Below, piece after piece: positions 1 through 32,000 of a stretch of 32,000 bases of DNA (position 1 is the first letter of the stretch; every line of letters begins with the position of its first letter). The stretch comes from Pyrodictium abyssi (lineage in GTDB: Archaea; Thermoproteota; Thermoprotei_A; Sulfolobales; Pyrodictiaceae), in NCBI RefSeq assembly GCF_036323395.1, contig NZ_AP028907.1, positions 1,440,001 to 1,472,000 of the forward strand, in the 5' to 3' direction. The translations under genes were made by a program, and so were the position numbers. Below the pieces are notes generated by a model, which saw only the letters and a list, made by a program, of their open reading frames with translations, was not told where the DNA came from and made no database searches.

Positions 1-96
1 CTCGCTCCTTGATAGGCCGTGCTCCTGTGCTACTCTATCAAACTCCCGTAGCAGCTCCTGTGGGACGCGGACGTAGATGGCCGACGCTGTGCTCAA
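1..96 (-). CDS. Ribbon-helix-helix (CopG/NikR-type) DNA-binding protein; only the N-terminal 32 codons are present and the gene runs off the left edge
   Basis: My own minus-strand translation starts at TTG 96-94, with an in-frame TGA at 102-100 just upstream. It reads STASAIYVRVPQELLREFDRVAQEHGLSRSE... A short beta-strand followed by 'P.ELL..FD......G.SRSE' is the classic RHH N-terminus. It is missing from the ORF track only because it is truncated. Confidence 0.4.
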   Translation of the reverse strand, partial: MSTASAIYVRVPQELLREFDRVAQEHGLSRSE

Positions 97-158
97 GGAT
101 CAATCACCTATAATGTTTTCATTGCCTTCTTGCTCGGGTATAGAGGAGAGGGCAAACC

Positions 159-255
159 CAATATATATCTTTTTTATACAAGCAGCGATCCAATGTCTTA
201 ACCCTTGTTTAAGATGCTGTGCTGGAGGCCGCCGACCTGGACGCAAAAATATAGG
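159..255. promoter_or_regulatory. AT-rich divergent promoter region between the RHH gene and the 68-aa ORF
   Basis: TATA-like runs 'aatatatatcttttttataca' (159-180) and 'aaaaatatagg' (245-255). The latter lies ~40 nt upstream of the ATG at 290, which is preceded by 'gggagagagcc'. Confidence 0.35.
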
Positions 256-289
256 AGAACCGCGTGGACGCCGGTGCTGGGAGAGAGCC

Positions 290-496
290 ATGCCCGTGAG
301 CCGCAAGTACACGGCCTATAGGAAGGCGCTAGAACAGCTCAAGCTCCGCCAGCTAGACGTATTCAGGTACAAGGGCTACGACGAAATAAGAGTACTAACA
401 CCGGATAACAAGGTGGTATTGATAAAGCTGCCAAAACACCGCGAAGAAATGACCATCGACGAGTTCATAGAGCATGTAAAGAAGTCGATAGCTTGA
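290..496 (+). CDS. Small hypothetical protein (68 aa)
   Basis: Internal ATG of track ORF 77..496: MPVSRKYTAYRKALEQLKLRQLDVFRYKGYDEIRVLTPDNKVVLIKLPKHREEMTIDEFIEHVKKSIA. The upstream 71 codons are Cys/Arg/Pro-rich, overlap the AT-rich promoter and look non-coding. I recognise no family. Confidence 0.45.
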   Translation: MPVSRKYTAYRKALEQLKLRQLDVFRYKGYDEIRVLTPDNKVVLIKLPKHREEMTIDEFIEHVKKSIA

Positions 497-549
497 TAAC
501 ATTCTAGCTAGCTTTATACCCCATTCTTCGACTCACTAACGCCTGGCTA

Positions 550-1560
550 TTACCACGCTGGGGCGGTCTTACCCTTCACCGCCCTACTGCTATCACGTGC
601 ATACCTTAAGCAATTTTGTATACCCTTCCGTGGTACTAGCTCTGGGCATCTCTCTATAGTGAAGCTGCACCTCCCCGACAAGTAGTCATCTAGGCTGCAG
701 GGCTCTACGCGTACACGGTTTTCCTGAAGGACGCAGCGGGGCCCCGCGTACCGGAATATCTCTGGGTGAATTTCCACGAGCTTGTCATAGACGTTCCATG
801 CCAGCATGCGTATCTCCCACTGAGCATGGCTACACATCCTAAGCGGTAGGAAGCTTTCAAGGAGCTCCCGCGCGTTCATGGTGAAGACTACCCGTGTACG
901 GACAGCATGTGGTAGCACAAACCGCGCGTCCTCTCTCGGTACTCCTTTGGCAAGCATCTCGTAGTAGGCAGCAGTAGCGTTGAGATGTATGCGTACCTGC
1001 TGGAGGACCGTGTCCATGCTCCACCTCGGGTTTATCACATAGGCTCTGCTAACAGCTGCCACAATCCCGTCAACATGTGCTCCGTTACTCTCCCCTGCCA
1101 GTATTTGCTGTACTGCGTCGGCAGCCCGGCTTAGAGCCATGCTGTAGATGCTGTAGTCTACACTACTGCCCGGCTTCTCCGGACAGTTAACCCCGAGTAT
1201 GCTGCATATCTCCAGCACCATGCTTCTCAAGAATCCTTCTGTATACCTCATACTCTGCTGTGTATAGCTTGCTATCCGGTGGCGAACGAGCTGGTGGCTA
1301 CATACACGGCTGCAGACAGCCTCGAAAGTGTACACGGCGTGCTCTAGGGGGCTTCCATGCCCTCTACGTACAAGTTCACGTATCCATTTCTCGATATCGC
1401 TAGGCTGCATTTCCCAGGCCTTTTCCACCGGCTTCTTCGAGACTGTTATCCTGGCAGCTGCAGCGGCAAGGCGCGGAGCGTCACGGGTATATGAGATAAG
1501 CTTGACGCTAACCGGCGGCGCGATAGATGCTCTGCTAGTCGTTGCCTCTAATAGAGGCAT
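550..1560 (-). CDS. thyX: FAD-dependent thymidylate synthase ThyX
   Basis: The ThyX signature RHR..S....S.RY is present as 'RHRIASYTQQSMRY'. The gene has an ATG start and lies 119 nt downstream of the RNR gene on the same strand. Confidence 0.9.
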   Translation of the reverse strand: MPLLEATTSRASIAPPVSVKLISYTRDAPRLAAAAARITVSKKPVEKAWEMQPSDIEKWIRELVRRGHGSPLEHAVYTFEAVCSRVCSHQLVRHRIASYTQQSMRYTEGFLRSMVLEICSILGVNCPEKPGSSVDYSIYSMALSRAADAVQQILAGESNGAHVDGIVAAVSRAYVINPRWSMDTVLQQVRIHLNATAAYYEMLAKGVPREDARFVLPHAVRTRVVFTMNARELLESFLPLRMCSHAQWEIRMLAWNVYDKLVEIHPEIFRYAGPRCVLQENRVRVEPCSLDDYLSGRCSFTIERCPELVPRKGIQNCLRYARDSSRAVKGKTAPAW

Positions 1561-1679
1561 CTAGGCCCCGAAAAGTAGTACTGCAGTAAAACAGTGAGCG
1601 GAGAACTAAGACCCACGAGATAGTGATAAGCACCCTCACAGTTTTAATAGTGTATTCGCGGGGCTCGGCGTTACTACCC

Positions 1680-4676
1680 CTACATTTCGCATGTCTTACA
1701 TGTACTGTTCTCTGTGAGCTCTACTACTACCTCGCCCGTATCTGTTCGTGCTTCTTTTACCTCGAACAACTCCCTAGCTCTTCCATCCATCTCAAGCTCC
1801 TCTGGCCTAGCTCTTTTCCTTAAGTGCATCATCCTCATCTTCCGGCGTGGCTGCTCTTGGCTCTTCTTGCGCCGCCTTATAGGCTTGGTTGACAAGCTCT
1901 TCTGCTCGCCGCCGAAGTAGATTACCTGGAGGCCCTTGCTGCCGTCGCGGTAGACGGTTACACCCTTCAGGCCGCCCAGCCAGGCCACTAGGTAGGCGGT
2001 GAAGACCTCATCCCGTGTAGCCTCCTCCCTCAGGTTTATCGTCTTGCTTATAGCCTGGTCTACGTAGAGCTGGGCAGCCATCTGGTGGGCTAGGTGGTAC
2101 CACACGTCGAAGTCCATGCTCATCGTGAATAGTCTTGCCAGCCTTTCTATCTCGGCCAGGAGCCCGTTCATTATCCCCATCTGCATCAACTTGTCGCGTA
2201 TCTCATCCAGGGCCCAGCGGAGCGAGCCCTTATGTTTGCTGATCGTCTCGTAGACTAGTTTCACAGCTTCTTCTGGCGCCTTGTAGCGTGCAGCCGCCTC
2301 TAGTAGCTTCTCGCGGAACGGCCTCACCACCTCTAGGAACTCGCCGACCGCCACGACGCGCCTGTAGACGAGGGCGAAGTAGGGCTCTATGCCACTGCTG
2401 GTCCCAGCTATGATGCTTATTGTGCCCGTGGGGGCCACGGTTGTGGTGACCGTGTTCCTCGGGGCCTTGGCGCCTAGGAGGCGCCCGTAGCTCTTTAGCA
2501 GCTCCCATGCCGCTTGCGGCATCCATACTGCTAGCGCTAGTAGGTGCCTGGGACTGTTAGCCACCTTGACTGGGTGCAGCTTTAGCGCCTCCCATACGTG
2601 GCGCTTCTCTACCCCGAATACCTCGCGTGCTACACGCTCCAGCACGGGCTCCGGGACTAGCTTTATGCTGCCGTCTGGCTCAACCCTCTTCCGGGTCTCC
2701 CCGACGAGCTTTCCTCGTATCTCGTCTGGTATGCTCACCTTGTGGTACCGTATCTTCAGCCAGCCGTCTTCGAACCGGGCTACCTCAGCCGCCTTGAGTA
2801 GGGCCGGGGTATGCAGCTCTACTAGCTCCTCGGGCTCGCCCTTCTCTAGGCACTTCATGCTGCGCCAGTCCCAGCGCCTACACTCGAACGCGGGGGCGTG
2901 GCCCAGCTTGGCGCCTAGCTCCCAGCTACGCTTCCAGCTATAGACCTCCAGAGCCGCCATGACTATTAGGGTGAATGCTACAGCCTCCTCGCTATCATAT
3001 GGGTAGCCGAGCTTCGCGAGCGCGTCAGCTAGACCCATTATCCCTAGGCCTATCTTCCTTGTCAGCTTGTTGGCTGTATCCTGCCTAGGGTCAGGGTGGT
3101 TGTTGAGGTCTATGACAGCGTCCATGGCGCTTATTACCACTTGTACATCGTGCATGAATTTCTCTATGTCGAAGCGGCTGCCTACCACGTACTTCTCGAT
3201 GCTCATGCTGCCGAGGTTGCAGCTCTCAAACGGGTATAGTGGCTGCTCGCCGCAGGGGTTGGTGGCGTTAACCGCGCCGAGCCATGGAGTTGGGTTCCAC
3301 TTGTTGTGGTTGTCGGGTATGAAGAGTCCGGGGTCGCCGCCCGCCCACGCGTTTTCTACTATCTTGTCCCATATCCTGCGGGCCGGGTAGCGCCAAGCAT
3401 GAGGATTCTTGGTGTCGGGCTGTGTCTCCCAGCCAGTGTACCTGGCTTGCTCTCGGAGCGCTTCTAGGGCTTTCTTCTTAGCCTCCTCTACCACGTCCTC
3501 GTATATGTTGAGGTATGGATTGTCTAGCAGCCAGGGGTGTTTCTCTACAAGCTTGCCTACCCGGCCCGAGCCCGTAGCCCTGCTCACGCTATAGTGGATC
3601 CTGTAGACGCCAGCCTTGGGGTCGGCGCTGTACCTTGGGTTTACCATCCACCACTCCTTGTCCTCTAGCACAGCCTTCATGAATGAGTCGTTCACGCCCA
3701 CACTTATGTTGAAGTTGGTTATGTTGGCGTCCTGTAGCGGCGGCTCCTTTGCCTGTATGAAGCCCGCGTCTTCCACCGTGCTCCAGCCGCCACGTGTTAG
3801 TCTCTCTAGCATCTCCTTGACTGTACCGTCAACCTCGTATTCACCATCCTTCTCTATGGTGTCTACTATCTCTTTGAGCTGGCGTAGCAGGCCCTGGAGC
3901 TGTGGCGGTAGCTGGTTCCAGAGCGCCGCCCAGGGGTCGAAGTCTGGGTTGATTATGTCTGGATGCCATACATGCAGAATACCCATGTTTGCGCCGCGGC
4001 GCTTGCCGCCTTGCTTAACCATTTCCGTGACTACGTCGTATATCTGGATGAAGCTTAGAGGCCCAGAGGCGTAGCCACTGGTGCCCTTCACTATGTCCCA
4101 GCGGGGCCTGAGCTCTGAGAACGAGAAGCCCTGACCACCACCCCACTTGAAGGTCATGGCCTGGACTGTTGCTGCATCCATTATAGCGCGCATGTCATCG
4201 TAGACCGGGGTCACGTAGCATGCACTTAGAGTGCCTTTAGCCCCATTAGCGTACATGTTGAAGAGGGTTGGGGAGTTGAACATGAAGCGCCGGGTTACGA
4301 GTAGCCGGTACAGCTCTTCGGGGTCTACACGGCTCCGGAAGCCTAGCGCTACCCTCTTCATCACCATGCTGGGAGTCTCCATGAAGGCGCCGTACTCATT
4401 ACGGGTCATATACCTGGCCATGAGGACGCGGATGGCGTTGTAGGGGAAGCCTAGGTCGTCGACACAAGGCTCCTCACGCTTACCCTCTGCATACTCCTTC
4501 ACACATTCCGGTAGTGGTGCTAGGAGTCCACCATTGGGCGCCGTTTCCCGATAGCTACTAGCTATAGTAGGGTATATATCTGCGAGTAGGAGCCGCTTGG
4601 CCTCCTCTTCGGCCTCCGGCCGGTACAACGACTCCCTGATAAGTTCTAGCTGTTGCTTGTCGCTACTACCCGCCAC
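1680..4676 (-). CDS. nrdJ: Class II (adenosylcobalamin-dependent) ribonucleotide reductase
   Basis: 998 aa with a GTG start. Active-site loop 'NPCGEQPL', 'TVAPTGTISIIAGTSSGIEP', and a C-terminal Cys pair '...CKTCEM'. I see no intein-like insertion. Confidence 0.9.
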   Translation of the reverse strand: MAGSSDKQQLELIRESLYRPEAEEEAKRLLLADIYPTIASSYRETAPNGGLLAPLPECVKEYAEGKREEPCVDDLGFPYNAIRVLMARYMTRNEYGAFMETPSMVMKRVALGFRSRVDPEELYRLLVTRRFMFNSPTLFNMYANGAKGTLSACYVTPVYDDMRAIMDAATVQAMTFKWGGGQGFSFSELRPRWDIVKGTSGYASGPLSFIQIYDVVTEMVKQGGKRRGANMGILHVWHPDIINPDFDPWAALWNQLPPQLQGLLRQLKEIVDTIEKDGEYEVDGTVKEMLERLTRGGWSTVEDAGFIQAKEPPLQDANITNFNISVGVNDSFMKAVLEDKEWWMVNPRYSADPKAGVYRIHYSVSRATGSGRVGKLVEKHPWLLDNPYLNIYEDVVEEAKKKALEALREQARYTGWETQPDTKNPHAWRYPARRIWDKIVENAWAGGDPGLFIPDNHNKWNPTPWLGAVNATNPCGEQPLYPFESCNLGSMSIEKYVVGSRFDIEKFMHDVQVVISAMDAVIDLNNHPDPRQDTANKLTRKIGLGIMGLADALAKLGYPYDSEEAVAFTLIVMAALEVYSWKRSWELGAKLGHAPAFECRRWDWRSMKCLEKGEPEELVELHTPALLKAAEVARFEDGWLKIRYHKVSIPDEIRGKLVGETRKRVEPDGSIKLVPEPVLERVAREVFGVEKRHVWEALKLHPVKVANSPRHLLALAVWMPQAAWELLKSYGRLLGAKAPRNTVTTTVAPTGTISIIAGTSSGIEPYFALVYRRVVAVGEFLEVVRPFREKLLEAAARYKAPEEAVKLVYETISKHKGSLRWALDEIRDKLMQMGIMNGLLAEIERLARLFTMSMDFDVWYHLAHQMAAQLYVDQAISKTINLREEATRDEVFTAYLVAWLGGLKGVTVYRDGSKGLQVIYFGGEQKSLSTKPIRRRKKSQEQPRRKMRMMHLRKRARPEELEMDGRARELFEVKEARTDTGEVVVELTENSTCKTCEM

Positions 4677-4844
4677 TATAGTGCACCCCTGCTATCCTAG
4701 GGCACGGTAGGGGTAGTCTAGCCCTGCCACAATTAGTGCCGTGTAATACTTCTTGAGTGCAGCACCTAGCACTGTTATGTCTTCTATACGCCCGTAATAT
4801 ACTCCAAGCTACTCTGCCACCATAGTCTAGGTATCACTTGGTCT

Positions 4845-4874
4845 TACCCCTGCCACTGCAGCCTGTCAGGGGTA
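4845..4874. repeat. Inverted repeat TACCCCTG / CAGGGGTA (8 bp stem, 14-nt loop)
   Basis: 4845-4852 'tacccctg' and 4867-4874 'caggggta' are exact reverse complements. The repeat lies 30 nt beyond the stop of the 147-aa gene and inside the long untranslated region upstream of nrdJ. No oligo-T follows it on the minus strand. Confidence 0.5.
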
Positions 4875-4904
4875 GAACTAGCATGAAGGACTAGGTCTAC
4901 GGGG

Positions 4905-5348
4905 CTACATAAGGTAGATTATTATCTTATCGTATGGCTCCTCCTCGAAGTAGACCTTCCGCTTAGCCTGCATGTAGAGCATTACGTCCCGGCTTGTTAG
5001 CACAAAGTAGTCATAAAGGAAGCTAGCAGGCGTTATAACTGTAAGATATCTCTCGAACTCGAGATCCGTATAGACCACCTCAAAGTTGCCAATATAGTTC
5101 CTACCGACAATGTCCACGCGCGGCGCTTCCAGAGGCTTAAGCTCCTCGGCGAAACCTATGAAGAGCGTCTTCCTATTCCTATCTTCTACTTCCCTCTTGT
5201 AAGTGTACTTTGCCTCTATAGTGACGCTCCGCGGCTCAAACAGCAGCTCAGCGTTGGCAGCCCTTATCTCGAGGGCCTCCCTCATAACGCGTAGCTCTAG
5301 TGCACCACCGTTCCAGCGTACATAGAAGCTCTCACGCCTTACCATCAT
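4905..5348 (-). CDS. Hypothetical protein (147 aa) downstream of the KaiC-like ATPase
   Basis: Clean ORF with balanced composition, 80 nt downstream of the ATPase gene on the same strand. No motif recognised. Confidence 0.6.
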   Translation of the reverse strand: MMVRRESFYVRWNGGALELRVMREALEIRAANAELLFEPRSVTIEAKYTYKREVEDRNRKTLFIGFAEELKPLEAPRVDIVGRNYIGNFEVVYTDLEFERYLTVITPASFLYDYFVLTSRDVMLYMQAKRKVYFEEEPYDKIIIYLM

Positions 5349-5428
5349 TCATCCTCCTGCGTGAACCTTCCCTTTACGTCCAGGGCTCTAGGAGCCTGCG
5401 GGTCTTCCCTAATAGCGCCTTGGTGTTC

Positions 5429-6268
5429 CTAGGCCTCGTTTTCCCCATCGGGTATCTCTAGTAGCCTCTGTAGCTCCGCAGCCAGCATTCTTGCCGCGAC
5501 CGACGGCGGCAGAGCAGTGTCCTCTTTACGGTATACCGTAGGCGCTTTTACACGCATGCCTATACCGTCCCTTATCTCTATCTCGTGCATGCGGAGGCTG
5601 TGCTCCGTTTGCCTCATCTTTTCTATTATTACGTAGCGTCTAAGCTCTCCCCTTACGACAGACTTTCTAAACCTTATGATGCCGTCAGCCACGTGCTCTA
5701 TGCCGAAGCCGAAGCCAAGGCTCGTGGTGACGGCGTACTGGCTTATGAGCAGGGCCGTGAAGTCCCAGCGGTATAGGACCCGTTTAACGTAGTAGCTGTA
5801 TTTCCTGGCCATTGCCGGCTTGTCCAGCCAGAAGGCCGACATAGAGTCTACAACTAGGCGTGCCCTACCGTAGCCTAGGTACCTTTTCGCCTCTATTACC
5901 TTGTTGACCAGCGTCTCTACATCTAGCTCTGGAATACTCCATGGGTCGTCTCGTTTACCCATTAGCGCGTCTATTATGACAAGCTTGCCGTCGCGGATAG
6001 CTTTCTCGAAGTCGAATCCGAACATTGCTGCTTGCTTTATTATGCTCTCCTTTGACTCCTCGGTTGTCACGTAGATGTTTTTGTCCCCCTGCCGTATACC
6101 CTCGGCTATAAAGTGGATTGAGAATATCGTCTTACCTGTGCCGGGCTCGCCCACGACCGCGACGAAGAAGCCTCGGGGTATACCTCCCTGTATGAGTTTG
6201 TCGAAGCCAGGCACTCCCGTCGGTAATCGTTCTATCTCCACCTTCAATACTACCACGACACCCCACAC
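5429..6268 (-). CDS. KaiC-like / RecA-superfamily single-domain ATPase
   Basis: 'TGVPGFDKLIQGGIP', Walker A 'GEPGTGKT', Walker B-like 'RLVVDSMSAF', and the typical C-terminal 'RYVIIEKMRQTEH...EIRDGIGMRV'. The start is uncertain: GTG 6268, or TTG/GTG 20-27 nt further in. Confidence 0.85.
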   Translation of the reverse strand: MWGVVVVLKVEIERLPTGVPGFDKLIQGGIPRGFFVAVVGEPGTGKTIFSIHFIAEGIRQGDKNIYVTTEESKESIIKQAAMFGFDFEKAIRDGKLVIIDALMGKRDDPWSIPELDVETLVNKVIEAKRYLGYGRARLVVDSMSAFWLDKPAMARKYSYYVKRVLYRWDFTALLISQYAVTTSLGFGFGIEHVADGIIRFRKSVVRGELRRYVIIEKMRQTEHSLRMHEIEIRDGIGMRVKAPTVYRKEDTALPPSVAARMLAAELQRLLEIPDGENEA

Positions 6269-6374
6269 GCCATGAAGGCCGAAGAAGCGCCGGGTCGTCG
6301 CAGCAGTACTATGTTGCTGGGCCCCAGCACCCTCTACGTATTGTCTGGCTGGAGACTGGCTAATCTATACTGTC

Positions 6375-6767
6375 CTAGGCGGGGCCCGGGCAGCCCCTAT
6401 CGTCGCGGTAGTAGGAGCAATAGCCTGTGGCCGTGCACGCCTCTACAAGCACTAGGCGCAACTGGCGCCCAATACTGGCTAGCTTGTTGGCTAGGCACTC
6501 GTATATTCTGCTGACTAGCACCTCTGCTGTTGCGTCTCTTACTCCTAGCACCTCGTTTAGATACACGTGGTCGAGCTCTCCGGTGCACTCGCTGAGGAGT
6601 CTCTCGAGCACGTAGTGGTCGACTACTGTATTGTCGCTGCCCAGGGGGCCTTCAACGCACACCCGTAGCCTATAGTCGTGGCCATGCAGCGAGGCCGCGG
6701 AGCCTCCAAGGCTTTCAACGCGGAGAGCAGCCGATATCCAGGTTGACACGCAGACACCCAGTACCAT
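6375..6767 (-). CDS. queD: 6-carboxytetrahydropterin synthase / 6-pyruvoyl-tetrahydropterin synthase family (QueD-like)
   Basis: 130 aa T-fold-sized protein with the Zn-binding 'LHGHDYRLRV' motif typical of PTPS/QueD. ATG start. Confidence 0.75.
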   Translation of the reverse strand: MVLGVCVSTWISAALRVESLGGSAASLHGHDYRLRVCVEGPLGSDNTVVDHYVLERLLSECTGELDHVYLNEVLGVRDATAEVLVSRIYECLANKLASIGRQLRLVLVEACTATGYCSYYRDDRGCPGPA

Positions 6768-6873
6768 TACGCATCCCTTCTATGCCGCGTCTCTGAAGGC
6801 CCGGCTCTACGTCTACCCGTGATACCGCGTGCTAGCCGGGGGTGAGCCTCTTAGCTGCTAGCATGCCTGGAGC

Positions 6874-7383
6874 GTGCACAGAGGGGCGGCAGTGGCGCTT
6901 CCGGGTATATATGCTGCTGCGTATCTACTCGCGGGGCCGGCTCGGGGCCAGGTACAGCCTGCTGGAGTCGATCTGCGCGTGGGAGAGGTACACGTTTTCC
7001 GGGAATCAGGGTACCTTGGCGCCGAGGGCCGGAGGATACCCGCCTCGGAGCCACTAGAGCCGGAGGGTGGTGCTTGGCTCCTTAGCCCCGGCTTCTACAA
7101 GGCGGTCTTCATGGACGCGGTCCACATCCCGGAGAATACTGTTGCTACCTGCTTTCCCCGTAGCAGCTTGCTACGCATGGGCGCGTTACTGGGATGCGCT
7201 GTATGGGACCCCGGGTACCGTGGTAGGGGCGAAGCCTTGCTCGTTGTCGGTAACCCGCACGGGATCCGGATAGAGGTCGGGGCCCGGATAGCCCAGCTCG
7301 TGTTCATAAGGCTCTACCCACAGCTCGGCGAAAGGTATAGCGGTGTATACCAGGGCGAGAGGCTAGCGAGAGAGCAGGTCTAG
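6874..7383 (+). CDS. dut: dUTP diphosphatase (archaeal dCTP deaminase/dUTPase superfamily)
   Basis: 'VQPAGVDLRVGEV', 'FPRSSLLRMG', 'DPGYRGRGEALLVVGN', 'RIAQLVFIRL'. The start is GTG at 6874 (alternative GTG at 6892). The 3' end overlaps the 3' end of the convergent MutS-like gene by 21 nt. Confidence 0.8.
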   Translation: MHRGAAVALPGIYAAAYLLAGPARGQVQPAGVDLRVGEVHVFRESGYLGAEGRRIPASEPLEPEGGAWLLSPGFYKAVFMDAVHIPENTVATCFPRSSLLRMGALLGCAVWDPGYRGRGEALLVVGNPHGIRIEVGARIAQLVFIRLYPQLGERYSGVYQGERLAREQV

Positions 7384-9486
7384 AACCTTCTCAAAGAATT
7401 CTCGTTCGCTTTTCCTCCTGGACTTCCTCAACAGCTTAGTCACTATGAGCTCGGGGGTGGAGCGGGCTAGGTAGTTGTACCGCGGGCTCCGGTCTACTAT
7501 GAGGTTGTAGTTCTCGTCGAGCCCGCGGGCTTCTATACCGTCTATCCTTACCCGGGCTCTTAGCTCCGGGGGTATAGCCTCAACGACCTCCCCGGCAAGG
7601 TGGCTAACTATTACTGCTACCGAGTCCCGGCTCTCTGCTATCGACGATGCTATAGCGGCTACTATCCGGGCTGCCGCGTGTGCCTCCGTTATTGCCTCTA
7701 GCTCGTCTACTAGCAGTAGTACGCGCTTCCGTTGCGCCTCCTCTACTATCGCTGCTATCTTTTTCAGCGTCTCCTCTAGCCCTCCAGCGTCGAGCATACC
7801 TGTCGGCTTCGAGATAAAGTATACGCGGTCAAAGCCGCCTACCCACGCCCTTGAGGCCAGTACTGGTAGGCCGGCCTGGCCCGCGAGGACTATCTCGCCT
7901 ATAGTCTTCAGCAACGTGGTCTTACCACCACTATTGGCCCCCGTGAGGAGCACAACCCTTTCACAGTTGGTGCCTTCTGGCCTGTAAGGCGTGCAGCCTA
8001 CTACGTAGCTTACCGGCTGGACCTCTACCCCGGCGGCAAGGAGGCCTGCCTCGGCTGCGTCGGTGAACCCGACCCCCGTGAACCCGCGGCTAACCTCAGC
8101 AATGGAGCCGCGTCTTTCCTCTATGAAGCTGCTGGCAGCAAGCGCTATGTCTGTCCAAGCTAGTATCTCGGCCATTGTAGGCAGTAGTTCTACTAGCCGG
8201 CTAAGCCTGCGCGCGTGCTCCCTTGAGAACATGTACACGCTGAGGCTTATTCTACGCTCTAGGTGCTTCCGGAGCCTCTCTATGGGTTCCCTCTGCACCT
8301 CTATAGGGAACTGGGGTCTAGGCTCCACTACGCCGCGTATTAGCTCCCGCTCCTCTGGCCCCAGGCCAAGCATATGGGCAAGCTTCTCCTCGGCCTCGAC
8401 ACTAATCTCCTCAAATATCTCCAGGAGCTCGTCCGGTATATGCAGGTGCCCCTCCTCTAGCGAGTGTATTAGACGCAGGAACTCTGCCGCGCTTAGGCGT
8501 AGCTCTCGCTCCTCGAGACGGCGCCTGGCCTCTTCATTCACCCAGACTTCGAGGTCTGACACAGCGGACTCTAGGCTCTTTACCGCCGTGAGCGCGTGCC
8601 AGTACTCTGGGTCTATGTCGCCTTTTTCGAGCCGTTCTAGCACGCTCTGCGCGTCTCTGGCTAGCCTGGCTATCTCGTCCACAGTAGCCTGCTTAACGCC
8701 TATAGCCTCGGAGACCTCTACCACGAGGCTCCGTGCCACGGTGTAGACCCTGGCGAATGACTCGATGAGCTTCATGTTCTGGCGCAGCGTCTCAAGGACA
8801 GCCTCCGGGGCCACGGTGTACTTGTCGAGCCTATCTATCTCCACTACACCAGGCCTGCCAGCAGCATCAACCATGTACGCTAGCACTATGCCCTGTTCCG
8901 GCACATCGTCTATAGACTCGGCCTCAACGATGGTTATCCCAGATACATCGCTGCCCAGTATTTCCCGGAGCCTGTCCCCCTGGCCACGGGGCACGACGAC
9001 CACGCGCTCCACATGGACTCTAGGCCTTCTAGGCCACTCTACGCGCGAAAGAGCCTCCCTCACCGCAGCCTTCGCATCCCCCGAGACCTTGGACGCTGCC
9101 TCGACTAGTCTCCTGGTTTTTCTCAGCACTCTCTCTATTTCGGCCTCCACCCGTCCAGGCACAGGCGCCAGGGACGAAACCAGGTCCCTGCCAGGCGCCG
9201 ACGCTATGTGGCCAGCTAGTAGGCGGGCAACGGCCTCGAATAGTCTGGCCGCGTCAGCTGTCCCGACAACCTCTCCAGGATCATAGCCTCCCAGCGCCCC
9301 ACGGGCCTGCTGCACGAGCCGAACCGCTCTACGGGTGGAGGAGACGGCCTCGGCTACACTCGCTACTTGGCCGCGTAGCAGTGCTTCTAGAGCTTTCTCT
9401 TCCGAGCCAAAGTACTCTACGAGTTTTTCGTAGATCCGCTCGCCGACGCCTGGTATGTCGCGTAGTCTTAGCCTCTGCCTACCCAT
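7363..9486 (-). CDS. MutS-related ATPase (MutS domain V only) with N-terminal helix-hairpin-helix
   Basis: N-terminus 'LRDIPGVGERIYEKLVEYFGS' (HhH). The C-terminal part has 'LLTGANSGGKTTLLKTIG' (MutS-type Walker A) and 'LLLVDELEAITE' (MutS 'DELGRGT' position). No mismatch-binding domain I is recognisable. Confidence 0.85.
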   Translation of the reverse strand: MGRQRLRLRDIPGVGERIYEKLVEYFGSEEKALEALLRGQVASVAEAVSSTRRAVRLVQQARGALGGYDPGEVVGTADAARLFEAVARLLAGHIASAPGRDLVSSLAPVPGRVEAEIERVLRKTRRLVEAASKVSGDAKAAVREALSRVEWPRRPRVHVERVVVVPRGQGDRLREILGSDVSGITIVEAESIDDVPEQGIVLAYMVDAAGRPGVVEIDRLDKYTVAPEAVLETLRQNMKLIESFARVYTVARSLVVEVSEAIGVKQATVDEIARLARDAQSVLERLEKGDIDPEYWHALTAVKSLESAVSDLEVWVNEEARRRLEERELRLSAAEFLRLIHSLEEGHLHIPDELLEIFEEISVEAEEKLAHMLGLGPEERELIRGVVEPRPQFPIEVQREPIERLRKHLERRISLSVYMFSREHARRLSRLVELLPTMAEILAWTDIALAASSFIEERRGSIAEVSRGFTGVGFTDAAEAGLLAAGVEVQPVSYVVGCTPYRPEGTNCERVVLLTGANSGGKTTLLKTIGEIVLAGQAGLPVLASRAWVGGFDRVYFISKPTGMLDAGGLEETLKKIAAIVEEAQRKRVLLLVDELEAITEAHAAARIVAAIASSIAESRDSVAVIVSHLAGEVVEAIPPELRARVRIDGIEARGLDENYNLIVDRSPRYNYLARSTPELIVTKLLRKSRRKSEREFFEKVLDLLSR

Positions 9487-9564
9487 TGTCTAGCTTCTCC
9501 TCCCCGTGGCTCCCCTACACTGTGCCCCGGCATAGCCGGCTCTAATGATGCTGCCTAGACACCG

Positions 9565-9573
9565 TTTTTATAG
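9565..9573 (+). promoter_or_regulatory. TATA-like box for the 178-aa gene
   Basis: 'tttttatag' lies 34-42 nt upstream of the GTG at 9607 in the divergent gap shared with the MutS-like gene. Confidence 0.4.
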
Positions 9574-9606
9574 CTGGGTAATTCTTGGAGCGGCTGGGTG
9601 AGATAA

Positions 9607-10143
9607 GTGGCCGTGCTTGAGCGCCTAGAAGAAGTTGCCAGGAGTCTAGAGGCAATTGCTAACCGGATAAGGGAGAGCGTCGGGCCTGCCGAGAGCCTTG
9701 CAGAGAGCCGAGCCAACACCGCTATATACTCCATATCCGAGGCCATAGAGGAGATCTCCATGTCGCTGCGCAGGCTAAAGTGTATAGCTGAGGCCAAGGG
9801 AACCGAGGGCAACGTGCTATCGATATGCACTACATGGCGGGTATTTGAGCAGGATGGCGGCCTAGTAGCTGTTAGGGTGAAGCCTGAGACCGTAATATCG
9901 TTCCGCGAGGGCAAGCTAGTGTTCCACCGCGGAAACGTGCGCATGGAGGTCGAGGGCCGCAGAGTCAAGCTATGCAAGCTACACTACTGCAAGGAGGTAG
10001 ACCCTACAAACCGGAAGCAGGTTATCGAGGAGCTGCCGCAGATATTCTACCTGCTAAGAGGGGTATCAAACAACGTACGCAAGACGCTGGATAGCACCAA
10101 TGTCTGTGCCCGGAGGGAGGCACCAGCCTGCACCAGGATCTAG
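9607..10143 (+). CDS. Hypothetical protein (178 aa), N-terminal helical half and C-terminal Cys-containing half
   Basis: Balanced, coiled-coil-like N-terminus (MAVLERLEEVARSLEAIANRIRES...). The overlapping minus ORF 9555..9977 is Ser/Thr/Leu/Arg-rich shadow. No family recognised. Confidence 0.55.
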   Translation: MAVLERLEEVARSLEAIANRIRESVGPAESLAESRANTAIYSISEAIEEISMSLRRLKCIAEAKGTEGNVLSICTTWRVFEQDGGLVAVRVKPETVISFREGKLVFHRGNVRMEVEGRRVKLCKLHYCKEVDPTNRKQVIEELPQIFYLLRGVSNNVRKTLDSTNVCARREAPACTRI

Positions 10144-10370
10144 CCCCGGTAGAGGGCTGGATTGCACGTACAAAGCACGTAATAGGGTTCGTAAAGGGCT
10201 GTTTCCACCCACTCCCCCTACTCTTCTTCACGCCACGCGTTACTCATGGCCAGAAGAGCTGGAGTCCTGGGCTCGCTTCACTGCCACGCGACGACTCTAT
10301 CATTGTACGCAGCGAGTCCTGCCTTGGCGGTAGAGCCGCTGCTCTGCTCATACCTGGTAGAGCCGAGCTC

Positions 10371-11039
10371 GTGTCGCCCCTAGCTATCGTGTCCAGGCTC
10401 CGTGCATGCGATAGAACTCTATGCCGGAAAGCAAGGGATCTCGTAGACGCTATCATGGGGTATACCGACCTTGTTGGTGTAACAGGCGGGCTAGCCTATA
10501 ACCCCTACAAAGCCAGCGACATAGACATAGTTGTTTACGGGTCCCGCGTTGACCGAGTATACCAGCTACTTGTCGAGCTACGTAGAGAAGGCGTTACGGC
10601 TCCCTACCGTGGTGCCGGCCACGGCTGGAGTAGTAGCGACATAGAGCTCAACACAGCTCTCAACAAAGAGCGAGTACTCATAGGATACATTGATGGCTTT
10701 GAGTATAACGTCAAGCTTGTCCCATGCACGAAGCCGGCGCCGTGCATACCCTTTAGGACGGTCAAGGCTGGGGTTAAAGCGAGGGGCGTCGTGAAGCGTG
10801 TTTCGCCGTACACCGTGCCGGCCGTATACAGGCTGGAACTCTACAAGCCACTCACGCTCGGCACGAAGAGTTATACCTGGGTATACCTGTTTAGCTATCG
10901 TCTCCGTTACACTGAGATACCCGAAGGCATGGCAGTGGAGGCTAAAGGTGTACTTGAAGAGTTCGAGGGCCTTGTAAGACTAGTGCCGGATCATTCTGGC
11001 TACGTAAAGCCCTTGTACCGCCCCTCGTCTAGCCAGTAA
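10371..11039 (+). CDS. Pol-beta-superfamily nucleotidyltransferase domain protein with a beta-rich (OB-like?) C-terminal half
   Basis: NTase signature G[GS]-x(9-13)-D.D as 'GVTGGLAYNPYKASDIDIVVYG', preceded by a helix. The start is GTG 10371 (alternative ATG 10455). Calling the C-terminal half OB-like is only an impression. Confidence 0.55.
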   Translation: MSPLAIVSRLRACDRTLCRKARDLVDAIMGYTDLVGVTGGLAYNPYKASDIDIVVYGSRVDRVYQLLVELRREGVTAPYRGAGHGWSSSDIELNTALNKERVLIGYIDGFEYNVKLVPCTKPAPCIPFRTVKAGVKARGVVKRVSPYTVPAVYRLELYKPLTLGTKSYTWVYLFSYRLRYTEIPEGMAVEAKGVLEEFEGLVRLVPDHSGYVKPLYRPSSSQ

Positions 11040-11086
11040 GCCGGCGCGCAGCCGTCATAATACCTGCCGCGACACACTGGTTCTAG

Positions 11087-12118
11087 GTGTCTAGTGCCGT
11101 GAGGCCACGCATATTCGTGACTAGGAGGCTTCCGGGCCCATGCTTTGAGAAGCTACTAGAGGAGTTTGACGCCGAGGTATGGCCAGAGTGGCAACACCCA
11201 CCATACGAGGTCTTGCTCGAAAAGGCTAGAGAAGTAGACGGTATAGTATCCCTGCTAAGCGACAGGATAGACTGCAGACTCCTCACAGAGGGGGCTAAGG
11301 GCAACCTTCGCATAGTCTCGCAGTACGCCGTAGGCTACGACAACATAGACGTGGAGTGCGCCACACGCAACGGCATATACGTCACCAATACGCCAAGCGT
11401 CCTCACAGAGGCTACAGCCGAGCTTACGTGGGCTTTGATACTGGCTACTGCTAGGAGAATAGTCGAGGCCGACGCCTACGTTAGGAGCGGCGAATGGTAC
11501 CGTAGCGGTACTGGCTGGCACCCAGAACTACTCCTCGGCATGGAGCTGGAGGGCAAGGTCCTCGGAATCATAGGGTTTGGCAGGATAGGCCGTGCCGTGG
11601 CACGTATCGGCGCCAAAGGGTTCGGGATGAAGGTGCTCTACTATAGTAGGCGCCGCGCCCCCGAGGAGGTGGAGAAGGAGCTAAACGCTACATACGTCCC
11701 GCTAGACACGCTACTACGCGAGTCAGACATAGTGAGTATACATACACCCCTAACCCCGGAGACTAGGTACATGATAGGCGAGCGAGAACTACGCCTAATG
11801 AAGCCCACCGCCATCCTAGTGAACACTGCGAGAGGCGCCGTAGTAGACACTAACGCGTTGGTGAAAGCGCTAAAGGAGGGATGGATAGCCGGCGCGGGGC
11901 TCGATGTCTTCGAGCAAGAGCCTCTACCGCCAGACCATCCTCTCACCAAGCTGCCTAACGTGGTGCTAGCACCCCACATAGGGAGCGCCACAAAGGAGAC
12001 TAGAGAGAGAATGACATGTGCTGTTCTAGAGAACCTGCTAGCATTCAAGAAGGGAGAAGTACCGCCGAACCTAGTGAACCCCGAGGTCGTGGAAAAACGC
12101 AGGCCCGGTTTCAGCTAG
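11087..12118 (+). CDS. D-isomer-specific 2-hydroxyacid dehydrogenase (glyoxylate/hydroxypyruvate reductase type)
   Basis: NAD fold 'GIIGFGRIGRAVA', 'NTARGAVVD', catalytic 'APHIGSATKETR'. GTG start. Confidence 0.85.
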   Translation: MSSAVRPRIFVTRRLPGPCFEKLLEEFDAEVWPEWQHPPYEVLLEKAREVDGIVSLLSDRIDCRLLTEGAKGNLRIVSQYAVGYDNIDVECATRNGIYVTNTPSVLTEATAELTWALILATARRIVEADAYVRSGEWYRSGTGWHPELLLGMELEGKVLGIIGFGRIGRAVARIGAKGFGMKVLYYSRRRAPEEVEKELNATYVPLDTLLRESDIVSIHTPLTPETRYMIGERELRLMKPTAILVNTARGAVVDTNALVKALKEGWIAGAGLDVFEQEPLPPDHPLTKLPNVVLAPHIGSATKETRERMTCAVLENLLAFKKGEVPPNLVNPEVVEKRRPGFS

Positions 12119-12195
12119 CCACGGCCCCATGCACCATGGCAGGCACCGGGTAACTGCTAGTACTGGCTACCTTCTTCCCCAGGACCGCTCTAGCG

Positions 12196-13464
12196 TTAGA
12201 GGAGGCCGCGAAGCTGCATAGCCTCGACAACACGCTTGACTGCTAGGGAGTATGCAGCGTCTCTCATACTGTGTTTTCCTGGCTCGAGCTCGCTGTGCCA
12301 GAACTCCCAGACAGCTAGCGTGCTTCTAACCATCTTCTCCTCTAGCCTGCGGCGGGCCTCCTCTTCGCTTATCCACCCGCCGATGCGGTTATCCACCCAC
12401 TCTATATGACTCATTATAACTCCGCCCGCGTTAGCGAGTATATCCGGTACTATCACGACACCTCTCTGTGAGAGATACTCGTCAGCAGCAGCAGTCACTG
12501 GACCGTTCGCACCCTCAACGATGAGCTTCGCCTTTATCCTTGGAGCATTCTCCTCTGTTATTACGTCCTCTATCGCTGCTGGTATTAGTATGTCCACATC
12601 CAGCTCCAGCAGCTCCTCGTTAGTAATCCGCTTCTCTGCCTTCTCGTAGTTTATGACGGACCCAGTCTTGCTCTTTACCTGTTTCACCTCGTCGGGGTTG
12701 AGGCCCTTTGAGCTGTATATGCCTCCGCGGCTGTCGCTGACTGCTACTACCGTAGCGCCCATCTCGTGGAGGAACTTGGCGGCGTAGTAGCCTACGTTTC
12801 CATATCCCTGTATTGCTACCGTTCTCCCCTCTATTCCTCCCCACATTTTCTTCGCAGTTTCTCTTGCTGCTATTGCTACGCCAAAGCCTGTAGCTATTAT
12901 CCTAGTCTCAAAGCCTCCTAGGAGCTTAGGCTTTCCTGTTATAACTCCGAGCTTGTTCTCACCCGTTAGCCTGTAGTACTCGTCCATCATCCATGCCATT
13001 ATCTGCGGGTTTGTGTAGACATCTGGAGCAGGTATATCCGCGTCAGGGCCAATGTACTTGTATATGCCCCGTATGTAGCCGCGGGAGAGTTCCTCTAGCT
13101 CTCTCTTCGAAAGCGCATGCGGATCAACTTTGACGCCGCCCTTGCCTCCGCCGTAAGGTAGTTCCGCTAGAGCGTTCTTCCACGTCATCATCATGCTAAG
13201 GGCTATTACCTCCTCCATGGTCACGGCGGGGTGGAAGCGTATACCACCCTTGTAGGGGCCTAGAGCACTGTTGTGCTGACTCCTCCAGCCAATGAACACT
13301 TTAACGCGGCCATCATCCATACGTACAGGGATCTTAACCTGTATTACGCGCTCCGGGAACCTAAGTGCGTTGTAAACGTCTTCACTGTATCCGAGAAGCT
13401 CTACCGCACGACGGAGAATCTTCTCAGCCTCAACTAGGAGGCGCCGGGAATCGGTAAAGGACAT
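12196..13464 (-). CDS. gdhA: Glutamate dehydrogenase
   Basis: '[11 protein letters not shown]', '[13 protein letters not shown]', dinucleotide fold '[14 protein letters not shown]'. 422 aa. Confidence 0.95.
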
Positions 13465-13565
13465 ACCAGACAGACCTCCTCCAATAATGTATAGCTTGAG
13501 GAGCTAGGATTTAACACATCCGTTTAAGTCGACTAGTGGTACTGCGGAGGGTCCAATTCAGCAGC

Positions 13566-14033
13566 ATGGTGCGTGCCGCTTTGGAGGAGAGGAAGAGGCA
13601 GAACTACATGACTGAGGGGACAATAGTCATTATAGACCTAGACCGGTTTGGCGAAGTCGTAGAAGAGAGGGGATGGAGCGAGTATAGCCCTAATCCGGCT
13701 ACAGGGTTGCTGACCAGTCTAGTAGAGATGTTTGTTAGAAAGTGGCAAGGCGTTGTCATCTATGGTCTTGACGAGGCCCGCGGGACGGAGGAAGTAGTTA
13801 TAGAGATACCTCTTGTCGAACCCGAGGAGCTGAGACAAGACCTCGAATCCATAAAGCAAGAGCTGAATAGCCTAGGAGTAGGCGTGACCATAGTAGCTGT
13901 TAAGGGCTATGTGCTTGGAAGGCCTGCCAGCGATAGAAGGGAGGCGTATACAGCTACACCATTTAGGCGCTATGCCCTCTCTATACTGAGGAGGACCAAG
14001 CGACGCGGAGGCAACCAAGTAGTAATTGCGTAG
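13566..14033 (+). CDS. Stand-alone minimal palm-domain protein (GGDEF / Cas10-palm-like nucleotide cyclase fold)
   Basis: 'GTIVIIDLDRFGEVVEERGW' resembles the GGDEF 'iDiDhFK.iND..GH' strand-helix. 'VVIYGLDEARGTEEVVIEIP' sits where the GGDEF hairpin would be (GLDEA for GGDEF). A helix and 'VGVTIVAVKG' follow. The start is ATG 13566 (alternatives GTG 13536, ATG 13608). TATA-like 'tttaaca'/'gtttaag' lies at ~13511-13530. Confidence 0.55.
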   Translation: MVRAALEERKRQNYMTEGTIVIIDLDRFGEVVEERGWSEYSPNPATGLLTSLVEMFVRKWQGVVIYGLDEARGTEEVVIEIPLVEPEELRQDLESIKQELNSLGVGVTIVAVKGYVLGRPASDRREAYTATPFRRYALSILRRTKRRGGNQVVIA

Positions 14034-14089
14034 GACTACGTGCACAGCCAAAAACGCTTAGGGACACAGAGCTGTTACCAAGGGGCCAT

Positions 14090-15217
14090 CTACACCTCCT
14101 CCATAGTGGTCGTCATACCAGTTACCGAGCTCGGCGTGCGTTCTATAGATCTTATCTCTACTAGCGATTCTCTTGGCTGTACGCTATGCATTGTAGTCTC
14201 TAGCAGCATTGCAAGCTTAGCTTCAAGCTCATCTGGCGGCAGCTTGCTTAACGCCTTGGCGGCCTCGTACAGCTTTGTGAAGGGCCTACTTGTCCCCTTG
14301 TACGTTGCCCCATTACTCGCAACTTCTAGCAGTATCCACGCGTTAAAGAGTGCACGCGCTTCAAAGCTGGAGACTAGACTCTCATGCGTTATGTTAAGAA
14401 GATCTGCAGCTTTGCTTACGAACTTCCGGTAAGTGTCTATCTCGTCTTCACGCAGTGTTGCAGGGCCGAAGCGTACTTTCTGCCCACTTATATGGCGCTC
14501 ACCGAGCCCCGGGACAATTATCTTGCCAAAGGCCGCCTTATGGCGCCACGTCTGTGTATCACCACTATCTACTCCGATTATCCGGAGTAGTGGAATAACG
14601 GCTGCAGAGGCAAGTCCGAGAGCGTGTAGCTTTCCCCGCCATAGCTTCCGCAAGAGTGTGAGGAATATCACTGCCTTGAGCCTTGAACTCTTCCCCGACC
14701 TCTGCATGAAGTGTGGTATAAGGCCTCCCGCTGCAGCTATATAGGTATGTGGCTCATAGCTACGGAGCTGTAGTCTTAGGGACTCTCCTACCGCCATATG
14801 GAATACTGGAATAAGCCTGCCCTCTTCAACCAGGCTTCTTAGCGTATTTTTGAGCGACATAAAGCTTGATATCGTTCTAGCTATCTTCCTCGCACGCGTA
14901 CTACTGTCGTCTAGAGGACCCGGGGGATAGTCTAGGCTTATATAGTAGTCCGCATCCACCTCCTTGTAGACTTTGGCTATTTTATAGGTCCCCGGGTCGA
15001 TGCCGCGCTTAAGAAACTGATAGCCGCCACTGTCTATCCAGAGCTCTATGTCGTCATCTATACCGAGGAGCTTACGTAGGCCTCTCCCGCGTACCCGGCT
15101 AAGCCCTATCCTCAGTATGTCGTATGCGTTCACCATTATTCCGGATACTGGGAGGATGGACCAGGGATGAGGAACCGCGTTTATAGGCGTTCCCAGAATC
15201 AGCTTGAATCCGCCCAT
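14090..15217 (-). CDS. tRNA-guanine-transglycosylase (TGT) superfamily paralog, Zn-site-less, DpdA-like
   Basis: 'LWIDSGGYQFLKRG' matches the Tgt 'DSGGFQ' Asp motif. 'LHALGLASAAV' matches 'YLMGVGTP'. 'GVDSGDTQTWRHKAAFGKI' matches 'FDCV.PTR.AR.G' (second catalytic Asp). There is not one Cys in 375 aa, so the CxCxxC..H zinc site is absent. No PUA-like C-terminus. Confidence 0.75.
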   Translation of the reverse strand: MGGFKLILGTPINAVPHPWSILPVSGIMVNAYDILRIGLSRVRGRGLRKLLGIDDDIELWIDSGGYQFLKRGIDPGTYKIAKVYKEVDADYYISLDYPPGPLDDSSTRARKIARTISSFMSLKNTLRSLVEEGRLIPVFHMAVGESLRLQLRSYEPHTYIAAAGGLIPHFMQRSGKSSRLKAVIFLTLLRKLWRGKLHALGLASAAVIPLLRIIGVDSGDTQTWRHKAAFGKIIVPGLGERHISGQKVRFGPATLREDEIDTYRKFVSKAADLLNITHESLVSSFEARALFNAWILLEVASNGATYKGTSRPFTKLYEAAKALSKLPPDELEAKLAMLLETTMHSVQPRESLVEIRSIERTPSSVTGMTTTMEEV

Positions 15218-15235
15218 TGTAACACGCCAAGTATT

Positions 15236-15273
15236 AGGTATTATCGGTCACAATGATGGACTAAAGGTATTAT
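15236..15273 (-). promoter_or_regulatory. Two direct copies of ATAATACCT (minus-strand reading) upstream of the TGT-like gene; the proximal copy is the likely TATA box
   Basis: Plus-strand 'aggtattat' occurs at 15236-15244 and 15265-15273. The proximal copy is centred ~23 nt upstream of the ATG at 15217, which suits a leaderless or near-leaderless mRNA. Confidence 0.45.
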
Positions 15274-15350
15274 CCAGAGGAAGGACCATTACTATAATAA
15301 ACCTGGGTTAAAGGGCATAACTATAAGACTCCATTCAGAGCGCTTAAGCT

Positions 15351-15429
15351 AGGGGATGAAGAGGCTCGAAAGGGCAGAGCCCGGCGACACCGCCGGGACA
15401 CGGTGAAGAGCCGCGCAGCACAGACCCCT
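15351..15429 (+). ncRNA. Candidate structured small RNA (three nested helices), class unresolved
   Basis: Nested exact pairings: AGGGG 15351-55 with CCCCT 15425-29; GGCTC 15363-67 with GAGCC 15408-12; CCCGGCG 15380-86 with CGCCGGG 15391-97 (loop ACAC). TATA-like 'actataataaa' and 'aactataag' lie 25-60 nt upstream on the plus strand. 'ACA' occurs at 15420-22 and 15434-36. The strand is not certain. Confidence 0.35.
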
Positions 15430-15565
15430 GCCTACAGAGTCTAGCCTAAGGAACAGACGGTACTAGTGGTAAGCATGCAACCTAGAGAACAGAGATTACA
15501 CACCAAAGTGACTATCTCATATACGAGATATAATACTTCTGTACCACGGCATAACTTGCACAGGG

Positions 15566-15655
15566 ACCGTGGGTGATGATGTTACGCACTCATTGAGCCA
15601 CCCATCCCCGCGTGAGGCTATAGAGGCGATGAAATAGCCCACCTCACTGACACTC
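15566..15655 (+). ncRNA. Candidate box C/D sRNA with an unusually long D'-C' spacer
   Basis: C 'GTGATGA' 15573-79, D' 'TTGA' 15593-96 (13-nt spacer), C' 'GCGATGA' 15626-32, D 'CTGA' 15647-50 (14-nt spacer). TATA-like 'atataata' is at 15528-35. The D' guide 'GTTACGCACTCA' is complementary to 'TGAGTGCGTAAC', which resembles a conserved LSU rRNA segment (from memory). Confidence 0.45.
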
Positions 15656-16039
15656 GATACCACATTCATAGATTGCCTCGCCGCATGATACCTTGATTCT
15701 CATTACGCCCTCGTCGCCATACTCTATGTCTAGCTGCGCAGCTCCACAACCAGGCCTCTTAGCTATCAATATTGTGCCTAGTTCTTTATGCCTCTGCTCC
15801 TCGACTACTATATTGTCGAGCCCAAGCCCGCTATACACAGCATATAAATCCATGGCAATGAGCCGCAACGCGCGTGATAGGCTAGGCACAGCTTTCCTAC
15901 ACAGATTCAGCCCTATGGACTTGCAAGATAGTCTTACGATAGTCTCTACGGGCGAGTCATACGCGTCTATAACGCTTGCATTGCTGGTAGAGGCCGCACA
16001 GAGCTCGTTAGATACCTTTACGCTAGTTACCCGCACCAC
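15644..16039 (-). CDS. Hypothetical Cys-rich protein (131 aa), apparently co-transcribed with the radical-SAM gene
   Basis: It starts 12 nt after the radical-SAM stop. It has 7 Cys, three of them in the last 13 residues ('SCGEAIYECGIEC'). The overlapping plus ORF 15693..16067 is Ser/Leu/Thr-rich shadow. No family recognised. Confidence 0.55.
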   Translation of the reverse strand: MVRVTSVKVSNELCAASTSNASVIDAYDSPVETIVRLSCKSIGLNLCRKAVPSLSRALRLIAMDLYAVYSGLGLDNIVVEEQRHKELGTILIAKRPGCGAAQLDIEYGDEGVMRIKVSCGEAIYECGIECQ

Positions 16040-16051
16040 TACACCAACACC

Positions 16052-16825
16052 CTACCTTGGCTCGTAGTAAAATCTGGGCTTTAATCCTAGAAGCCGCAAT
16101 CTACGCTTTGCGGGCGGATAGAGCACTAGAGGCTCTACCTCTATATTCTCCAGTAAATCGGGTCCCGCAGCATCCACAAGTCTTTCAAGCAGCTGTGCCC
16201 AGCATGCCTCGTCTCCAAAGGCAGCAAATATCGCTACATGAAACGATACACCGTAGTCAGCCAGGTGCTTTACGGCACGGATAGGATATTCATAGAAGTC
16301 CGGACTAGCACCGGTCAGTTTTGTGAAGAGTTCGGGGCTACAAGCCTTTATCGATACACGTACATGCAGCCTACGGAACCCTGAAAGCACTCTGACGTAC
16401 TCACGCCTAGCCCCCATGAGTACACCATTAGTTTCAAGGATGAATGTATAGCTGCTATTCTGCTCAAAGAGTTCTATGAGCCTCCCGAGGTGGTTGAATC
16501 CTATCGTGGGCTCTCCTCCAGACAACCTTACGTACTTATAGCCCCTTGTTTTAGCTATACTGTCTAGTCTTCGATACGCCTCTTCTGGCGATACAAGGAA
16601 ACCTAGCCGCACATCGTCTCTAGGCCGCCCCGTCCAGCAGAATGCACAACGAAGATTACAACCTACAACGTCTCCTACCGCGCTTCCGCCGTAAAACCTG
16701 CTCCCCCTAAACCTATAGTATTTACGCCTACTACCAGACACAACCCTTTGCTCTATCATTTCAGCTAGCCTAACCGGGTCAAAACCCCTTATACGTGAGC
16801 CCTCGATCACCAGACCTACCTCCAT
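16052..16825 (-). CDS. Small radical-SAM enzyme
   Basis: Cluster motif 'GCNLRCAFCW' (CxxxCxxC) and SAM-binding 'RLSGGEPTI'. I prefer the ATG at 16825 (MEVGLVIEG...) over the track's GTG at 16906, because a 'tatata' box (16880-85) lies inside the extension. It lacks the QueE-type 'QGEG'/'CDT' features. Confidence 0.8.
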   Translation of the reverse strand: MEVGLVIEGSRIRGFDPVRLAEMIEQRVVSGSRRKYYRFRGSRFYGGSAVGDVVGCNLRCAFCWTGRPRDDVRLGFLVSPEEAYRRLDSIAKTRGYKYVRLSGGEPTIGFNHLGRLIELFEQNSSYTFILETNGVLMGARREYVRVLSGFRRLHVRVSIKACSPELFTKLTGASPDFYEYPIRAVKHLADYGVSFHVAIFAAFGDEACWAQLLERLVDAAGPDLLENIEVEPLVLYPPAKRRLRLLGLKPRFYYEPR

Positions 16826-16911
16826 CGCAGCATCGTATCTAGTAGCCTGCTTTCCCTCCTGTCGGGCACCAGCTACTCCTATATACCAGAGCCCTAGGCT
16901 ATTCACGCTGT

Positions 16912-17002
16912 CCGAAATGGATGAGTGAAAGAACCCCGGCTGAGCCTCCTGTAAAACCTATGCTTAGGGGAGGGATGAAGAGGTCCTATCCTTACTGACA
17001 CA
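16912..17002 (+). ncRNA. Weaker candidate box C/D-like sRNA; alternatively a minus-strand hairpin
   Basis: C-like 'TGGATGA' 16918-24, D' 'CTGA' 16940-43, C' 'GGGATGA' 16972-78, D 'CTGA' 16995-98. Spacers are 15/28/16 nt, which is non-canonical. 'tatata' at 16880-85 is ~35 nt upstream of the C box. Alternatively, 16972-81 pairs with 17006-15 as a 10-bp stem with two G-U pairs when read on the minus strand. Confidence 0.3.
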
Positions 17003-17029
17003 CAGCCCTCATCCCATAGTAGCAGCATT

Positions 17030-17947
17030 CTACTCCGCTTCGCCACTCTGTTCATAGAGTACTATGTTGAAGCTCTTCTCAGGGACATTAAATAGCTTGG
17101 ATAGCACTGTACAAGGAGCGGCAAAGAGGAACAGCACTGGCGCACGAGGAGGATTATTATGGAAATATAGTGTCTGGGCATCACCTTTTACCACTACCAG
17201 GGAAGCCTCGTTGAGCTGCTCGTATAGATGCTCGTTATCTTCCTTCGTTATTGTCGCGGCGTCGCTTCCTATGTCTATAACTTCTGCTAGTAGGTCAGCT
17301 ACCCCTGTTGCCTCGAGATCGCTAGCAGTTGCATAGTCTTCGTATCTCTCGCTACGAGCTATACCTATTACTCCTAGCCCTAGCTCGTCACGGAGAAGCC
17401 TTATCAATATAGCGTCATAAGGTAGCTCAAATACCGAGCCAAAGGCGTAATATACTATACCACCATCTCTTCGCATGTCATAGAGTCGATCTATGACCCG
17501 CTTAGAGTCGTCACGACCTACTTTCAGCGATGTGCCAAAGGCCGCTAGGTCCACAGCCGACGGGGGCTCAGCGAGAAGCCTGTCTAGCGTATTGAAGGGT
17601 CTATAGCCTGTAGCTAGGCTCGCTGCTCTCAGAGCACCAGCTATCCTTTCGTCCAGCGGCTTTCCGGCCAACGACTCCTCTATACTCTTTGCGCGCGAAA
17701 TAGCCTTGTTGAGGTTACGTCTTATGACTTCCTCGTAGAGGGACTTACGATCTAGTAGGGCCTTAAGTCTTCTAAAAGACACCGTGGCTAGCTCTGCAAC
17801 CTCTATGTCTGGGCCTATGTATAGATTAACAGCCTCAAGCAGTTTCCGGTATATAGCGAGCTTCCTGGTATAGTCTTCTTCATGCATCTCCAGCTCAACT
17901 GCCCTCTTTAGAAGCGCACATGCCACACAGTACGGCGTCACGCGCAA
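17030..17947 (-). CDS. DUF89 (ARMT1-like, damage-control phosphatase family) protein
   Basis: Family-typical N-terminus 'YCVACALLKRAVE' (C..C), 'VVVKGDAQTLY' (KG.AN-like) and 'VLFLFAAPC'. The position where I expect the metal-binding 'DN.G.E' reads 'AFGSVFE', so activity is uncertain. TTG start at 17947 (alternative GTG two codons in). Confidence 0.65.
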   Translation of the reverse strand: MRVTPYCVACALLKRAVELEMHEEDYTRKLAIYRKLLEAVNLYIGPDIEVAELATVSFRRLKALLDRKSLYEEVIRRNLNKAISRAKSIEESLAGKPLDERIAGALRAASLATGYRPFNTLDRLLAEPPSAVDLAAFGTSLKVGRDDSKRVIDRLYDMRRDGGIVYYAFGSVFELPYDAILIRLLRDELGLGVIGIARSERYEDYATASDLEATGVADLLAEVIDIGSDAATITKEDNEHLYEQLNEASLVVVKGDAQTLYFHNNPPRAPVLFLFAAPCTVLSKLFNVPEKSFNIVLYEQSGEAE

Positions 17948-18126
17948 GCATTACACCTGCACTCGGCTCGCTGACTAGCCCGAATGCAGCCCTATACACG
18001 GCAGGCAAGGCGCGTATGGGCACATACTGCCCGGCATCCCGGGTCGATGCATCTGCCAGTTTCTACTACAACTCTTACACTGTCTCCTAAGATTGATTTC
18101 GCTCAAGAAGTCTAGGCGGATTTGTT

Positions 18127-18131
18127 AAAAA
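18127..18131 (-). terminator. Oligo-T (T5 on the minus strand) after ppa
   Basis: Plus-strand 'aaaaa' lies 11-15 nt beyond the ppa stop codon. Confidence 0.4.
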
Positions 18132-18141
18132 GAGTCTAATG

Positions 18142-18684
18142 TCAGCCCTTTTTAGACTTGTAGCGTTCAATGGCGTCTTTTATCCTGCGCTTGGCCTCTT
18201 CTGGGCCCAGCCACTCGCGCACCTTGACCCACTTGCCTGGCTCAAGCTCCTTGTAGTGCTCGAAGAAGTGTTTGATACGCTCGCGAACGACCTCTGGGAG
18301 GTCATCTATGCTCTTAATATTCTTGAAGCTGGGGTCTAGCTTGTCTTTCGGTACTGCTACAATCTTGCTATCAGGGCCTTCTTCGTCCTCCGTCACCAGC
18401 ACCCCTATTGGCCGCGCCTCAATCACAGTGCCTGGCAGAACAGGCTGCGCCGTTATGACGAGAACATCTACGGGGTCGCCATCCTCCTCTAGTGTCCCCG
18501 GTATGAACCCGTAGTTGAACGGGTAAACCATGGCAGTGTAGAGGAACCTATCAACCTTTATGATGCCGGCCTCAGCGTCGTACTCGTACTTTACATTACT
18601 GCCCATGGGTATCTCTATGAATACGTTGACTACGTCGGGAGCCTTCTCGCCAGGCCCTAGCCTTTCATGTATATTTGCCATCAC
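18142..18684 (-). CDS. ppa: Inorganic pyrophosphatase
   Basis: '[17 protein letters not shown]', '[23 protein letters not shown]'. The likely start is the ATG at 18681, one codon inside the track's GTG. Confidence 0.95.
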
Positions 18685-18885
18685 AAGCTCACCATGTTTT
18701 CTAACTTCTGTCAGCTTGTACGGGTATTAAGCTGTTACATAGACTTTCAGGCCTATAGGCTTCATTCATACTTTTAGAGGAAGCCCGAGTAGCCATTGCT
18801 ATTCACGACAGCCGTCTATAATAGTCTGGAGCAGCCTCTTAAGACCGTCTATCCTACGGCCTGGACCCATGGATGGGGATAACAG

Positions 18886-19455
18886 ATGAGGATAGATAAG
18901 GAGAAGATAGAGCAGGCGGTGCGCCTCATACTAGAAGCGATCGGGGAGAATCCGGAGAGAGAAGGCCTCAAGGATACTCCGCGCCGTGTAGCCGAGATGT
19001 TCGAGGAAATTCTCTCGGGCTACAAGGATAATGAAGAGTATACGTGGTTTACGGAGACCAGTGACCTAGTAGTAGTCTCGGGTATAAGGTTCTATAGTCT
19101 CTGTGAGCACCACATACTACCGTTCTTTGGTGTAGCCCACGTAGCGTATCTGCCGAGGGGCCGTGTCATAGGTCTTTCAAAGGTCGTCCGTATAGTGAAC
19201 AAGTATGCTAGGAGGCTGCAGATACAGGAGCGCATGACACAGCAGATAGCCGAGGAGGTTTCCAGAGCCACCGGTTCTCCGGACGTAATGGTCGTTACCG
19301 AGGCTGTACACCTGTGCATGGCTATGCGCGGCGTGCGGACTCCAGCACCTACAGTTGTCGCTGCCGTACGTGGAGCCTTCGCCACGCGGAGCAGCCTTAA
19401 AGACGAGGTCTACCGGATAATAGAGCCTCATAGGTTTAAGGGGTTCCCGCTCTGA
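18886..19455 (+). CDS. folE: GTP cyclohydrolase I (FolE type)
   Basis: '[14 protein letters not shown]', '[19 protein letters not shown]', 'RLQIQERMT'. The 3' end overlaps the convergent SPOUT gene by 20 nt. Confidence 0.9.
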
Positions 19456-19891
19456 AGCGGCGCACGACCTCGTAGAGAGCCATGGCCAGCGATGCAGCCA
19501 CATTGTAGCTCATACCCTGCACCGCTGTGGGGATTTTTGCTACAACTATTGGCTTTTCTAACGAGTCCAGTACGTGCCGGGGCACGCCGTAGTCTTCTGC
19601 CCCGATGATTACTGCTACTTTATCTCCATCAATCTCTATTTCATGTAAGTACCTGTCGCCATAGGTTTCTAGCACTGTGTATACTGCATCACCTATACTG
19701 TTTACAGCCTCAGCCATACTCTGGACTATTTTTAGTCGTGTACGTGCCCTATACTGTAGCATCTCAAGTTTATAGTCTACGCCTGGCCGCGGTATCACGT
19801 AGAGATTTGCGCGGAGAGAAGCGGCTAGAGCTGCGACATCGTGTAGATTCTGGGGGTTCTTAGGATGGTAGAATACAACATTAATCTCCAT
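19436..19891 (-). CDS. SPOUT (SpoU/TrmH-like) RNA 2'-O-methyltransferase, minimal 151-aa form
   Basis: Motif 1-like '[18 protein letters not shown]', motif 2 '[13 protein letters not shown]', knot motif 3 '[23 protein letters not shown]'. Confidence 0.75.
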
Positions 19892-20719
19892 GTGGTAGTC
19901 ACCACCCCTCCATCGCTGTTCGACGCGGCCGTGCTTGCACGTACACTATACACAGCCCTAGGGACCCGGGGCTGGAGGCTCACCATTATAGGTATGGGTA
20001 GGAAGCTGCCTATGAAGCTGATAAGCGAGTCACGGCTACCGGTAAGCGTCGCCAAGGCTAACATATCAACGGAGCTTGATTCGGAGCCCGCCGGGCCAGT
20101 GTACATAGTTGACAGTAGGGGCGAGCCAGCGTGGAGACTCGACCCCCCTAGGACTATAATAATCGACTATGGTGGCGCCTTCGCGTCGGGGTTCCATGAT
20201 GCCAGGAGGGTGAGGGGGCTTGGCGTACCCAGCCTAACCTATGAAGCCATTACCCTGATCTACGAGTTCTTTATCAGGAGGAGTAGCTGGAGGCCTGACT
20301 ACAGCAAAGCGTTCTCAAGGGATGTACGGAGCGGCCTATATCTGGCCAGAAAGATTCTTGAAGCCATACAAGTCTTCGATAATTATGTCGTGCTGGAGCC
20401 TAGCGTGGTAGCGTTCACGATTCGCCGAGTCTATATGAACAAGGGACTGGCTGTGGACCCGATAAAGGCTGATGTAGAGATAGACGTGGTTGAGGGTAAG
20501 GTGCACCAGCGCATAGTTCTCAAGGCTTACTCTATGCGCGGCCTACGCGATGCCGGGGATATAGAGGTTGTATTCGACGGCGAAACCGTAGAGATACATG
20601 ACAGGGACGGCCTAGCTTATCGCATTGTTATAGACGCGTATAGGCGTATTGCGTGTAGCGCGCCCAGCCTATGTACAGGCAGGGAAGAAGAGAGCCTCAC
20701 AATCCCGACACTCGGCTAG
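19865..20719 (+). CDS. Degenerate SPOUT-like paralog with a ~130-aa beta-rich C-terminal extension
   Basis: The N-terminal ~150 aa align by eye to the divergent neighbour: '[23 protein letters not shown]' with '[24 protein letters not shown]'; 'TIIIDYGGAF' with '[12 protein letters not shown]'; 'LTYEAITLIYEFFIRR' with '[19 protein letters not shown]'. The start is ATG 19865 or GTG 19892. Confidence 0.5.
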   Translation: MVEYNINLHVVVTTPPSLFDAAVLARTLYTALGTRGWRLTIIGMGRKLPMKLISESRLPVSVAKANISTELDSEPAGPVYIVDSRGEPAWRLDPPRTIIIDYGGAFASGFHDARRVRGLGVPSLTYEAITLIYEFFIRRSSWRPDYSKAFSRDVRSGLYLARKILEAIQVFDNYVVLEPSVVAFTIRRVYMNKGLAVDPIKADVEIDVVEGKVHQRIVLKAYSMRGLRDAGDIEVVFDGETVEIHDRDGLAYRIVIDAYRRIACSAPSLCTGREEESLTIPTLG

Positions 20720-20781
20720 GAACCTCCTAAGAGTATCGCGAAACGAGTAGAGCACCTTTGTCGCAACTATGGCTTCTACGC

Positions 20782-21012
20782 CTATTCTGCTAGCTGGTCT
20801 ATTATTCCAGCTTGTCTTAGCGTTTCTAGAGTCTCGCGTAGACTCTCACGGATCAATGCACCGATTACTCTACACGCTGTTATATACGGCGCTTCTACAC
20901 CAACGTCCAGCAGTATGCTCTTGATGATCCTTAAAGTGGCTCTATCTAAGCCCACACATAGGGGCGACGGCTGCGCAGGCACAACTACGACTAAGGGCTG
21001 CCCCTTGAGCAT
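20782..21012 (-). CDS. Hypothetical small protein (76 aa); possibly the remnant of a longer gene
   Basis: ATG at 21012. The reading frame stays open for 41 more codons upstream (to the TAG at 21138-21136) with protein-like sequence but no ATG/GTG/TTG. Confidence 0.35.
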   Translation of the reverse strand: MLKGQPLVVVVPAQPSPLCVGLDRATLRIIKSILLDVGVEAPYITACRVIGALIRESLRETLETLRQAGIIDQLAE

Positions 21013-21350
21013 GAAAGCTAGTACGAAGCACTTGTCTCCTCTACATTCTGCTCTGTATATAGCTGCTGCTTGAGGTACGTCGTCCCCTTCATCCTTCCTT
21101 CGCCATATTATGGGGGCCGTTTCCGCGCCACCCCTCTATGACGCTTCGCCCAGCGAGCCCGCTTAAGGATAGGCTATTAGGGCTACTCGACTCAGCTCCC
21201 TAACCCCTGGGTAGTAATGCCCTAATGGACATCTAGTATGGGCGTCCAAACTGTGCATGGGCCGGTGAGCGGCTCACGCAGAACTGACCCGGATGCGTGA
21301 TGACGCTCGGGCATAGGCGAGGCCCACACCGCATAGAAGGGGTGCCACGC

Positions 21351-21620
21351 ATGCCTACGAGATGGCTTACCACTGAGACCCTAGTTAAGCTTGTAAAGAG
21401 GCTTCGAGAACGCTGGCCTGGAGCCGAGGTTGAGAAGATAGTTCAGAAGAGGAACAAGCAGATCCTCTACATAAGAATCGAGGGGAGAATGGTTAAGCTA
21501 ATAGTGTACCGTGATGGAAGGGTAAGAGCCTTTGGGGAGCCTGAGGGCGTTGCCTTGGCGCTAAGAAACATTGCCGAAAGGGTGCTAGGTGTTGGAGAGC
21601 ATAGAGCCTCGGAGGGCTAG
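21351..21620 (+). CDS. Small hypothetical protein (~89 aa)
   Basis: Internal ATG of track ORF 21297..21620: MPTRWLTTETLVKLVKRLRERW...MVKLIVYRDGRVRAFGEPEG. The 'hhhY..G.h..hG' pattern is reminiscent of TBP-like/RNase HIII N-terminal domains, but this is only an impression. Confidence 0.45.
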   Translation: MPTRWLTTETLVKLVKRLRERWPGAEVEKIVQKRNKQILYIRIEGRMVKLIVYRDGRVRAFGEPEGVALALRNIAERVLGVGEHRASEG

Positions 21621-21651
21621 GGAGACACAGAGACAGAGAATAGACGCCGCT

Positions 21652-22338
21652 ATGGAGGCTCTCTCTAAGCTCCTACGCGACGAGGTATCCGACCGTAGGA
21701 AGGCTGTTAAACTCCTTGAGGAAGTCTACAAGGGCAAGGCTATCCAGCCTCTAAGGGGTAAGGCTTGGCCGGAGGATATCTGGGACAAAGAAATGGCAAC
21801 ACTCTACGTGATAGCGAAGTACGCACTGGTTCTTGACGAGGAGAATCCTGACTTCTTCCACAAGCTCTTCAACTACGAGGAGACGCTAGAAGAGACTGCT
21901 AACATTGTTAGAGAGCGCCCGGTCGAGGAGGCACGCAAGCTCGCGTTGTTCATGCTCGGCGGGAATATAGATGATAATACTGTCGCAAGACTGTTGAGAG
22001 TGATTACCACCGCTGTAGTCATGGGGTTTAAAGGCGAGAACGAGCTAATAGAACTGCTACGTAAGCTGGGCAAGGTGTTCCCAGAGCAAGAGCGCACTGT
22101 TAGAAAGTATGCACGCTACTTTATAGCGCTGAGAGTCGCCCAGGCAATAGCTGCAGGGCTTATACGCTCACGCATAGATAAGGAGGCGTTCAAGCAGGCC
22201 CTCGCAGCAAAGATAGGCCTTGAGAAGATAATGCCGGACGACGAGTACATCGCGTTCATAGCCTCTACTGTCTTTGAGGTTCCTCGTAAAAGGCTTCAGA
22301 GGATCCTAAGCATAGGGGAGGAAAGGAAACGCAAGTAA
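21652..22338 (+). CDS. Conserved-looking helical hypothetical protein (~228 aa)
   Basis: ATG at 21652 (the track's GTG 21589 would overlap the upstream ORF). All-helical composition with a basic C-terminal tail. I suspect an archaea-specific DUF but cannot name it reliably. Confidence 0.6.
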   Translation: MEALSKLLRDEVSDRRKAVKLLEEVYKGKAIQPLRGKAWPEDIWDKEMATLYVIAKYALVLDEENPDFFHKLFNYEETLEETANIVRERPVEEARKLALFMLGGNIDDNTVARLLRVITTAVVMGFKGENELIELLRKLGKVFPEQERTVRKYARYFIALRVAQAIAAGLIRSRIDKEAFKQALAAKIGLEKIMPDDEYIAFIASTVFEVPRKRLQRILSIGEERKRK

Positions 22339-22370
22339 GAGCCCATCAGCCGCGGGTTCATAGCCCATCG

Positions 22371-22387
22371 CCCCGGGGGTCCCGGGG
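22371..22387. repeat. GC hairpin CCCCGGG-ggt-CCCGGGG between convergent genes
   Basis: Exact 7-bp inverted repeat with a 3-nt loop. 'AGCCCATC' also occurs twice just upstream (22340-47, 22362-69). Confidence 0.5.
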
Positions 22388-22457
22388 CTAGCCCCTTGTA
22401 AGCCTCATCACGTAACCACAGTGCTGCCAAGTGTACTGCGCTATTATCTCGCGTAGC

Positions 22458-23822
22458 TTAGAGCCCTTTCTCTCTTTCCACGCGCTTTATCTCATCTATT
22501 ATAGCCTCTATGGCGTTCATCAGTGCCTCCTCGTCTATTGTCAGCGGCGGTGCTATACGTATAGTAGAGACGCCTGCACCTATTACTAGGTAGCCACGCT
22601 TGAACAGCCTCAAGAGTATCTCGCCTAGCTCCTTACTAGCCGGCTCCTTTGTCTCACGACTTCTCACAAGCTCTACACCTATCATCAACCCCTTACCACG
22701 TACGTCGCCTATCATCTTGGTCTCGTCCATAGCTTCTACCAGGCGCTTTACCACCTTTTCTCCAAGCCTTGCCGCGCGCTCGCATAGTTTTTCTCTACGG
22801 ATATAGTCTATCACCGCCAGAGCTGCCACCGCCGACACCGGGTTGCCTCCGAAGGTTGACGCATGACCACCTGGCTTAATGCTCATCACGCGCTCGCTTC
22901 CTATGACCGCGCCGAGGGGTAGCCCACCTGCTATGGCCTTAGCTGTGGCCACCACATCTGGCTTTACCCCCCAGTTTTCTATGGCAAACCACTTACCGGT
23001 TCGGCAGAAGCCCGACTGCACCTCGTCGGAGACCAGTAGTATCCCATGTCTACGGGCGAGCTTCTCTAGCTCCGGGAAGAAGTTATCAGGTGGCACTATG
23101 TAGCCGCCTTCCCCCTGTATAGGCTCGAACACGAAGGCGGCTACTTCTGACGGGTCCACTAGCTTGCCGAATATCCACTCCTCTATGTAGCCTATTACGC
23201 GCTCGCCACACTCTCTAGGGTCGTCCACAGCGAAGGGGCACCGGTACGGGTAGGGGTATGGCACATGCACCACGCTGGGTAAGAGTGGTGAGAAACCATA
23301 CCTCTGGACAGCCTTACTCGCTGTGAGGGACACCGCCCCCATTGTTCTGCCGTGGAAGGCGCCGAGGAATGCTATGATGTACTGTCTACCGGTAGAATAC
23401 CTCGAAACCTTTATCGACGCCTCTATGCTCTCGGCTCCGCTATTAGTAAAGAACACCTTAGCGGGCTTCTTGACCGGCACTATCTCTACAAGCTTCTCCG
23501 CGAGTACCACTGCCTCCTCGTAGTAGAAGTCCGTGAGGCTATAGTGTATTAGTTTACGCAGCTGAGCTGTCGCTGCCTCCACCACTGCTGGATTGCTCGA
23601 GCCAACATTCAGTACTCCGAGGCCGGAGTTGAGGTCTATGTACATGTTTCCGTCGGCATCATACACTACGTAGTCCTCAGCGCGCTCGACTACCAGTGGA
23701 TACCATCTGGCAAAGCTCTGCATGATGTACTTATGGTCCTTCTCTATTATCTCTCTGGCCCTAGGGCCTGGAGGCTCAACTATTATCCGTGGAGACGTTA
23801 CCCTAGCCCTCGTGCCTGCCAT
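22458..23822 (-). CDS. Class III PLP-dependent aminotransferase (4-aminobutyrate/ornithine/acetylornithine aminotransferase family)
   Basis: 'TNSGAESIEASIK', 'DEVQSGFCRTGKWFA', PLP-Lys region 'VATAKAIAGGLPLGA', 'STFGGNP'. I prefer the ATG at 23822 (MAGTRARV...) over the track start at 23897. Confidence 0.9.
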   Translation of the reverse strand: MAGTRARVTSPRIIVEPPGPRAREIIEKDHKYIMQSFARWYPLVVERAEDYVVYDADGNMYIDLNSGLGVLNVGSSNPAVVEAATAQLRKLIHYSLTDFYYEEAVVLAEKLVEIVPVKKPAKVFFTNSGAESIEASIKVSRYSTGRQYIIAFLGAFHGRTMGAVSLTASKAVQRYGFSPLLPSVVHVPYPYPYRCPFAVDDPRECGERVIGYIEEWIFGKLVDPSEVAAFVFEPIQGEGGYIVPPDNFFPELEKLARRHGILLVSDEVQSGFCRTGKWFAIENWGVKPDVVATAKAIAGGLPLGAVIGSERVMSIKPGGHASTFGGNPVSAVAALAVIDYIRREKLCERAARLGEKVVKRLVEAMDETKMIGDVRGKGLMIGVELVRSRETKEPASKELGEILLRLFKRGYLVIGAGVSTIRIAPPLTIDEEALMNAIEAIIDEIKRVEREKGL

Positions 23823-23852
23823 TCTCGGACCCACAGAGACTAGCCCATTATC

Positions 23853-23860
23853 AGCTTTAA
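23853..23860. promoter_or_regulatory. Palindromic TATA-like 'ctttaaag' in the 79-nt divergent gap
   Basis: It is centred ~35 nt from the aminotransferase ATG (23822) and ~45 nt from the L35Ae TTG (23902), so it could serve both directions. Confidence 0.3.
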
Positions 23861-23901
23861 AGACCCAGCTGCTGAACCGGCTTGACGGGGGTAGCACGGG
23901 T

Positions 23902-24216
23902 TTGAGCGGGGAAGCTGCGAAGGTCTACACTGGGCTAATACTGGGCTATAGGCTCGGCTCCAACACGCAGTATGAGAACCAGGTGCTGATAAGAGTCGAT
24001 GGGATAGCCGACTCCAACAAGGCTGCCCAGCTCATAGGCTGGCGTGTACTCTACCGCGATAACAAGGGCAACGAGTACCGTGGCAAGATAGTAAGGGTCC
24101 ATGGCAACAAGGGTGTAGTTATAGCCGTATTCAAGCCGAACTTGCCAGGTCAGGCTAGAGGCGGTAACGTCTACATATACCCACGCGGCGTACAGCTGGT
24201 TTTTGAGACGCAGTAA
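23902..24216 (+). CDS. rpl35ae: Ribosomal protein L35Ae
   Basis: 'GLILGYRLGSNTQYENQVLIRV', 'GKIVRVHGNKGVVIAVFKPNLPGQA'. The start is TTG at 23902, because the longer track ORF (from 23722) would overlap the aminotransferase gene. Confidence 0.8.
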   Translation: MSGEAAKVYTGLILGYRLGSNTQYENQVLIRVDGIADSNKAAQLIGWRVLYRDNKGNEYRGKIVRVHGNKGVVIAVFKPNLPGQARGGNVYIYPRGVQLVFETQ

Positions 24217-24320
24217 AGGCCGTACTATAGGATAGGGCCCAGCAACCGAAAAACTTCAAAACGTCATGGCGGCTCCGAGTATTAGATGCTGTTCTCCGCC
24301 TCCTAGCACACTAGCCGGGA

Positions 24321-24764
24321 CTATATCCTCCCCACGTCTACATTGATTATGTACTGCGGGTACACATCACTGCTGCCATCCAGTTTGCGGAGATACTTGG
24401 CCAGCGCGGAGGGCCGGAAGTTATCTACATCAAGCTCGTCCGGCCTAACCCAGCGGAGCTTAAGGTGCTCCTCTCTAGGCTTTATCTCGGCGTCTCCAAG
24501 GCTACAGATAAAGTAGAAGCCTATCTCATGTACTATCCCGCTCCGCCGCCGATAGAAGGACTCGACTATGAAGGCTAGCTTAGCCTCACCTATGTCGGAT
24601 ATACCTAGCTCTTCTCGTAGCTCTCTTTGGAGCCCTTGTAGCACGGTCTCTTCCGGTCTTACCCGGCCGCCTGGTAGTCTGTAGAAGTCGCCTTTCTTAC
24701 TTAGTTGAACGAGGATAAGCCCATCCCGCATTATTATGCAACGCGCCGTCACTCTGAATAGCAT
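24321..24764 (-). CDS. NUDIX hydrolase
   Basis: Nudix box 'GGRVRPEETVLQGLQRELREELGI' (G.5E.7REUXEEXGU). Confidence 0.85.
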   Translation of the reverse strand: MLFRVTARCIIMRDGLILVQLSKKGDFYRLPGGRVRPEETVLQGLQRELREELGISDIGEAKLAFIVESFYRRRSGIVHEIGFYFICSLGDAEIKPREEHLKLRWVRPDELDVDNFRPSALAKYLRKLDGSSDVYPQYIINVDVGRI

Positions 24765-24900
24765 TACCGAGCCCCGGACTTAAGGGCGGAATAGAGAGAC
24801 TTGAATATTAATTTGCACGATTCACGTTATCGCCAGTCCTAGTCTACTGGGCTATGCCGCTTTAATCTAAGTTATACGGGTTGGCGAGGTACAGGGTTAG

Positions 24901-25674
24901 CTACGCTCCAGGTATGACTATTGGGGCTTCTACGCGGTCACCCAGTTCGCGGCTCTCGGCTGAGAGTATGTACGCAGTTTCCGCATCCTCGACGATAGCT
25001 ATCACATGTCTTCCGTATAGGTCGACCCCCACTGCTAATGCGTCTAGCTTCATCAAAGTGTTACGTATCCTCTGCAGCCTCTTTATACCGCTCAGGGTTG
25101 CCACTTTCTCGCCTAGCGTGTCCACGAGGGCTACGGGGTCGTCTATATTGTCGTAGGCCGCAGCCTCTAGCAGCCCTATATTGCTGTACACAGTCTCCAC
25201 AAGCCTTTCCTCGTCCAGAGGCCTTCCTAGTCTAATCGCCACCGCCCATAGCCCCGACAGGTCGTAGAGCGGCATAGTTGAGTCCTCGATGACTACTGTG
25301 CTACCCTCTAAGGATGCTATGGCTGTCTCTACACCCCATATTCTGTCGGATAGACTGTTTACTGTCACGCTACCCTCGTTTGCATAGGCGTCTGACACTA
25401 GGCGGCCGAGTATTTCTCCGAGTGCTGGGCTAGAGTAGTATAACCCACGGCCCCAGACCCTTACCTCAACGTCCTCCACCGCACCCACCGCGCCCAAGCC
25501 ACATGCTTGCGCTACGACAGGGACTTCTACAGCTACGGCTGCCCCTATGCTTACAACGCGTGGCAGTAGTGTTAGCGTCGCGTATGCCTCTACCTCTATA
25601 CAGCGTGAAACCCCGGTAGCCGTTAGTATTATCCCTGCATGGATGACGTGGCTTCTCCCCAGTGTCCCTATCAA
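24901..25674 (-). CDS. Hypothetical protein (257 aa); possibly a degenerate GHMP-kinase-like protein
   Basis: TTG start. 'PVVAQACGLGAVGAV' sits where a GHMP 'P.G.GLGSSAA' loop could be, and the gene is next to mevalonate kinase. The match is weak. Confidence 0.45.
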   Translation of the reverse strand: MIGTLGRSHVIHAGIILTATGVSRCIEVEAYATLTLLPRVVSIGAAVAVEVPVVAQACGLGAVGAVEDVEVRVWGRGLYYSSPALGEILGRLVSDAYANEGSVTVNSLSDRIWGVETAIASLEGSTVVIEDSTMPLYDLSGLWAVAIRLGRPLDEERLVETVYSNIGLLEAAAYDNIDDPVALVDTLGEKVATLSGIKRLQRIRNTLMKLDALAVGVDLYGRHVIAIVEDAETAYILSAESRELGDRVEAPIVIPGA

Positions 25675-25877
25675 GCTAGCTCCCCGTAGCGGTAGTCTTA
25701 GATGATGCTGTAGAGGCTAGATACAGAGGGGGTAGTAACACTAGGCTATATACGTGGCCATATAACAGCCATAGTAGGTGGGGCTACAATTATTGATTGC
25801 ACGCTCCACAAGCCGCTAGCAGCAGCGCACCGTGTGAAACCTTGGTACGAGGCCAGGCGCTAGAATCTCTTCACAGC

Positions 25878-26846
25878 TTACTCCAGAACCGTTACACTAA
25901 CACCTTGGACGCCTAGAGCGCCACTATACACCTGGAATCCGAGCCTACGTAGATTCTCGGCTACGGCAGCTGCCCTTTCCTTCTCTACAAGGGCTATTGC
26001 CGAGCCGCCCATGCCTGCACCAGTAAGCTTGGCTCCGAGCGCACCACTAGCCCTAGCTATGTGGACCGCTCTTTCTAGCTCAGTATGGGATACCCCCATA
26101 GCGTTTAAGAGGCCGTGTGCTACGTCCATTAACTCGCCGAGCCTTACAGCATCCCCCTTGCGTAGTGTGTGAAGAGCTTCCTCAACTATGCTCTCAGCTA
26201 ATCTGAGCAAGTCCTGTCCTATACTACCGAGTCTTTTAAGCCGGCTAGTGAATAGACTAACTGCCTTCGCAGTAGATCGCGTTACACCAGTGTCTATGAC
26301 TAGAAGCGTCACGTCACTTAGGCTCCCTACGCGTATAGCCTCGAATCCTTCCCCACGACGATACAGCAAGAACCCCCCAAAGGCTGAGACCGTGTTATCT
26401 ACACCACTCGGTGTACCGTGCACTAGCTTCTCGCTCTCATACGCGGCATTAGATACAAGCTCTGGCGTAACATCGAGGCCGCCAACACACGCATAAGCCG
26501 CCGAAGCAGAGACAGCGACCGCTGCACTACTACCAAGCCCTGCACCTACCGGTATCTCAGAGTCCACCACTATCTTGGCGGGCCACAGTACACCATCAGC
26601 TATATACTCGAAGGACCTCCTTAGGTTGCAAAACACCCTACACGATTTCGATACATCTTCCACCACACCAAGATTCCTCGATTCGACGACTAGCCCTTCC
26701 CCGAGTGGCTCAGCATGAACGCTAGAGTATAGGCCTATGGCAGAAGCTAAAGCCCGCCCCCCGTGTACTACCCAGTGCTCGCCAAAGAGTATCACTTTCG
26801 CTGGCGCCCTAGCGCGGCACTTCAAGGGGCGTATCCCTTCCCTCAT
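25878..26846 (-). CDS. mvk: Mevalonate kinase
   Basis: 'APAKVILFGEHWVVHG', GHMP motif 'PVGAGLGSSAAVAVSA', C-terminal 'KLTGAGMGGSAIAL'. Confidence 0.9.
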   Translation of the reverse strand: MREGIRPLKCRARAPAKVILFGEHWVVHGGRALASAIGLYSSVHAEPLGEGLVVESRNLGVVEDVSKSCRVFCNLRRSFEYIADGVLWPAKIVVDSEIPVGAGLGSSAAVAVSASAAYACVGGLDVTPELVSNAAYESEKLVHGTPSGVDNTVSAFGGFLLYRRGEGFEAIRVGSLSDVTLLVIDTGVTRSTAKAVSLFTSRLKRLGSIGQDLLRLAESIVEEALHTLRKGDAVRLGELMDVAHGLLNAMGVSHTELERAVHIARASGALGAKLTGAGMGGSAIALVEKERAAAVAENLRRLGFQVYSGALGVQGVSVTVLE

Positions 26847-27061
26847 GCTGGACTGCTATCCAGCTACACGGGGATAATTAGGCCTTAACTACACAATTAG
26901 TCTACAGAAGAAGTAGATACCCCATCGTAGCCTTAATCAAGTTTAGAGGAGCATACAGTGTGTGACCTAAGTCTTCGTTCATTTTTGTCTAGCCTGCTGC
27001 AAGAAGAGAAACTAGGGAATAACCTAGACGCTACGTACGGTACAGCGGGTAAGTGTAAAGG

Positions 27062-27074
27062 AAAAAGCGTAAAA
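27062..27074 (-). terminator. Oligo-T tracts (T5, T4 on the minus strand) after cren7
   Basis: Plus-strand 'aaaaagcgtaaaa' lies 28-40 nt beyond the cren7 stop. Confidence 0.45.
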
Positions 27075-27101
27075 CGTGCTATGGTGCTTGTTTTGTCCTC
27101 G

Positions 27102-27290
27102 TTAGCTGCATATTGGGTAGTCGTCTGGCACCTTAGCGCGGAAGTACTTGCCGGTCTCTGGGCTCTTGAATAGGCCTATCTTTACGCCCTTCCTGCCCCT
27201 GGGGGCTAGCTGCCACACCTTGATGGGTACTAGCTCTACCTCCTTACCAGTAGTCGGGTCACGAACCTTCACAGCCTTCTCACAAGCCAT
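27102..27290 (-). CDS. cren7: Chromatin protein Cren7
   Basis: '[42 protein letters not shown]' is nearly identical in pattern to Sulfolobus Cren7 ('[42 protein letters not shown]', from memory). First ATG at 27290. Confidence 0.9.
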
Positions 27291-27345
27291 ACACAACACA
27301 CCCCACTAAGTCCTCTTTCTCGTGTAGTAACCTTCTCTTCTACTC

Positions 27346-27353
27346 TTTTATAG
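27346..27353 (-). promoter_or_regulatory. TATA box for cren7
   Basis: Minus-strand 'cctataaaag', ~60 nt upstream of the ATG. Confidence 0.45.
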
Positions 27354-27606
27354 GCTTTACGTTTAGGGCCGGTAGAGGGGTTTCCTAGCCCCCCGGCACC
27401 CGCTGGGAATACATTTGTATTACCCGGGAGCCGGGAGCCTTTGCTCCACACTAGAACCAGGCCAGTATTATCACAATACTGACTGTGGACGAGACTTTAG
27501 AGTCTCAAACCCTGTACTCGCCAGCCAACTGCTCGGTGACCGATACACGGGCTACTTAGAGAGTTTACACTAAAGCCTCCAGGGCCGCCGTAGCTCTTTT
27601 ACCCTG

Positions 27607-30102
27607 GTGATACGCGGGGGCTGCAGTATGGGTGCTGCGCCTTCGTCGGTGCAGAGCTTTAGGCCTAGGATAGAGGAGAAGCGCTGGAGCAAAGAGATTG
27701 AGAAAGAACTCCTAGAGAAGTGGGCCGAAGAGAAGCTATACGAGTTCAACCTGGAGCGCGAGGGCCCAGTTCTAGTGATAGACACTCCACCACCATACCC
27801 CAGTGGCAAGTGGCACGTCGGCGGTGCTGCCCACTACGCGCAGATCGACATGATAGCACGCTATTTCCGCATGAAGGGCTGGAACGTGTTTGTGCCATGG
27901 TACGCGGACCGTAACGGCCTCCCGGTAGAGGTCGCTGTAGAGAAGAAGTACAAGATAGTGGCCCACGAGATGGCAAAGACTAAGGAGGGGCGCCTAAAGT
28001 TCCTAGAAATGTGCAGCCGAGAGCTTGACAAGATAGAGGAGGAACTGGTAAGGATATGGTCAAGGCTTGGCTGCAGCTTCACGTACCTCAGGAACGGCAC
28101 CGATAGCCCCGAGTACCGCCGTATAACACAGGCTACTTTCATCGAGCTCTGGAAGCGGGGCCTCATATACGAAGATGAAAGGCCTGTGAACTGGTGCCCC
28201 CGATGCCGTACTACTCTAAGCGAGGCCGAGATAGAGCACCGCGAGGAGGACGCGTACCTCTACTACGTGAAGTGGAAGGTTAAGGAGACTGGAGAAGAGA
28301 TAGTGATTGCTACCACACGGCCAGAACTCATCGGCGCTGCACGCGCCGTGGTCTATAACCCGGAGGACGAGCGCTATAAGAAGCTAAAAGGTCTACATGC
28401 AATAGTACCCCTGTATGGCTATGAGGTCCCGATAATGGAGCATCCTGCCGCTAAGCCTGAGTTCGGAACAGGCCTCGTAATGGTAAGCAGCTATGGTGAC
28501 TGGACGGACGTACAGATGCTAAACGACCTCGGGCTAAAGCCGAGAATAATAGTCAACCACGATGGCACACTCAACGAGAAGGCTGGCTTCCTCCAAGGCC
28601 TCACAATAAGAGAAGCAAGACGCCGCATAGTCGAGGAGCTTGAGAAGAACGGGCTTATAGAGAAGAAGGAGCCCCTAAGACACAGCGTACCCATATGCTG
28701 GCGCTGTAAGACCCCCGTCGAGATAGTCCACGTCCGCGAATACTTCCTGAAACAGCTAGAGTTCAAGAACCAGCTACGCGAGATAGCACAGAAGGTGTAC
28801 TTCCGGCCAGAGAAGCATCGCCAGAAGCTCCTGGACTGGATCGATAGCTTGAAGATGGACTGGCCCATATCGCGTACAAGGTACTATGGCACAGAGATAC
28901 CTCTCTGGACATGCCGCCGTTGTGGCGCAAAGCATGTCCCTGAGCCCGGCCGCTACTACCGCCCATGGCTGGAAGAGCCGCCGTGGGACAAGTGCCCGAG
29001 CTGCGGCGCTCCACGCAGCGAGCTAGAGGGGGAGAAACGCGTATTCGATACATGGTTCGACTCGAGCATAAGCGTGCTATACGCGTCGGGGTACATGAGG
29101 GAGCCAAGACTATTCGAGAAAGTATTCCCGAAGGACGAGGAGCTACCCTACACGATGAGGCCCCAGGGCCTCGATATCATAAGGACATGGCTCTACTTCT
29201 CAATACTGCGTGTCTACCAGCTACTAGGCAAGCCAGCGTTCAGGTGGATACGCGTAACCGGGATGGGCCTAGACCCTACCGGCAGGACCATGCACAAGAG
29301 CCTGGGCAACGTAATAGACCCAGAGCCCTACATAGAGACGTATGGCGCTGAACCCTTCCGGTTCTGGGCAGCCGCCGCTGCTAGGCTAGGCGACGACTAC
29401 CGCTTCAGCGAGCAAGTGCTAAAGACCGGTAAGCTCTTCCTAACCAAGCTGTGGAACATCTCAAGGTTCGTATCGAGCTTCCCTAGGCCCACCGAGGGCT
29501 ACAAGCTAAGGCCGATAGACCTAGTGTTCCTAGGCGCGCTGAACGAGCTGATAAAGAGGGTAGACCACTACTACGGAGAAGAGCTCGACGTACACCAGCC
29601 TATAAACGAGCTCTACAACTTCACATGGAACGTGTTCGCCTCACACTACATAGAGATAGTGAAGACCCGGGCCTACAACAGAGAAGGAGAATTCAACGAA
29701 GAAGAACAGAAAGCAGCCTGGTACACACTCCACTCCATACTAGATGCCATACTGCGTATGCTAGCCCCCATACTGCCCTTCGTGACAGACGCACTATACC
29801 GTAGACTCTACGGCGAGTCAGTACATCGACAGCGGTTCCCAGAGCCCAACCCAGAGTGGGAGACAGACTACGCCAAGATGCTAGACCGTATACTAGCACT
29901 TAACAGCGCTGTATGGACATGGAAGCGCAGCAATGGCTACAAGCTGTCCGACAGGGTAGAGGGCTACAAGCTCTACGTAGACAAGACGTTCGAGCCATTC
30001 ATAAAGGATCTGTCATATATGCATAAGATAGACATCGTTGTCGACGAGCCCCCAGAAGGTGCAGAAGAGCTCACAGATGGCGTCTATGTGGCCAAGGCCT
30101 AG
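27607..30102 (+). CDS. valS: Valyl-tRNA synthetase
   Basis: Class Ia fold: 'IDTPPPYPSGKWHVGGAAHY' (HIGH region), 'MHKSLGN' (KMSKS region), editing-domain Zn knuckles 'WCPRCRT' and 'CWRCKT'. 831 aa fits archaeal ValRS size. The start may be the ATG at 27628. Confidence 0.8.
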   Translation: MIRGGCSMGAAPSSVQSFRPRIEEKRWSKEIEKELLEKWAEEKLYEFNLEREGPVLVIDTPPPYPSGKWHVGGAAHYAQIDMIARYFRMKGWNVFVPWYADRNGLPVEVAVEKKYKIVAHEMAKTKEGRLKFLEMCSRELDKIEEELVRIWSRLGCSFTYLRNGTDSPEYRRITQATFIELWKRGLIYEDERPVNWCPRCRTTLSEAEIEHREEDAYLYYVKWKVKETGEEIVIATTRPELIGAARAVVYNPEDERYKKLKGLHAIVPLYGYEVPIMEHPAAKPEFGTGLVMVSSYGDWTDVQMLNDLGLKPRIIVNHDGTLNEKAGFLQGLTIREARRRIVEELEKNGLIEKKEPLRHSVPICWRCKTPVEIVHVREYFLKQLEFKNQLREIAQKVYFRPEKHRQKLLDWIDSLKMDWPISRTRYYGTEIPLWTCRRCGAKHVPEPGRYYRPWLEEPPWDKCPSCGAPRSELEGEKRVFDTWFDSSISVLYASGYMREPRLFEKVFPKDEELPYTMRPQGLDIIRTWLYFSILRVYQLLGKPAFRWIRVTGMGLDPTGRTMHKSLGNVIDPEPYIETYGAEPFRFWAAAAARLGDDYRFSEQVLKTGKLFLTKLWNISRFVSSFPRPTEGYKLRPIDLVFLGALNELIKRVDHYYGEELDVHQPINELYNFTWNVFASHYIEIVKTRAYNREGEFNEEEQKAAWYTLHSILDAILRMLAPILPFVTDALYRRLYGESVHRQRFPEPNPEWETDYAKMLDRILALNSAVWTWKRSNGYKLSDRVEGYKLYVDKTFEPFIKDLSYMHKIDIVVDEPPEGAEELTDGVYVAKA

Positions 30103-30108
30103 GAACGG

Positions 30109-30113
30109 TTTTT
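30109..30113 (+). terminator. Oligo-T (T5) directly after valS
   Basis: 'taggaacggtttttcac'; the T5 begins 7 nt after the stop codon. Confidence 0.5.
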
Positions 30114-30339
30114 CACAGCCCGCCCCGAGCAAACACGCATCTCCACATCCCGACAGACGCTAAATACCATGAATGGACGCAGGCATAGCACATGGAGCCC
30201 CGGAGCCGCTATGACTACTTGGATAGCAACCGCCCTTACCGGGGATGACTGGAGCCGAGCAGCTGACAGGTGATGTATCGGATTTCGTCTGACCCACAGC
30301 ATACCAGGCCAGACATGTTTAACAGAGCCCAACCCGGCC

Positions 30340-30440
30340 ACACTTACTCCACTGGACCCGCGACGCCCGGGGAGAGGCCGCCCGACCGGCCCGGCGGACT
30401 GTGACCCCGGGTCTCCCGGCCTTCAACCCACCATTCTGTG
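30340..30440. other. Extremely GC-rich ORF-free segment; possible structured RNA of unknown class
   Basis: By my count 50 of the 60 nt at 30361-30420 are G/C. Several mutually exclusive helices are possible: CCCGGGG 30366-72 with CCCCGGG 30405-11; GGGAGA 30370-75 with TCTCCC 30412-17; CCGGG 30407-11 with CCCGG 30415-19. No ORF of 60 aa or more lies in 30342-30538. Confidence 0.3.
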
Positions 30441-30538
30441 CCCACCCTGATCCGCTTGTAGAGGCTGTTTCCTCGGCTAGAGGCTAGGTTATAGCACCCC
30501 CTTCCCTGATGCACGCTTACTTCATGGTGGCCGATTAG

Positions 30539-31147
30539 ATGGCGACAGACCGTAACAGGCTTAGAAACCTTGACAGAATGTTAACAGCACTAAAGTCTAC
30601 ACCGCGTACCGGGTGGATGCTACGCGGCGTACATGCTGCACTTGCTGAGAGCATTGCCGAGCATATGGCCGAGTCCGCCGTACTAGCCCTTCTAATAGCC
30701 GAGTTCCTGAGAAAGAAGGGAGTTAACGTCAACGTATTCAGGGCCGCTGCGATATCAGCGGTACATGACCTCTCAGAAGCAGTGATTGGCGACATAGTGA
30801 AGATGACAGCAGACGCTATAGGGAAGGAGCGTAAAGAGCATCTCGAGCTCACTGTAGCCCGAGACATGGTTGGAGAAGATAGCATAGTATACGACCTAAT
30901 ATACGAGTACATCGAGCAAAAGACCATAGAATCACAGGTAGCTAAGCTGGCTGAAACCCTTTCAACACTGCTCCAAAGCCTACGCTACATTAGTCAAGGC
31001 TACAGGGATGTAGCCGAGATCGCTTGTTCATCCGCACACAGCATAGATAGAATGCTACAAGATTCAAAAGACATAGCCGAGCTGAAGGAAATTCTAGACG
31101 AGTTTGTCAGAGCTGGCAAAGAGGCCTGCAAAGCTCTAACCTCATAA
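30539..31147 (+). CDS. HD-domain phosphohydrolase (YfbR-like 5'-deoxynucleotidase type)
   Basis: 'TPRTGWMLRGV', 'ESIAEHMAESAVLA', 'AVHDLSEAVIGDI' (H...HD...D metal ligands). Confidence 0.8.
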   Translation: MATDRNRLRNLDRMLTALKSTPRTGWMLRGVHAALAESIAEHMAESAVLALLIAEFLRKKGVNVNVFRAAAISAVHDLSEAVIGDIVKMTADAIGKERKEHLELTVARDMVGEDSIVYDLIYEYIEQKTIESQVAKLAETLSTLLQSLRYISQGYRDVAEIACSSAHSIDRMLQDSKDIAELKEILDEFVRAGKEACKALTS

Positions 31148-31905
31148 GGTGTAGTCACACCTATTTAATATATCGAAATACTACTCTGCAGCTTATTTTA
31201 CAAGCAAGATAGCAGGCCATAGACTTAATAGATCTAGAAGTCTTTTAACAAGTAGTATCCTGTAGCATGCTCGGCTCTGACTCCTCCAAATTATAGACAA
31301 GAAGAATACTTGTTACATATACTGCTCATGAATGTCATGGAGTTGGAGATGGGTATCAGGCGATATCCATGCAGGCTATTGGACTGCGCCGTTCTCTCCT
31401 GAAGGGATGATATGGTAATGTTGAGACTGTATTATGATGTTTCTGGGTAAGGTAGAACGTTGTAGCTACTGGGCTTCCGGCGGCGTATTGGTTAACCTAT
31501 AAGTTAGTTGATATGCTTGCTGTACGTAGTCGCGACAGGCGATATTAGTGAGAAGCCGAGAGCGTAGCCGTATGTCGCGCCTGGCTGCAAGGGTAGGTGC
31601 GCTGGGCTGCTCAGCAGCCGGCTTCATACTAACTATAGCTAATTATATAGTGTAAAAGCTGCTCATTATGTGACTATACTTATATATTAGATAGTAGTAT
31701 GGATAATCATGTTGCTGATGTATGAAGATAGAGGGCGTAATAGAGAAAGCATATTCTGTATAATGATGAGAAGATGGTGATATGTTATATAGTCATTTAA
31801 CTATTGTTCTATAAAGCTATGTTGATATAGGACGTTAAAGTGTTGTGTTATATGTTTCTAATTTGGTAATAGTATTAAGTGTTAATTTGACGCCTTTGTG
31901 GGACC
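31148..31905. other. Long ORF-free, AT-rich non-coding region
   Basis: No ORF of 60 aa or more on any frame from 31148 to the window end. By my count 31621-31860 is ~30% G+C, against ~50-60% for sampled coding stretches (mostly 53-60%). Confidence 0.7.
31605..31619. repeat. Perfect 15-bp palindrome GGCTGCTCAGCAGCC
   Basis: Exact dyad at the GC-rich border of the AT-rich core. A 7-bp inverted repeat (31531-37 with 31573-79) lies just upstream. Confidence 0.6.
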
Positions 31906-32000
31906 ATTCTATCGCGTGTACGGGCGAGAGGGAGTGTACGTGTGCGCCAAGCTGTCTAGCTAGGAGAGATAGCGAGTAGAGTAGCAGCGGTACTACGCCC

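Follow-up and report, generated by a model that had tools for sequence, protein, structure and literature searches.

We analysed a 32,000-nucleotide stretch of Pyrodictium abyssi DNA (contig NZ_AP028907.1, positions 1,440,001 to 1,472,000), hereafter the window, and focused on a reverse-strand ORF of 375 amino acids that runs from an ATG start to a stop codon. A 426-bp intergenic region is the spacer between this gene and a pair formed by a radical-SAM gene and a gene for a 131-aa protein. The window also contains FolE and QueD-family genes, which lie within 8 kb of the ORF and are only loosely near it.

14090..15217, minus strand: CDS for a cysteine-free TGT-superfamily protein, a predicted DpdA-like guanine transglycosylase (ORF, AF2, Foldseek, dN/dS)
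14093..14182, minus strand: variable, disordered C-terminal tail of this protein, residues 346-375 (pLDDT; poor conservation in the homologue alignment)
15218..15643, minus strand: 426-bp upstream intergenic region, presumed promoter site (coordinates; no Rfam family or tRNA there)
18886..19455, plus strand: GTP cyclohydrolase I, FolE (PF01227, 1.1e-66; 38% identity to phage 9g FolE; orthologue Pyrde_1605)
6375..6767, minus strand: PTPS/QueD-family protein, candidate CPH4 synthase of the preQ0 pathway, either QueD or a pterin PTPS (PF01242, 4.6e-16)

The ORF is confirmed as genuine, and a dN/dS of 0.057 against the L012 orthologue shows that the gene is under purifying selection. The AF2 model of the protein (pLDDT 86.9, pTM 0.86) consists of a single domain, a TIM barrel, with a helical region C-terminal to it and a tail predicted to be disordered at residues 346-375 (pLDDT below 50). 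Foldseek searches against the PDB returned the TGT fold, with ArcTGT and Tgt as the top matches, and the best structural match overall was a TGT-like protein of rudivirus SBRV1 (E 2.9e-16, TMt 0.81). A Pfam search at E<=0.1 gave no match, including none to PUA, TGT_C or DUF5591; together with the single-domain AF2 model, this shows that the C1, C2 and PUA domains are all absent and bears out a preliminary description of this DNA, which had noted the lack of PUA and C-terminal RNA-binding domains. The protein is strongly basic, and its computed pI of 9.7 is compatible with a nucleic-acid-binding protein. An exact-sequence look-up of the protein returned no record, and a scan of IMG/VR with motifs of its family found nothing. 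The whole window holds no Rfam families and no tRNAs.

The catalytic and base-binding residues, together with the remnant of a zinc-site helix, map to the following segments.

15014..15037, minus strand: IDSGGYQF, residues 61-68, with D62 as the predicted general acid/base Asp (aligns with VDSGSFQ of P. horikoshii ArcTGT and GDCGAF of bacterial DpdA)
14921..14938, minus strand: SLDYPP, residues 94-99, with D96 as the predicted base-binding Asp (invariant; aligns with Asp130 of ArcTGT and bacterial DpdA)
14798..14809, minus strand: PVFH, residues 137-140, with His140 at the Gln position of tRNA TGTs (P137 and H140 invariant)
14714..14728, minus strand: GGLIP, residues 164-168, with the Leu-Ile pair of a predicted hydrophobic pocket (signature table)
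14525..14575, minus strand: GVDSGDTQTWRHKAAFG, residues 215-231, with D220 as the predicted covalent nucleophile (invariant; aligns with ArcTGT Asp249)
14336..14365, minus strand: FEARALFNAW, residues 285-294, remnant of the 'HN' helix, with Phe291 in place of the His that serves as fourth zinc ligand

Across 25 homologues with a mean column identity of 48%, D62, D96, H140 and D220 are invariant, as are S218, W224, R225, K227, A228 and G231 among residues 215-231. The profile alignment to P. horikoshii ArcTGT pairs D62 with Asp95, D96 with Asp130 and D220 with the nucleophile Asp249, and the motif assignments made earlier are therefore correct: IDSGGYQF and GVDSGDTQTW..KAAFG were found at residues 61-68, 215-224 and 227-231, and the GLAS motif lies within HALGLAS at residues 198-204. 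The alignment to bacterial DpdA covers D62 and D96, again equivalent to Asp95 and Asp130, and the bacterial DpdA fragment stops just before its stated nucleophile Asp256. By alignment, AF2 and Foldseek, the protein has the three-Asp TGT (beta/alpha)8-barrel of the DpdA branch, which establishes its fold and catalytic residues.

Two of these positions separate DpdA-type proteins from tRNA enzymes. In a 46-sequence alignment, the column of His140 holds His in 33/33 DpdA-side sequences and Gln in 13/13 sequences of ArcTGT and bacterial Tgt, and its counterparts are His181 of bacterial DpdA and the 'CFH' motif of phage DpdA1. In bacterial DpdA, His181 contacts the base, and replacement of Asp95 or of the nucleophile Asp by Ala abolishes guanine exchange in DNA (PMC10164549). 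Downstream of the nucleophile, a W224-R-x-K-A-A-F/Y-G motif is common to the P. abyssi protein, phage DpdA1 and a group of short TGT-like proteins that we refer to as tier 2; the signature directly after the nucleophile reads DSSSW in 9g and CAjan DpdA1, DSASY in ArcTGT and DCVMP in bacterial Tgt. The proposed replacement of D..PTR by DS...W is thus real and common to 9g and CAjan DpdA1. His140, absent from the preliminary description, is a stronger signature than DS...W, and the combination of His for Gln with D-x3-W is confined to DpdA-type proteins in our signature table. The pocket motif GGLIP is of the preQ0 type, comparable to GGVVP in ArcTGT and GGMVP in bacterial DpdA, and differs from the preQ1-type GGLAVGE of bacterial Tgt; a pocket specificity rule of VV versus LA has been described (PMC5699537).

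The complete lack of Cys in the 375 residues, correctly pointed out before, is only mildly unusual in itself: at the 0.84% Cys content of the neighbouring proteins, a protein of 375 aa would have none with a probability of about 0.04. What is informative is the replacement of all four zinc ligands (CxCxxC plus the 'HN' His) throughout the clade of the P. abyssi protein, in agreement with the claim that a zinc site is impossible. The 'HN' column reads HN in ArcTGT, bacterial Tgt and tier 2, F/I/L-N in the core and tier 1 of the clade, and Y/F/W-N in DpdA1, while tier 2 has CxCxxC and tier 1 lacks it. The further suggestion that the lack of zinc points to DpdA stands in part. It holds for phage DpdA1, which likewise has no zinc site in the signature table and includes enzymes active in vivo (PMC6884629), whereas bacterial DpdA retains the zinc motif, and zinc loss is typical of phage DpdA1 only among these two (PMC5699537). 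Similarly, the N-terminus LILGTP..P.W had been taken as a mark of DpdA; LILGTP is present at residues 6-11, but tier 2 has the same N-terminus, which is no demonstrated DpdA mark.

Sequence comparison places the protein in the DpdA branch of the TGT superfamily as a zinc-free member, and not among ArcTGTs. In an NJ tree of very divergent sequences (46 taxa, 291 columns, 200 bootstraps; ArcS and DpdA2-4 left out), a split that sets the clade of the P. abyssi protein, the Zn-containing short TGTs, phage DpdA1 and bacterial DpdA against ArcTGT and E. coli Tgt was recovered in 196/200 replicates, and the protein grouped inside ArcTGT in 0/200. Core and tier 1, the latter including the STSV and rudivirus proteins, formed one clade (177/200); a group of core, tier 1 and DpdA1 appeared in 9/200, i.e. 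the tree gives no sister relation between them. PHROG 887, the DpdA1 profile, matched 9g DpdA at 2e-98, SIRV2 at 4e-73, STSV2 at 6e-56 and the P. abyssi protein at 2.3e-11, with no match to E. coli Tgt or to two canonical ArcTGTs. Conversely, 9g DpdA1 scored 23-44 bits with the profiles of the clade and its tiers, and 0.2 bits with that of ArcTGT. Against the core profile, ArcTGT reached 24-29 bits, 9g DpdA1 23 bits and E. coli Tgt -1.4 bits, and by raw profile score the protein would appear about equally far from ArcTGT and DpdA1, not closer to DpdA. The family profile searched against the PDB matched ArcTGT at 3e-11 and bacterial DpdA at 0.003, and the bacterial DpdA-type models NCBIfam NF041059 and PADLOC DpdA left the protein unmatched.

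The features of the tRNA enzymes and of ArcS were largely missing. The TgtA model TIGR00432 gave 23.4 bits over residues 25-127 only, against a cut-off of 350 bits; neither TIGR00432 nor PF01702 was passed, and neither CxCxxC...H nor C1 (PF17884), C2 or PUA was found. With respect to ArcS (TgtA2), whose C1 domain carries the motif PC-X3-KPY-X2-S-X2-H (PMC10516641), the protein has no Cys, no DUF5591 and no match to NF040592. With respect to bacterial Tgt, there is no match to TIGR00430, and GGLAVGE, D-x-x-PTR and the zinc site are all lacking. The tree, the signature residues and the named viral relatives together support the original proposal that the protein is DpdA-like rather than an ArcTGT.

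By sequence, the nearest named relatives of the protein are STSV2_15 (YP_007348259) and SIRV2 ORF310 (NP_666547), both of which Hutinet et al. (2019, Supplementary Data 1) list as DpdA. STSV1/2 showed 34.7% identity in tblastn (residues 58-297, E 9e-31); for SIRV, identity is about 25%. The STSV1/2 and rudivirus DpdA proteins are zinc-free like the P. abyssi protein and have DSGG(Y/F)Q, LD.P and PVIH in common with it; D-x3-(W/Y)RVKA and RxxxNAW are retained in STSV2 too, but degraded in SIRV2. The viral proteins have 291-310 aa and are without the C-terminal extension of about 70 aa seen in P. abyssi. Their contexts differ as well. The STSV2 dpdA gene is followed by a DUF5591/ArcS-core gene, with DNA methyltransferase and thymidylate synthase genes around it, whereas the P. 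abyssi gene has no such partner, lies on the chromosome and is inherited vertically as a core gene of an entire archaeal family. STSV2 encodes DpdA and an ArcS-core protein and has dCDG in its DNA, at a level of just 0.04% and by a route that its authors left unexplained (PMC10516641).

More distant systems share parts of this pattern. Phage DpdA1 (9g gp03, CAjan gp35; PHROG 887) has the His at the Gln position, the W four residues after the nucleophile Asp, AAFG.I..P and RA..N.W, and has likewise lost the four zinc ligands and the tRNA-binding domains; however, identity on shared columns is about 20%, DSGAFS stands in place of DSGGYQ, and its genes lie within phage preQ0/G+ clusters or beside ParB-like genes, unlike the P. 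abyssi gene. Bacterial DpdA (dpd island, S. Montevideo, 7UI4) has the TGT barrel, the three Asp residues, the base-reading His181 (equivalent to H140), the GGMVP pocket and no PUA, and falls on the same side of the NJ tree. In contrast to the P. abyssi protein, it keeps the zinc motif, carries DpdA-specific insertions and matches the family profile only very weakly (E 0.003), and it depends on DpdB, a ParB-like ATPase, and acts together with DpdC and DpdD-K; the P. abyssi locus has none of these. The best solved-structure match is ArcTGT of P. horikoshii, 1IQ8 (profile 3e-11; Foldseek 2e-12, TMq 0.60), which shares the catalytic Asp residues and the preQ0-type hydrophobic pocket but has Gln for His, the zinc site, C1 (PF17884), C2 and PUA. 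Tier 2 (e.g. P0080, P0085 and P0160) is the next-closest family, at 195 bits against its profile. Its members have the His, W-R-x-K-A-A, an N-terminal LGH...P.W and a length of about 360-390 aa, but keep the zinc site (CxCPxC) and show a patchy spread that resembles mobile elements or defence islands; their genes often stand beside DUF5591, HerA/NurA, SIR2 or YhhQ-type transporter genes. The best explanation of these likenesses is that the P. abyssi protein is an active base-exchange enzyme, inherited vertically in cells and related to STSV1/2 and rudivirus DpdA and, more distantly, to phage DpdA1.

In all sampled Pyrodictiaceae, the gene is core and syntenic, and its neighbours are housekeeping genes (GDH, FeoB and PPase); dpdB, dpdC, HerA, DUF5591, restriction-like neighbours and defence genes were all absent from these loci. 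Such a core status fits a housekeeping function on RNA and orphan modification of DNA equally well. ThyX, RNR, dCTP deaminase and FolE represent nucleotide metabolism in the window; FolE takes the first step towards preQ0 and is a probable, though not specific, source of precursor for the P. abyssi enzyme. The adjacent 422-aa GDH is also without Cys.

Several neighbours were considered as partners and rejected. The radical-SAM gene at 16052-16906, a candidate QueE or RaSEA in an ArcS/RaSEA-like pair, had MoaA as its best NCBIfam match (4e-13), reached 28 bits with QueE models against cut-offs above 200, matched TYW1 and MoaA best in the PDB and showed no similarity to 9g QueE; a functional pairing is further contradicted in Pyrolobus, where the orthologue of the P. 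abyssi gene has no adjoining orthologous radical-SAM gene. No similarity to a DUF5591/ArcS-core partner was found in the flanking 165-aa and 131-aa proteins. A 700-aa downstream gene in seven Pyrodictiaceae genomes, considered as a DpdB- or HerA-like ATPase, proved to be FeoB.

Outside Pyrodictiaceae, the same clade is represented by additional copies of patchy distribution in Pyrobaculum, Vulcanisaeta and Ignicoccus. Other lineages have both a clade member and a canonical ArcTGT, and viruses of S. islandicus, a host with its own ArcTGT, also carry members. Of the loci of relatives, 16 have a HerA-type ATPase no more than 6 kb away, mostly directly adjacent, a DUF5591/ArcS-core gene lies within 6 kb at 9-11 loci (directly adjacent in seven), and NurA occurs with a 1300-1400-aa NTPase at 3 loci; methyltransferase and YhhQ-type transporter genes cluster with them as well. 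This coupling to HerA, NurA and ArcS-core genes recurs in Thermoproteales, Ignicoccus and Njordarchaeota, and may point to a family of archaeal modification-restriction modules.

A canonical ArcTGT is annotated elsewhere in a related genome. In P. delaneyi Su06, Pyrde_0066 (A0A0P0N1J1) bears the UniProt name tRNA-guanine(15) transglycosylase, and Pyrde_1600 (A0A0P0N3Z2), the positional orthologue of the P. abyssi gene, is annotated as 'uncharacterized protein'. The two lie about 1,530 locus tags apart, and both are among the MS-detected proteins in the P. delaneyi proteomics supplement. Given the annotation of Pyrde_0066, the genome would have a tRNA G15 enzyme other than the DpdA-like protein. 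Among the best 120 of 3,943 matches to a 480-aa padded ArcTGT query, all of them Thermofilum-like, crenarchaeal ArcTGTs have 530-550 aa and carry PF01702 and PF17884; a 208-aa fragment of P. horikoshii ArcTGT as query retrieved partial ArcTGTs only (candidates of 0.64-1.75 times the query length).

On balance, the P. abyssi protein is probably a DNA 7-deazaguanine transglycosylase fed by the preQ0 pathway of the cell. Because the gene stands beside, and not instead of, a normal, annotated tRNA enzyme, Pyrodictiaceae may modify their own DNA. The DNA substrate, the inserted base and the biological role that we infer are as follows. By homology, Asp220 would attack C1' of the target guanine nucleotide to form a covalent intermediate, with Asp62 acting as general acid/base. 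The Leu166/Ile167 pocket would then take a 7-deazaguanine without an aminomethyl group, namely preQ0 or possibly CDG, which the cell's own FolE-QueD-QueE-QueC pathway could supply. The most likely substrate would be double-stranded chromosomal DNA, in which dPreQ0 or a related 2'-deoxy-7-deazaguanosine would arise at low density, and its role could be self-marking or epigenetic protection. Since no DUF5591 (ArcS-core) partner adjoins the gene, the locus does not lead us to predict a further step to dG+.

A second RNA-guanine transglycosylase, which would place a 7-deazaguanine at a tRNA site other than G15 or in rRNA or sRNA, is in our view unlikely, yet deserves to be weighed. Such a function would account for the core housekeeping status of the gene in Pyrodictiaceae, and it agrees with the synteny, the purifying selection, the housekeeping neighbourhood without defence genes and the rank of ArcTGT as the top solved structure by sequence profile. 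Multisite ArcTGTs are known, such as that of Thermoplasma at G13 and G15 (PMC4770233), and 7-deazaguanine enzymes may use other RNAs with a D-arm-like structure (PMC11298593). However, the protein is without C1, C2 and PUA and without the zinc subdomain through which TGT dimerises, its Gln-to-His change and W motif occur only in DNA-linked family members, and its position in the tree is away from the tRNA enzymes. Moreover, its closest relatives belong to viruses without a tRNA pathway, and the host of one such virus has been reported to be without 7-deazaguanine in tRNA (PMC10516641).

A salvage or base-exchange enzyme for free 7-deazaguanine nucleosides or nucleotides seems quite improbable. 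ArcS can use preQ0 nucleoside 5'-phosphate (PMC11298593), and the P. abyssi protein has no recognisable nucleic-acid-binding accessory domain and is encoded by a stand-alone gene near ThyX, RNR, dCTP deaminase and FolE. Its strongly basic pI of 9.7 and the linkage of its relatives to the DNA-processing genes HerA and NurA nevertheless argue against free nucleotides. Free nucleotides are not known to be the physiological substrate of any TGT-superfamily member.

It is very improbable that the protein is a minimal, sole ArcTGT of Pyrodictiaceae that makes preQ0-15 in tRNA. The conserved catalytic Asp residues and preQ0-type pocket and the presence of FolE and a QueD-family gene within 8 kb would agree with this, as would the finding, reportedly made by Sabina and Soll in 2006, that the catalytic domain of ArcTGT alone can modify G15 in vitro. 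However, P. delaneyi has the distinct, annotated Pyrde_0066, the P. abyssi protein reaches 23.4 bits against the 350-bit TgtA cut-off, and the clade is found together with canonical ArcTGT in other lineages and also in viruses whose hosts have their own ArcTGT. A domesticated viral remnant, able to bind DNA or RNA but no longer to exchange bases, could be suggested by the loss of the zinc subdomain and the viral nearest relatives; it is hardly credible in view of catalytic and base-binding residues invariant over 25 sequences, the dN/dS of 0.057 and the in vivo activity of phage DpdA1 without a zinc site (PMC6884629).

It is conceivable, although rather doubtful, that Pyrodictiaceae constitutively swap part of their chromosomal guanines for a 7-deazaguanine of the preQ0/CDG type by means of a domesticated viral-type DpdA that would have become a housekeeping function, with no linked restriction module. 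Pyrodictiaceae grow at 95-113 °C, and the possible roles of such a swap would include self-marking against an unlinked nuclease, the blocking of viral or host nucleases and local protection of depurination-prone sites. Up to now, 7-deazaguanines in DNA are on record from dpd-island bacteria, phages and a small number of archaeal viruses; the literature that we searched shows none in the genome of any cellular archaeon, and a chromosomal DNA swap in Pyrodictiaceae, if true, would be the first cellular archaeal DNA hypermodification. In this family of extreme hyperthermophiles, a DpdA-type enzyme is encoded by a conserved chromosomal gene, beside an ordinary annotated ArcTGT, and the unexplained dCDG of STSV2 DNA can be seen in the light of this cellular counterpart. 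The proteins of this clade are currently labelled 'hypothetical' or '7-cyano-7-deazaguanine tRNA-ribosyltransferase', and the His-for-Gln and D-x3-W signatures would separate them from tRNA enzymes in annotation.

The 375-residue protein encoded at 14090-15217 on the minus strand begins MGGFKLILGTP and contains no cysteine, as the preliminary description had claimed, and each motif quoted there lies where it had been placed. The window belongs to a Pyrodictium genome; the protein shares 96% identity with one from a P. delaneyi-labelled MAG, and the gene is under strong purifying selection (dN/dS 0.057 against its closest orthologue). Across an alignment of 25 homologues (mean column identity 48%), the invariant residues are D62 (DSGGYQ), D96 (LDYPP), P137, H140, G164, G165, S218, D220, W224, R225, K227, A228, G231, G239, E240, R241, F285, R288, A289 and N292; in a profile alignment, D62, D96 and D220 correspond to Asp95, Asp130 and Asp249 of the P. 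horikoshii tRNA-guanine(15) transglycosylase (ArcTGT). The AlphaFold2 model is a confident single-domain TIM barrel (pLDDT 86.9, pTM 0.86) whose residues 346-375 form a disordered tail, and Foldseek confirmed the TGT fold (1IQ8 at 2e-12, TMq 0.60).

An exhaustive profile search with this family, whose Pyrodictiaceae members we call the core, returned 1,210 representative clusters in two tiers: tier 1 (E < ~1e-58), cysteine-poor and without CxCxxC, and tier 2 (E ~1e-56 to 1e-27), proteins of ~360-390 aa that keep a CxCPxC zinc motif. Tier 2 (P0080-P0203) is a large uncharacterised TGT-like family of at least 93 representative clusters, combining the DpdA-type His with an intact CxCPxC zinc site. 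Taken alone, the absence of cysteine is weak evidence, because cysteine makes up only 0.84% of neighbouring proteins (probability of a target without it ~0.04) and it is missing from the adjacent GDH too. More telling is the substitution of all four zinc-ligand positions across the whole clade. The "HN" helix, site of the fourth ligand, has the sequence F/I/L-N in core and tier-1 proteins and Y/F/W-N in phage-type DpdA1, so the complete zinc site is lost in both groups; it is kept in tier 2, ArcTGT and bacterial Tgt (bTgt), and the bacterial dpd-island enzyme, bDpdA, is reported to retain a zinc motif (PMC5699537). The H140 column holds His in all core, tier-1, tier-2, DpdA1 and bDpdA sequences and Gln in 12 of 12 ArcTGTs and in E. 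coli Tgt. Four residues after the putative nucleophilic Asp, the core, both tiers and DpdA1 share the Trp earlier singled out as a signature (DTQTW, DSSSW; Tyr in the two viral tier-1 members), whereas ArcTGT has DSASY and bTgt DCVMP. With GGLIP at the pocket pair, the target follows the hydrophobic preQ0 type seen in ArcTGT and the DpdAs.

A neighbour-joining tree (46 sequences, 291 columns, 200 bootstraps; ArcS and DpdA2-4 left out) recovered the core in 198/200 replicates, the core with tier 1, STSV2 and SIRV2 included, in 177/200, and these with tier 2 in 126/200. The core, both tiers, DpdA1 and bDpdA were split from ArcTGT and bTgt in 196/200, and the target clade joined ArcTGT in 0/200, which supports the initial reading of the protein as DpdA-like rather than ArcTGT. 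In HMM cross-scoring, phage 9g DpdA1 reached 23, 43 and 44 bits against the core, tier-1 and tier-2 profiles versus 0.2 bits against the ArcTGT profile. Against the core profile, ArcTGT (24-29 bits) is on a par with 9g DpdA1, and bDpdA reaches only 7 bits; the DpdA-side placement therefore draws on tree topology and on derived characters held in common, not on raw similarity. PHROG 887 appears to be a clean discriminator between DpdA-type proteins with the target and the tRNA TGTs tested: it matched 9g DpdA (E 2e-98), SIRV2 ORF310 (4e-73), STSV2_15 (6e-56), the target (2.3e-11) and its H. butylicus (1.6e-10) and Pyrolobus (2.7e-11) orthologues, and gave no match for E. coli Tgt or two canonical ArcTGTs.

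Against phage records, tblastn with the target matched almost exclusively crenarchaeal viruses, namely STSV1/STSV2 (34.7% identity, E 9e-31) and ~30 rudivirus records (~25% identity, E down to 1e-11). In structural comparison, nothing matched better than a TGT-like protein from a rudivirus in BFVD (E 2.9e-16, TMt 0.81, rmsd 3.9 A). Supplementary Data 1 of Hutinet et al. 2019 gives these viral proteins, STSV2 YP_007348259 and SIRV2 NP_666547, as DpdA; dCDG amounts to 0.04% of G in STSV2 virion DNA, and the neighbouring STSV2_16 is an ArcS-core (DUF5591) protein (PMC10516641). In SIRV2, ORF399, a weak amino-acid-permease-like membrane protein that could be a precursor transporter, directly precedes ORF310 (L078 1188-3328). 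A ParB-like gene adjoins the DpdA gene in Mycobacterium phage Typha (L083 1-1423) and Fusobacterium phage phiFN37 (L084 1-1216), echoing the DpdA-DpdB (ParB-like ATPase) pair of bacterial dpd islands.

The predicted protein fails every curated tRNA-enzyme model: it scored 23.4 bits against the TgtA cut-off of 350 bits and matched neither the bacterial Tgt nor the ArcS models, and a Pfam search gave nothing at E<=0.1. Unlike the crenarchaeal ArcTGTs retrieved (530-550 aa, PF01702 plus PF17884), it lacks both the C1 domain and the PUA domain, whose absence had already been remarked. In P. delaneyi Su06, a proteomics supplement names Pyrde_0066 (A0A0P0N1J1) "tRNA-guanine(15) transglycosylase" and separately lists Pyrde_1600 (A0A0P0N3Z2) as "Uncharacterized protein", both among proteins detected by MS and not TMT-tagged (PMC8105010). 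The window exactly reproduces the gene order around Pyrde_1597-1605, with these matching tags:

Pyrde_1594: mismatch-repair-like protein
Pyrde_1597: D-glycerate dehydrogenase
Pyrde_1598: GDH
Pyrde_1603: DUF89
Pyrde_1604: pyrophosphatase
Pyrde_1605: GTP cyclohydrolase 1

Because of this order, we infer that Pyrde_1600 is the positional orthologue of the target. At the level of annotation, P. delaneyi thus has another ArcTGT, and the target is very probably not simply a minimal one, the reading that the preliminary description had set against its own.

Scanning a single genome for each species gave 65 TGT-like loci. Copies are patchily scattered across Ignicoccus pacificus, Pyrobaculum oguniense, Pyrobaculum MAGs, Vulcanisaeta, Thermocladium, Thermodiscus, Njordarchaeota and one bacterial MAG. 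One Pyrobaculum MAG (JBKBOT01) has three copies on separate contigs (L046, L047, L060), which suggests mobile-element association. Neighbour-gene clustering within 6 kb separated contexts outside and inside Pyrodictiaceae. Outside, a HerA-type ATPase (PADLOC HerA matches down to 1.8e-46) lies in 16 loci, mostly directly adjacent, a DUF5591/ArcS-core gene in 9-11 (adjacent in seven, STSV2 included), and NurA with a 1300-1400-aa NTPase in three. Since the C1 domain of full-length crenarchaeal/TACK ArcTGTs (P0342-P0457) is itself PF17884 (DUF5591), the TGT-like/DUF5591 pairs resemble a split, zinc-free ArcTGT-like architecture. NurA, HerA, the STAND/AAA-like NTPase and the TGT-like gene recur in three different orders, in some with DUF5591, and look like a modification-restriction-type module; HerA aside, no PADLOC system matches the set:

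L005 5638-14598
L007 218-8356
L070 4203-12982

In eight Vulcanisaeta genomes, a HerA/TGT-like pair sits between UbiA/Nre and DUF2848 housekeeping genes (L049, L051-L053, L056, L058, L063, around 6300-8950); HerA is split into 2-3 ORFs in four of the eight, with the TGT-like gene intact. One tier-2 member (L008) neighbours a Vut_1/YhhQ-type transporter, an N6_N4 DNA methyltransferase, HerA-NurA, a Cdc6-like gene and Hjc; another (L004) adjoins DUF5591 and SIR2.

All sampled Pyrodictiaceae have the target gene in conserved synteny, among housekeeping neighbours (rSAM, a small ORF, FeoB, a 165-aa protein and GDH). In Pyrolobus, the orthologue lies in a different context, with no orthologous neighbours in common; the target is therefore a stand-alone, vertically inherited core gene. 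The relevant window features are:

550-9486: nucleotide-/DNA-metabolism gene cluster, downstream of the target
6375-6767: QueD-family gene (preQ0 pathway)
13536-14033, plus strand: 165-aa protein, convergent to the target
15644-16906, minus strand: radical-SAM gene (284 aa, CNLRCAFC) and 131-aa ORF, separated by 12 bp and lying directly upstream of the target
18886-19455: FolE (preQ0 pathway)

Homology to Tgt, ArcTGT and bDpdA predicts a double displacement: a covalent glycosyl-enzyme intermediate would form on Asp220, with Asp62 as acid/base and Asp96 and His140 as base-binding residues. The base brought in would be preQ0 or some other 7-deazaguanine without an aminomethyl group, drawn from the host pathway, including the FolE and QueD-family genes. 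We lean towards DNA as the likeliest substrate, for four reasons: where the family falls, the viral relatives whose DNA is modified, the DNA-processing genes that accompany relatives, and the existence of a separate ArcTGT. Action on a second RNA target is a serious rival, albeit an unlikely one, since in Pyrodictiaceae the gene looks like a housekeeping one. The family itself, the DpdA1/crenarchaeal-virus DpdA group, is already known; our literature search found no account of its cellular archaeal members, its core-gene status in Pyrodictiaceae or its HerA/NurA/DUF5591-linked modules. If DNA is the substrate, a testable and moderately surprising implication is 7-deazaguanine in an archaeal chromosome.

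The upstream rSAM gene recurs in 16 Pyrodictiaceae loci, and curated cut-offs exclude it as QueE, RaSEA or MoaA. Sequence comparison picked up the 131-aa ORF in only three; its positional orthologue, Pyrde_1601, is among the well-detected proteins of the P. delaneyi proteome. The 165-aa protein is conserved in 13 Pyrodictiaceae loci, with no Pfam match and only marginal GGDEF-like similarity (E 0.052). Besides its PTPS/QueD-family gene, the downstream cluster holds ThyX, a class II-like RNR (998 aa), a KaiC/RadA-like ATPase, dCTP deaminase and a 707-aa MutS-domain-V/AAA protein ("DNA mismatch repair protein" Pyrde_1594).
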